Source of the DNA: an uncultured Bacteroides sp.
GTDB lineage: Bacteria > Bacteroidota > Bacteroidia > Bacteroidales > Muribaculaceae
Reading direction: 5' to 3'
Length of the DNA: 53,762 nucleotides
NCBI GenBank assembly: GCA_964488335.1
Contig: CAZAUV010000001.1
Span: 1 to 53,762 of the forward strand
The notes under the pieces were generated by a model, which was not told the DNA's origin, did no database searches, and worked only from the letters and a program-made list of their open reading frames with translations. The translations under genes and the position numbers were made by a program. Positions 1 to 53,762 of the stretch are shown here, one piece after another. The first letter of the stretch is position 1. Each line of letters begins with the position of its first letter.

Positions 1-158
1 ACATCATCAAGCGTCAGCGTGGCACCGTCCACCATCCCGGCCTCAACGTAGGCATGGGCAAGGACCATACCATCTATGCCCTTATCGACGGCACCGTGGT
101 CTTCACAGTAGGCCGCAACGGTCGTCGCTTCATCAACGTCACTCCGGCCCAGGCCTGA
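1..158 (+). CDS. rpmA: 50S ribosomal protein L27, 3' part (truncated by window edge)
   Basis: Frame from nt 3 reads [34 protein letters not shown]...PAQA*, with the L27 signatures RQRG and GKDHT; TGA at 156-158. Confidence 0.95.
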
Positions 159-180
159 GCATCACCGCATTGACCCCATC

Positions 181-217
181 AGTCGGGAGCCGTCGCAATC
201 GATGGCTCCCGACTTTT
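181..217 (+). terminator. Rho-independent terminator after rpmA
   Basis: AGTCGGGAGCCGTCG-caat-CGATGGCTCCCGACT hairpin followed by TTT. Confidence 0.8.
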
Positions 218-466
218 GTCGTGACTGTCAATGTCGCGTAGGATTTCGTGGGATGCCGCTGACCGTTTTCCGGGCGCCGGGTCGGTATCGTGAGGAGGTG
301 GTAGGCCAGGTTGTCGGGGATGTCGTGGAGAGGTGCAAGGCGACGTGTCTGAGCCCTTGGAGGAGGGAATCGGAAGGGGAGAGACATAGGGTAGTGTAAC
401 AGGCGGATTTTTAACAAAAAAAGTGAAATTTAACATTCGTTTAACTCCCTGCTTTGTTATATATTA

Positions 467-474
467 TAATTTTG
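467..474 (+). promoter_or_regulatory. Bacteroidetes sigma-A -7 element for moxR-bat operon
   Basis: TAATTTTG matches TAnnTTTG, 45 nt upstream of ATG 520 in an AT-rich region. Confidence 0.55.
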
Positions 475-519
475 TTTCCTAATTTATGATTTCTCCGCCC
501 ATCTTCACCATAACATTTT

Positions 520-1515
<996 letters not shown>

Positions 1516-1539
1516 TCCATTAACCTTCAGCTACTGATT

Positions 1540-2415
1540 GTGGAAGCAACCGACCTGCTCAAAAAAGTCAGGAAGATCGAGATAAAGACTCGCGGCCTGA
1601 GCCAGAACATCTTTGCCGGCGAATATCACACCGCCTTCAAGGGGCGCGGCATGATGTTTTCGGAGGTGCGCGAATATCAGTATGGCGACGACATCCGCGA
1701 CATTGACTGGAATGTCACCGCGCGTCACAACCATCCTTACGTAAAGGTCTACGAGGAGGAACGCGAGCTGACGGTAATGCTCCTTGTCGATGTCAGCCGC
1801 TCGCGCCTCTTCGGCGCCGTGGGCGAGGCCAAGCGCGAGATGATAGCCGAAGTGGCTGCCACCATCGCCTTCTCCGCCATCCAGAACAACGATAAGATCG
1901 GCGTCATTTTTTTCTCCGACCGCGTGGAGAAGTTCATACCCCCCAAGAAGGGGCGCAAGCATATCCTCTTCATCATCCGCGAGCTCCTCGACTTCACCCC
2001 CGAGAGCTCAGGCACCGACATCGCCGCAGCCCTCCGCTATTTTACCGACGCCCTGAAGAAGCGCGCCACAACCTTCCTTATCTCTGACTTCATCGACTCC
2101 CATGACTATGCCCGCGCCCTTGCCGTGGCCGGCAACCGCCATGATGTCATAGCCCTCCAGGTCTATGACAAGCGCGACGCGCAGCTCCCCGACGTGGGCC
2201 TCATCCGCCTGGCCGACCTCGAGACCGGGGCCGAGAAATGGGTCGACACCTCCTCGGGCCGTGTCCGCAAGGCTTACAGCAAATGGTGGTATGAGCGCCA
2301 GCAGGCCATGACAGAGTCAATGCAGAGCGCCAGGGTCGACATGGCCTCCGTGGCCACCGATGAGGATTATATCACCGCTCTGATGAGCCTCTTCCGCCGA
2401 CGAGGCTCTCACTAA
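1540..2415 (+). CDS. DUF58 domain (vWA-like) protein of bat operon
   Basis: GRGMMFSEVREYQYGDDIRDIDWNVTAR, EEERELTVMLLVDVSRS; follows moxR. Confidence 0.93.
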   Translation: MEATDLLKKVRKIEIKTRGLSQNIFAGEYHTAFKGRGMMFSEVREYQYGDDIRDIDWNVTARHNHPYVKVYEEERELTVMLLVDVSRSRLFGAVGEAKREMIAEVAATIAFSAIQNNDKIGVIFFSDRVEKFIPPKKGRKHILFIIRELLDFTPESSGTDIAAALRYFTDALKKRATTFLISDFIDSHDYARALAVAGNRHDVIALQVYDKRDAQLPDVGLIRLADLETGAEKWVDTSSGRVRKAYSKWWYERQQAMTESMQSARVDMASVATDEDYITALMSLFRRRGSH

Positions 2416-2444
2416 TCCCACCCCCTCCATCTCCTTCACCAGAT

Positions 2445-3464
2445 ATGACATTATCACCCATCCGCTGCCGGCTCTTAGCCCTAATCATGGTCATCGCATC
2501 GGCCGTGACCCTCGCAGCCGCGCCGACCGATATAGTTGTCAAGGCTTCTCTCGACTCCGCCACTCTCGAGATGGGGCGCGTGACAGCCCTCCATGTCGAG
2601 GTGTTTGGCACCATCGATGCGGCCGACTCCACGGCCACGGAAATCGACCTCACCTTCCCCGACTCCATCAAGGGACAGATTGAGGTGGCCGCCATCACCC
2701 CCGCCGAGGTCACCGACCTGGGCAACGGCCGCGCGCGTATCCTCCGCGACATCATCCTTCAGAGCTTTGACTCCGGAGTCTATGTAATCCCTCCGGTCCG
2801 TTACCTTGCCGGCAACGGTGAAGTCACATCCAATGAGTGTGTCATCAAGGTCTATCCCACCGAGGTAGACTCCCTGAAGACCATCCACGACTATGCCGAC
2901 GTGGTAAGCCCCCGGCGCGAGCTCCTCGATTATCTCCCTGACTGGATGGCACGCTACGGCCTCTGGATCCTCCTGGCCCTCGCCCTGATAGCAGCCGGAG
3001 TATGGGTCTATATCCGCCGCAGGAGTGGCCGCTCGCTCATCCCCGCTACCCCGGCCAAGAAGGAAGATCCCGTCGATGCAGCCCTCCGACAGCTGGGCGA
3101 GCTCCGCGAGGAGCAGCTCTGCCAGCGTGGCGAGGAGAAGCAATATTATACGCGCCTCACGGATATCCTGCGCATCTATCTCCACGACCGCTTCGGCATC
3201 AACGCCATGGAGATGACCTCCACCCAGATCCGCCGCGCCCTCGACTCCAATACTGCCACACGCCTTTCGACCGACCTGATGAGCCGCATCCTCGAGATGG
3301 CCGATTTCGTGAAGTTTGCAAAGGTGCGTCCGCTGCCCGACGACAATGTCGATGCCATGAACCGCGCCGTGAAGTTTATCGACGACACCCGTCCCGCTCC
3401 CGAGCCGGAAACTCCCGCAGGCTCCGACGCTCCCCAAACCCCTCAGCCCTCCTCTAAGAAATGA
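2445..3464 (+). CDS. Bat-operon membrane protein (signal peptide, Ig-like region, single TM)
   Basis: N-terminal signal, TM YGLWILLALALIAAGVWVY, C-terminal YYTRLTDILRIYL...EMTS...ADFVKFAK typical of the gene between DUF58 and batA. Confidence 0.8.
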   Translation: MTLSPIRCRLLALIMVIASAVTLAAAPTDIVVKASLDSATLEMGRVTALHVEVFGTIDAADSTATEIDLTFPDSIKGQIEVAAITPAEVTDLGNGRARILRDIILQSFDSGVYVIPPVRYLAGNGEVTSNECVIKVYPTEVDSLKTIHDYADVVSPRRELLDYLPDWMARYGLWILLALALIAAGVWVYIRRRSGRSLIPATPAKKEDPVDAALRQLGELREEQLCQRGEEKQYYTRLTDILRIYLHDRFGINAMEMTSTQIRRALDSNTATRLSTDLMSRILEMADFVKFAKVRPLPDDNVDAMNRAVKFIDDTRPAPEPETPAGSDAPQTPQPSSKK

Positions 3465-4447
3465 CCTTCGCTAATCCCGACATTCTCTGGGGCCTCCTTA
3501 TCCTCGTCCCCTACATAGCCTGGTATATATGGAAGCGCGGGCGCCTCCATGCCTCTGTGGCCATATCGTCGCTGGCCCCGCTGGCGTCGACGGGCCGCTC
3601 ATTCCGCTCGCTCCTCCTCCACGGGCTCTTCTTCGTCCGCCTCGCGGCCATTGCTGCTCTCATAGTGGTGATAGCCCGACCGCAGACTCGCGACAAATGG
3701 AGCTCCACCTCCACAGAGGGCACCGACATAGTCCTGGCCATTGACCTCTCGACATCGATGCTTGCCCGCGACTTCAAGCCCGACCGTTTCGAGGCCGCCA
3801 AAGAGGTTGCCGCTCAATTCGTTGCCGGGCGCGAGAGCGATAACATCGGCGTGGTGATCTTTGCAGGGGAAGCCTTCACGGCCGTCCCGATGACCACCGA
3901 CCGCGCGCTCCTTGTCAACTATATCAAAGACCTCCGCATGGGCATGCTTCAGGACAATACCGCTATCGGCGACGGCCTCGCTACGGCCATCAACCGCATC
4001 AAGGAGGGCAAAGCCAAGAGCAAGAGCATCATCCTCCTGACCGACGGCTCCAACAACACCGGTATCGTGGCACCCGCCACCGCCGCCGAGATTGCCCGCA
4101 AATATGGCATCAAGGTCTATACCATAGGCATCGGCCGAAACGGTACGGCCCCTTATCCCACCGAAAACGCTTTCGGCCGCATCGAGTATGTCAATATGCC
4201 GGTAGTCATCGACGAAGCCACCCTTCAGTCGATAGCATCCACCACCGGCGGCCGTTATTTCCGCGCCACCGGCAATAATGTCCTTTCAGAAATATTCAAA
4301 GAAATCGACTCGCTGGAGAAGACCGCTATCGACGTCCGCAATTTCTCCCACACCGAAGATAATTTCCTCCCCTGGGCTCTCCTCGCCGCCCTTCTCCTCT
4401 CTCTGGAGCTCATCTGCCGCTTCACCATCCTCCGCTCCATCCCCTAA
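3461..4447 (+). CDS. batA: BatA, vWA domain aerotolerance protein
   Basis: BatA N-terminal TM (MTFANP..LW), MIDAS DLSTSM, ILLTDGSNN; ATGA overlap with upstream gene. Confidence 0.92.
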   Translation: MTFANPDILWGLLILVPYIAWYIWKRGRLHASVAISSLAPLASTGRSFRSLLLHGLFFVRLAAIAALIVVIARPQTRDKWSSTSTEGTDIVLAIDLSTSMLARDFKPDRFEAAKEVAAQFVAGRESDNIGVVIFAGEAFTAVPMTTDRALLVNYIKDLRMGMLQDNTAIGDGLATAINRIKEGKAKSKSIILLTDGSNNTGIVAPATAAEIARKYGIKVYTIGIGRNGTAPYPTENAFGRIEYVNMPVVIDEATLQSIASTTGGRYFRATGNNVLSEIFKEIDSLEKTAIDVRNFSHTEDNFLPWALLAALLLSLELICRFTILRSIP

Positions 4448-4450
4448 GCT

Positions 4451-5509
4451 ATGATCACCTTTGTCAATCCACAATATCTCTATCTGCTGATCGCCGTCCC
4501 GGTGATCGCCGCCCTCTGGTTTCTGAGCCGGATGGCGCGCCGGCGCAAGCTCCGCCGCTTCGGCCGCCCCGAGGTGATAAAGGCTCTCATGCCCGAAGCC
4601 TCGCGCTATACCGGATGGATCAAGCTCACCCTTGAGCTTCTCGCCCTGACGCTGATTATCATCGCTATAGCCCGCCCGATAGTGCCCTCCGCCTCCGACG
4701 ACACCGCCGAGACCACCACCGCCCGGGGCATCGAGCTGATGATATGCCTCGACGTCAGCAACTCCATGCTCGCCTCAGCCTCCGACGACCCCGGGGGCGT
4801 CAGCCGCCTGCGTCGCGCGAAGTTTATCCTCGAAAAGCTCGTCGACAAGCTCCAAAACGACAAGATCGGCCTCATAGTATTTGCCGGAGAAAGCTACACC
4901 CAGCTCCCGATCACCTCTGACTATATCTCTGCCAGGATGTTTATCGACGGCCTCTCGACAGAGATGGTCCCCACCCAGGGCACGGCCATTGGCTCGGCTA
5001 TCGATATGGCCATGAACTCCTTCACTCCCGAGAGCGATATGGACAAGGCTATAGTGATCATCACCGATGGCGAAAACTTTGAGGACGATGCCAAGGCCGA
5101 AGCCGCCCGCGCAGCCCAGGCCGGTATCCAGGTGGATGTGATAGGCCTCGGCACTGCCGGTGGCGCTCCCATCCCCACACCAAAGGGCATGGGCACCGGC
5201 AAGTATCTCACCGACCAGAACGGTCAGGTGGTGGTCACATCGCTCAATGAGGCGGAGGCCCGCGAGATAGCCTCCGCAGGCAACGGCATCTTCCTCCAGG
5301 GCTCCGACCCCGCCGTGGTCTCCGACCTCGACAGCCAGCTCTCCAAGCTCTCCAAGACCGAATATCAGCGGCTGACAGCCTCTCCCTCGGCCGAGCTTTT
5401 CCCCCTGCTCGCCATCGTGGCCCTGATAATCCTCCTTATCGACACCATCATACCTTACCGCAAGATTTCGTGGCTCCGCGGCATCAACTTCTTCTCCAAA
5501 GCCAAATGA
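4451..5509 (+). CDS. batB: BatB, vWA domain protein
   Basis: MIDAS DVSNSM, QLPITSD, IITDGE; follows batA. Confidence 0.9.
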   Translation: MITFVNPQYLYLLIAVPVIAALWFLSRMARRRKLRRFGRPEVIKALMPEASRYTGWIKLTLELLALTLIIIAIARPIVPSASDDTAETTTARGIELMICLDVSNSMLASASDDPGGVSRLRRAKFILEKLVDKLQNDKIGLIVFAGESYTQLPITSDYISARMFIDGLSTEMVPTQGTAIGSAIDMAMNSFTPESDMDKAIVIITDGENFEDDAKAEAARAAQAGIQVDVIGLGTAGGAPIPTPKGMGTGKYLTDQNGQVVVTSLNEAEAREIASAGNGIFLQGSDPAVVSDLDSQLSKLSKTEYQRLTASPSAELFPLLAIVALIILLIDTIIPYRKISWLRGINFFSKAK

Positions 5510-6390
5510 TGACTCTCTCTGCCTTACCTTTATCATCCATATACCGCCCTCTGAGAGTGGCCATAGCCACCCTCGCCATCATGGTAGCCGGCTCTGCCGG
5601 GGTCAGCGCCGACAGCAAGACCGCCCCGGCCTCCAACCGCTATGAGCGAAATTATATCGTCGACGGCAATAAGCTCTATCGCCAGAGCCGCTTTGCCGAG
5701 GCCGAGACCATGTATAAGAAGGCCCTGGAGCAAAATCCCACCTCTGCCGAGGCCCGCTTCAATCTCGCTGCTTCATATATCCGCCAGAGCGGCTCGGCTG
5801 ATCCCAACGCCGACCGAAATCCTATGGGCGAGGCCCGAAATATCCTGAGCGACTTGGCCCAACTGCGCTCCGATATGACCGATGCCGAGCGAAACATAGC
5901 TCGCCTGGCCAACTATAACCTTGGAAATATTGCGTTTAACAACAACGACTTCTCCGCTGCCATCGAAAACTACAAGCGGGCCCTCCGCATCGACCCCGAC
6001 GATGACCGTGCCCGCCAAAACCTCCGCTTGGCTCAGCTCAAGCTCAAGGAGCAACAGCAGCAGGACCAGAATAAAGACCAAAACCAGAACCAGGACAACG
6101 ACCAGCAGCAAGATCAGAACAAAGATCAGAACCGGGACCAAAATCAAGACCAAGACAAGAGTCAAGACCAGAATAAAGACAATAAAGATCAGAATCAAGA
6201 CCAGCCTCAGGGCCAGGACGACAAGAAGAAAGACAAGCCTCAAAACCAGCGCTCGGGCATAAGCGACGCCAACGCCGAGCAGATACTCAAAGCGATGGAA
6301 AATGAAGAGGCTGCCACGCGCAAGCGCGTCGAAGCCGAGCGCCGGAAGGCGGAAGCAGCCAAGCGTCGCCGAGTGACCAACCCCTGGTAA
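5506..6390 (+). CDS. batC: BatC, TPR protein with Q/D/N-rich linker
   Basis: TPR repeats (YKKALEQNP, YNLGN...YKRALRIDPDD), QDQN low-complexity tract, C-terminal W; ATG 5506 overlaps batB stop (ATGA). Confidence 0.88.
   Translation: MMTLSALPLSSIYRPLRVAIATLAIMVAGSAGVSADSKTAPASNRYERNYIVDGNKLYRQSRFAEAETMYKKALEQNPTSAEARFNLAASYIRQSGSADPNADRNPMGEARNILSDLAQLRSDMTDAERNIARLANYNLGNIAFNNNDFSAAIENYKRALRIDPDDDRARQNLRLAQLKLKEQQQQDQNKDQNQNQDNDQQQDQNKDQNRDQNQDQDKSQDQNKDNKDQNQDQPQGQDDKKKDKPQNQRSGISDANAEQILKAMENEEAATRKRVEAERRKAEAAKRRRVTNPW
6049..6245 (+). repeat. Low-complexity coding repeat (QDQN/KDQN)n in batC
   Basis: Repeated CAGAAYAAAGAC/CAAGACCAG units. Confidence 0.8.
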
Positions 6391-6429
6391 ATCTTTATCG
6401 TCTACCCCATCACCACCCTCCTAACCGTC

Positions 6430-8265
6430 ATGAAACGCCTCATAACCACCCTCTGGCTCTTCACCCTGATAGCCCTCGCGGCTGCCGCCCAGACCTCCTT
6501 CTCGGTCCAGGCCCCGCAGCGTGTCAGAGCCGGCGAGAAGTTTGCCGTGACCTTCCGCCTTGCCAACGGCGACAATCCCTCTTCTCTTAAAGTGCCTCAG
6601 ATAGAGGGGTGTGAGCTCCTCTTCGGGCCCGCCCAGAGCACCCGTCAGAGCTATCAGATCATCAACGGGCAGGCCTCTTCATCGTCGTCGATTGACTATA
6701 CCTACACCTATCGTGCCGGTAAGCCCGGCACTTATACCATCGGCGAGGCTTCAATCACTTCGGGCGGCAAGACCTACCGCTCCTCTCAGGCACGCTTCAC
6801 CGTGGTCGACAATCCCAAGATTGATCAGCAACAGGGCGGCTATGGCAGCAATTCGCAATCTCAACAGCCTCAGGTGTCGATTGACGATATCGACACCCAG
6901 TCGGCCGGCCGCGCCGTCAATTCCGGCGATGTGATCGTCAGAATTATCCTTGCCCGCAACAATGTCTATGAGCAGGAGCCTGTCGAGTGTACCATCAAGC
7001 TCTATACCAAATATAACATATCCTCATTCCGCCCGACAATCCAGCCATCATTTGACGGCTGCCTGATCGAAGAGCTCGATGTCCGCCCCGCTCTCAACGA
7101 GGTGGAGCGCTACAATGGCCAGGATTATTACACCGCTATCCTCAAGCGCTGTATCCTGTTTCCACAGAAGTCGGGTAAGATCACTATCAATTCAGGCAAC
7201 TATGATATGACCGTCATCCAGTATGAGCAGGTCAACATGGGCTTCGTGACGATGCGTAATCCTGTGGAGCGCGACATTAAGGTGACCAGCAATTCCGCCA
7301 CCCTCAACGTCAATCCGCTCCCGACGCCGGCTCCCGATGGCTTCACCGGAGCTGTCGGTCACTTCTCGATAGACTCCCGCCTGGTGGGCAACACCTTCCG
7401 GACCAACGACCCCGCCACCCTCATCTATACCATCACAGGCTCGGGCAACATAAAATATCTCAAGGAGCCGGCCCCCGACTTCCCCTCCGAATTTGAGCAA
7501 TATTCACCCAAGGCCGAGACAGATACACGGCTTAGCGGAGCCAATATCGCCGGCACCATGACTATCGAATATACCTTCGTGCCCACCACCACCGGCGACT
7601 TCACCATCGGGGCAGACAAGTTTGTCTACTTCGATCCATCTGACCGACAATACCACACCTTAACCACTCCCTCTTATCCCATCCATGTGGTCAAAGGCGC
7701 TTCGACCCCTGTATCTGACCGCGACCGCAAGGATATCGAGGCCAAGAATACTGACATACGCCATATCCGCCTCGGGGCATCGGGCCATATCAAGCAGCTT
7801 GAGCCCGTGGCCTATCAATGGTGGTATTGGGCCCTCTATATCCTGCTTATAATAGCCCTCATAGGCGCCACGGCAGCTTACGGCAAGCATGCCCGCGCCA
7901 TGGCCGACGTGGCCGGCCGACGCAACGCCCGCGCCGGGAAGGCCGCCCGCCGGCGCCTCGCCGCGGCCAAGGCCCTCCTTGACAAGGGTGATACCGCAAA
8001 ATTCCACGAAGAGCTCCTCCGTGCCCTCTGGGGCTACCTCGGCGACAAGCTCCGCCTCAATGCCTCGCAGCTCACCCGCCCCACGGTGACCTCAGTCCTC
8101 ACCGAGCGCTTCGGCGACAAGGGCGCCGATGTGGCCGCTCAGTTTGCCGGCGTGATCGATGCCTGCGAGCTCGCCCGCTATACGCCCGTCGAAGCTGATG
8201 CTCCCCGTCATCTCTACGACAGCGCCGCCGCTGCCATCAACAGTCTTGAGAGCCTCAAAGCCTAA
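6430..8265 (+). CDS. batD: BatD family protein
   Basis: Signal peptide, Ig-like repeats, FTGAVGHF motif, C-terminal TM; operon position. Confidence 0.9.
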   Translation: MKRLITTLWLFTLIALAAAAQTSFSVQAPQRVRAGEKFAVTFRLANGDNPSSLKVPQIEGCELLFGPAQSTRQSYQIINGQASSSSSIDYTYTYRAGKPGTYTIGEASITSGGKTYRSSQARFTVVDNPKIDQQQGGYGSNSQSQQPQVSIDDIDTQSAGRAVNSGDVIVRIILARNNVYEQEPVECTIKLYTKYNISSFRPTIQPSFDGCLIEELDVRPALNEVERYNGQDYYTAILKRCILFPQKSGKITINSGNYDMTVIQYEQVNMGFVTMRNPVERDIKVTSNSATLNVNPLPTPAPDGFTGAVGHFSIDSRLVGNTFRTNDPATLIYTITGSGNIKYLKEPAPDFPSEFEQYSPKAETDTRLSGANIAGTMTIEYTFVPTTTGDFTIGADKFVYFDPSDRQYHTLTTPSYPIHVVKGASTPVSDRDRKDIEAKNTDIRHIRLGASGHIKQLEPVAYQWWYWALYILLIIALIGATAAYGKHARAMADVAGRRNARAGKAARRRLAAAKALLDKGDTAKFHEELLRALWGYLGDKLRLNASQLTRPTVTSVLTERFGDKGADVAAQFAGVIDACELARYTPVEADAPRHLYDSAAAAINSLESLKA

Positions 8266-8279
8266 TTCCTTTGCCTAAC

Positions 8280-9059
8280 ATGACACGCTTTCTTTCCCTT
8301 ATCGCCATAGCCATCCTGGCATCTTTCCGCCTGATGGCCTCCCCGCTGACCGAGCGCGCCGACTCGGCTTATTCGGCCGATAACTTCCAGCAGGCCCTCG
8401 AGCTCTACACCGAGGAGCTCACCTCCCGGGGAGCCTCTGCCGAGCTCTGGTATAATATCGGCAACACTCAGTATCGGCTCGGCAATCTCGGCAAAGCAAT
8501 CATAGCTTATCATCGCTCCCTGATTCTTGATCCCACCGGTGATGATGCCCGGGCAAATCTTGCCTTCGTCTCGGCCAAGACCATTGACCGCCCCGGCGAC
8601 ACCGGCTCCTTTATCTCCAACACGGCCGACACCATCGCCGCCTCAGCCTCGGCAGATGCGTGGGCCTGGATTGCCTTTGCTCTCTTTGCGCTCTGCATTG
8701 GCGGAGTGGCGGCATATATCTTCGGCCGATCCATCCCCCTTCGCAAGACAGGCTTCTTCGGGGCAATCCTGCTCCTCATAGCCGCCGTTGCAGCCATAGC
8801 CATAGCCCTCCGCGCCGCTTCCACCGCCACTGATGGCGACCGCGCCGTAATCACCGCATCATCGACCATCCTCTCCACTTCGCCCCGCGATCCAAAGGAC
8901 CGCTCCGAAGAGGCAATGCTCCTCCACGAAGGGACCCTCCTTGAGATTATCGATTCTGTGGCCGTCCCGGGCGATACCACCGGCATGAAATGGCTTGATG
9001 TCCGCATTGACAATAATCATCGGGCCTGGATAAAATCAACAGCCATGGAGCGCATATGA
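8280..9059 (+). CDS. batE: BatE, TPR + SH3-like protein
   Basis: Signal peptide, WYNIGNTQYRLGNLGKAIIAY, two TMs, LHEGT...WI SH3-like end; ATG 8280 preferred over TTG 8271. Confidence 0.88.
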   Translation: MTRFLSLIAIAILASFRLMASPLTERADSAYSADNFQQALELYTEELTSRGASAELWYNIGNTQYRLGNLGKAIIAYHRSLILDPTGDDARANLAFVSAKTIDRPGDTGSFISNTADTIAASASADAWAWIAFALFALCIGGVAAYIFGRSIPLRKTGFFGAILLLIAAVAAIAIALRAASTATDGDRAVITASSTILSTSPRDPKDRSEEAMLLHEGTLLEIIDSVAVPGDTTGMKWLDVRIDNNHRAWIKSTAMERI

Positions 9060-9063
9060 GAGA

Positions 9064-9081
9064 ATATGTTGTAAAACATAT
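9064..9081. promoter_or_regulatory. Palindromic operator resembling the Bacteroides Crp-like Cur (BT4338) site
   Basis: ATATGTT-GTAA-AACATAT, a perfect 7-bp inverted repeat fitting TATGTTnTAnAACATA. Confidence 0.65.
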
Positions 9082-9188
9082 CCATTTTTTCCGCCCCTTT
9101 TTGCCTCTATTCCAAAAATCTTTCATAACTTCACCAAAGAATTACCCACTCCCTCGATATCAATCAACCATCATAAACCCTATTTATT

Positions 9189-9446
9189 ATGGCTAAAACC
9201 ATCACATTCAACGAGTTGCGCCGTCTGAAAGACAGCCTGCCCGATGGAGCGACCCACCAGATCGCCGACAAGCTCAATGTCACCGTACAGACCGTCCGCA
9301 ACTATTTTGGCGGCGCTAACTATGAGTTTGGCAAAAATGCCGGCGTACATATCGAGCCCGGTCCCGACGGAGGCATCGTGGTCCTCGACGACGAGACCAT
9401 CTACGATATGGCTGTTGAAATCCTTAAAAACGAGGGTAAGGCTTAA
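9189..9446 (+). CDS. Small conserved Bacteroidales HTH-like DNA-binding protein
   Basis: 85 aa, IADKLNVTVQTVRNYFGG helix-turn-helix-like segment; AT-rich leader; own terminator. Confidence 0.8.
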   Translation: MAKTITFNELRRLKDSLPDGATHQIADKLNVTVQTVRNYFGGANYEFGKNAGVHIEPGPDGGIVVLDDETIYDMAVEILKNEGKA

Positions 9447-9472
9447 GGTCAGCCCCCTCCATCTCCTCATAA

Positions 9473-9523
9473 GCATCGTCTTTGACGGCCATCACGGGCC
9501 GGCGGAGACGATGCCTCTTTTTT
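9473..9523 (+). terminator. Rho-independent terminator
   Basis: GCATCGTCT...AGACGATGC stem followed by CTCTTTTTT. Confidence 0.65.
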
Positions 9524-9532
9524 CACCCACGA

Positions 9533-9560
9533 TAAACCTCCGGGCTCTTCACGGCGTTGA
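9533..9560 (+). promoter_or_regulatory. Putative ECF-sigma promoter for GNAT gene
   Basis: TAAACC-N16-CGTTGA (AAC / CGT ECF-type boxes). Confidence 0.4.
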
Positions 9561-9591
9561 TACTTCAAACACACCGATTAACATCTTAACT

Positions 9592-9882
9592 ATGGAATAT
9601 CTCACCGAGACCGGCCGCATCTATGCCACCGACCCCGCCGGAAAACTCCTTGCCGAAGTTACTTTTCCCACCATCGACGGCATCTCTGTCATTGACCACA
9701 CCTTCGTAGACCCCTCTCTGCGGGGCCGGGGGATAGCAGGCGAACTGGTGCGCCGAGCAGCCGATGAAATCCTCGCTTCAGGTGGCCGCATCGGAGCTAC
9801 GTGTCCCTATGCCGTGACATGGCTCGAGCGCCATCCCGAATATCCCACCGCCCCCTGCGGGCCGGCGGCCTGCCGTCTCTGA
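9592..9882 (+). CDS. YjdJ-like GNAT family N-acetyltransferase
   Basis: IDHTFVDPSLRGRGIAGELV...ATCPYA; start taken at ATG 9592 within the longer ORF 9244-9882. Confidence 0.85.
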   Translation: MEYLTETGRIYATDPAGKLLAEVTFPTIDGISVIDHTFVDPSLRGRGIAGELVRRAADEILASGGRIGATCPYAVTWLERHPEYPTAPCGPAACRL

Positions 9883-9970
9883 TACCATACCCTTAGGCCT
9901 TAATACTCTGATGAGGGTATTCCGGCGAGAGCTTTTTTTGACTACCTTTGCAGTCAAAATTGACTCCCGT

Positions 9971-12409
9971 ATGAGACTATCAGAGCTTAAGCCCGGCCAG
10001 ACCGCCGTAATTGTCAAGATACTCGGCCATGGTGCCTTTCGTAAACGCCTCATCGAGATGGGCTTTGTCGGCGGACAGCAGGTCAAGGTGCTCCTCCATG
10101 CTCCGCTCCACGACCCTATCAAATATCAGGTGATGGGCTATGAGGTGAGCCTCCGCAAGGCCGAGGCTTCGCTTATCGAGGTGCATCCCATAGGCCCGGA
10201 GCATGCTTCAGGGAGCCCGGCCCACTCCCGGACTGCCGACCCGGCTGACCCCGGGGAGCATCGCCATATCGCAGCCGTCGACGCTTCGCGCAAGCATATC
10301 ACTGTGGCTCTCATCGGCAATCCGAATTGCGGCAAGACCTCGCTCTTCAACATTGCCTCGGGAGCCCATGAGCACGTGGGCAACTATTCCGGAGTGACTG
10401 TCGATGCCAAGAGCGGCAAGTTTCATTATAAAGACTTCACCTTCGACATCGTAGATCTCCCCGGGACATATTCCCTCGACTCCTACTCCCCGGAGGAGCG
10501 CTACGTCCTGGCCCATCTGCGCGATCACACACCCGACGTGATTATCAATGTCGTTGTGGCCTCCAATCTCAAGCGCAATCTCTATCTCACTACCGAGCTC
10601 ATCGATATGGACCGCCCCATGGTGGTGGCCCTCAATATGATGGATGAACTCGAGGCTTCAGGAGACTCTCTTGACTACAAGTTGCTGGCCGCTATGATAG
10701 GAGTGCCGATCATCCCCACCGTGAGCCGCACGGGTCGTGGCATCGACGAGCTCTTTGATACCGTCATAGCCGTCTACGAAGACCGCGCTAAAGAGGTCCG
10801 TCATATCCATGTCCCCCTCGGGCAGGCCATAGAGCCGGCAGTGGCCACCCTCAACAAGCGACTCAAAGCCGACAAGGCCGTAGACCATCGCTTCTCCCCC
10901 CGCTATCTCGCCATCAAGCTCCTTGAGCACGACCCCGAGGCCGAAGACATCATCCGCAAATCAGTGGATGAGGCCACAGCCACATCATATTTTGACCTCC
11001 GCGACACTCTCGTGGCCGATGTGGAGCGCAACACCGGCGAGGATATTGCCTCGGCCATAGCCTCGGAGAAATATGGCTTCATTGCGGGCGCCCTTGCCGA
11101 GACCCACACCAAGGGCAATCTCGACACCGCCCAGCAGACAGCCATCATCGACTCGCTGGTCACCTCGCCCCTATTCGGCTTCCCAATCTTCGCCGCCATA
11201 ATGTTTTTTATCTTCTGGGCCACCTTTGCCATCGGCTCGTATCCTATGGAATGGATCGAGAGCGCAGTGGCGTGGCTCAGCTCATTCCTATCTGCATCTC
11301 TCCCCGACGGACCTCTCAAGGATATGGTCTGCGACGGCATCATCGGTGGCGTAGGCGGCGTTATCGTCTTCCTGCCCAATATCCTCATCCTCTACTTCTG
11401 CATATCCTTTATGGAAGACTCCGGCTATATGGCCCGTGCAGCCTTCATAATGGACCGCATCATGCACCGCATAGGTCTCCACGGCAAGTCGTTTATCCCC
11501 CTGCTGATGGGCTTCGGCTGCTCCGTCCCCGCCATTATGGCCACCCGGGCCATCGAGAGCCGCTCCTCGCGCCTGATCACGATACTCATCACTCCCTTCA
11601 TGTCGTGCTCGGCGCGCCTGCCTATCTTCATTCTCCTGACCGGCACCTTTTTCTCAGCCCATGCGGCCCTGGTCATCTTCCTGCTCTATCTGACCGGTAT
11701 TCTCGTAGCGATGGCCACGGCACGTCTCCTCCGCCGCTTCTATTTCAAGGCCGACGAGGTGCCTTTCGTCATGGAACTCCCGCCTTACAGGCTGCCGACA
11801 CTCAAAGCCTCCCTGCGCCACACCTGGGCCAAGGGGGAGCAATATCTCCGCAAGATGGGCGGCATCATCCTCGTGGCCTCCATCATCGTCTGGGCCCTCA
11901 ATTACTTCCCGCGCCACGATGACGCTCCCGAGATGACCCCCGCCGAGCGCGCCGAGCAGTTTGTAGCCGATGTGAAGGCCGGCGACGGCCATATCGATCC
12001 CTCTCGCGACTCTTTCCTTGAGATGATGGGTAAAGCTGTCAATCCCGTCATGGAGCCCATCGGCATGCATTGGCGTGCCACGGTGGCCGCTATTGCCGGT
12101 ATTCCTGCCAAAGAGATAGTGGTGTCAACTCTCGGAGTGCTCTACACCGGCGATGAAGCTGTCTCAGACCAGGCTCTCGGCGAGCGCCTGACCACCCCCA
12201 ACCGCATTACCGACCGACCCGATTTCACTCCCGCCTCGGCCCTGGCATTTCTCATCTTCGTCCTCCTCTTCTGCCCCTGCATAGCCACTCTTACCGCCAT
12301 TCGCCACGAGACCGGATCTTGGCGCTACCCCCTCTTTGCCGCCCTCTACAATACCGGCATAGCATGGCTTCTGGCCTTCATCACTTATCGCATTGCCCTC
12401 CTATTCTGA
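9971..12409 (+). CDS. feoB: FeoA-FeoB fusion ferrous iron transporter
   Basis: N-terminal FeoA (LSELKPGQ...RLIEMG...APLHDP), G1 GNPNCGKT, DLPG, NMMD, gate motifs GFGCSVPA and FCPC; TACCTTTG promoter at 9943-9950 supports ATG 9971. Confidence 0.93.
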   Translation: MRLSELKPGQTAVIVKILGHGAFRKRLIEMGFVGGQQVKVLLHAPLHDPIKYQVMGYEVSLRKAEASLIEVHPIGPEHASGSPAHSRTADPADPGEHRHIAAVDASRKHITVALIGNPNCGKTSLFNIASGAHEHVGNYSGVTVDAKSGKFHYKDFTFDIVDLPGTYSLDSYSPEERYVLAHLRDHTPDVIINVVVASNLKRNLYLTTELIDMDRPMVVALNMMDELEASGDSLDYKLLAAMIGVPIIPTVSRTGRGIDELFDTVIAVYEDRAKEVRHIHVPLGQAIEPAVATLNKRLKADKAVDHRFSPRYLAIKLLEHDPEAEDIIRKSVDEATATSYFDLRDTLVADVERNTGEDIASAIASEKYGFIAGALAETHTKGNLDTAQQTAIIDSLVTSPLFGFPIFAAIMFFIFWATFAIGSYPMEWIESAVAWLSSFLSASLPDGPLKDMVCDGIIGGVGGVIVFLPNILILYFCISFMEDSGYMARAAFIMDRIMHRIGLHGKSFIPLLMGFGCSVPAIMATRAIESRSSRLITILITPFMSCSARLPIFILLTGTFFSAHAALVIFLLYLTGILVAMATARLLRRFYFKADEVPFVMELPPYRLPTLKASLRHTWAKGEQYLRKMGGIILVASIIVWALNYFPRHDDAPEMTPAERAEQFVADVKAGDGHIDPSRDSFLEMMGKAVNPVMEPIGMHWRATVAAIAGIPAKEIVVSTLGVLYTGDEAVSDQALGERLTTPNRITDRPDFTPASALAFLIFVLLFCPCIATLTAIRHETGSWRYPLFAALYNTGIAWLLAFITYRIALLF

Positions 12410-12424
12410 TAACTGACCGGCTAA

Positions 12425-12478
12425 AAACTGACGGGAGTGATTGCCGCTGAGCTATGCGGCAATCACTCCCGTCAGTTT
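12425..12478. terminator. Bidirectional terminator between convergent genes
   Basis: Perfect 23-bp inverted repeat AAACTGACGGGAGTGATTGCCGC / GCGGCAATCACTCCCGTCAGTTT. Confidence 0.85.
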
Positions 12479-12493
12479 AGTCTGAATTGCGGG

Positions 12494-15400
12494 TTATTTG
12501 ACGATGACCTTGCGGCCGTCGACGATATAGATGCCGGGGAGGGTGGGGACGCCGTCGGAGAGGCGACGACCCTGGAGGTCATAGGTGCCCTTGACCACGG
12601 GAGCCTCGGTCGCGTCGGCCGGAGTGAACTCGACGGCAGCGTTGGCATCCTTGCCGTCGAAGACAAAGACAGAGTGGGCGGGCAGGGTGGCTGTCAGCTC
12701 CTGATCGATGTCGATAGGAGAGCCGGTGGCAACGCCGGGGAGGGCATCTGACACCTTGAAGGAGGGGCTCAGGGTGATGGCCGTGGTGACATACTCGGGG
12801 ATGTCGAGAGCTTCGCGGAGGGTGAAGGTATAGGACTGAGCATTGTCGGCGCCATTGCGGAGGGTGAGGGTGGCCTTATTGCCATTCCATGAAGCCCAGC
12901 CATAGACTTCGGCCTTTGAGCCGGTCCAGGGATTGCCGCCCACCCAGTGGATGTCGGGGAGGACATCGGCATTGGCAGCCTGCCACTCGATGCACTCGGC
13001 AATGTCGGCCCAGAGCTTACCGCCCTCGATCTCGTTGAGGAGCGAATAGTCGGCATAGAGCTCTACCATGGAGGTGCCTGAGGCAAAGGCGCAGCGGAGC
13101 TCGTTGAGCACTGTGGCATAGTCCATATTCTTGGCGACGGCACCAAACTTGGTAAGGATGAAGCCGTGGGTCATAATGGAGTTGATGGGGCAGAGGGGCG
13201 AGTTGACTACGTAGTTTTGATGTACGAGGCGGTCGCGATAGGTGATCCACTGCTCACGGTCGTTGCCGGGGCCGGCTTTGCCGAAGTCGTTTTCCTGACG
13301 CCATGTGGCATCGGAGATATTATACCAGAAGGGGGAAGCCCATGTGCCTACCGTGGTATTGAGATAGATGTCGGGCTTGATCTGGCGGACGCGCTGCTCG
13401 ATGTGGATGATTGCTTCGGCGTTTTCTTCGCCGGTGGTGCCTCCGTCGGGGCCTACGGAAGAGAACTGGGCCGAGATGCCGTCAAACTTAAACATACGGA
13501 AGTCATATGAGGATGTGAGCATCGTCACGGCATCAAGGAACACTTTGTAATAAGCCGGGTTAGACAGCTGCATACCGCCTTTGCCGTTCCAGTAGGAGCG
13601 GCGGTAGCTGCCGCTCTGACCGTAGCCACCGACCGGGCCGAGCCATGCACCGATGCCGGTGTTCATCTCGCGTGCCTCCTTATCGACTTCGGCGAAGCCG
13701 TTGGGGAAGTTGGGGTTGAAGCTCCAGGTTCCGTATTCGTCCCAGCCATCGTCCCAGAGGAAACATGATATATTGGCGCCATGGCGGTCATAAAGATTTG
13801 TATGCCACTGCTTGACCACATCCAGACACTGGTTGATGTTCATATTGGTGGTGTAGTTGCGGTCGTTGTTGCGATTGATATTGAGCTCATACCATGAGTT
13901 GTAGATAGGCATGGGTCTCCAGGCCATGGCGCGCTCGCGGTCAACGTAGGATGCCACGGAGCGGCGGAGCTGACCGGGAGCCACGAGGCCCACTACGGCG
14001 CTCACCTTCCACGGCTTCTCGGGGAGGAGATTGGTGTTGCGGCTCCAGCGGCCCGTCAGGCCGGTGTCTTCCTTGAAAAATTCAACCTTATCGGGGTCAT
14101 ATTCACCTACCTCCTCAAATGAGAAGAGGGCGCCTTCATCGCTGAGGTCGTTGCCTGAGTCGCCGCTGCTCCAGTTCCATATCTCGAAGCTGTGGGCTGA
14201 GGTGGTGCAGTTAAACTGCACCTTGCCGTTGGTGATGATGAGGAATGGAGCGGTGTTGGAGCTCTTTATCTGCCATCCGATTTCGGGGGCGTCGGCCGTT
14301 ACGGTCAGGATGCTGTTGTAGGGGGCAACATTGATATAGTGGCCTGTGGCGCTGTTGATGATGTCCCAGGTCTGGTCGGCGCGCTTTACGAAGTGCCAGC
14401 GGGCTTCGCCGCTGCCGATGCCCGGCGACGACACAAGCTTACCCTCGCTCTCAGCCACATAGCGCTCGCTGCGCTTCGACTTGATTACCCAATAACGGTC
14501 CATGCCGCTCACGGGGAGGACTGCGCCTGAGGGATCCTGAGCCGGACCGGGCTGTGTCACATTGCCCGAGAAGGATATATTGCCGGTGGAGGTGATGCTC
14601 TCGGTCTTGATTTCAATAAAATATCTGATGGTGTAAGTGGCGGCCTTGGGGACGTTGAGGGTATAGACATTGTCTTGTTTCTGACTGCCGGTAAAGCCAA
14701 AGTGATAGTCAGAGGCTACTACATTGTCATTGTCATCCATTATGTCCACACCGACGATGTTGAGGCGGTGGGTGCCGGAGGCATACCGGAAAGTCACGGT
14801 CTGGGTGCCGGCAGAAGCGAAAATGGCCTTACCATATGCTCCTACGACCTGAGAATCATCATATCCGAGCTCGAGGATCTGGGAAGGGACGTCGCGCCCC
14901 GGAGTCCAGCAGAAGGTCTCGGGCTTCCAGGTGGTGAGTGTAAAGCCGTCGCTTTCCTCGGGCTTCTCCACTGTTCCCCCCGATGACGCTTTGCCGCCGA
15001 CATTGTTGAGGCCCATAGGGGTCTCCAGTCCGGCAAAGATCTTGGATGAGGCGAGGATTGCGCCGCGGGTGTTGCCCACCGACTCGATGACCGGCTCGCC
15101 GGCAGCCACATTATAGTTCATGGGGATGATGGCGTGCATCGCCACCGGCTCTTTGGATGTCAGCTCCATCTCGGTGCGGAGATAGTGGGAGCCGTCGCGG
15201 AGTACAGCGCTCCAGTCGATCGTAAGCCCGTTGCCGGTAAAGGTTGCCGACAGTGCTTGACCGGGGAAGTGCTCGGAGCCTTTGGGCGACGAGGGGTCGG
15301 CCCGGAGGACTTCGGTGTGAAGATTGCTCATTGTAAACGCGGAGGCGGGGATGGCGTTGCCGTCGCCCATCTCCACGATGAAAAGTTCGGTCTCGGGCTG

Positions 15401-15637
15401 AAGACCCATAGCCTGACATCCGTCGAAGATCAGGAAGCCGTCTTTTTCGGTAAAGGATGCCGACAGGAGGTTGTTGGAAAGAGTGTAGGTCGCTCCCGAT
15501 CTGGTGACCGTGGCAGCTCCGGGCTGCTGGAGCTGGGGGAAAATGACCCGCTGTGCCGAGGTTTCGTTAATGCTGCCAAAGGTCATGGCTGCGGCAAGAG
15601 TCAAAGCCCCAATGATAGATCTAAGGTTGATAATCAT
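12494..15637 (-). CDS. Secreted multidomain glycoside-hydrolase-like protein (GH27/GH36-like barrel, lectin/CBM-like inserts, T9SS-type C-terminal signal)
   Basis: Signal peptide; YNSWYE, WDDGWD, GAWLGP, MFKFDG motifs; C-terminal YDLQGRR...PGIYIVDGRKVIVK. Confidence 0.7.
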   Translation of the reverse strand: MIINLRSIIGALTLAAAMTFGSINETSAQRVIFPQLQQPGAATVTRSGATYTLSNNLLSASFTEKDGFLIFDGCQAMGLQPETELFIVEMGDGNAIPASAFTMSNLHTEVLRADPSSPKGSEHFPGQALSATFTGNGLTIDWSAVLRDGSHYLRTEMELTSKEPVAMHAIIPMNYNVAAGEPVIESVGNTRGAILASSKIFAGLETPMGLNNVGGKASSGGTVEKPEESDGFTLTTWKPETFCWTPGRDVPSQILELGYDDSQVVGAYGKAIFASAGTQTVTFRYASGTHRLNIVGVDIMDDNDNVVASDYHFGFTGSQKQDNVYTLNVPKAATYTIRYFIEIKTESITSTGNISFSGNVTQPGPAQDPSGAVLPVSGMDRYWVIKSKRSERYVAESEGKLVSSPGIGSGEARWHFVKRADQTWDIINSATGHYINVAPYNSILTVTADAPEIGWQIKSSNTAPFLIITNGKVQFNCTTSAHSFEIWNWSSGDSGNDLSDEGALFSFEEVGEYDPDKVEFFKEDTGLTGRWSRNTNLLPEKPWKVSAVVGLVAPGQLRRSVASYVDRERAMAWRPMPIYNSWYELNINRNNDRNYTTNMNINQCLDVVKQWHTNLYDRHGANISCFLWDDGWDEYGTWSFNPNFPNGFAEVDKEAREMNTGIGAWLGPVGGYGQSGSYRRSYWNGKGGMQLSNPAYYKVFLDAVTMLTSSYDFRMFKFDGISAQFSSVGPDGGTTGEENAEAIIHIEQRVRQIKPDIYLNTTVGTWASPFWYNISDATWRQENDFGKAGPGNDREQWITYRDRLVHQNYVVNSPLCPINSIMTHGFILTKFGAVAKNMDYATVLNELRCAFASGTSMVELYADYSLLNEIEGGKLWADIAECIEWQAANADVLPDIHWVGGNPWTGSKAEVYGWASWNGNKATLTLRNGADNAQSYTFTLREALDIPEYVTTAITLSPSFKVSDALPGVATGSPIDIDQELTATLPAHSVFVFDGKDANAAVEFTPADATEAPVVKGTYDLQGRRLSDGVPTLPGIYIVDGRKVIVK

Positions 15638-15746
15638 TAGTCTAAGTAATTGAATAATAGAGGCTTAAGTCAGTATGGTGGGGGGGGTAATTTTGCGGTA
15701 TCCCTCCCATGCCTTAGGGCTTTCCCTGCCATACCATAGTATGTTA

Positions 15747-15754
15747 CAAAGTTA
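15747..15754 (-). promoter_or_regulatory. Sigma-A -7 element for the GH-like gene
   Basis: CAAAGTTA on + strand = TAACTTTG on - strand. Confidence 0.6.
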
Positions 15755-15871
15755 ATATATTATTTTCATCTGACGATGTGACGACGCTCATTTTTTTGTT
15801 AAGAATCTGTCTTTACCCCTCCTCCCTTCGGGTATGGCTTCATTGTGTGGAGGTAGGGTTATGATAAAGTG

Positions 15872-15913
15872 AAGTCACCCCGCGTGAAGCGTCGGCTCAG
15901 CGCGGGGTGACTT
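15872..15913 (-). terminator. Terminator after thiE
   Basis: AAGTCACCCCGCG / CGCGGGGTGACTT 13-bp inverted repeat. Confidence 0.7.
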
Positions 15914-15947
15914 ATGTTGCTACTGACGATTTAGCGGCGTCCTGCCG

Positions 15948-16535
15948 TCAGGGTTTTACGGGGATGAGGCGCTCCATTACCTTCATGGTATAGAGCATGG
16001 GGTCAGGGGCGGCGGCGATGGCATCGCCCATAGCCACTCCGTGGGCTCCTGTTGCCATAAACTGCTCGAGATTGTCGAGTGTCACTCCGGCACCGGCGAC
16101 AACCGGCTCATCGACCCCCGCCTCCTTTACTTCGGCAACGATGGCTGCCACATTGTCGGGAGATGCGATAGGGAGGAAGGCATAGTCGAGATCGAGCGGC
16201 TTGAGCTGCTTGACCTCGTCGGCCGTGGTGGCTTCTACGCCTATGATGGCGTGGGCTCCGAGGCGCTTGCGGGCCTCGGCACCCTCCTCGATGGAGCCGA
16301 CCTGGATGCCGGAAACCTTCAGCTCGTCTACCACGTCGATATGGCCGCGGATGAGAAGGAAAGTGTTGGTGTCTTCACACTCATTGATAAGGTCCATTGC
16401 CGCGTTGCGGATGTCGTTGTCGGTCGCGCCGGGGATGTCGATGACAATCCAGCGGCAGCCGCCGGCGATAGCCTGACGGGCCTGCTCAGTGGGGCTGAGT
16501 GTCCCCGCCCCGGGGGTGGTTATGAATTGAAGCAT
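15948..16535 (-). CDS. thiE: Thiamine-phosphate synthase-like TIM-barrel protein (divergent)
   Basis: MLQFIT...AIAGGCRWI, EARKRLGAHAIIG, DY, GVTLDN...GAHGVA...AIAAAPDP; several canonical ThiE motifs are altered. Confidence 0.7.
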   Translation of the reverse strand: MLQFITTPGAGTLSPTEQARQAIAGGCRWIVIDIPGATDNDIRNAAMDLINECEDTNTFLLIRGHIDVVDELKVSGIQVGSIEEGAEARKRLGAHAIIGVEATTADEVKQLKPLDLDYAFLPIASPDNVAAIVAEVKEAGVDEPVVAGAGVTLDNLEQFMATGAHGVAMGDAIAAAPDPMLYTMKVMERLIPVKP

Positions 16536-16572
16536 AATAGTTCGGATAGAGGGTTTATGGGATAACAATTCC

Positions 16573-17223
16573 TCAGCCCTGAAGGTTTCCCTGATGAATG
16601 ATGTCGATGAGGATAGGCTTCAGACCGGTCACAAAGCACTCGATGGCTATCACCATGAGGATGAGGCCCATGAGTCGCATCATCACATTATTGCCCGTCT
16701 CGCCGATCCACTTGTCGAGGCGCGACGAGAAGCGGAGCACCAGGTAAGAGAGCATATAGATGATGATGATGGAGGCAAAGAGAGTCACCTTGTAAGGGAT
16801 TGTCGCGGCCTGATCCATCAAAACGATGCCGTTGGCAATGGCTCCAGGGCCGCAGAGCATCGGTATGGCCAGGGGCGTGATGGAGATGTCGTCGGCATAT
16901 ACTTTCACCTCCTCCTCCTTGAGCTTGGTGTTGGAATACTTGGCCTGGAGCATATCAAATCCGATCTTGAAGATGATGAAGCCGGCGGCGATGCGGAAGC
17001 CGTTGGTCGATATGCCGAAGAGCTTGAAGAGAAGCTGGCCGCCGATGGTGAAGGCAATGAGGATAAAGAAAGAGATGACCGTGGCGCGCCGGAGGATGCG
17101 GTCGCGGTCGCTCTCTCCCATTCCCTGGGTGATTGACAGAAACACCGGCATGGTGCCCAGGGGGTTGGTGAGGGTGAAAAAAGATGTCAGGCAGATAAAA
17201 GCAAAGGGTAAGATACCGTCCAT
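16573..17223 (-). CDS. MarC family membrane protein
   Basis: NPLGTMPVF, FRIAAG, ITPLAIPMLCGPGAI, RLMGLIL. Confidence 0.92.
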   Translation of the reverse strand: MDGILPFAFICLTSFFTLTNPLGTMPVFLSITQGMGESDRDRILRRATVISFFILIAFTIGGQLLFKLFGISTNGFRIAAGFIIFKIGFDMLQAKYSNTKLKEEEVKVYADDISITPLAIPMLCGPGAIANGIVLMDQAATIPYKVTLFASIIIIYMLSYLVLRFSSRLDKWIGETGNNVMMRLMGLILMVIAIECFVTGLKPILIDIIHQGNLQG

Positions 17224-17338
17224 TGCCGAGCGATTGGATAAGGTGTTGGAAGGAATGAGGGATTAGCTGAGGAGAAGCAATGATGGAGAGAAGGGCGCTG
17301 AGATGACCCGTAGGAGCCGGCTCAAGAGAGCGACGATG

Positions 17339-17346
17339 CAAAGATA
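17339..17346 (-). promoter_or_regulatory. Sigma-A -7 element for marC-thiE
   Basis: CAAAGATA on + strand = TATCTTTG on - strand. Confidence 0.55.
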
Positions 17347-17655
17347 GCAAAAATGACGCTCCCGGCCCATCTTTCCGCCTCCTATTATTTCCACTTATGA
17401 TTTTTCCATGCAGCGAATCTTATAGAAGAGGTTTATGGTGCCGTCTGAATTGCTTTTTTCTGTGGATTAACAGCTAAATCGGATAGGGTATGAAGGGGGC
17501 GAATCTTTGTTTCAAAGTGCCCAATTTGATAGAGCCTATGTATCGTGCTACTCCCCCCCCCCTTTGCAAACTCCTCTCAACGCTTTTCCCTCCTTGACGC
17601 AAATAAAGGTCAGGCTCGATATAGTCGATGTATTATGTATTGAAATTCTCCGGCA

Positions 17656-17922
17656 TTATCCAACGGTTACGATTGGTTTCCCGAAGAACGCAGAAAGCAT
17701 CCCGAGAGTAGCAATCGTGAAATTATGTTGACCGCTGAGCCACTTTGTTATTTCGCTCGGACGTCGGCCAAGTGCATCAGCGAACTGTTTTTTAGAAAGC
17801 CCGCGTTCATTCATTAGAGCGTCTATGCGCTCAGATATGGCGAATGAAAGTTCAATTTCAGCTTGGATATCTTTTGGAATAGATGACACCATTTTTCGAT
17901 ATATCTCCCTGGCTTCTTTCAT
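17656..17922 (-). CDS. XRE/HTH_3 transcriptional regulator, putative antitoxin
   Basis: GLSKKQFADALGRRPSEITKWLSGQHNFTIATL. Confidence 0.88.
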   Translation of the reverse strand: MKEAREIYRKMVSSIPKDIQAEIELSFAISERIDALMNERGLSKKQFADALGRRPSEITKWLSGQHNFTIATLGMLSAFFGKPIVTVG

Positions 17923-18388
17923 AGTTCAAAAGTATTGTCGGTTTCAATAATTTTCTCTGTTATACTACAGTTCCATCTCGCTGACCCTCTTTTAATAATT
18001 CTTCAAATCTTTGAAGGTTAAGGATATACCCACGTAACGAATCATCCTCTTCGTAAGTTCGTGATTTTTTAACGCCTCCGTTACCAAGGATAAGTATGCC
18101 ATCGGATAGGCGCAAACAGTATGATCTCAATTTTGAAGGAAGAACAGACAATGCTACAACAGAATCCTTCATTTTTCCTTCTGGTCTGAAACGACGCTCA
18201 AGGGCACCTTTATCTGCAATCTCATCAATCACCTGAATGATACGGAGCAGATCTCTATTGAGCTCTGCGTCTTTTATGAATCTATTATAGAAACGTTTAT
18301 ACTCTGAGCTATCCTAAGATGTAAAGTGAATGGTATAGAGGGTGCATTGATTTCCTTCTTCCAATAGGATAAGTTCTACTTCGCTCAT
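17919..18388 (-). pseudogene. Disrupted RelE/HigB-like toxin gene upstream of XRE antitoxin
   Basis: ATG 18388 reads MSEVELILL..., in-frame TAG at 18314-18316, continues ...KLRSYCLRLSDGILILGNGGVKK...; an apparent 1-nt frameshift near 17962 restores ITEKIIETDNTFEL* whose TGA overlaps the antitoxin ATG; TAACTTTG promoter at 18416-18423. Confidence 0.7.
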
Positions 18389-18559
18389 AATAGTTTCCTT
18401 TATTATTATTTAACGCAAAGTTACAATAAATATTTCATTCAAGAGTGAAATGTTTGCCATTTTAATGCTAAAGATACTGACGCGATGAAGCGTCGGCAGT
18501 AGTTGGGGCTTTTGGCCTTGATTGATTGTCCACTCTCTATTCTTGCGGCCGTGATGAGA

Positions 18560-18589
18560 AAGAGCACCGGCAGGAGGGCCGGTGCTCTT
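18560..18589 (-). terminator. Terminator hairpin downstream of PepSY-like gene
   Basis: AAGAGCACCGGC / GCCGGTGCTCTT inverted repeat, T-run on - strand. Confidence 0.65.
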
Positions 18590-18709
18590 GGGAGGATTGT
18601 CTATCTTAATATATTGTCTGTTTTATTCGAAAAAGTCGGATTGTCAATCCCGGTGGTAAAAGGGATGTGTCATGTTGCCTCGCGGCTATCTCCGGGGTGA
18701 GGCGAGACG

Positions 18710-19150
18710 CTAATCGTAGCGCTGGAACTGGCCCTGCGAGTTAAATTTGAGGTCGAGACCGTTGGTGATCTCCACTTCGTAGCCGGAGCGATTTTTCTCG
18801 ATGCCGATTACTTTCTGGCCGGGATGGGCCTTCTTGACATAGTCGCTCACAGCTTTGGGGACAAAGAAAGAGGGAACGGAGCCGCGGGCGCTGACTTCGA
18901 CATTTTTCCAGTTGCCGTCGCGGTCAAACGACACTTCGGTGCCGTCAGAGAGGATAGCTTCATATTCAGAGACGCGCCCGAGGTCTTTGTCGATTTTCAC
19001 AACGGTCACTCCGGCCTTAAAATTGTTGGCCAAAGTTGACTGGGCGGCTTGGGGAAGGGCAGAGGCATCATGGGCATAGGTGTCGCGGGCTGAGGCCGTA
19101 ACGCCGATACCGGCGATGATTGCCATGGCGAGGAGGAGTTTCTTAATCAT
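18710..19150 (-). CDS. Periplasmic PepSY-like (DUF2874, BLIP-like) protein
   Basis: Signal peptide; two repeats ending FDRDGNW and FNSQGQF; LPQAA/VPKAV motifs. Confidence 0.88.
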   Translation of the reverse strand: MIKKLLLAMAIIAGIGVTASARDTYAHDASALPQAAQSTLANNFKAGVTVVKIDKDLGRVSEYEAILSDGTEVSFDRDGNWKNVEVSARGSVPSFFVPKAVSDYVKKAHPGQKVIGIEKNRSGYEVEITNGLDLKFNSQGQFQRYD

Positions 19151-19184
19151 AGGTCAGTGAAGAGTTAAATAAGTTGCTGTCAGA

Positions 19185-19212
19185 ATAACAAAAGAGGGGC
19201 GCAGGGGGTTCA
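19185..19212 (-). promoter_or_regulatory. Putative ECF-sigma promoter for PepSY-like gene
   Basis: TGAACC-N16-TGTTAT on - strand. Confidence 0.45.
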
Positions 19213-19214
19213 TA

Positions 19215-19246
19215 TTTGGCCGATTGGGATATTTTGATTATTTTTG
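19215..19246 (+). promoter_or_regulatory. Sigma-A promoter for NSS transporter operon
   Basis: TTTG (19215-18), 20-nt spacer, TATTTTTG (19239-46). Confidence 0.65.
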
Positions 19247-19298
19247 CCGACAGATTAACGGCCACGGAGGGCTCCGTGGCTTCATTTTGTAACGAAAG

Positions 19299-20654
19299 AT
19301 GTCAAAAAAAGCTCAATTTGCCTCCAAGGTGGGGCTCATAGCGGCAACGGTCGGCTCGGCGGTCGGCCTGGGCAACGTGTGGCGTTTCCCGGCAGAGACG
19401 CAGGCCAATGGCGGCGCCGCCTTTCTCCTGATCTATATAGCGTGTGTGTTTCTGTTAGGAGTGCCGGTGATGGTGGCCGAGTTTGCCCTCGGGCGCGCCG
19501 GCCGGAGCGATGCCATCGGTTGTTTCCGTAACCTCAAGGCTCCGAAGCCGTGGTGGGCCGTCGGTGGTGTGGCTATCCTGGCGAGCTACATGGTGCTCTG
19601 CTTCTATATGGTTGTGGCAGGCTGGACCTTTGAATATCTCTTGGCCTCTTTCTCCGGCTCGCTCTATGAAGGCGCGGGAGCGGGGAGTGCCGGCTTCTTT
19701 GCCGACAAGATGACGTCGATGATAGCGGAGTCGACCGGCCCGCTGATCAACACATATGTGGTCATCGTGCTCAACATCATAGTTCTGATGCTTGGAGTGC
19801 AGAAGGGAATCGAGCGGATGAGCAACATTATGATGCCGCTGCTCTTCATCATCCTCCTGGTCCTTTGCGGTGTGAGCATGACTCTCCCGGGGGCAGGTGC
19901 CGGCCTGGAGTTTTTCCTCAAGCCCGACTTCTCCAAAGTCACCTCCGAAACCTTCCTATCGGCTCTCGGTCAGGCTTTCTTCTCCCTCTCGTTAGGTATG
20001 GGCATCCTCATCACTTATGCAAGCTATTTCCCTAAGTCGACAAAGCTGACCCGGACGGCCGTGACCGTCTCGATGCTTGATCTGCTGGTGGCTATGCTGA
20101 TGGGCTTCATCATCTTCCCGGCCGTGACATCCTTCGGGCTCACGGGCGAGGCTCTCCAGGGCTCTACGCTCGTCTTTGTGACTCTCCCCGAAGTGTTTTC
20201 CCGCATGCCGGCCACTCAGATATGGTCGATCCTCTTCTTCCTGCTTCTCTTCGTGGCGGCGCTGACATCTACCATCTCCATCGCCGAAGTGTCGGTGGCC
20301 TTCATCGCCGACCGCTTCAAGACGAGCCGCATCGTGGCCACTCTCGTGGTGCTCATCCCCGTCTTCGGCCTCTCCTCCCTCTGCGCCCTCTCGCAGGAGA
20401 CAGGGAGCGGCCTGCTGATAGGAGGGAAGACTTTCTTTGACTTCCTCGACGATGTGGCCACCAATATGCTTCTGCCCACCGTCTCATTCTTCATCTGCAT
20501 CTATGTCGGGTGGATAGCGCCCAAGAGCCTCCTCAAGGGCGAGCTCACCAATCGCGGCGAGATGCGCTCGCGCGCCCACGGCACCCTCCGGTTTATCCTC
20601 CGGTGGGTGGCACCGCTGCTGACAGCCATAATCCTTCTCTCGCGCTTCTTATGA
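19299..20654 (+). CDS. Sodium-dependent transporter (NSS/SNF family)
   Basis: GSAVGLGNVWRFP, GGAAFLLIY, ALGQAFFSLSLGMG. Confidence 0.93.
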   Translation: MSKKAQFASKVGLIAATVGSAVGLGNVWRFPAETQANGGAAFLLIYIACVFLLGVPVMVAEFALGRAGRSDAIGCFRNLKAPKPWWAVGGVAILASYMVLCFYMVVAGWTFEYLLASFSGSLYEGAGAGSAGFFADKMTSMIAESTGPLINTYVVIVLNIIVLMLGVQKGIERMSNIMMPLLFIILLVLCGVSMTLPGAGAGLEFFLKPDFSKVTSETFLSALGQAFFSLSLGMGILITYASYFPKSTKLTRTAVTVSMLDLLVAMLMGFIIFPAVTSFGLTGEALQGSTLVFVTLPEVFSRMPATQIWSILFFLLLFVAALTSTISIAEVSVAFIADRFKTSRIVATLVVLIPVFGLSSLCALSQETGSGLLIGGKTFFDFLDDVATNMLLPTVSFFICIYVGWIAPKSLLKGELTNRGEMRSRAHGTLRFILRWVAPLLTAIILLSRFL

Positions 20655-20983
20655 CGGCGCCCGACTCCCCTGAGGCCAAGCGCACCACTGCGCGTATGCG
20701 CCGGATAATAGTGGTGATGACCGTCGGATTGTGGATAGCCGTGGTGGCCATCACGGCGCTCAAGGAGCGTCAGGTCCCGCCAGCTGAAATGCCACCGTCA
20801 GGAGTAGGGAGAGCGGAAGACCTGGAGGCTGCCTTGGCGGCCGACACCCCCACGGTCGCTACCCCTGCAGCTTCCACCCGAGGCTCGGCCGGGAGCCGGA
20901 AGTCACGCAAGAGCTCGCCTCAGCCTTCATCGCCCGGACCGTCACCCTCATCACCCCTTGACCATCAGATACCTACCAAATAA
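20651..20983 (+). CDS. Small single-TM hypothetical protein
   Basis: ATG overlaps upstream TGA and its TAA overlaps the next ATG; one hydrophobic helix, then an S/P-rich tail. Confidence 0.6.
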   Translation: MTAPDSPEAKRTTARMRRIIVVMTVGLWIAVVAITALKERQVPPAEMPPSGVGRAEDLEAALAADTPTVATPAASTRGSAGSRKSRKSSPQPSSPGPSPSSPLDHQIPTK

Positions 20984-22344
20984 TGACATCACAGAACAGC
21001 ACCTCTCCCCGCGATATCTTCACCACCCGCTTCGGGGCCATCGCAACGACAGTAGGCTCAGCCGTAGGGCTGGGCAACATATGGCGCTTCCCCTACGAAG
21101 CCGGGGCCCACGGTGGGGGGGCCTTCATGCTCTGCTACATAGTATTTATCCTTATCCTGGGTCTGCCGGTGATATGCGCCGAGTTTATTCTCGGGCGCAG
21201 CTCCCGCTCCAACATCTTCGGGGCCTTCCGCCACCACTCAGGCGGACGCTTATTCCCCATGGTAGGCTATATGGGCATCCTGGCCTCGACGATGATATTG
21301 AGCTTCTATTCAGTGGTGGCCGGCTGGACGGTGGAATACACCTTCCAGAGCGCCATCGGAGCCCTTGATTTCAGTGATGTCAGTAGCTATCACACCCATT
21401 TCGACACCTTTGTGACCGGCAACTGGCGCCCGGCTCTCTGGACTCTCATTTTCTTAGCCCTCAACTTCGGCATCCTTATCCGCGGCGTCACCAAGGGCAT
21501 CGAGCGCTTCTCCAACATCCTGATGCCCATCCTCTTCCTCATTCTGATCATCTTCTGTATCAACTCCCTGACGATGGACGGAGCCCGTGAAGGCCTTACA
21601 TTCCTTTTCAAGCCCGATTTCTCTCAGCTTACCCCCTCGACGATGCTTGGCGCTCTGGGACAGGCATTCTTCTCCCTCTCCCTGGGCCTGGGAACGATGC
21701 TCACCTATGCCAGCTACTTCGCCGACAGGACGCGACTGGGGCGCTCGGCTCTCACCACCGCGTCGCTTGATACTCTGGTGGCCATCCTCGCCGGTGTGAT
21801 CATCTTCCCTGCCGTGTTTACCTACGGCATGAGTCCATCGGCCGGCCCGACTCTCGTTTTTGAGGTGCTCCCCTCGATATTCCATCATCTTCCCGGTGGA
21901 GTGATCTGGTCAACGCTCTTTTTCTTCCTCCTCTTCCTTGCATCGCTTACCTCCACCATCTCCATGAGCGAGATATCGATAGCCTTCTTCACCGACGAGC
22001 TGAAGATGCGGCGCCGGACGGCAGTCTGTCTCAATACGGGCATCGCAGCCCTCTTCGGCACTCTCTGCGCACTCTCATTCGGCTGCCTCAACTCATTCAC
22101 CATAGCCGGCAAGACCCTCTTTGACCTCTTTGATTACACGACGAGCAACATCCTCCTCCCCTTGGGCGGAATGTTTATCTCGCTCTTTGTCGGCTGGAGG
22201 GTCAAGCGCTCGGTCATAGAGCGTGAGATGACCTGTTACGGGACCACCCGCTTCCGCCTCATGGGCCTCCTGATCTTTGCCCTTCGCTGGGTGTGCCCCA
22301 CGGCGATAGCCCTTATCTTCCTCGACTCCCTCGGTATCATCTGA
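20983..22344 (+). CDS. Sodium-dependent transporter (NSS/SNF family), paralog 2
   Basis: GSAVGLGNIWRFP, ALGQAFFSLSLGLG. Confidence 0.93.
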   Translation: MTSQNSTSPRDIFTTRFGAIATTVGSAVGLGNIWRFPYEAGAHGGGAFMLCYIVFILILGLPVICAEFILGRSSRSNIFGAFRHHSGGRLFPMVGYMGILASTMILSFYSVVAGWTVEYTFQSAIGALDFSDVSSYHTHFDTFVTGNWRPALWTLIFLALNFGILIRGVTKGIERFSNILMPILFLILIIFCINSLTMDGAREGLTFLFKPDFSQLTPSTMLGALGQAFFSLSLGLGTMLTYASYFADRTRLGRSALTTASLDTLVAILAGVIIFPAVFTYGMSPSAGPTLVFEVLPSIFHHLPGGVIWSTLFFFLLFLASLTSTISMSEISIAFFTDELKMRRRTAVCLNTGIAALFGTLCALSFGCLNSFTIAGKTLFDLFDYTTSNILLPLGGMFISLFVGWRVKRSVIEREMTCYGTTRFRLMGLLIFALRWVCPTAIALIFLDSLGII

Positions 22345-22346
22345 CG

Positions 22347-24482
22347 ATGAGAGTGTCGGGCAAATTGATCCGGTTAATCATCGCCGGATGGCTCATCGCA
22401 GCCCCGGCGGCATCGCCGGCGGCCGCGTCTGCTGCTCCCATCAGGGTATATCCCGACAGCATCGCGGCGACTGTTTCAGACACTCTGCCGCAGGCACAGA
22501 GGCTGGGCGAGGTGGTGGTCAGCGGGCGCGGGGCTATGAGGCGCGTAGGGAGTCTGCGTCTCGGAGCCGAGACCCTCGAGATGAAGGTCATGGAGAAGGC
22601 CCCGGTGCTCTTCGGCGAGGTGGATATCATCAAGTCCATCACTCTTCTGCCGGGAGTAAGGCAGGAGAGCGAAGGCTCCGGCGGGTATATGGTCAGGGGC
22701 GGGACAGCCTCGCAAAACCAAGTCCAGCTCGATGGAGCCACTATCTTCAATCCCACCCATGTGATGGGTATCTTCTCGACCTTCAATGAAGATGCCCTCG
22801 GCTCGGCCACCCTTTATAAAGGCCTTATGCCGGCCCACCTTGGCGGCGCCACATCATCGGCCCTCGACATCACCCTCGCTCCCGGCAATATGGAGAGCTG
22901 GGGCGGCAGCGCCACCATCGGGCTATTGGCTGCGAAGGCTTCGGCGAGCGGGCCCATCATCCGCGACCGCCTCTCGCTGGCAGTCAATGCCCGCCGCTCA
23001 TATGTAGATGCATTCCTCAAGATTATCCCAAAATATCGCCATACGGTGATGCACTTCTGTGATGTCAACGCCAAGCTGTCATATCGCCCCAGGCCCGACG
23101 ATTATATCGACCTCGCGCTCACCACATCCCGCGACAATCTCGGCATCTCGACTATAATGTGGATGGACTGGGGCAACATGGCCGCTTCGGCGCGCTGGAC
23201 AGCCCGCAGGGGCGACTCCCGCCGCTTCATCACCACAGCTGCCTGGACCGGCTTCAGCGGCGATATGTGGATGGATATTATGGCCACAAGGCAACGCCTT
23301 GACGAATATATCCGCACCGGCTCGCTCAACCATCGCGCTATCTTTACTATCGCAGAAGACCATGAGCTTGAGGCGGGTCTCCGCTCGGAGCTTTTCAAGG
23401 TGAAATCGGCCGAATGGACTGTCAACGACATCCGCGAGCGCGACATCCGCTCCGGATGGGCCAATGACATATGGCTCAGCTATGAAGGCCGTCTGTCGGG
23501 CCGTCTGTCGCTGAGCGCCGGAGCCCGGCTGAGCATCTTCTCAGCCCTTCGCGGACACTCCTTCAGGGTCTATGAGAGCTTCTATTCGCCCGTCGAGGCT
23601 CAGGGGCGCGACGGGATAGACAAGACATATCTGCGGGCCGAGCCGCGCCTGAGTGTCAACTATAGTCTCGGCGCCCGGTCGGCTCTCAAAGCGGGCCTCG
23701 CTTCGTCGTCGCAAAATCTTCATGCCATCCGCACTACAGCCTCGTCGTTTCCCTTTGACCGATATGCCTTAACCTCAGCCAAGGTCAGGCCCGAGAGCGC
23801 AGTGCAGTATAGCGCGGGCTATACTGCCACAGATCAGGCCGGATGCTGGGAATGGTCGGCCGAGGCTTATTATAAGCAGATCAGCAATGTGTATGATTAT
23901 CGCTCGGGTGTCAATATGTTCACTGCCGTCGACCTCGAGGAGCTGATTCTCGGAGGCCGGGGACGCTCTTATGGCCTTGAGCTGATGGTGCGCAAAAACA
24001 CCGGGCGGATTACCGGCTGGGTGGCCTACACGCTGTCGAAGACTCAGACGCGCATCGATGGCATAAACGACGGGCTCTGGTATGATGCCTCCAACGACCG
24101 TCGCTCAGATCTCAATATCGTCGGGATGTATTCGCTGACACCATCCTGGAGCCTTTCGGCTTCGTTTATCTATGCATCCGGGCAGGCTCTCTCGGTCCCC
24201 GATGCCAAATATCAGCTGTCGGGAGCCACGGTCTATTATTACGGTAAGCGCAATGGCTACCGCACCCCTCCGACCCATCGCCTCGACATCTCGGCCTCTT
24301 ACAGTCATCGCGGGCGCCGCTTCAGTTATGAGTGGAACTTCGGCATCTACAATCTCTATAACCGCTACAATCCCTATATGATATTTTTCGAGAATGATCC
24401 CTCGAAACCTTCGGGGACCCGCGGAGTCCAATATTCAATGTATGGAATAGTGCCTTCGGTATCCTACACTCTCAAATTCTGA
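22347..24482 (+). CDS. TonB-dependent receptor
   Basis: LGEVVVSG, DIIKSITLLPGV, VRGG...QN plug, GRSYGLE, NLYNRYNP, terminal F; ATG 22347. Confidence 0.9.
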   Translation: MRVSGKLIRLIIAGWLIAAPAASPAAASAAPIRVYPDSIAATVSDTLPQAQRLGEVVVSGRGAMRRVGSLRLGAETLEMKVMEKAPVLFGEVDIIKSITLLPGVRQESEGSGGYMVRGGTASQNQVQLDGATIFNPTHVMGIFSTFNEDALGSATLYKGLMPAHLGGATSSALDITLAPGNMESWGGSATIGLLAAKASASGPIIRDRLSLAVNARRSYVDAFLKIIPKYRHTVMHFCDVNAKLSYRPRPDDYIDLALTTSRDNLGISTIMWMDWGNMAASARWTARRGDSRRFITTAAWTGFSGDMWMDIMATRQRLDEYIRTGSLNHRAIFTIAEDHELEAGLRSELFKVKSAEWTVNDIRERDIRSGWANDIWLSYEGRLSGRLSLSAGARLSIFSALRGHSFRVYESFYSPVEAQGRDGIDKTYLRAEPRLSVNYSLGARSALKAGLASSSQNLHAIRTTASSFPFDRYALTSAKVRPESAVQYSAGYTATDQAGCWEWSAEAYYKQISNVYDYRSGVNMFTAVDLEELILGGRGRSYGLELMVRKNTGRITGWVAYTLSKTQTRIDGINDGLWYDASNDRRSDLNIVGMYSLTPSWSLSASFIYASGQALSVPDAKYQLSGATVYYYGKRNGYRTPPTHRLDISASYSHRGRRFSYEWNFGIYNLYNRYNPYMIFFENDPSKPSGTRGVQYSMYGIVPSVSYTLKF

Positions 24483-24498
24483 TTTATTCACTTCTGCC

Positions 24499-25308
24499 AT
24501 GAACCTGCTGAAACTAATCCCGGCGGCTTCCCTCGCCCTGACTCTAATGGCTTGCGAGAAGGAGATAGCCTTTGAGTATCATCAGATACCCCCCGAGCCG
24601 GTCATCGAGGGTCTGCTGACCGGAGAGGGTGTGGAGGTGAGACTCTCACAGACCGTGGCCACCGATGAGCCCTTCAGGCCGCCGCTGACCGATGCCGACG
24701 TGAGGGTCACCGACCTTACCGACGGCAGCTCTTACAGCCTCTTGTCTGATAGCGCGGGATTTTTCACCGCTGAGGGCCTAAGGGGTGTCACGGGCCATTG
24801 TTATGAGCTGACAGTGGAGAGGGGAGGGGAGAGCTTCGTAGCCCGGTCGACCATGCTTGACACCATAGCTATTATCTCGGCCGGCTTCAGCTGGATAAGG
24901 ATGCCTTATGATGATGTGGCTGTCCTTCGCGTAGAAGTGACAGCTTCGTCAGATCCCCTGATCTGCTACTGGATGAGGGTCTACCGCAATGGAGAGGTCT
25001 ATCAATGGCAGGCTATGGAGGGGCGCAATGTAGATAATGGTGTGGCCACCGGTATGATGATGACCTCGCGGCGCGATATCGAGCAGGAGGATGATGCCGA
25101 CCGCCTGGTCGACGGCGACTCCGTCATGATTGAGGTGATGCCCATTTCGCGACTTATGTTTGACTATCTTGCTTCGCTCAACAATGGCGATTATAATGGT
25201 CTTCGGCTCTTCTCAGGCTCGTCGCCCTGCTTGGGATATTTCCTGGCGGCCCCTATGGCACGGACTACCATCATCTATCGCCCCGACGATTTCACTTATG
25301 CCCATTGA
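24499..25308 (+). CDS. DUF4249-like lipoprotein partner of TonB receptor
   Basis: Lipobox LMAC, PVIEG, C-terminal LGYF; follows TBDR. Confidence 0.8.
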   Translation: MNLLKLIPAASLALTLMACEKEIAFEYHQIPPEPVIEGLLTGEGVEVRLSQTVATDEPFRPPLTDADVRVTDLTDGSSYSLLSDSAGFFTAEGLRGVTGHCYELTVERGGESFVARSTMLDTIAIISAGFSWIRMPYDDVAVLRVEVTASSDPLICYWMRVYRNGEVYQWQAMEGRNVDNGVATGMMMTSRRDIEQEDDADRLVDGDSVMIEVMPISRLMFDYLASLNNGDYNGLRLFSGSSPCLGYFLAAPMARTTIIYRPDDFTYAH

Positions 25309-25346
25309 AAGGCCGGATACGGCTATGTGACGGCTGCTCCCGGCGG

Positions 25347-25727
25347 TCAATCAAAATCGCAGAAGGGCGCTACGCCATAAGGATTGATGGCCCCTCGGCT
25401 CGGAAGAGTCAGCCAATAGATGAGTATAAGCCCCGCTATGGGCACCAGGCCGAGGACCGACCACCACCCGGAGCGACCGATATCATGGAGCCGGCGCACG
25501 AGGAGGCTCACCGTTGGGAGCACCATTCCGATATTGATTATCCAGGCGACAAGAGTTCCCGTCTGATGGCCAAGCATTTCCATGGCCATCGATTCAACGG
25601 CCATAAGAGCGATGCAGAAGAGGGTCCACCACCAGAATTCGGAGCGGGAGGCGCGTCCTTCAAAGTTGCAGTAATTGTCGGTCAGAGTGAGGTTTACAGC
25701 CTCGGTAAAGGTCAGGCGGTTTTGCAT
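25347..25727 (-). CDS. DUF805 family membrane protein
   Basis: FEGRASRSEFWW, VRRLHDIGRSGWW, NPYG. Confidence 0.92.
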   Translation of the reverse strand: MQNRLTFTEAVNLTLTDNYCNFEGRASRSEFWWWTLFCIALMAVESMAMEMLGHQTGTLVAWIINIGMVLPTVSLLVRRLHDIGRSGWWSVLGLVPIAGLILIYWLTLPSRGAINPYGVAPFCDFD

Positions 25728-25965
25728 AGTAGCGGATGTGAGGGAGAAAAGGTGTAGTTGGAGCGTGTGTGGGTGAGAGGGGAGAGTCGTTAGGGTATTT
25801 TCACAGTTATAAACGTTTTGTGATTAAAAATGTTTGTCGGCCAGGCTGAGGTTGTTAAATCCTTTCAGAGTCTTAATCTTTAACAATTATGAATTAGCAT
25901 TTTTTGACGTTTTTTGGCTATTTGCCTATTGTTCAGGCCTCTTAATATTCGTAACTTTGCATTAC

Positions 25966-26059
25966 GAAACGGAAACGTCATACGACAACACTTTATATAT
26001 ACTTGAATTTTGGTTATGAGGGAGGTGCGCATCTGTGAAGATGCGCACTTTCATCTTTT
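25966..26059 (+). ncRNA. Candidate small RNA (~95 nt)
   Basis: TAACTTTG promoter at 25952-25959 with TTG 20 nt upstream; no credible ORF; GTGCGCATCT-gtga-AGATGCGCAC hairpin plus T-rich tail at 26025-26059. Confidence 0.55.
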
Positions 26060-26104
26060 ATGCCTGACGGAATACCCGGGGAAAGCACCTTCGTCACGGA
26101 GGGC

Positions 26105-26989
26105 TCATCCGAGGGCTATAAGTTGGTCGAGGGTCATCGGCTCCGGTGAGGGGATGAGGGCTCCGAGGGCAGCCGTGAGGCCGAGGACCTCGGCCGGCGA
26201 TGCGCCATTGCCGCGCAGCTCCGCCAGGGAGAGGGAGGCATCGCGCTTGGAGAGGCGCTCGCCACGGGCATTTGTGATCAAGGGTATGTGGGCCCACTCG
26301 GGAGTCTGCCACCCTAATAGATGATAGAGATGGGCCTGCTGGTGAGTGGATGGCAGCCAGAGATCGCTCCCGCGCACCACTTCGGTGACTCCCATCAGGG
26401 CATCATCGACCACCACAGCGAGCTGATAGGCCCAGGCACCATCGGCTCGGCGCAGGACGAAGTCGCCTACCTCGGCCGAGAGGTCGATGGTCTCCGCGCC
26501 AAGATTGCGGTCGGTAACGCTCACCCTCAGACCGTCAGGGATAAACAGGCGCCGGGCGCCCGGGATTTCTTCTCCCGGGGGTGGAAAGGGAGGCCCCCAG
26601 GCAGGGCGGCAGCGGCCGGAATAGATGGCTCTGCCGTCGGAGGCGTGGGGGGCTTGGGTGGCGCGCAGGTCAGCGCGGGTGCAATGGCAGGGATAGACGA
26701 GACCTTGCTCCTCAAGAGCGGAGAGGGCCTGACGGTAATAGTCGTGGCGCAGGCTCTGGCAATATCCGGCATCGATGCCCCCCTCGTCCCATTCCAGGCC
26801 GAGCCAATGGAGGTCGTCTTCAATCTGCCGGGCATATTCGGGGCGCGACCGCTGGGGATCAAGGTCTTCGATGCGCAATATCCAGCGGCCTCCGGCCCGA
26901 CGGGCCGAAAGCCACGACATCAGGGCGGCATAGACATTTCCCAAGTGCATCCGCCCGGAGGGTGATGGGGCGAAGCGGCCCGTTACCAT
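26105..26989 (-). CDS. gluQ: tRNA glutamyl-Q(34) synthetase GluQRS
   Basis: RFAPSPSGRMHLGN, LRIEDLD, CxC zinc motif, YQLAVVVDD, RLSKR; lacks anticodon-binding domain (294 aa). Confidence 0.92.
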   Translation of the reverse strand: MVTGRFAPSPSGRMHLGNVYAALMSWLSARRAGGRWILRIEDLDPQRSRPEYARQIEDDLHWLGLEWDEGGIDAGYCQSLRHDYYRQALSALEEQGLVYPCHCTRADLRATQAPHASDGRAIYSGRCRPAWGPPFPPPGEEIPGARRLFIPDGLRVSVTDRNLGAETIDLSAEVGDFVLRRADGAWAYQLAVVVDDALMGVTEVVRGSDLWLPSTHQQAHLYHLLGWQTPEWAHIPLITNARGERLSKRDASLSLAELRGNGASPAEVLGLTAALGALIPSPEPMTLDQLIALG

Positions 26990-26998
26990 AGCCTTAAG

Positions 26999-28459
26999 TC
27001 AGTCGCTGAGGGCGGTCTTGAGAAGCTCGTCGGTGATCTCCACGGGGCCGGTGATGAGCTCGGGGACATTGTAGGTGAGCGACTGATCGTCGTAGTAGCG
27101 CGAGCTCTTCTGAGGCATTACGAAGGGCTTGGTAGCGCGGCCGGTGGCGGGGTCAAAGGATGAGATAAAGGGCCGCGCCGCCAGGCCGTCGAGACGCTTG
27201 GATGAGAAGGCAAACCATCGGCCGGAGGAGCTCCAGGTGTGGTAGGAGTCAACTGTCTCGGGAGCATTGACCTCATCGAGGGGACGGACCTCGCCCGATG
27301 CGAGATCGAGCAGCATTAGGTCTGACTCGGGGTGCCAGATGGAGAAGGTGCCATAGTCGCTGAGAGTAAACATCAGATGGCGGCCGTCGGGGCTCACGCG
27401 GGGGAATGACACGCTCTTGCCCATATCGGAAGCGGCTACGACGGTGACGACAGAGTCACCGAAGGTACCGGTCGAGCGGTCGAAGTCGATGCGGCAGAGG
27501 TCGTAGCGGGTGTTCAGCAGTGGCTCGCCCATCTGGCGTGCCTTTGCGCGGGCAAACCACAGAGCGTTGCTTTTAGGGTCCCAGGCCGGGAAGGTCTCAT
27601 AATATTCGGCCGTGGCAACGGCGGGGGCAGTGTAGCTCTTCCCGGTCTCGGCATCGTAAATCATCAGGTCGGCGCTCATATCCACTACCTCGATGGGTTT
27701 CGAGCCGAAGGTGTGGAAGCCTTGCATCACGTCGTTGGTGGAGTAGGCTATGAAGCGGCCGTCGGGGTTCCATGTGGGATAAGTGGCGCCATTGGGGAGG
27801 TCGGGATGTGAGGGCACCACCTTCTTCACCTGTCCGTTGCGGGCGATAAGGGTGCCTTTATGCTTGTCGCGGACGTGAATCTGGAGGGTCCGGGGATTGT
27901 TGGCGGCAAAGGAATGGCAATTGAGGCAGTTGCCATCCATATCCTTATTCTCGAGGATAGGGGTCTGGCTATAGTCTTCGAGCGAGCGCTGATAGATACC
28001 TACGCGGCGCCAAAGCTCATAGCCCGGATACAGCATGCGGTAGGCTATATGGCTGTCGATGGAGTCGGGGGCGATGGTGGCGGTGATGTCGGGGTGTTGG
28101 GTCCATAGTCCGTCAGCCTTGGTGAGGATGCGGAAATAGATGTCGCCGCCGGCGGCCTCGCCCAGCAGTTTGTGCCACTCCTTGAGAGGCGGCAGGAGCG
28201 AGAGTCCGTCGCCTCTGACCGAGATTGACGGCTCCTGACCGACACGGCCCACGAGCAGATGGGCCTCTTCGGCGCCCTCGACCACCGGCTCGAAAGCCGG
28301 CGCGGCAATGTTGACGGGGAAGGTCACCGAAGCATAGTCGGGATATATCTCTATCGGCTCGGCGGAGGTAGTGTCGGCCTTCGGAGCCGAGCCTGAGCAG
28401 CCGGCCATGATGAGGGCCGGGAGGATGAGAAAGGGGAGGAATATTCGAGAGAGAGTCAT
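26999..28459 (-). CDS. TolB-like/PD40 beta-propeller lipoprotein
   Basis: Lipobox MAGC, YPTWNPDG, FPRVSPDG, YHTWSSSG repeats; CLNCH motif. Confidence 0.8.
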   Translation of the reverse strand: MTLSRIFLPFLILPALIMAGCSGSAPKADTTSAEPIEIYPDYASVTFPVNIAAPAFEPVVEGAEEAHLLVGRVGQEPSISVRGDGLSLLPPLKEWHKLLGEAAGGDIYFRILTKADGLWTQHPDITATIAPDSIDSHIAYRMLYPGYELWRRVGIYQRSLEDYSQTPILENKDMDGNCLNCHSFAANNPRTLQIHVRDKHKGTLIARNGQVKKVVPSHPDLPNGATYPTWNPDGRFIAYSTNDVMQGFHTFGSKPIEVVDMSADLMIYDAETGKSYTAPAVATAEYYETFPAWDPKSNALWFARAKARQMGEPLLNTRYDLCRIDFDRSTGTFGDSVVTVVAASDMGKSVSFPRVSPDGRHLMFTLSDYGTFSIWHPESDLMLLDLASGEVRPLDEVNAPETVDSYHTWSSSGRWFAFSSKRLDGLAARPFISSFDPATGRATKPFVMPQKSSRYYDDQSLTYNVPELITGPVEITDELLKTALSD

Positions 28460-28501
28460 AGTTATCTTATGGATAGTGTATGTCGGAGTGAAGGATTAAG
28501 G

Positions 28502-29977
28502 TTACTTGCGCTTATTGGGGCGGTCGGGATTGACGAAGAAGAAGTAATACCAGTATGTGTCGGCAAATCCGCTCTTCAGCGCCAGCTTATTGCCGGAGTT
28601 CATGGCCCGGGTAAACTCCTGAAAGCGGTTGATATCAGGCTGCCACACCTTGAAGCCTGCCTCGCGCCACCAACCCGATGGGTCGGAGGCCTGTATCATT
28701 GCCAGCGCCTCGCGATAGGGGCGCGGCATCTTCTCGGGGTCGCGCAGACCGATGAGGTTGAGCCCTCCCATGAAGTTGTTGTAGTCGCCCGCCAGGAGGC
28801 AGCCGGTAAGGAACGCTTCGGCCACCATCTTGTTGTCGGGATGAGTCAGGAGCATATGGCCCATTATGGGGAGAAACTCGTCGTCGAGGATGCCGTTGAT
28901 GGAGTCGGGCGCCTCGGCATAGAAACTCTTCAGCCCGGGGATCTCCCCGGTGCCGAGCCTTGCACGAAGGCTGTCGGCAGTGGAGCGATAGAAGAGGCTC
29001 TGCCCGAGATGGTTGATGGCGCGCGAAGCCACCCGGTCGTGGCCGTTGATGATATAATAAGCGGCAAGGTCAGAGAGTATGGGGCCGGTCTCGCCCAAGT
29101 TGGTCATACCTTCGCTGCGCCAGCGTTGCGCCATGTTGATGGAGCCCAAGAGGTGATATATGTGATAGCCATATTCGCGCTTGAGCACATGGCCGTCCCA
29201 GCGCACATATAGGCTGTTGACGCCGAAGAGGGGGGGATAATCAAAGGCGTGATCGGCCAGTTTGCCCTGTCTCAGAAGCGACAGATTGCGGAAGTAAGGC
29301 ACCACGTGGACCCTGCCTCCCTCGCGCAGATAGCGGTTGGCGCGGCGCACAACGGCGTCGTCGTCGCCCCGGCGATATTCCTCCTCGATGAGCACTATAT
29401 CCCGCTCCATCGGGCTATAGACTTTGGTCAGCGAGTAGACCACAGCCGCGCCGAGGATGACCGCTGATGCCCCCAGAGTGACCCATATCATCCGGGTCGC
29501 GAGCTCACGCTCGGGACGCTTGATGAAGCGGCCGGCGATAGCGGCTAATATCCAGAAGGAGACGGTGGCCATCAGAGCCTTAATAAGCGGCTCGATGGGA
29601 GCTTCTACTGTGGCGCCCTTCGCCAGAAAGAAAGCCGGGAGGATAAGCCCCGCGATGACGGCCACCGGGCCGCGACGCTTCAGGATGCGACGCAAGCCAT
29701 CGGCCACGCAGATATAGACCGCCCCGAAGATGAGCGCCAGGACAGCCGCGCCGAGGACCGGATAGTAGAAAAACTGCACCACGAAGTCGCCCGCCAGCTT
29801 AGCCAAGCCGGCCTGGTGAAGCTCCTCCTCCACATAGGCCATCGTGAAGCGGAAGAGGCGATGCTGCTCCATATAGATGAGCAGATGGGAGAGTTGGGTA
29901 GAATAGACGATGAAGACGATGAGCACCAACAGCAGCCCCACCACTGAGGCAACATGGCGCCGGAGCCAATTTATCAT
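28502..29977 (-). CDS. DUF6057-like membrane protein
   Basis: EQHRLF, DFVVQFFYYPVLGA, C-terminal DTYWYYF; start ATG 29977 because the longer ORF runs through the tRNA; TATCTTTG promoter at 30050-30057. Confidence 0.75.
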   Translation of the reverse strand: MINWLRRHVASVVGLLLVLIVFIVYSTQLSHLLIYMEQHRLFRFTMAYVEEELHQAGLAKLAGDFVVQFFYYPVLGAAVLALIFGAVYICVADGLRRILKRRGPVAVIAGLILPAFFLAKGATVEAPIEPLIKALMATVSFWILAAIAGRFIKRPERELATRMIWVTLGASAVILGAAVVYSLTKVYSPMERDIVLIEEEYRRGDDDAVVRRANRYLREGGRVHVVPYFRNLSLLRQGKLADHAFDYPPLFGVNSLYVRWDGHVLKREYGYHIYHLLGSINMAQRWRSEGMTNLGETGPILSDLAAYYIINGHDRVASRAINHLGQSLFYRSTADSLRARLGTGEIPGLKSFYAEAPDSINGILDDEFLPIMGHMLLTHPDNKMVAEAFLTGCLLAGDYNNFMGGLNLIGLRDPEKMPRPYREALAMIQASDPSGWWREAGFKVWQPDINRFQEFTRAMNSGNKLALKSGFADTYWYYFFFVNPDRPNKRK

Positions 29978-30152
29978 CAGGTATTGCGATTTAAGGTTAC
30001 AAATCCAGACGCCGGCAGCCCGCCCGGACGGCCGCGTCCAATCATCTTGCAAAGATACGAAAAATCCTCCATCCCGCAAAATCATTTCAGCGCGAAGGAG
30101 GGGCATAATGAAAGCGTCTGCGAGAGTGTGATACTCTGTGCAGACGCTTGGG

Positions 30153-30226
30153 TGGAGTATAGCGGACTCGAACCGCTCACCTCGACACTGCCAGTGTCGC
30201 GCTCTAGCCAGATGAGCTAATACCCC
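30153..30226 (-). tRNA. tRNA-Ala (GGC)
   Basis: GGGGTATTAGCTCATCTGGCTAGAGCG-CGACA-CT-GGC-AG-TGTCG...GGTTCGAGTCC; G3:U70 pair; CCA not encoded. Confidence 0.97.
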
Positions 30227-30277
30227 GATTTGTCTTTTTTTTGCTTGGGAGGAGCTCTCTCTTCCCTTTTTGCGTTG

Positions 30278-30309
30278 CAAAGGTAAGGCGGATTTTTGAC
30301 TCCACCAAA
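30278..30309 (-). promoter_or_regulatory. Sigma-A promoter of tRNA-Ala
   Basis: TTTG-N20-TACCTTTG on - strand. Confidence 0.8.
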
Positions 30310-30418
30310 TTTTTTGCAAGAAAAATGAAAAAAATCTTCATTTTTTCTTCGGAGGGCCTTTCCCGACACCCGAATCGGGTTACAAAAGCCTCCCGGGACT
30401 CCTGCCCGACGGCGCCGA

Positions 30419-30973
30419 TCAGTCGTCGGCGGGGAAGAGGCGATCGGCCTCGTCGAGATGGTAGTTTCGGGCGAGAGCGGCGATAAAGGTCGAGATGGCT
30501 TTGACGGCTTCCTGAGTGGCCGGGGTCACTTCCTTTGATTGCAGACGGAGCAGGAGCATACCGTAGAGGGCGTTGAAGCAGGTCTCTATCTCGCCGGCGG
30601 GAGTGTCGCCGCTCTTTGACCTAAGCTCAACGATGTAGGGGAGGGTCTTGTAGAAGAGGGCTGTGTAATCGGGGAAGCGGGGGTCGGCCAGCAGGCGGCG
30701 GTGGAGACTTACAAGGTCACCGAGGATATTGCGGTTGATCTGAAGATGGCCTTTTTCGGTAACGTCTTCGCGGCGCATCATGTCGATGAGGCTCTCATAC
30801 CACTCTGTCATTTCGCGACGCTGCTCGGGGGAGAGGTCGGGGAAGCGGTCGATGATATTGGTCTTGATGCGGTCGATATCAAGGCCGTTGGCGCGGATCA
30901 TATCTTCTACTTGCCAGAGATATAGGATATATTCGGCTATGTTTTCTTTGCGTTTGGCTGAGGCGATGAGCAT
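30419..30973 (-). CDS. DUF4924 family protein
   Basis: KRKENIAEYILYLWQVEDMIRA, GHLQIN, ETCFNALYG; start ATG 30973. Confidence 0.85.
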   Translation of the reverse strand: MLIASAKRKENIAEYILYLWQVEDMIRANGLDIDRIKTNIIDRFPDLSPEQRREMTEWYESLIDMMRREDVTEKGHLQINRNILGDLVSLHRRLLADPRFPDYTALFYKTLPYIVELRSKSGDTPAGEIETCFNALYGMLLLRLQSKEVTPATQEAVKAISTFIAALARNYHLDEADRLFPADD

Positions 30974-31035
30974 TGGAGTAGGTTTTTTTGGAAGGGATGA
31001 TAGAGCGGAAGCTCTATGAGACAACGCCCGGGGGG

Positions 31036-32052
31036 TCAGCGCGGTTCGGGTCGGTAGGAGTAATTGTTGCGGAGTGTCTCGAAGTGGGCCGGGTTGGCGC
31101 GCAGGCTGTTGCTGTCGGCCATGGGCGAATAAGAGCTGCTGATCGCTGCGGCTGTCGGAGCTGCGGCGATGCTCAGGTCGGCAGCCGACGGTGGGAGAGG
31201 AGGGATGCCGAAAAAAGCGCACAGGCTGTCGAGGGCCATGCGTGTGGCGCGCATTTTACCTTCGAGCGAGTAGCCTGCGATGTGGGGAGTGGCTATTGCA
31301 GCTCGTGCAAGTAGCTCCGGGGATATGGCGGGCTCGCCCTCCCAGCAGTCGATTACGGGCCTGCTTACTACTCCAGAGTCAACGGCTTGGCAGAGAGCCC
31401 CGGTGCCGGCAATCGGGCCTCGCGCCGCATTGATTATGACCGGCTTGCGGGAGCAGGCGGCCAGGAAACGGGAGCCGATGAGATGGTGGGTGGCGTCGGG
31501 GCCTATGGCGGTCAGAGGAGTATGAAAGGTGATGACATCGGCCTGGCGCGCTATCTCGTCGAGGTCGACGAAAGAAGCGGAGCCTTCGCGCCGGGCGCGG
31601 GGGGGATCGCAGAGGAGGATGCGGAAGCCAAGCGGGCGGGCCCATTGCTCTACGATGCGGCCTACATGACCCACGCCGACGATGCCGAGGGTGAGCCCGG
31701 GCCCCGGCGTAAATCCGAGTTCAAGGATGGAAGCCAGGACATATTGGGCCACGGCCGGAGCATTGCAGCCCGGGGCGTTGGCTACGGCGATGCCGCGCGA
31801 CCCACACCATGGCAGGTCGATATGGTCCATGCCTATGGTGGCAGTGGCCACAAACCTTACCCGCGAGCCTTCGAGGAGCTCCGGGCCGATACGGGTGCGT
31901 GTCCTGACCACGAGAGCGTCGGCTTCAGCGACCGCTTCGGGAGTGAAATCCTCAGGCGGGAGGGTCGTGACACGGAAGTGGTCGGCGAGCTGCTTCGGGA
32001 CAAAGGGGATATTTCCCTCTATGATTACAAGGGGAGCGCTATCAGCCGCCAT
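31036..32052 (-). CDS. pdxB: 4-phosphoerythronate dehydrogenase
   Basis: VRTRT, TATIGMDHID, NAPGCNA, GVGHVG, FHTPLT, INAARG, TPHIAGYSLEGK. Confidence 0.92.
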   Translation of the reverse strand: MAADSAPLVIIEGNIPFVPKQLADHFRVTTLPPEDFTPEAVAEADALVVRTRTRIGPELLEGSRVRFVATATIGMDHIDLPWCGSRGIAVANAPGCNAPAVAQYVLASILELGFTPGPGLTLGIVGVGHVGRIVEQWARPLGFRILLCDPPRARREGSASFVDLDEIARQADVITFHTPLTAIGPDATHHLIGSRFLAACSRKPVIINAARGPIAGTGALCQAVDSGVVSRPVIDCWEGEPAISPELLARAAIATPHIAGYSLEGKMRATRMALDSLCAFFGIPPLPPSAADLSIAAAPTAAAISSSYSPMADSNSLRANPAHFETLRNNYSYRPEPR

Positions 32053-33026
32053 ATATATAATGTCAGAAAGAGGATGATAGAGATGGTGATGATCACCCCG
32101 CCGGCGCCGAGGCTGTGGCGCGGGCTAAAGGAAAAAAGAAGGGCAAGGCAGTATGCCGTGGTGATATTTAGCAGGGGAGTGAAGGTCTCCACATCGCCGA
32201 AAGCCACGATAGCCATTATTCCCGCCATGATGCCGGTGACGGATATTAGGCCGAAGCGGGCGCGGGTCATGGCATTGCGGCCATAGACACGGACTATGTC
32301 AAAAGCTCCGGCGACAAAGCCCAGCGCGAGGGTCACGAGCACCAGCACCACGGGATAGATGAGGCTCATCATCATATCGGCGGCAGGAACAATTCTCAGG
32401 TCGGCCGGAGTGAAGGAGGGGGTCCACAGGCCGAATGCCCAGAGAAGCCAGGGGGGGACGAACAGGCCGGCCGACAGGGCCACCAGACAGCGGAGCGAGA
32501 ACACCCTCATCTGGAAGCATCCCAATATCATCACGGCGATGAAGGGGATGAAGCAGTCGGCCACCATCGCCCCGGCTCCCATGACGAGGAATATGACGAA
32601 GATGCGGCGGGTGGCATCGGGGAGCTGATAGATGCCGTAAAACACTCCTATGCAGAGCAATACGATGAGGGCGAGGAGATAGCCCCCGCTGAAATGACCT
32701 GCGGCGGGGTCGGCTCCCTGAAGGAGCATGAAGAGGCCTGACCATACGAGACTGCTGTTGCGGAGGCCGCGCAGGAGGTTGAAGGCCTTGTTGATAAACA
32801 TTATACCCAGCACGATAAGGAGCTGACACCCGATGGCGGCCGCAAGTGAATGGATCGGGTCGGGGAGCCAGGTGTCGGGCCCCGGCAGTCCGAAGCCGTG
32901 GGCCACCTGCGGGTCGGAATAGCTCCTGAAGCCCAGGATGGTCATCACGAGCGACGCCGCGAAGAGCACTGCTGCCAACGAGCGGGAGCAGAGCAGGCGC
33001 AGGAGGGGCTGAGTATTGAAAGTCAC
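32025..33026 (-). CDS. Conserved polytopic membrane protein (between purD and pdxB)
   Basis: Many hydrophobic segments; operon position. Confidence 0.75.
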   Translation of the reverse strand: MTFNTQPLLRLLCSRSLAAVLFAASLVMTILGFRSYSDPQVAHGFGLPGPDTWLPDPIHSLAAAIGCQLLIVLGIMFINKAFNLLRGLRNSSLVWSGLFMLLQGADPAAGHFSGGYLLALIVLLCIGVFYGIYQLPDATRRIFVIFLVMGAGAMVADCFIPFIAVMILGCFQMRVFSLRCLVALSAGLFVPPWLLWAFGLWTPSFTPADLRIVPAADMMMSLIYPVVLVLVTLALGFVAGAFDIVRVYGRNAMTRARFGLISVTGIMAGIMAIVAFGDVETFTPLLNITTAYCLALLFSFSPRHSLGAGGVIITISIILFLTLYIWRLIALPL

Positions 33027-33049
33027 GTCTGTGGCGAAGGGGATTGAGG

Positions 33050-34345
33050 TCAGTCGTTGGCAGCGAGGCGCAGGAGATCGGCGCCTATGTCGCGGCGGAA
33101 ATATTTACCCTCGAAGTCTACGGTCTCGGCGGCCTTAAACGACTTCCCGAGAGCCTCTTCGACGCTGTTGCCGAGGCTCGACAAAGCGATGACGCGGCCG
33201 CCGGAGGTGACGGTCTGTCCCTGAGCGTCGATGGCTGTGCCGGCATGGAATGGAATGGTTGCAGAGGGATCAACCTTGTCGAGGCCCGAGATGGTCTTGC
33301 CCTTGGGATAGCTGCCCGGGTAGCCGCCGCTAACCAGCATCACCGTCACGGCTGCGCGGGGGTCGATGTCAAGGGGTATATCGCCAAGAGAGCCCTTGGC
33401 GGCGCCTACGAGTGCCGGGACGAGGTCGGAGGCGATGCGGAGCATCACGGCTTCGGTCTCGGGATCGCCCATGCGCACATTGTATTCGATCACCATAGTC
33501 TCGCCTCCAACATTGATGAGGCCCAGGAAGATAAATCCGCGATAGTCGATGCCGCGCTTGCGAAGGCCTTCGAGGGTGGGGCGTATGATGCGTTCGTCGA
33601 CCTTGGCCATGAAGGCCTCATCGGCGAAGACCACGGGGCTCACTGCGCCCATGCCGCCGGTGTTGGGGCCGGTATCTCCCTCGCCGATGCGCTTATAGTC
33701 CTTGGCAACGGGGAGCACCCGGTAGCCGCCATTGCCATCGGTCAGGACAAAGACGGAGCACTCTATGCCGGAGAGAAATTCCTCGATGACCACTGTGGCG
33801 CTCGAAGCACCGAACATGCCTGAGAGCATCTCGCGCAGGGCTTCCCGGGCTTCTTCAAGAGTGGGGAGGATGAGGACGCCCTTGCCGGCGGCAAGACCGT
33901 CGGCCTTAAGGACGTAGGGCGGACGGAGAGTGGCCAGGAACTCTTCACCCTCGGCGAGGGTGTCGGCGGTGAAGGAGCGGTAGGCGGCCGTAGGGATGCC
34001 CTCTTCGGTCATAAACTGCTTTGCGAAATCTTTACTGCCCTCGAGGGCGGCTCCGGCGGCATCGGGGCCCACGATGAGGAGCCCGGGGCGACGGGGAGCG
34101 AAAAAGTCGCGTATGCCGGCCACGAGGGGATCTTCGTTGCCTACCACGAGGAGGTCGATATTCTTGTCATCCACCACCTTCATCACGGCCTCAAAGTCGG
34201 TGGGCTTGAGGAGGATATTGGTGCCGTAGGCGTTGGTGCCGCCGTTGCCGGGAGCTATGAAGAGGTTGGTGCAGAGGGGGCTGCGACTTATTTTGTAGGC
34301 TAAGGCGCTCTCGCGGCCGCCAGAGCCGAGAAGAAGGATGTTCAT
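33050..34345 (-). CDS. purD: Phosphoribosylamine-glycine ligase
   Basis: GSGGRE, APGNGG, LEGSKDFAK, KADGLAAGKGV, GPNTGGMG, GDPE. Confidence 0.97.
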   Translation of the reverse strand: MNILLLGSGGRESALAYKISRSPLCTNLFIAPGNGGTNAYGTNILLKPTDFEAVMKVVDDKNIDLLVVGNEDPLVAGIRDFFAPRRPGLLIVGPDAAGAALEGSKDFAKQFMTEEGIPTAAYRSFTADTLAEGEEFLATLRPPYVLKADGLAAGKGVLILPTLEEAREALREMLSGMFGASSATVVIEEFLSGIECSVFVLTDGNGGYRVLPVAKDYKRIGEGDTGPNTGGMGAVSPVVFADEAFMAKVDERIIRPTLEGLRKRGIDYRGFIFLGLINVGGETMVIEYNVRMGDPETEAVMLRIASDLVPALVGAAKGSLGDIPLDIDPRAAVTVMLVSGGYPGSYPKGKTISGLDKVDPSATIPFHAGTAIDAQGQTVTSGGRVIALSSLGNSVEEALGKSFKAAETVDFEGKYFRRDIGADLLRLAAND

Positions 34346-34446
34346 AGAGTGGGGGGGCGGCGATGCCGCAATGATGAATTATGAATGAGGAATTAGGAAT
34401 GCTTTTTGAAACAAAGCGACCTGAAGGTCGATTAAGGAAGGGGGGA

Positions 34447-36006
34447 TTATTCTTTGGGTTTCCACCCTTTGCGGCGACGCATACCTTGCTCGCCTTCGGC
34501 CGGAGGGAGCGAGGGCCGCTTGAAGGTGATGGAGCGGAGGGCGGCCTCATGGCGGCGGCGTGTAAAATCCTCTTCGCTCTCATCCTCGCGGCGGGTCATG
34601 CGCAGCTTGCTGTAGGCTCCGGCCGCGGGGCGGCGGTCGTCGCGCCGGCTCTTGTCAAAGCGGGGCCGGTCGTTGTCAAAGCGCTTCTCCCTGTCAGGGC
34701 GTCGCTCCTTGTCGGGCCGCTTCTCCTTGTCGAAGCGCTTGTCGGAGCGAGGGCCGCGCTTGGCATCGCGCTTCTCGGGGCGGCGGGTGGTGGCAATGGA
34801 GCCGCCATCGCGCTTGAAGCTCTTGAGATCGCCGTCGAAGATGATATATTCGCGGAGCTCACATTCGAGCTTGCCGTTGAGGATGGGCAGGCGGAGCGAG
34901 GGGTGGAGGCCTATCTTGTTGAAATAGTCATCGGAATAACCGATAATCCATGCATGCCATCCTTTGAAGACGTTTTTGAGGGTGTTGCCTATCTGAGCGT
35001 AGAGGCCTTCCATATTGTCTACGGAGATGCGCTCGCCATAGGGGGGATTGGTCACCACCACTCCGGCCTTACCGTCGCCGGGGGCCTCTGTCCAGTCTTT
35101 GATGTCTTTGGTCTCGAGAGTGATATATTTGCCCAGGCCGGCCTGCTTTATGTTTCGCTCCGCCACAGCCACGGCTGCCGGCAGGATGTCGGAGCCATAG
35201 ATGCCATAGGCGGGGGTGCGCTCTGACGAGTCGTCATCATAGATGCTCTCAAAGAGCTCGCGGTCAAAGTCGGGCCATGACTCGAAGGCAAATCGCGAGC
35301 GGTAGACACCCGGCATGATGCCGGCAGCGATCATGGCTGCCTCGATAAGGAAGGTGCCGGAGCCACACATAGGGTCGACAAACGGCTCGTCGCCTCTCCA
35401 GCCGGAGCGGAGGATGATGCCGGCGGCGAGCACCTCATTGATGGGAGCTTCGGTCTGAGCCACCCTGTAGCCGCGCTTATGCAGGCTCTCGCCCGAGGAG
35501 TCGAGGCTAAGGGTCACATCTTTGCCGGCAATATGGACATTGATATTGACATCGGCATCCTGGAGGCGCACTCCGGGGCGCCTCCCCTGGCCGAGACGGT
35601 CTTGAAACCAGTCGACAATGGCGTCCTTGACGCGGTAAGTGACATAGCGGGAGTTGGTAAACTCGTCGGAATAGACGGCGCCTGAGTCGATGGAGAAGGT
35701 CGAATTGACATCCATTATCGTCCCCCAGTCAAAATCCTTGGTCAGGGAATAGAGCTCGTCGGGGTCGGCAGCCGTGAAGGTGCATATAGGTTTGAGGATG
35801 CGCAGGGCTGTCCGGCATTGCATATTGGCGCGATACATAGTCTCGAGAGTGCCTTCGAAGCTGACGCTGCGTCGTCCGGGCTCCACATTGACGGCTCCCG
35901 GGAGAGCCCTTATCTCTTCAGCCAATATATCCTCCAGGCCCTGAAAGGTCTTGGCCACCATGTCAAAAGTGGGGGCAGAGGTGGGAGTTGGCTCGATATT
36001 GTCCAT
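34447..36006 (-). CDS. THUMP-domain rRNA m2G methyltransferase (RlmL/YpsC-like) with charged C-terminal tail
   Basis: SLHKRGYR, APINEVLAA, DPMCGSGT, TNPPYGER. Confidence 0.9.
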   Translation of the reverse strand: MDNIEPTPTSAPTFDMVAKTFQGLEDILAEEIRALPGAVNVEPGRRSVSFEGTLETMYRANMQCRTALRILKPICTFTAADPDELYSLTKDFDWGTIMDVNSTFSIDSGAVYSDEFTNSRYVTYRVKDAIVDWFQDRLGQGRRPGVRLQDADVNINVHIAGKDVTLSLDSSGESLHKRGYRVAQTEAPINEVLAAGIILRSGWRGDEPFVDPMCGSGTFLIEAAMIAAGIMPGVYRSRFAFESWPDFDRELFESIYDDDSSERTPAYGIYGSDILPAAVAVAERNIKQAGLGKYITLETKDIKDWTEAPGDGKAGVVVTNPPYGERISVDNMEGLYAQIGNTLKNVFKGWHAWIIGYSDDYFNKIGLHPSLRLPILNGKLECELREYIIFDGDLKSFKRDGGSIATTRRPEKRDAKRGPRSDKRFDKEKRPDKERRPDREKRFDNDRPRFDKSRRDDRRPAAGAYSKLRMTRREDESEEDFTRRRHEAALRSITFKRPSLPPAEGEQGMRRRKGWKPKE

Positions 36007-36028
36007 AATATAATGAATGGGGGATTGA

Positions 36029-36943
36029 TTACTGTTTGTTGATGTCGCGCAGCGGCGCCTGAAGGATGCGCTCGCCCGGCTTGACGTCGTGGGTCACCCA
36101 CAGGTTGCCGCCGATGACGGCTCCGGCGCCTACCGTGATGCGCCCTAAGAGAGTGGCGTTGGAGTAGATCACTACGTCGTCGCCTATTATCGGGTGGCGT
36201 GCTATCCCCTTGATGGGGTCGCCATTATCATCTGTGGGGAAGGAGCGGGCTCCGAGGGTCACGCCCTGATAGATGCGCACCCGGCGGCCTATGATGGCCG
36301 TTGCACCGATCACCACGCCTGTGCCATGGTCGATCATCAGCCCCTCGCCTATCTCGGCTCCGGGGTGGATGTCGATGCCTGTCTCGCTATGGGCCATCTC
36401 TGAAATCATCCTGGGGACCACCGGCACATCGAGCTTATAGAGCTCATGGGCGATGCGGTGATTGGCAGTGGCTTTAAGTCCGGGATAGCAGAATACCACC
36501 TCATTGACGCTTTGCGCCGCCGGGTCGCCCCGGAAGGTGGCTTCGGCATCAGCCATAAGAAGTCGTCTCACCTCAGGGAGACGGGCAATAAAGGCCGTGG
36601 CTATCTCTTCGGAGCGGCTCCTAAGGAGCTTGAGGGGAGGGCAACCGCCGCCGTCGCCGAAACAGAAGCCGGCCGCCACCTGAGCGGCCAGGAGGCTATG
36701 GAGCTCCTCTAGGCGGAGGCCGACGTGGAAGGGCAGATTGCGTTCCGTAGTGGCGCTCTCTCCGAAAAATCCGGGGAAGACGAGGGCGCGGCATAGCCCC
36801 ACTATGCGCTTGATGTCGATAGCCGACGGCAGAGGCTCGCCACCGCCGGCGCTGAGCCATAAATTACCCATCCCGGCAGTGTCGGCCAGGATACGCCCTG
36901 TCTCCGTCAGGGCCTCATCGATGGTGGGTCGCTCCATAGTCAT
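36029..36943 (-). CDS. cysE: Serine O-acetyltransferase
   Basis: GDPAA, YPG, TGIDIHPGA, IDHGTGVVIG, YQGVTLG, RHP; TAATTTTG promoter at 37002-37009 (-). Confidence 0.92.
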   Translation of the reverse strand: MTMERPTIDEALTETGRILADTAGMGNLWLSAGGGEPLPSAIDIKRIVGLCRALVFPGFFGESATTERNLPFHVGLRLEELHSLLAAQVAAGFCFGDGGGCPPLKLLRSRSEEIATAFIARLPEVRRLLMADAEATFRGDPAAQSVNEVVFCYPGLKATANHRIAHELYKLDVPVVPRMISEMAHSETGIDIHPGAEIGEGLMIDHGTGVVIGATAIIGRRVRIYQGVTLGARSFPTDDNGDPIKGIARHPIIGDDVVIYSNATLLGRITVGAGAVIGGNLWVTHDVKPGERILQAPLRDINKQ

Positions 36944-37099
36944 TGTGTCAAAGATGATGGCAGCCGCTCCTTTCAGGGCATCAGACTACCTTTTCATCCT
37001 GCAAAATTAATGCTTACCTGCGGATTTTGCCACATCTTTGGCCCGGAAAATTAATTCTCCGCCTCATTACGCGCTAAAATAAATAGCGTCACCCTCCCC

Positions 37100-37311
37100 G
37101 ATTCCCTTGAAAAAGTGTCGCCATCGCCAATTATTCGTTGGAAAAAGTGTCACGGCAGCCGATTATTCCCTTGAAAAAGTGTCGCCATCGCCGATTATTC
37201 GTTGGAAAAAGTGTCACCATCGCCAATTATTCGTTGGAAAAAGTGTCACGGCAGCCGATTATTCCCTTGAAAAAGTGTCGGGGATACTTGATTATTCCCT
37301 TGAAAAAGTGT
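37100..37311. repeat. Tandem array, 7 units with 32-bp period
   Basis: GAAAAAGTGT at 37109, 37141, 37173, 37205, 37237, 37269, 37302; consensus RATTATTC(CCTT/GTTG)GAAAAAGTGT plus 10-11 variable nt. Confidence 0.95.
37272..37288 (+). repeat. 17-bp direct repeat, left copy (AAAGTGTCGGGGATACT)
   Basis: Identical to 38756-38772. Confidence 0.9.
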
Positions 37312-37318
37312 AATTTTG
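37288..37318 (+). promoter_or_regulatory. Sigma-A promoter of the ATPase gene, formed by the last repeat unit
   Basis: TTG (37288-90), 20 nt, TAATTTTG (37311-18); ATG at 37341. Confidence 0.7.
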
Positions 37319-37340
37319 CATAAACATTAAAAGCTCCGCT

Positions 37341-38726
37341 ATGCTTAAACGAAAGATAGAGACTTACTTAGCCACATGGAAACATTCCGACGCAAAGAAA
37401 CCGCTTGTCATAAAGGGGGTAAGGCAATGTGGGAAGACCTATATTGTCAGGAAGTTTGCTTCCGATAATTATGACCATACAGTGTATCTTAATTTTATTC
37501 TGGAGCCGGATAAGAAAACGGCTTTTTCCGGTAACCTTGATGTCGACACAATAATCTTAAATCTGTCTGCTCTAATTCCAGGGAGTCAATTTGTAAGTGG
37601 GAAAACTTGCATAATCCTTGATGAGATCCAGGAATGTCGAGAAGCGCGGACGGCCCTGAAGTCGTTTTTTCTTGATGGCAGATTTGATGTCATTGCCACC
37701 GGGTCGCTTTTAGGAGTGAAAGGTTATGGAAGCTCCAATGATAGCGGTGATAGCCTCAGAGCCGACTCAGTACCGGTAGGGTATGAGACAATAGTCAATA
37801 TGTATCCCTTAGACTTCGAGGAATTTTTGTGGGCCAATAATATCAACGAAGGTGTGATAACGACCTTGAGAAAGTGCCTTGACGATGAGGTTCCCGTTCC
37901 GGAGGGTATTCACAAGGTAATGATGGAATTACTCTATCGCTATGTCGTGGTAGGTGGGTTGCCCGAGGTGGTCAATTGCTTCCTCAAAACAAAAAATATA
38001 GAGCAAATCCATAACATTCAGCGCACTCTTCTCGATGAATATCAGGAAGATATGGTTAAATATGCCCCTGATGCCGATAAGCCTCATATCAGGGAGTGCT
38101 TTGAATCAATCCCTAAACAATTGGCCAAAGAAAACAAGAAGTTTCAGTTCTCGACAGTAAAAAAAGGAGGGCGCGCTTCAAAGTATCTCGGAAGTATACA
38201 ATGGCTTGAAGATGCCGGCATTATCAGTCGGTGTTACAATACCCTAACTACTGAATTACCCCTCAGCGGAAACGCAATTACTGACTGTTTTAAGGTGTAC
38301 ACCTCTGATATAGGGCTACTAATGGGAATGCTGGATTTCGGCGCTCAAGCTGATGTCCTCAATGGTAGCCTTCTTGGATATAAGGGGGCTATCTATGAAA
38401 ACCTGATGGCTGATTTCTTGACCAAGGCAGGTCAGAAATTATATTACTTTCACAAGGATAGCGGCCTGGAGCTTGATTTTCTGATGAGATTGATGGGAGA
38501 ATGTGTTGTCATAGAGGTCAAGTCGGTTACCGGCAAGGCCAAGAGTCTCTCCACCGTTATGAAAAATAAGGCTGTATATCATGTCAATCGTGCGATAAAA
38601 TTGGGAAGATACAATGTCGGACGGGAGGGAGAGCTGCTTACCATTCCCCTCTATATGGGTTTTTTGTTGGGAGATAAAATCTCTAAAACTATCATTCCTG
38701 ACATTGATTTATCCGCGCTTACTTAA
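37341..38726 (+). CDS. AAA_14 ATPase + DUF4143 with C-terminal PD-(D/E)xK-like nuclease motif
   Basis: Walker A GVRQCGKT, Walker B IILDEIQ, IATGS, MYPLDFEEFL, GGLPE, ELDFL...VIEVKS; AT-richer than flanks. Confidence 0.88.
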   Translation: MLKRKIETYLATWKHSDAKKPLVIKGVRQCGKTYIVRKFASDNYDHTVYLNFILEPDKKTAFSGNLDVDTIILNLSALIPGSQFVSGKTCIILDEIQECREARTALKSFFLDGRFDVIATGSLLGVKGYGSSNDSGDSLRADSVPVGYETIVNMYPLDFEEFLWANNINEGVITTLRKCLDDEVPVPEGIHKVMMELLYRYVVVGGLPEVVNCFLKTKNIEQIHNIQRTLLDEYQEDMVKYAPDADKPHIRECFESIPKQLAKENKKFQFSTVKKGGRASKYLGSIQWLEDAGIISRCYNTLTTELPLSGNAITDCFKVYTSDIGLLMGMLDFGAQADVLNGSLLGYKGAIYENLMADFLTKAGQKLYYFHKDSGLELDFLMRLMGECVVIEVKSVTGKAKSLSTVMKNKAVYHVNRAIKLGRYNVGREGELLTIPLYMGFLLGDKISKTIIPDIDLSALT

Positions 38727-38746
38727 GGCCTTTATTTCCCTCATCA

Positions 38747-38772
38747 CCCCGATCTAAAGTGTCGGGGATACT
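38747..38772. repeat. Hairpin containing right copy of the 17-bp direct repeat
   Basis: CCCCGAT-ctaaagt-GTCGGGG stem-loop; AAAGTGTCGGGGATACT at 38756-38772. Confidence 0.85.
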
Positions 38773-38802
38773 GTCTTATCCGGCTGTTTGGGCCGGGGAG
38801 GG

Positions 38803-39171
38803 TCAGTTGAGGGCGCGACGGACGACGGGGATGGCTATGTAGAGGGTGGCCACGGCGGCCATGCCGGCGGCAATGATCATGCGCGAGGGGTCGAAGGTGT
38901 CGCCGGTCTGCAGGTCCATGACCTTACGTATCTCGCCGGCGACGATCACGGCGCAGAAGCATACCACCATGATGAAGGCCAGGAGCTCGGGGATGCTTAC
39001 CAGGCGGCGCTCGCGGCGCGCCGGGAGGCGATTGAGGACGCGGCGTGTAAACCATGTGTCGGGCTGTGATGCCGGCTCGGAGGCGCGGAGGATGGCGCTC
39101 AGGCGTCGGTCAAGGTCGGCAGAGCTGACACTCTTGGCTGATTTATCGGAGGATTGGCGGGTGGTGTTCAT
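38803..39171 (-). CDS. Putative anti-sigma-like membrane protein (DUF5056-like)
   Basis: PDTWFTRRVLNRLP followed by two TMs, directly downstream of ECF sigma. Confidence 0.7.
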   Translation of the reverse strand: MNTTRQSSDKSAKSVSSADLDRRLSAILRASEPASQPDTWFTRRVLNRLPARRERRLVSIPELLAFIMVVCFCAVIVAGEIRKVMDLQTGDTFDPSRMIIAAGMAAVATLYIAIPVVRRALN

Positions 39172-39178
39172 GGTGGTC

Positions 39179-39709
39179 TCAGAGCTGATTGTTGAGGAGA
39201 GCGGCCAGTCGGTGGCGGGCTCGGTTGAGATAAGATTTTACGGTGCCTTGGGGCATGGAGGTGACGGCCGATATGCGGGCTATGGAGAATTGCTCGAAAT
39301 AGAAGAGCCTTACGACGGCCCTCTGGGGCGCCGGGAGAGCATCTATGGCCGCCTGGATAGAGTCGTCGCTTACCCGGATCTCGCTGTCGATGCCGGGGTC
39401 GGCAATGTCAAGGTCGTCGATCGACTCCGATGGGGAGAGGCGGCGGAGGTGGGTCAGATATTCCCGGTAGGCGATGCGGAAGAGCCATGTCTTGAAGCGG
39501 GCCACGCCTTCGAGGGAGCGGATGGCCAGATAGGCTTTGAGGAAGGTCTCTTGCGCCAGGTCGTCGGCGAGCATGGCATCGCCTCGGGTGAGGCTTATTA
39601 AGAAGCGCTTCAGGGGCTCGGAATAGGTCTCGACCAATTGCCCGAATGCATAGCGGTCGTCGGCCGCCACACATCGGGCAATGAGGCTTAGTTCCTGAAG
39701 GCGTGTCAT
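39179..39709 (-). CDS. ECF RNA polymerase sigma-70 factor
   Basis: ADDLAQETFLKAY, FKTWLFRIA, region 4 GTVKSYLNRAR. Confidence 0.93.
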   Translation of the reverse strand: MTRLQELSLIARCVAADDRYAFGQLVETYSEPLKRFLISLTRGDAMLADDLAQETFLKAYLAIRSLEGVARFKTWLFRIAYREYLTHLRRLSPSESIDDLDIADPGIDSEIRVSDDSIQAAIDALPAPQRAVVRLFYFEQFSIARISAVTSMPQGTVKSYLNRARHRLAALLNNQL

Positions 39710-39751
39710 CGTCGTCGGGGGGGATTGCGGGGGATGGTCGGCGGCTGTCTG

Positions 39752-40582
39752 TCAGAGTTTACGACCGAAGAAATAGGTGAATATCTTGGCAGCGCCGAGC
39801 ACCGCGAGGATACCTCCGACAAAGAAGCCGAGCGCGGGTTTGTCCCCTACGGCAAAGGAGATAAATACGACAAGGCCGATGCCGACCAGGATGAATCCGT
39901 TACGTAGGTCGCGAAGGGGTGAGGAGGCGGCTTTCATTCCGGTCACCTCTTTGACAGCATCCTTGACAGCCCCGAGATTGATGCCGGAAGCGGGAGGGGG
40001 CGGCGGGCAGCTCTGTCTTTCGGTCTCAGTATCAGGCGCGGACGGACTTTCGGGGGAAATTATCTGGTTGACGGTTACGTCAGGAGCCATAGGCGAACCG
40101 GTGAAAAAGGCCTCCGGCAGGGTATAATCCTGGTCTATCGCCCTACGGATAAGCCGGTTGCGCCCGTGCTGACGGTTCACTACAATTACAAATATGCCGA
40201 TAATAATCACCAGAATGAAAATGCCTATGACCGAAGTCACCACAACACCCTCTATCAAATTCATTGAACTATTCGTCAAGCCACTCGGATATTTAGGCGA
40301 CTCGATGTCGATATATACTGTCCGGATGTTGTCATGAAGGAGGGTACTGTCTGACGGCGCCACGAGAGTGTCGCCGCTTGAAGTGACAATGATGGTCGAC
40401 CCGTTGTCAATACCGGGAGTGCGGACGGCGCGACGGACCGACTCAGCCACGCTCCGCTCAAACTTTCGCCGCTCCCAGCCATCGGGCTCGGCTTGGGCCA
40501 AATCGGAGAGGTGGCAACCTGTCAGCACTGTAGCCACAAGGAGGCACGCAAGGATGGTGATGATATGGAGCTCTTTTCGCAT
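39752..40582 (-). CDS. DUF6249-like membrane protein/lipoprotein upstream of ECF sigma
   Basis: Lipobox-like LTGC, central TM followed by RNRLIRRAI, C-terminal LRNGFILVGIGL TM pair. Confidence 0.7.
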   Translation of the reverse strand: MRKELHIITILACLLVATVLTGCHLSDLAQAEPDGWERRKFERSVAESVRRAVRTPGIDNGSTIIVTSSGDTLVAPSDSTLLHDNIRTVYIDIESPKYPSGLTNSSMNLIEGVVVTSVIGIFILVIIIGIFVIVVNRQHGRNRLIRRAIDQDYTLPEAFFTGSPMAPDVTVNQIISPESPSAPDTETERQSCPPPPPASGINLGAVKDAVKEVTGMKAASSPLRDLRNGFILVGIGLVVFISFAVGDKPALGFFVGGILAVLGAAKIFTYFFGRKL

Positions 40583-40629
40583 GATATGGATATGTTTTTT
40601 TTGCGTTGAGTTAAGATGTTTCTGTCTTA

Positions 40630-40657
40630 TAGATGCAATAAAGGCCGGGAGGTTGCA
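40630..40657 (-). promoter_or_regulatory. Putative autoregulatory ECF promoter
   Basis: TGCAAC-N16-CATCTA on - strand, upstream of the ECF operon. Confidence 0.55.
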
Positions 40658-40689
40658 CTTCCGGCCATAAAAATTTTCATTACCCTATC

Positions 40690-41142
40690 TCATCGGTCTT
40701 GCCCGGGATAGTGGAGCGTCATGCGGCGGCTGTCGGTGAGGGGGTCTACGTCAATAGTCACCCTGACAGTGGCCTCCGGGTCGAGAAGAGTATCGGCGCG
40801 GTCGGGCCACTCGATGAGGCATAGACGCCCTGAATCTACATAGTCGATGAAGCCGGTGTCGGCCACCTCTTCGGGACCTTCAAGGCGGTAGAGATCAAAA
40901 TGGTAGATTATCCCCTGCGAGGGGCTCTGATACTCGTTGAGGATGGCGAAGGTGGGTGAGCCGGTAGGGTCGGCCTTCACTCCGAGATAGGCTGCGAGAG
41001 CGTTGATGAAGGTGGTCTTGCCGGAGCCCATCGGGGCATCGAAGGCAAAGACTGTGTAGCCTCGGGTGAGGGCCATAAACTGCTCGGCAGCAGCGGGGAG
41101 AGCGTCGAGGGAGGGGATGGAGATTGTGGCTGGAAGGGTCAT
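40690..41142 (-). CDS. tsaE: tRNA threonylcarbamoyladenosine biosynthesis ATPase
   Basis: MGSGKTT, SPTF, YHFDLYRL, LIEWP. Confidence 0.95.
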   Translation of the reverse strand: MTLPATISIPSLDALPAAAEQFMALTRGYTVFAFDAPMGSGKTTFINALAAYLGVKADPTGSPTFAILNEYQSPSQGIIYHFDLYRLEGPEEVADTGFIDYVDSGRLCLIEWPDRADTLLDPEATVRVTIDVDPLTDSRRMTLHYPGQDR

Positions 41143-42701
41143 GGTTTGGGCGAGAGGGTTACGACGGGGATGAGCATCTCTTCCATAGAGATGCCGCCGT
41201 GCTGGAAGGTGCCGTCGTAATATTGGACGTAGTAGTTGTAATTGTTGGGGTATGCAAAGAAGTCGTGGCCGAGGGCAAAGATATATGTTCCGGCAACTCC
41301 GGCTCCCGGAAGGCCGAAGCGCTCGGGGCGCTTTATCTCATAGACCTGTTTCGGATTATAGGAGAGGGTCTTGCCGATCTTGTAGCGGAGGTTGGTGTTG
41401 GTGTTTCGGTCGCCGACGACTTTGACGGGGGAGTCGACGCGGACAGTGCCGTGGTCGGTAGTGAGGATCACCTTATAGCCCCTTGAGGCTATGGCGCTGA
41501 GGAGGTCGAGGGTCGAGGAGTGGCGAAACCAGCTCTCCGTGATCGAGCGGTAGGCGGCATCGGTGGAAGCGAGCTCGCGGATCATTTTCGACTCTGTACG
41601 GGCATGGGAGAGCATGTCGATAAAGTTGATGACAACCACATTGAGCTCGTTGTGCTCGAGCGAGGGGAGGTCGCGCAGGAGGCGCTCGGCGCCCGCCGAG
41701 TCGTTGAGTTTATGGTAGGAAAACTTCACGGGGCGCCGATATCGTTCAAAGAGAGTGGCGATAAGGGGGCTCTCATTGAGGTTTTTACTCTCCTCGGCCT
41801 CCTCGTCGATCCATAAGTCGGGAAACATTCGGGCTATCGCCTCCGGCATCAGGCCTGAGAAGATGGCGTTGCGGGCATACTGGGTGGCTGTAGGGAGGAT
41901 CGAGGTGTAGAGATCATCGTCGTCGACGCTGAAGAACCGGCTCAGAAGGGGGCGTATTGTCATCCATTGGTCGAGGCGGAAATTATCGATCAAGACAAAA
42001 AACACCTTCTCCCCCTTGTCAAGGAGCGGAAACACCTTGCGGCGCATCACAGTGGGGCTCATCAGGGGAGTGTCGTCAGCCGCGGGAGCATCGGCGATGC
42101 GTGCTATCCAGTCTTCATAATTTCGGCGCACAAACTTCGAGAACTCCCCGTCGGCCTCGGCCATCTGGGCGCTCAGCATCTCGTCCATATTGGTCTGCCC
42201 GGCCGCGGCGAGCTCTGTCTGCCGATATACGAGCCTTCGGTAGAGGGCCTTCCAGTCGTCGAGGCTGGAGGCGGAATTGATGGCTCCCGAGAGCTCGGGC
42301 CACTCGCGGCGATAGTCGTCGGCCGCCCGGTTGGTCACCAGGTCGCCCGAGTGGAGGGTCTTCTTGATCGACAGGAGTATCTGATTGGGGTTGACCGGCT
42401 TGATGAGATAGTCGGCAATCTTGCTGCCTACGGCCTGATCCATAATGTTTTCCTCCTCGCTCTTGGTGATCATTATCACCGGAGTCTGGGGGTGGGCCAC
42501 CTTGAGGCGGCCAAGGGTCTCCAGGCCCGAGATACCGGGCATATTTTCGTCGAGGATGATCAGATCAAAAGGCCTCGAGTCGGCGGCAATCAGGGCGTCG
42601 GCTCCGGAGCATACGGTCTCCACGTCGTAGCCCTTGGCTTTAAGAAACAGGATATGGGGCTTGAGGAGGTCTATCTCGTCATCAGCCCAGAGTATATTCA
42701 T
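41139..42701 (-). CDS. porX: PorX response regulator (receiver + PglZ/alkaline-phosphatase-like domain)
   Basis: ILWADDEID, LDENMPG, LPTATQYARNAIFSG, TTDHG, FQHGGISMEEM; adjacent to tsaE. Confidence 0.93.
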   Translation of the reverse strand: MNILWADDEIDLLKPHILFLKAKGYDVETVCSGADALIAADSRPFDLIILDENMPGISGLETLGRLKVAHPQTPVIMITKSEEENIMDQAVGSKIADYLIKPVNPNQILLSIKKTLHSGDLVTNRAADDYRREWPELSGAINSASSLDDWKALYRRLVYRQTELAAAGQTNMDEMLSAQMAEADGEFSKFVRRNYEDWIARIADAPAADDTPLMSPTVMRRKVFPLLDKGEKVFFVLIDNFRLDQWMTIRPLLSRFFSVDDDDLYTSILPTATQYARNAIFSGLMPEAIARMFPDLWIDEEAEESKNLNESPLIATLFERYRRPVKFSYHKLNDSAGAERLLRDLPSLEHNELNVVVINFIDMLSHARTESKMIRELASTDAAYRSITESWFRHSSTLDLLSAIASRGYKVILTTDHGTVRVDSPVKVVGDRNTNTNLRYKIGKTLSYNPKQVYEIKRPERFGLPGAGVAGTYIFALGHDFFAYPNNYNYYVQYYDGTFQHGGISMEEMLIPVVTLSPKP

Positions 42702-45700
42702 TCTTCTTCGGGATTATCGGGATTTTCAGAATTATCGGGGTCATCGACCTCATCAGACTCTCCGGGAGCATCGGTGTCATCGGGCTCTCCGGGGTTTTCC
42801 GGGTCATCGGGCTCCTCCGTATTCTCAAGATCATAGTCTGCTGCGCTCTCTGGGGGGACCCCTTTGGCGGCTTCGAGGGCTGCCACACGCTGAGCCTCAA
42901 TGGCGTGGAAATAGTCGTCATACGACCGCCCGCGGCTCATCAGCATGTCGAAGTTTTTGCGGGTGATGATCACGGGGCGCGCCTGTGGAGGCACCACGTC
43001 GACCCCCTCGCGCTCCAGCAGCAGAGCACGGTAATGATTGAGCTCGGCGGCTGAATTGAAGCCGCTGATGATGAGAAGGCCGAGGCGCCCGAAGTTCATC
43101 TGCTCCAGCTCGTAGTCCTTGACCTTGAAGGTATTGAAGTTGTAGCGGGCCACTTCGTAGAGCAGCTCGTTGGGGGCCACTGAGTCGGTGGCATAGGTCA
43201 GGATAAGGAGCGGCTCGCCCTCATCCTCGATGTCGAAGATGAGCTCGGCATCAGGGTCATAGGCCAGAGTGGTGTCGTTGGTCAGACGCATATCCCACAC
43301 CATAGCCTTCACACCCGACTGTCCGCTCTGGAGCTTGCGTCCGCGGGCGAGCTCCTTGAGATAAGATGAAGCCACGGGGCTCACATCGGCCTGTGGGAAG
43401 CGCTCGAGCAGGGTGCGGAGCTTTGCAGAGAAGCCTTCGGCATCTTGGCTGCTGACGTGGGTCAGGGCGTCGATAAACATCATCTTGGGCAAGATGGGGC
43501 TCAACGGATATTTCTCGGCGAGCATCGTTGAGGCGGAGCGGACGGCAGCGGTGTCGTCGGCCAGATAAGCATCATAGGCCTCGCGATATATATTCTCCTG
43601 ACGGGCGTTCATCTCTCGGAGATTGTCGATATAGTTGGGATCCTGGAGGGCCTGGCCGGCATCGCTGTCGGCAAAGTCGTTGAGGATAAGGGCGCGATAT
43701 TGCTCGGCGCGGGCTTCATCGCCCAGGCGCATATACATCAGGTAGAGATTGAAATAGACGTCGAGGCGATATAGATTGTCGGGGTAATCATGGATGAGTA
43801 TGTCCCACTGACTGCGGGCTGCGTCGAAGTCTTCAAGCTTGTCTTTGAGGATGAGGCCCATATTGTAGCGACCCTCCTGGATCACGTCATGGGCCGTCTG
43901 CCGCTCCTCATCGGTCTTGGGTATCTGCGCCAGGTAATATTCAACGAAATGGGGGTCGGCGGCGCGCTCGGCGGCCTGGGCGGTAGAGTCGGCGGCAGCT
44001 TTCTCGCCGGGGCTCATCTCGGGAGCGTCGGTGCCCTCGGCGGCCTCCCCGCCGTCGGGCGAGTCGGCGCCGTCGGTGGCGGGGGCGTCGAAGTCGGAGA
44101 AAGAGAATGAGCTCTTGTTGCGCCGGCGCCAGTCATCTTCGAGTCGGCGGGAGCCCCAGCGCTTCTGAAACTCGGTCTTGCCGGCATTTTTCACAGCCGT
44201 GTTGTAGAAATACCAGCTCTTGTCGTTGTTGAGCATGAAGGAGTTGGCAGCCGCAGCCGAGCCTTGGGCGGCATTGGCGTTGGCGGCGGCATTACGGACT
44301 GACGCATTTGCCTCATACTCAGCTCGTCGGGCGTCCTCAGCCTCCTCTTTCTCGCGCTTCTTAAGCTCCTCGATGAGGCGCTCGGCCACCTTGGTCTGCT
44401 CCTCGGGCGAGAGGGCCGACAGGCGCAGCAGAGAGTCCTGGAGAGTGACGTTGCCGGAGTAGACGGCGAGCTCGTCGAGCACATCGGAGCGCCGGCGCAG
44501 CTTGGCCAGGTCGGGATAATCCTTCGGCAGCTGAGGGACGGCCTCGCTATATCTGGGCTGAGCGAGGTCATATTTGCGCTGCTCATAATAGAGATTGCCG
44601 AGCTGAAGCTGAGCAAGGGCCTTGTCGATGCCGGAGCGGGTAGATTTTTCAGCGGCAAGGAGATAATTTTCTATGGCTTTAGCGGTGTCGCGCCGCGAGA
44701 GGTAGAGGTTGCCTATGGCATAATATATCTGGTCCTGATATTCTTTATTGCGGTCATATCGCAGCATGGAGCGGAGGCTCTTCACCTCCGGCTCGATGTT
44801 GTCGTGGGAATAGACCTCACTCTGCTTGATGCGGGCGTTAAATTTGGTGGCGTAGGGGGCTGTGTTGCTGCGGGCTATCTTGTCAAATTCCTTATATGCG
44901 CCCTCCTTATCGCCTTGGCGGGCAAGCACTTGGCCGAGAAGAAATGTGAGGCGCGTCTTCTGGGCGCCCTTGGCCAGGGCCATGGCGCGGCGCAGGGGAG
45001 CTATGGCCTCGTCGTAGCGTCCTGATTTGAGGTGGCAGTCGGCTTCCACAATGGCGTAAAGGCTGCGGAGAGCCGGAGTGGTGAGCTCATCTTCCTTTAC
45101 GCGGCGGAGGAGGTTTTCGGCCTCGAAAGTCCATCCCTGAGCCACATAGCAACGAGCCTCCCAGAGGCGCGCTTCGGCCACCGACTCGGGGAGCCAGCCG
45201 AAATGCTTGGCGATGTAGGCAAAGGTGGTGGCGGCTCCGAGGAAGTCGCCGTTCATATACTGGCTCCGGCCCATCATCAGCCAGGCGTTATGAAGGAAGG
45301 GGTTAAACTCCTCGCGGGCGCGGAAGGCCTTCTGCTTGGGGTTGCTCCCCTTGATGCGCGGTTTTTTCTTGATGGAGCGGAGCTCGATGGCTTTCTGAGC
45401 CTTCTCGATAGAGCGCGTGAAGTCGCCCGACGGACGCTGCATGGCTTCGTCGCCGTAAGCGTCGGAGGGGTGGACAAGGAGGAGGCGGGTGAAGTCGTCG
45501 GGATAGTCGGTCTCCATCTTCTTTAGCGTCTCCTTATAATGTTCATCTCCATTGAAATAGATATTATAGCGGGTGATGAACTCGGTGTAGCGGCGCGACG
45601 CGGCCGTGTTCTTCTTCAGCGAACACGACCCCGCGAGGAGGGCTGCAATGGCAATCGCCAGGGCCGCCCCCACCTTAAGAATATGGTTTGCGCGATGACT

Positions 45701-45730
45701 CACGTCTATAATAACGCCTCTCATCCCCAT
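42698..45730 (-). CDS. porW: TPR lipoprotein PorW/SprE (type IX secretion)
   Basis: Lipobox AGSC, TRYNIYFNG, multiple TPRs, WYFYN...GKTEFQKRWGSRRLEDDWRR; exact start uncertain. Confidence 0.85.
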   Translation of the reverse strand: MGMRGVIIDVSHRANHILKVGAALAIAIAALLAGSCSLKKNTAASRRYTEFITRYNIYFNGDEHYKETLKKMETDYPDDFTRLLLVHPSDAYGDEAMQRPSGDFTRSIEKAQKAIELRSIKKKPRIKGSNPKQKAFRAREEFNPFLHNAWLMMGRSQYMNGDFLGAATTFAYIAKHFGWLPESVAEARLWEARCYVAQGWTFEAENLLRRVKEDELTTPALRSLYAIVEADCHLKSGRYDEAIAPLRRAMALAKGAQKTRLTFLLGQVLARQGDKEGAYKEFDKIARSNTAPYATKFNARIKQSEVYSHDNIEPEVKSLRSMLRYDRNKEYQDQIYYAIGNLYLSRRDTAKAIENYLLAAEKSTRSGIDKALAQLQLGNLYYEQRKYDLAQPRYSEAVPQLPKDYPDLAKLRRRSDVLDELAVYSGNVTLQDSLLRLSALSPEEQTKVAERLIEELKKREKEEAEDARRAEYEANASVRNAAANANAAQGSAAAANSFMLNNDKSWYFYNTAVKNAGKTEFQKRWGSRRLEDDWRRRNKSSFSFSDFDAPATDGADSPDGGEAAEGTDAPEMSPGEKAAADSTAQAAERAADPHFVEYYLAQIPKTDEERQTAHDVIQEGRYNMGLILKDKLEDFDAARSQWDILIHDYPDNLYRLDVYFNLYLMYMRLGDEARAEQYRALILNDFADSDAGQALQDPNYIDNLREMNARQENIYREAYDAYLADDTAAVRSASTMLAEKYPLSPILPKMMFIDALTHVSSQDAEGFSAKLRTLLERFPQADVSPVASSYLKELARGRKLQSGQSGVKAMVWDMRLTNDTTLAYDPDAELIFDIEDEGEPLLILTYATDSVAPNELLYEVARYNFNTFKVKDYELEQMNFGRLGLLIISGFNSAAELNHYRALLLEREGVDVVPPQARPVIITRKNFDMLMSRGRSYDDYFHAIEAQRVAALEAAKGVPPESAADYDLENTEEPDDPENPGEPDDTDAPGESDEVDDPDNSENPDNPEEE
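42700..42830 (-). repeat. Acidic low-complexity repeats at porW C-terminus
   Basis: EEPDDPENPGEPDDTDAPGESDEVDDPDNSENPDNPEEE, roughly 9-bp periodicity. Confidence 0.65.
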
Positions 45731-45772
45731 TTATTGCCCCCGGAACCGTAAGTTAAGGGTGTAATCCGGGGC

Positions 45773-47083
45773 TTATACCATATCATCGAGCGACAAAGCC
45801 GTGAAACCGATGCTCCAGCCCTGACGCTTCTCTTTGATTACGGTAGCCTTCTGCTCAAGTTTTTGAAGGTCGATGCGTCGCTTATTGCGCTTCACCTCTC
45901 CAATGATTATCTCGCGGTCGGCTTCATTGACGGCAATAAGGTCTATCTCGTTTCTGCCATTCTTTTCCCAATAGTTGGTGACAATATTATAAAGGCCGGT
46001 TTCGCGATAAAGCTGACGAAAATACCGCTCTAAAATGGCTCCGGAAAATGTGTCATAATCAGCAGCAATCTTTTCTCTGACATAGTCAAGATTTCCTATC
46101 TCTACTGCACTGCGATATTTATAAATAAATCTAAACCAGAATGTTAATAAATTATCTTTTATGCCATATTTCACGTTATGGCTGTTGGGAGTTGCCAAAT
46201 AGGGCCTATAGCGGTAGATCAGGTCATAGACGGTCTCGAGCCTGTCGAGAAATCCACCGGCTTCGATGCCTGTATATGACTTTATCTCTCCTCGCTCGTT
46301 GAAGCCTGATGCTACGGCAGATAAGATAGAGAAATAGTTTCCATAATCTTTGCCGAACTCATCAGACAGAAGCTCGCGACCTTCTTCAATAAAGAATGAA
46401 CCATAGGCGATAACTGTGTCGAAGATAGCTTGTTTTGTAAACGCCCCGGCTTCGACAAGGAGCTCGACATATTTGGCTACTCCCCCGGTGACCATAAAAA
46501 ATGACAAAAGATCATCCGGGGTAAAATTTGGATTGTTGTCGGTCATTATCTCTCTCAGGGTCATGAGGGGAAAAGCGCGGAGGCGCATCCTTGACGTAGC
46601 CCGACCATAAAGGGGCTCTTTACGGTCATCAAATATCCTGGTCATCATAGAATAGATAGAGCCGCAGACAATGAGGTTGATCTTTGCCTCCGTCTTCATA
46701 TCATCCCAGATATTTTGCATCTCGCTGAAAAAGGCCTCGTTGACATACTTGAAATTCTGAAATTCGTCGAATATCAGAGTCACGTGACGACGGCGCGACA
46801 TATTCATAATGGCAGCAAACAGACGCGACATACTGCTGAAATCGCCCAGGTCTTCGCCCATGCAATCGCGTACAGTCTCAGCCAGCTCCTTACATAAGAG
46901 CGCCTCACTTTTTCGGGCCACAAAGAAATATATCAAATCATTGCCGGGATAGGCGTGTTTTATGAGCGTGGTCTTACCTATGCGTCGGCGTCCGGTAATG
47001 ACCGTCAGTTGAGAATATTGCTTTGAGGTCTCAGCTATCTTTCGCAAAGTCTGCGTTTCTATCTCTCTATCGTAGAATTTCAT
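45773..47083 (-). CDS. Archaeal-type ATPase (ATPase_2) + wHTH + DUF234 PD-(D/E)xK-like domain
   Basis: FYDRE, GRRRIGKT, LIFDEFQ, VCGS, PLYGR, TGGV, FWFRF, EIDLIAV...IGEVK; AT-richer than flanks. Confidence 0.88.
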   Translation of the reverse strand: MKFYDREIETQTLRKIAETSKQYSQLTVITGRRRIGKTTLIKHAYPGNDLIYFFVARKSEALLCKELAETVRDCMGEDLGDFSSMSRLFAAIMNMSRRRHVTLIFDEFQNFKYVNEAFFSEMQNIWDDMKTEAKINLIVCGSIYSMMTRIFDDRKEPLYGRATSRMRLRAFPLMTLREIMTDNNPNFTPDDLLSFFMVTGGVAKYVELLVEAGAFTKQAIFDTVIAYGSFFIEEGRELLSDEFGKDYGNYFSILSAVASGFNERGEIKSYTGIEAGGFLDRLETVYDLIYRYRPYLATPNSHNVKYGIKDNLLTFWFRFIYKYRSAVEIGNLDYVREKIAADYDTFSGAILERYFRQLYRETGLYNIVTNYWEKNGRNEIDLIAVNEADREIIIGEVKRNKRRIDLQKLEQKATVIKEKRQGWSIGFTALSLDDMV

Positions 47084-47117
47084 AATTTTGTAATTACCAT
47101 TACTGTAATGGCCGTTG

Positions 47118-47148
47118 CAAAATTATTAAATATTCTTGGATGACCAAA
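47118..47148 (-). promoter_or_regulatory. Sigma-A promoter of DUF234 ATPase
   Basis: TTTG-N19-TAATTTTG on - strand; palindrome CCATTAC-T-GTAATGG at 47097-47111 just downstream. Confidence 0.65.
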
Positions 47149-47285
47149 AAGATGAGAGAGAAAAACCAAAAAAATTCCACCTCCATCCTCGTTAAGATTA
47201 ATCAATCGGGTCAACTTTTTTCAGGAACAGACATGAGGGGAGGGTTTTTCCGAGGCTTTGTTGATTTTTTTTTCATTATTTAAGG

Positions 47286-47302
47286 CAAAGATAGTAAATT
47301 TG
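47286..47302. promoter_or_regulatory. Back-to-back divergent -7 elements
   Basis: TATCTTTG on - (47286-93) and TAAATTTG on + (47295-302). Confidence 0.55.
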
Positions 47303-47309
47303 CGGCGAA

Positions 47310-48059
47310 ATGTCACTCCACCTGACCATAGACCAGGGCAACACGGCCGCAAAGATGGCCCTCTGGGACGATGACACGCTGTTGAGCGAGGTCGTTGAGC
47401 CCCATCTGACCCCTGAGATTGTCGGGCGCTACCTCGATGCAGCGCCCGGCCCCATTGCCGATGCGCTCTATTGCTCCGTGGCCGAGCGCGGAGGCCAGCT
47501 CCTCGACGACCTCCGCCACCGGGGCATCAAGGTGGAGCGCCTCAGCTCATCCACCACCATGCCCATCACCATAGGCTATGCCACGCCCCATACTCTTGGA
47601 GCCGACCGCATAGCCGCCGCCGTCGGAGCCTGGAGCCTGTATGGCGGCAAGTCGCTCCTTGTGGTCGATGCCGGCACCGCCGTGACCTATGACCATGTCG
47701 ATCCCTCAGGATGCTTCCGCGGCGGCAATATAGCCCCCGGGATGAGGATGCGCCTCGAAGCGCTCCACCGCTTCACCGCCCGCCTGCCTCGCCTCGAAGT
47801 GCCGCGCGAAATCAAGCCTAACCACCTCTTGGGCACCGACACCCGCGAAGCAATGATCCTCGGAGCCCTCTATGGTATCGTGGGCGCCATTTATTATTAC
47901 CGCAGCCGGCTGCCTGAAGACACCGTGACCGTCATCACCGGCGGCTGGGCTTCGGTCATCGCCGGTATCTGCGACTTTGAGGTCCACCCGGTCCACAATC
48001 TGGTGAGCCTCGGCCTCAACACCATCCTGCAATATAATGAAAAGAAGCAACAACACTAA
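47310..48059 (+). CDS. coaX: Type III pantothenate kinase
   Basis: IDQGNT, LGADR, VVDAGTAVTYD, GGNIAPG, ITGG. Confidence 0.93.
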   Translation: MSLHLTIDQGNTAAKMALWDDDTLLSEVVEPHLTPEIVGRYLDAAPGPIADALYCSVAERGGQLLDDLRHRGIKVERLSSSTTMPITIGYATPHTLGADRIAAAVGAWSLYGGKSLLVVDAGTAVTYDHVDPSGCFRGGNIAPGMRMRLEALHRFTARLPRLEVPREIKPNHLLGTDTREAMILGALYGIVGAIYYYRSRLPEDTVTVITGGWASVIAGICDFEVHPVHNLVSLGLNTILQYNEKKQQH

Positions 48060-48069
48060 GATACAGATC

Positions 48070-49335
48070 ATGCGACACACTCTCTCCCGCCTCAGCGCCA
48101 TCCTCGCGGCCATCTTCGTGGCCCTGACGCCCCTCGCCGCCCAGGACACAGGCAGCGCCTATTCGCGCCTGGGCTACGGCCTGCTGCGCAACAATGCCAC
48201 GTCGATGCAGCGGCAGATGGGCTCGGTGGGCTATGCCATGCGCTCCGGCCGCCAGATCAATGTGATGAACCCCGCCTCATATGCCGCCATCGACTCCCTG
48301 ACATTTCTCTTTGATATGGGTGTCGACTTCTCCTCCACATCCCTTAAGGAGGGCACAGCTAAAGACAATAACCTCGGGGGCGGACTCGACTATATCACCC
48401 TCCAGTTCCCTTTAGGTAAATATATGGGCGGCTCGGTGGGCCTGGTGCCTTACTCCTCTGTCGGCTACTGCTTCGCCACGGAGCTTACCGGTGGCGAGAC
48501 CATGCGGCAGGGTGGGGGAGGCCTCAATCAGCTCTATGTAGGCGTGGCCGGTCGCCCCTTCAGCGGCTTCACCATCGGCGCCAACATCAGCTATCTCTTC
48601 GGCTCGATTACCCACGACGTGCAGACCACGCCTTCCGGCTCCACCACAGCCCTCTTTGAGCAGGTTGTGGAGGTGAGGGACTATAACCTGTCGTTTGGAG
48701 CCCAGTATGGCATCAACTTCGGGCGCAACAATGTGACTCTTGGCGTCACTTATTCCCCCTCAATGACATTTCTCGGCCACGCATGGGTCAGCAAATACGA
48801 CATGAACAACGACACCGACGAAAACGGCAATATCATCCGCAGCGACACCGTCGTGGAGCGCATCTCGATGAAAGACCGCTTCAGCCGCCCCGAGACCTGG
48901 GGCGCCGGCATAAGCTATTCGTGGAACAACCGCCTGACCGCTGAAGCCGACTTCACCTATCAGCCCTGGGCCTCCGCCAAATATCTCGAGATGGATAATT
49001 TTGCCGGCACTCGCCTGGCCGACCGCTGGAGCGCCAATGTGGGCGCTGAATACACCCACGCCCGGCGCGGCTCATATCTGAGCCGGATCTCATGGCGCGC
49101 CGGCGGCTTCTATGCCCGCGACTATGTGATGGTGGGCTCCAACAATGTTCGCGACTACGGCCTTACCGCAGGTCTCGGCCTCCCCGCCCCCTCGGGCAAG
49201 ACGATGGTCAATCTCGGCTTTGAATGGCGCCACCGCAGCGCCTATCCTCAGTCGCTGCTGACCGAAAATCATTTCACCATCACCTTAGGCGTCAACTTCA
49301 ACGAGCTTTGGTTTTTCCAGCGCAAGATTCAATAA
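48070..49335 (+). CDS. Outer-membrane beta-barrel protein (FadL/OmpP1-like)
   Basis: Signal peptide, SAYSRLGYG, NPASY, C-terminal NELWFFQRK; start at 48037 or 48070. Confidence 0.8.
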   Translation: MRHTLSRLSAILAAIFVALTPLAAQDTGSAYSRLGYGLLRNNATSMQRQMGSVGYAMRSGRQINVMNPASYAAIDSLTFLFDMGVDFSSTSLKEGTAKDNNLGGGLDYITLQFPLGKYMGGSVGLVPYSSVGYCFATELTGGETMRQGGGGLNQLYVGVAGRPFSGFTIGANISYLFGSITHDVQTTPSGSTTALFEQVVEVRDYNLSFGAQYGINFGRNNVTLGVTYSPSMTFLGHAWVSKYDMNNDTDENGNIIRSDTVVERISMKDRFSRPETWGAGISYSWNNRLTAEADFTYQPWASAKYLEMDNFAGTRLADRWSANVGAEYTHARRGSYLSRISWRAGGFYARDYVMVGSNNVRDYGLTAGLGLPAPSGKTMVNLGFEWRHRSAYPQSLLTENHFTITLGVNFNELWFFQRKIQ

Positions 49336-49384
49336 TATCCCGGTCAGTCCGCCCCGCCGGCTTTATTCTTAACAGATCATCATT

Positions 49385-50230
49385 GTGACCCGCCGCTTCT
49401 CTCCCTCCCTGCGTTTAGGCCTTCCGGTAATCTTAGCAGCTATCTTATGGAGCTGCGGCGCCGATGAGCGCCCTTACCGCAAGGAGAAGATTGACCCTGA
49501 GCTGACCCCGACGATGACCACCCTCCGGGCCAACACCACCATCAGCGACTCCGGCTATACCCGCTATCGCATCCTCGCCCCCGAATGGCTGATGTATGAC
49601 AACGCGGCCGACCCCCACTGGCGCTTCCCCCGGGGAATGCACATGGAGCGGTATGATAATTCCGGCAAAGTCAATGCTACTATCGATTGCGACTCCGCAA
49701 CATATTATACCTCGCGCCAGACCTGGCGCCTCGACGGAGCCGTAGATATATCTTCGAGTGAAGGACAGCGCTTCCTGACACCGCAGCTGTGGTGGGACCG
49801 CCTCCGCCACGAGGTCTATTCCGACTCCTTTATACATATCGAACGCCCCGACCGCGTCATCGAAGGCTTCGGCTTCCGCAGCAACGATCAGATGACCGAC
49901 TATGTGGTGACCTCCACCTCGGGCATCTTCCCCGCCTCGCAGTTTAAGCCCGGCGCGGGCGATGACGACGACGATAACGCGGGCTTCGCCCCGGGCAGTT
50001 CCCGGCCCGTGACGGCCTCTGCCCCCTACGATCCTGTGGCAGCAGCGGCCGACGACCCCGAGGATGCCCGGCGCACCGACCGGGGCTTCAATGCCACCCC
50101 CTCCGATACCCTTTATGTGACTACCGAGGCTTCAGACCATCCCCGCCGCCGGGCGGCCAGGACCGTCCTGCGCCGGCGCAATCCCGCCCGCCCGCCGGAG
50201 CCCCCACGGCCTCAGCCCCAACAGCAGTAA
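49385..50230 (+). CDS. lptC: LPS export periplasmic protein LptC with low-complexity C-terminal extension
   Basis: Lipobox LWSC, ISDSG, FPRGM, TPQLWWD, YSDSFIHI, GFGFRSN. Confidence 0.8.
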   Translation: MTRRFSPSLRLGLPVILAAILWSCGADERPYRKEKIDPELTPTMTTLRANTTISDSGYTRYRILAPEWLMYDNAADPHWRFPRGMHMERYDNSGKVNATIDCDSATYYTSRQTWRLDGAVDISSSEGQRFLTPQLWWDRLRHEVYSDSFIHIERPDRVIEGFGFRSNDQMTDYVVTSTSGIFPASQFKPGAGDDDDDNAGFAPGSSRPVTASAPYDPVAAAADDPEDARRTDRGFNATPSDTLYVTTEASDHPRRRAARTVLRRRNPARPPEPPRPQPQQQ

Positions 50231-50252
50231 TATCCTCAGCCATCAGATAATA

Positions 50253-51536
50253 ATGACCGAAACAGCCTGGCTCATAGTGGCCCTCATATCGCTCATTTTC
50301 TCCGGTCTCTTCTCAGGAATGGAGATAGCATTCATCTCCTCCGACCGTGTCAGGGTGGAGCTCGACGCCCAGAGCGGCGGCGTCATCGGCCGACTCATAG
50401 GCCGCTTCTACTCTGAGGAAGACATCTTCATCTCCACCCTCCTGGTGGGCAACAACATTGTCCTCGTGGTCTATGGTATGGGCGCCGCCGCCCTCCTCGA
50501 GCCGTGGCTCGCCGCGCATATATCCTCCGATGCCCTGATGCTCCTCTGCTCCACAATCATCTCCACCGGCATCATCCTCCTTACCGGAGAGTTTCTGCCC
50601 AAATCAGTGTTTCGCATCAACCCCAATCTCTCCTTCAAGATATTTGCCGTCCCCATCTTTATCTTCTACATCATCCTCTATCCCATATCGCTCTTCATCT
50701 CGGCCCTCTCCAAGGTGATAATGAAGCTCCTGGGCATCCACTCCGAGGAGCAGCGCATGGGGATGCTCTCTATCGGTGATCTCAACCAATATCTCGACAC
50801 CGCCATCGATGAGGTCAATCCTTCCAAGACACCCGTGGAGAATGAAGTGAAGATATTCCGCAACGCTCTTGACTTCTCCTCCACTCATCTGCGCGACTGT
50901 ATGCAGCCGCGTCGCGAGATTGTGGCCGTCGACATTGACGAGACCGACCGCGAGGCTCTCGTCAAGCTCTTCACCACCTCGGGCCGCTCCAAAATCATAG
51001 TCTACCGCGACGACATCGACACCATCCTCGGCTATATCCACGTCAGCGAGCTCTTCGACCCCGACAGCGATTGGAAGGAGCATCTCAAGCCCATCATCTT
51101 CGCCCCCGAGACCCTCCTGGCCCGTAAGCTCATGCGCCGCATGCTCCAGGAAAAGCGCTCCCTGGCAATCGTGGTCGATGAGTTTGGCGGCACTTCAGGC
51201 CTCGTGACCCTCGAAGACCTCATGGAAGAGATATGCGGCGACATCCGCGACGAGCACGATACCGCCTCCGACATCGTGGCCCGCGAGATTGAGCCCGGAG
51301 TCTTTGAGTTCTCAGGACGTATCGAAATCGACACCCTGCGCACAACCTATCACATCGATATCCCCGAAGAGGATGATTATCAGACTCTCGCCGGATATAT
51401 CCTCAATGCCGCCGGGACCATCCCGCCCCAGGGCGAGACCCTCGTCATCGGCAACTATCAGTTTACCATCCTCCGCCGCTCGGCCACGCGCCTGGAGCTC
51501 ATAAAGCTCGCTCCCGCTCCCGACGAAAAATCTTAA
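50253..51536 (+). CDS. Hemolysin/CNNM family protein (DUF21-CBS-CorC)
   Basis: FSGMEIAF, LVGNN, GEFLPK, IVVDEFGGTSGLVTLED, YQTLAG. Confidence 0.92.
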   Translation: MTETAWLIVALISLIFSGLFSGMEIAFISSDRVRVELDAQSGGVIGRLIGRFYSEEDIFISTLLVGNNIVLVVYGMGAAALLEPWLAAHISSDALMLLCSTIISTGIILLTGEFLPKSVFRINPNLSFKIFAVPIFIFYIILYPISLFISALSKVIMKLLGIHSEEQRMGMLSIGDLNQYLDTAIDEVNPSKTPVENEVKIFRNALDFSSTHLRDCMQPRREIVAVDIDETDREALVKLFTTSGRSKIIVYRDDIDTILGYIHVSELFDPDSDWKEHLKPIIFAPETLLARKLMRRMLQEKRSLAIVVDEFGGTSGLVTLEDLMEEICGDIRDEHDTASDIVAREIEPGVFEFSGRIEIDTLRTTYHIDIPEEDDYQTLAGYILNAAGTIPPQGETLVIGNYQFTILRRSATRLELIKLAPAPDEKS

Positions 51537-51556
51537 CCCCTCCACCAATATATCAC

Positions 51557-52978
51557 ATGACTTCACGACTCTCGGCCCTGGCCCTCGGCCTCGCAGCCAC
51601 GATAGCTGCCTCGGCTGCGCCTCTCGCCCCCGACTCCGTCGCCCCATCAGGTGGCCTCTCAGAGGAGTTTGTGGCCGGCCTCCGCGCCACTCTCCCCTCC
51701 GACCCCTCTTTCCGCGCTCTCTACAACGCCATCTCCAACAACGACATCGCCCGCCTGGCCGTCAACACCGATGCCCGCCGTCAGCGTCCTGACGACCGAT
51801 TCAGCCATCGCGTGGCCTCCAAGGGCATCACCGACCAGAAATCGTCGGGCCGATGCTGGCTCTTCACCGGTCTCAACATGCTTCGCGCCCAGATGATGGC
51901 CGACAACGACCTGCCCGAGCTCAAGCTCTCCCAAAACTATCTCTTTTTCTACGACCAGCTCGAGAAGAGCAATCTGTTCCTTCAGGCCGTAATCGACAAT
52001 GCCTCCGAGCCTTTTGACTCGAAGCAAAACGAATGGCTCTTCCGTCATCCCCTCAGCGACGGCGGCCAGTTTACAGGCGTGGCCGATCTCATTACCAAAT
52101 ATGGCGTGGTGCCCGCCGAAGTGATGCCCGAGACCAACAGCTCCAACAAGACCTCTACCATGAGCCGTCTTATCTCCCTTAAGCTCAAGGAAGATGGCCT
52201 CGAGCTGCGCAAGATGGTGGCCGATAATGCTTCTGCCGAGGCTGTAGAAGCCCGCAAGAAGGAGATGCTTACCGAGGTCTACCGCATGCTAGCCCTCAAT
52301 CTCGGAGTGCCCCCGACTGAATTTGAATGGACAGCCCGCAACACAAAAGGTGAGCCGGTGTCTACCGCCACCTACACCCCCCGGAGCTTCTACAAGGCCT
52401 TTGCCGGAAACGACCTTCAGGGCGACTACGTGATGCTCATGAACGACCCCTCCCGTCCTTACTGGAAGCTCTATGAGATTGACCTCGACCGCCATGTCTA
52501 CGACGGCAAAAACTGGACCTACATCAACCTCCCCATCGAGGAAATCAAGAAGATGGCCATTGCCTCCATCAAAGACAATACGGCTATGTATTTCTCCTGC
52601 GATGTCGGTCAGCAGATGGACCGTGAGGCCGGCCTCCTCGACCCCGATAATTTTGACTACGGCTCGCTCCTGGGCGTTGACTTCGGCATGGACAAGAAAG
52701 ACCGCATCCTGACCGGTGCCTCCGCTTCTTCCCATGCCATGACCCTCGTGGCCGTTGACCTCGACAAGGATGGCCGACCCACTAAATGGCTCGTCGAAAA
52801 CTCATGGGGCCCCGGCGTCAACGGCGGCCATCTCATAATGACCGACCCATGGTTTGACGAATATATGTTCCGCCTGGTGGTACGCGACAAGTATCTCACC
52901 CCCGAGGCGCGGGCCGTCCTTTCCCAGACTCCCGAGCTTCTCCCGGCCTGGGATCCCATGTTTGCCCCCGAAGACTGA
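51557..52978 (+). CDS. pepC: Aminopeptidase C / bleomycin hydrolase (peptidase C1B), exported
   Basis: QKSSGRCWLF, HAM, VENSWG catalytic motifs; N-terminal signal peptide. Confidence 0.92.
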   Translation: MTSRLSALALGLAATIAASAAPLAPDSVAPSGGLSEEFVAGLRATLPSDPSFRALYNAISNNDIARLAVNTDARRQRPDDRFSHRVASKGITDQKSSGRCWLFTGLNMLRAQMMADNDLPELKLSQNYLFFYDQLEKSNLFLQAVIDNASEPFDSKQNEWLFRHPLSDGGQFTGVADLITKYGVVPAEVMPETNSSNKTSTMSRLISLKLKEDGLELRKMVADNASAEAVEARKKEMLTEVYRMLALNLGVPPTEFEWTARNTKGEPVSTATYTPRSFYKAFAGNDLQGDYVMLMNDPSRPYWKLYEIDLDRHVYDGKNWTYINLPIEEIKKMAIASIKDNTAMYFSCDVGQQMDREAGLLDPDNFDYGSLLGVDFGMDKKDRILTGASASSHAMTLVAVDLDKDGRPTKWLVENSWGPGVNGGHLIMTDPWFDEYMFRLVVRDKYLTPEARAVLSQTPELLPAWDPMFAPED

Positions 52979-52989
52979 CATTTTGTCAG
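52975..52989. promoter_or_regulatory. Palindrome CTGACA-N3-TGTCAG, putative activator site for groESL
   Basis: Perfect inverted repeat about 110 bp upstream of the sigma54 promoter. Confidence 0.5.
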
Positions 52990-53019
52990 CCCCCCGCAAG
53001 GCGGTATCATCCCCCATCA

Positions 53020-53060
53020 AGCGCCCGCAGGCCCTCGCGAACCCGCGGGCGCTCCGTTTT
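53020..53060 (+). terminator. Terminator after pepC
   Basis: AGCGCCCGC...GCGGGCGCT stem then CCGTTTT. Confidence 0.6.
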
Positions 53061-53099
53061 GTTATATCTCATGCAGCAGGGCAGGGGAGCGGCGCCCGT

Positions 53100-53116
53100 T
53101 TGGCACGCTATTTGCT
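53100..53116 (+). promoter_or_regulatory. Sigma54 (-24/-12) promoter upstream of groES
   Basis: TTGGCACG-CTAT-TTGCT; GG-N10-GC spacing is exact. Confidence 0.75.
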
Positions 53117-53175
53117 CTCCACCCTAATGTAACGACAACTTATAATACTCAACCATATTAAATCATAACCTTCCC

Positions 53176-53451
53176 ATGAATATCAAACCGCTGGCCGACC
53201 GGGTGCTCATCGCTCCTACGGCCGCCGAAGAAGTGACAATGGCAGGCATCATCATCCCCGATTCTGCCAAGGAGAAGCCCCTCCAGGGTAAAGTCATCGC
53301 CGTAGGTAAAGGCACCAAAGATGAAGAGATGGTGCTCCGCGCAGGCGACAATGTCCTCTACGGCAAGTATGCCGGCAATGAGGTGACCCTCGATGGCGAA
53401 AAATTTATCATCATGCGTCAGAGCGACGTCCTCGCCGTCATTGAAGGCTGA
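53176..53451 (+). CDS. groES: Co-chaperonin GroES
   Basis: IKPLADRV, GIIIPDSAKEKP, VLYGKYAG. Confidence 0.97.
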   Translation: MNIKPLADRVLIAPTAAEEVTMAGIIIPDSAKEKPLQGKVIAVGKGTKDEEMVLRAGDNVLYGKYAGNEVTLDGEKFIIMRQSDVLAVIEG

Positions 53452-53500
53452 TCTCCCTCATCTTCCTATACCTTTTCTTATATCTTATTCTCTCTCATAA

Positions 53501-53762
<262 letters not shown>

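Follow-up and report, generated by a model that had tools for sequence, protein, structure and literature searches.

The window, by which we mean the whole stretch of 53,762 nucleotides analysed here, carries a predicted ATPase-nuclease gene that is preceded by an array of seven repeat units and lies divergent to a cysE gene. The features of this region are:

36029..36943, minus strand: cysE, a host serine acetyltransferase-like gene (Hexapep match), the divergent neighbour, outside the unit
37096..37102, plus strand: left arm CCCCGAT, the same sequence as the 5' arm of the downstream hairpin
37100..37311, plus strand: array of seven 19-bp cores with a period of 32/33, predicted binding sites of the adjacent protein
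37272..37288, plus strand: upstream copy of a 17-bp direct repeat (end of core 6 and last spacer), from the sequence
37288..37290, plus strand: predicted -33 element TTG in the last spacer, its position conserved in close loci
37311..37318, plus strand: predicted -7 element TAATTTTG (TAnnTTTG), which takes in the last base of core 7, from conservation and consensus
37341..38726, plus strand: PDC-S01/COG1373 gene, 461 aa, from Pfam, PADLOC, AF2 and conservation
38747..38772, plus strand: downstream hairpin with the second 17-bp copy (38756-38772), from sequence and fold

The sequence GAAAAAGTGT occurs seven times in the window, with starts at 37109, 37141, 37173, 37205, 37237, 37269, and 37302; the distance from copy to copy is 32 bp five times and then 33 bp. 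The 19-bp cores begin at 37100, 37132, 37164, 37196, 37228, 37260, and 37293, and the consensus of the core family is TATTCGcTtGAAAAAGTGT. In a TRF run on the window, period 32 and a higher-order period of 64 bp were the two best-scoring of 40 rows. An earlier note on this DNA had described seven evenly spaced units, and the exact copies and the TRF period of 32 agree with it. The six variable segments that it listed were also recovered, with units 2 and 5 identical, while the unit start that it gave (RATTATTC followed by CCTT or GTTG) holds for six of the seven units, as unit 1 begins CCCGATTC. Its statement that all cores face the same side of the helix is only approximately right, because unit 1 lies about 137 degrees off unit 7 at 10.5 bp per turn. 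Two windows vary in each unit, one of 4 nt with two states and one of 10-11 nt. The six spacers represent only three types, which are copies of one another, and units 2-3 are identical to units 5-6 in an exact internal repeat of 56 bp; this repeat and the 64-bp higher-order period indicate that the array grew by internal duplication. The copy number of seven, which rests on a fragmented assembly, lies in the upper tail of the range of 2-9 units seen across arrays. A 21-nt array pattern searched with up to three mismatches gave seven matches in the 2.34-Mb genome (82% complete), all of them inside the array.

The left arm has a partner, GTCGGGG, at 37277-37283, and the two arms enclose units 1-6. 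The earlier note overlooked the 17-bp exact repeat, in which 37272-37288 recurs at 38756-38772, past the stop codon of the gene; with up to two mismatches, it occurs just twice genome-wide. The second copy lies in the downstream hairpin, whose arms are 38747-38753 and 38761-38767. This hairpin contains a partial array site and may be used as a terminator between convergent genes.

The TTG at 37288-37290 and TAATTTTG at 37311-37318 are 20 nt apart and fit the -33/-7 promoter consensus of Bacteroidota as given in the accessible part of PMC7366714. The last core lies in the gap between these two elements of the AAA_14/DUF4143 gene, just as had been proposed. This arrangement recurs in close homologues: of 61 close loci, 50 have TTG within the closing 7 nt of the last spacer (for spacers earlier in the array, the figure is 12 of 79), and in 60 the last core is immediately followed by a -7-like box. 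The putative operator sites thus overlap the gene's own promoter at a conserved position. In Bacillota-type loci (L096-L102, L109, and L110), units were seen by eye on or just downstream of sigma-70-like -10 boxes, which suggests that the array follows the promoter across promoter types.

The product of 37341-38726 matches AAA_14 and DUF4143 in Pfam, as the earlier reading had it, and is a full-length match to PADLOC PDC-S01 (E 1e-151). It is composed of an Orc1/Cdc6-STAND-type AAA+ domain, a predicted winged helix, and a PD-(D/E)xK nuclease, with Walker A at G31-K32, Walker B at D94-E95, and nuclease residues E353, D379, E392, and K394. Among 181 aligned sequences, G31, K32, D94, E95, E353, and E392 are invariant (181/181), K394 is present in 180, and D379 in 173, with glutamate in the other 8. 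An AF2 model made from 85 aligned sequences (pLDDT 87.8) comprises an AAA+ domain, three helices with a two-strand wing (244-321), and a C-terminal alpha/beta domain of nuclease type. Residues 244-321 or so are predicted to form the winged helix, with a putative recognition helix at 279-291 and R278 at its start; as read in the model, the protein would have the DNA-binding domain expected of an operator-binding protein. The best fold matches are the archaeal ATPases 2qen (Z 15.9, rmsd 3.9, 258 residues aligned) and 2fna (Z 14.9, rmsd 4.2, 261 aligned), and further matches include STAND proteins such as Avs3 and Avs5 and the origin-binding Cdc6/Orc1 protein 2qby (Foldseek E 9e-6). A sequence search for a solved structure of a close relative found none.

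The gene is patchy and foreign-looking. Its G+C content is 43%, compared with 62% in the flanking genes, and a homologue of more than 70% identity was present in only 2 of 69 congeneric genomes, the window's genome included. Two PDC-S01 paralogues lie elsewhere in the window's genome (G000), at C110:3923-5197 on the minus strand (L002) and C11:14187-15509 on the plus strand (L003); each has two upstream units spaced by 32-33 bp with a motif of its own, and the C110 units are palindromic. A homologue of 33% identity is found on related plasmids of 36-98 kb (H6-H15) in several Bacteroides, Phocaeicola, and Parabacteroides species. The window also contains a second solo ATPase-nuclease gene at 45773-47083 on the minus strand (ATPase_2 and DUF234, PADLOC PDC-S27), with a perfect 15-bp palindrome (47097-47111) between a -7-like box (47118-47125) and the start codon. 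This palindrome is possibly that gene's own operator.

In the window, the PDC-S01 gene is surrounded by housekeeping genes. The array starts about 90 bp from the -7-like box of cysE (37002-37009, minus strand), and a functional tie to cysE was considered and rejected, since cysE is present in none of 57 close homologue loci. The anti-sigma gene on the other side is likewise present in none of the 57. The nearest neighbours of these 57 homologues and the window's gene fall into 41 families on each side. Upstream of cysE, the five closest congeners carry differing genes. The block at 38803-40582 on the minus strand, which consists of a membrane protein, an ECF sigma factor, and an anti-sigma-like gene, is conserved in congeners with differing downstream neighbours. 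A PepSY-like gene precedes cysE in G016, and in G036 and G048 the anti-sigma gene is followed by one that looks similar on visual inspection; given this arrangement, the cassette probably stands in the former place of the PepSY-like gene. No empty site was found for the window in G016, G036, G048, and G014, where cysE and the ECF/anti-sigma block lie on separate contigs, and in the closest genomes the corresponding junction is rearranged.

Upstream arrays proved to be a family trait. The close set consisted of 66 loci, the window and 65 others, from which five were removed, one because of an N gap and four because their flanks were short. All 61 loci scored, the window and 60 homologues at 72-81% identity, had 2-7 cores, so the co-occurrence that had been put forward as a check was borne out. 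Most have 2-4 units, with three in 35 loci and seven in two. The core spacing is 32 bp (61 intervals) or 33 bp (78) in 139 of 140 intervals, the remaining one being 65 bp, and the last core ends 28-31 nt before the ATG in 54 of the 61 loci. L070, a close homologue dropped for its short flank, showed no core in 144 nt. Since the core profile was built from the very loci that were scored with it, a motif-free self-match test was run on the 200 nt upstream of each gene. Among the close loci, 52 of 55 had their best lag at 31-34, as did 36 of 39 distant ones (26-45% identity); in the downstream control, the same lags came out best in 5 of 50 close and 6 of 38 distant loci, and five of these six distant loci have a downstream copy of their own array. 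In a held-out set, 96 of 109 new loci gave full proteins and 31 of 33 clusters had usable flanks; a lag of 32-34 was found upstream in 26 of 31 clusters versus downstream in 1 of 30. Distant clades and both paralogues of the window's genome have different motifs and share the period. The layout had been presented as unlike any described and as a candidate new system; it is instead a general trait of PDC-S01/COG1373 genes. In L099, L101, L103, L104, and L105, a copy of 70-110 bp of the gene's own upstream array region lies right after the stop codon, with the -7 box altered.

The proposal that the array is a phased operator for the adjacent ATPase gains from this co-occurrence, from the clade-specific motif, and from the fixed promoter position, and the sites themselves are predicted from sequence comparison. 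A genome-wide regulon was considered and rejected, as the motif occurs only in the array in the window's genome and is nearly promoter-confined elsewhere. In 49 genomes with the gene, of which six gave zero matches to the strict pattern, the two-core pattern is almost confined to the gene's own promoter, which fits an operator rather than a regulon. The extra sites in these 49 genomes amounted to two second copies of the gene, a single inverted partial array, a relic, and a site of the paralogue type. An order-wide pattern search matched 2 of 401 genomes, the window's genome included.

We also asked whether the putative recognition helix tracks the motif. In the first data set, on which the idea was formed before it was checked on new loci, R278 went with a conserved TGT (25/31 versus 1/14 loci). 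The held-out clusters gave 11/18 versus 1/10 (p 0.016, kinship ignored), and those below 60% identity to the first set gave 6/12 versus 1/7 (p 0.17). On a tree of 64 rows, after nine rows with a short flank or a weak or misplaced array were dropped, the raw counts were 30/43 versus 1/21, and the association was not upheld after kinship correction (10 independent pairs, median p 0.5). In 975 tests, an ATPase-core position outranked column 278, and the helix residues of L003 and L151 differ although both loci have the same motif. When proteins were collected from the motif side, all 37 full-length proteins beside the motif had R278, eight of them at about 30% identity. A simple code that pairs R278 with TGT is no more than suggestive.

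The motif-first search added gene-less arrays, and with them a possible junction role for the repeats. In metagenomes, the two-core pattern was found at 69 loci, with the gene directly downstream in 32, absent in 35, and no room for it in two. It was found in 32 of 301 genomes of one Bacteroidales family; the reversed-pattern control matched none of the 301. A protein search of 29 pattern genomes gave a homologue of at least 73% identity in seven, of 56-62% in two, and only of 42% or less in 12. The other 8 of the 29 had no PDC-S01 match at 1e-40, and the presence of an array alone therefore does not imply current use. After pooling and de-duplication, there were 92 distinct arrays: 44 before a PDC-S01 5' end, 46 not, and two special cases. 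A -7 box follows the array in 36 of the 44 gene-bearing cases compared with 1 of the 46 gene-less ones. The gene-less arrays have 25 right-flank classes, three of them doubtful, and combine left and right flanks in mixed ways; many lie amid RM, CBASS, Thoeris-like, HipA, and RhuM genes. Compared with a gene-bearing sister locus, 12 of 18 cases, not independent of one another, lose homology 0-2 nt past a core and the rest within 30 nt; local alignments tend to stop at cores, which makes these breakpoints weak evidence on precision. None of 102 genes checked behind arrays was internally deleted: 90 were intact, seven ran off the contig end, and five had early stops (four frameshifts and one mis-called start).

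Some individual cases are of note. One gene-less array (L294:1801-1851, minus strand) has a -7-like box with a thioesterase gene 44 nt further on, as if the promoter had been captured. At L394:2889-3054 (G515), an array is joined to the last 27 codons of a close homologue, and L377 has eight units and 35 nt where L081 has the entire gene. Two gene-less array pairs enclose other genes: MatE, aldo-keto reductase, short-chain dehydrogenase, FMN reductase, and HxlR at L399:6739-12013 (G635), and MatE with a PDC-M62-like pair at L398:5273-14787 (G714). In G497, inverted copies of the array region (L395:5218-5301 and 7755-7871) flank the gene 2.5 kb apart.

A filled and an empty allele were found in related genomes. 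G744 and G620 carry a 7.8-kb module consisting of array 1, the ATPase gene, four genes, and array 2, and at the same place G646 has a single array, with the joint inside an array core. G646 and G744 align over 405 bp (85%) that finish where array 1 ends, and again over 2401 bp (93%) starting with the first core of array 2. G744 and G620 versus G646 thus provide an empty allele that retains one repeat copy; G780 is a looser second case. The four genes include MksE and DUF3584 matches and gave no PADLOC match at 1e-10; by inference, this cargo is Mks/Wadjet-like. G681 shows an array-gene-array order with a common leader, and elsewhere the gene or other cargo is enclosed by direct array pairs at distances of 1.7, 5.2, 7.7, and 9.5 kb. 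Flanking direct repeats scoring at least 36 were detected at 23 of 60 gene loci (about 11 independent sites). Among own-locus controls the figure was 1 of 53, and among cross pairs 6 of 400, each of the six between sister loci. These repeats at the gene loci are 19-220 bp long and mostly host sequence rather than arrays; of 54 close loci, a single one had a full core in the roughly 160 nt that follow the gene. In the window, the flanking repeat has a score of 34, below the threshold, and consists of the 17-bp exact match and a separate 7-bp arm.

We propose that the adjacent protein binds the repeats and would thereby repress its own promoter, and that the same repeats mark recombination joints; on comparative sequence evidence, we regard this combined reading as probable. 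Self-repression is suggested by the position of the last site between the -33 and -7 boxes, and the role as recombination joints by the gene-less arrays, the filled/empty pair, and the 17-bp array piece behind the window's gene. The winged helix would read the asymmetric 19-bp core, and ATP-dependent contacts between AAA+ domains could make binding cooperative over sites about three turns apart. A potentially harmful nuclease would in this way be kept at a low, self-set level, also after transfer to a new host. Extra units, as in the window, may arise by unequal recombination and would tighten or titrate repression. Arrays in direct orientation would recombine, most simply by host recombination, so that the gene and its cargo are gained or lost and a promoter-less array is left behind.

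The evidence on junctions can also be read the other way round, with the array first of all a mobility site: the protein would assemble there and its nuclease cut at or near it, driving integration, excision, and shuffling, with autorepression secondary. The filled/empty pair joined within an array core (G646), the direct array pairs around the gene or other cargo, the mixed flank combinations of the gene-less arrays, at least 22 distinct right flanks that break in or just past the array, and the absence of arrays before internally deleted genes would all suit this reading, as would the excess of flanking direct repeats (23/60 loci versus 1/53 controls), the neighbours in 41 families per side, and the retention of nuclease residues E353, E392, and K394 in 180-181 of 181 sequences. 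However, the breakpoints do not fall at one base, several lying in the spacer or core that follows, the flanking repeats are for the most part host sequence of variable length (19-220 bp), and a second array is absent at most genes. Host recombination between repeats is sufficient for the filled/empty pair, and the breakpoint bias is also explicable by selection against a de-repressed promoter or by fork stalling at a bound array. We consider a primary mobility site unlikely. Its furthest form, in which PDC-S01 is a one-gene mobilisation engine that represses itself at its own three-turn-phased array, triggers recombination by nuclease action at the bound array, and uses genomic arrays as attachment points for swapping defence cassettes, integron-like and without a recombinase, appears unlikely. 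The array might instead be a parking or sensing platform on which an anti-phage effector is held inactive until infection, by degrading or displacing host DNA, sets it free or activates it. Membership in the PADLOC candidate PDC-S01, the STAND-like fold with Avs3 and Avs5 among its matches, and the gene-less arrays amid RM, CBASS, Thoeris-like, and HipA genes point in this direction. This reading strikes us as quite unlikely, as the window's gene sits amid housekeeping genes and, according to the accessible part of PMC12881386, a PDC-S01 representative challenged in E. coli with T4, T5, and T7 did not figure among the four candidates that gave protection; the construct described there was the coding sequence alone, in pQE82L.

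Two further readings concern the array by itself. The earlier note had also suggested that it is a template for short repeat-derived RNAs, that is, guide or scaffold RNAs of about 32 nt for the nuclease in a CRISPR- or TIGR-like manner. A constant core, variable windows, and a fixed unit length are what one would look for in such a template, but the predicted start site is located downstream of the array, neither strand of the array folds better than shuffled sequence (z -1.07 and +1.51), and no Rfam family matches it, the sole match in the region (E 0.59) being inside the gene. Its six spacers are of three types and arose by duplication; among homologues, near-identity was seen in 12 of 121 pairs of spacers from the same array, the earlier spacers have almost no conserved letters, and most arrays have just 2-4 units. 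Neither Cas1 nor a Nop domain was found in the 82%-complete genome. These results do not support the suggestion, and we regard it as highly improbable. Equally hard to credit is a neutral VNTR or an assembly artefact, for which the 56-bp exact repeat and the 64-bp higher-order period, as marks of recent duplication, and the fragmented assembly could be cited. Cores are conserved and spacers variable in many families, with period and promoter position fixed, arrays of 6-9 units exist at other loci, and the reversed pattern matched 0 genomes compared with 32 of 301 for the true one. Neutrality is thus largely refuted for the array as such, and it is possible for the units beyond the usual 3-4.

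Self-repression at the array, combined with recombination between arrays, is directly open to experiment: a 19-bp site is predicted per clade, which makes binding, ATP dependence, nuclease activation, and autoregulation testable. Because the negative E. coli test used the coding sequence alone, as far as PMC12881386 could be consulted, assays of PDC-S01 should carry the native array. If the pairing of motif and helix holds, the family would be a rich natural source of orthogonal repressor-operator pairs functioning at Bacteroidota promoters. Together with the filled/empty pair, the gene-less arrays indicate a way in which defence islands of gut Bacteroidales may be reshuffled. The window's locus is an example of the long-array end of this family, not a unique system.

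PDC-S01 has been described as an ATPase fused to a PD-(D/E)xK domain, with the majority of PDCs still to be validated, in the portion of PMC12988326 available to us; COG1373, that is, AAA_14 (PF13173) with DUF4143 (PF13635), is listed with unknown function in the corresponding portion of PMC3424549. Across prokaryotes, PDC-S01 ranks fourth in frequency among defence entries, and in rumen genomes no other single locus is more frequent, according to the accessible text of PMC12988326 and PMC13356809. Within their accessible text, PMC12988326 and PMC3424549 mention no upstream array, binding site, autoregulation, or gene-less arrays. A search of openly accessible article texts on DUF4143, COG1373, and PDC-S01 found no published description of PDC-S01 arrays.

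In the window, as at TIGR-Tas and CRISPR loci, a nuclease gene adjoins a tandem series of short segments, some constant and some variable. The TIGR-Tas units, to go by the part of PMC12045711 at hand, are 36 nt long with two spacers of 8-9 nt and an adjacent Nop-domain protein, whereas the window's units are 32-33 nt with variable windows of 4 and 10-11 nt, and the adjacent gene encodes AAA_14 and DUF4143; Nop (PF01798) was not found in the 82%-complete genome. In contrast to CRISPR, the spacers are 10-11 nt long, of three types, and duplicated, there is no Rfam CRISPR repeat, and Cas1, the cas gene sought, was not found in the 82%-complete genome.

Insertion of restriction-modification genes with long target duplication, with a cut-off of 30 bp, was reported by Furuta et al. 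(PMC2853133, accessible part). As in those insertions, a nuclease gene with no integrase or transposase is accompanied, in some relatives, by long, variable direct repeats and by filled and empty alleles. The 17-bp exact repeat of the window is shorter than their cut-off. In the account of these insertions as far as it was accessible, the differences are that the window has a single gene with no methyltransferase and that in some of the cases the flanking repeat is the protein's own predicted binding array.

Archaeal Orc1/Cdc6 proteins with their ORB sites and plasmid iterons with Rep autorepression form a further point of comparison. Unlike in these systems, the window's protein has a C-terminal nuclease, the period of the array equals three turns, and a single gene stands between chromosomal housekeeping genes at many unrelated places, with nothing that suggests a replication origin; these unrelated sites argue against such a role. 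Like Orc1/Cdc6, the protein combines AAA+ with a winged-helix fold that, as modelled, is related to Cdc6/Orc1. As with iterons and ORB sites, asymmetric phased direct repeats lie next to an initiator-like gene, that of their predicted binder, and overlap its promoter.
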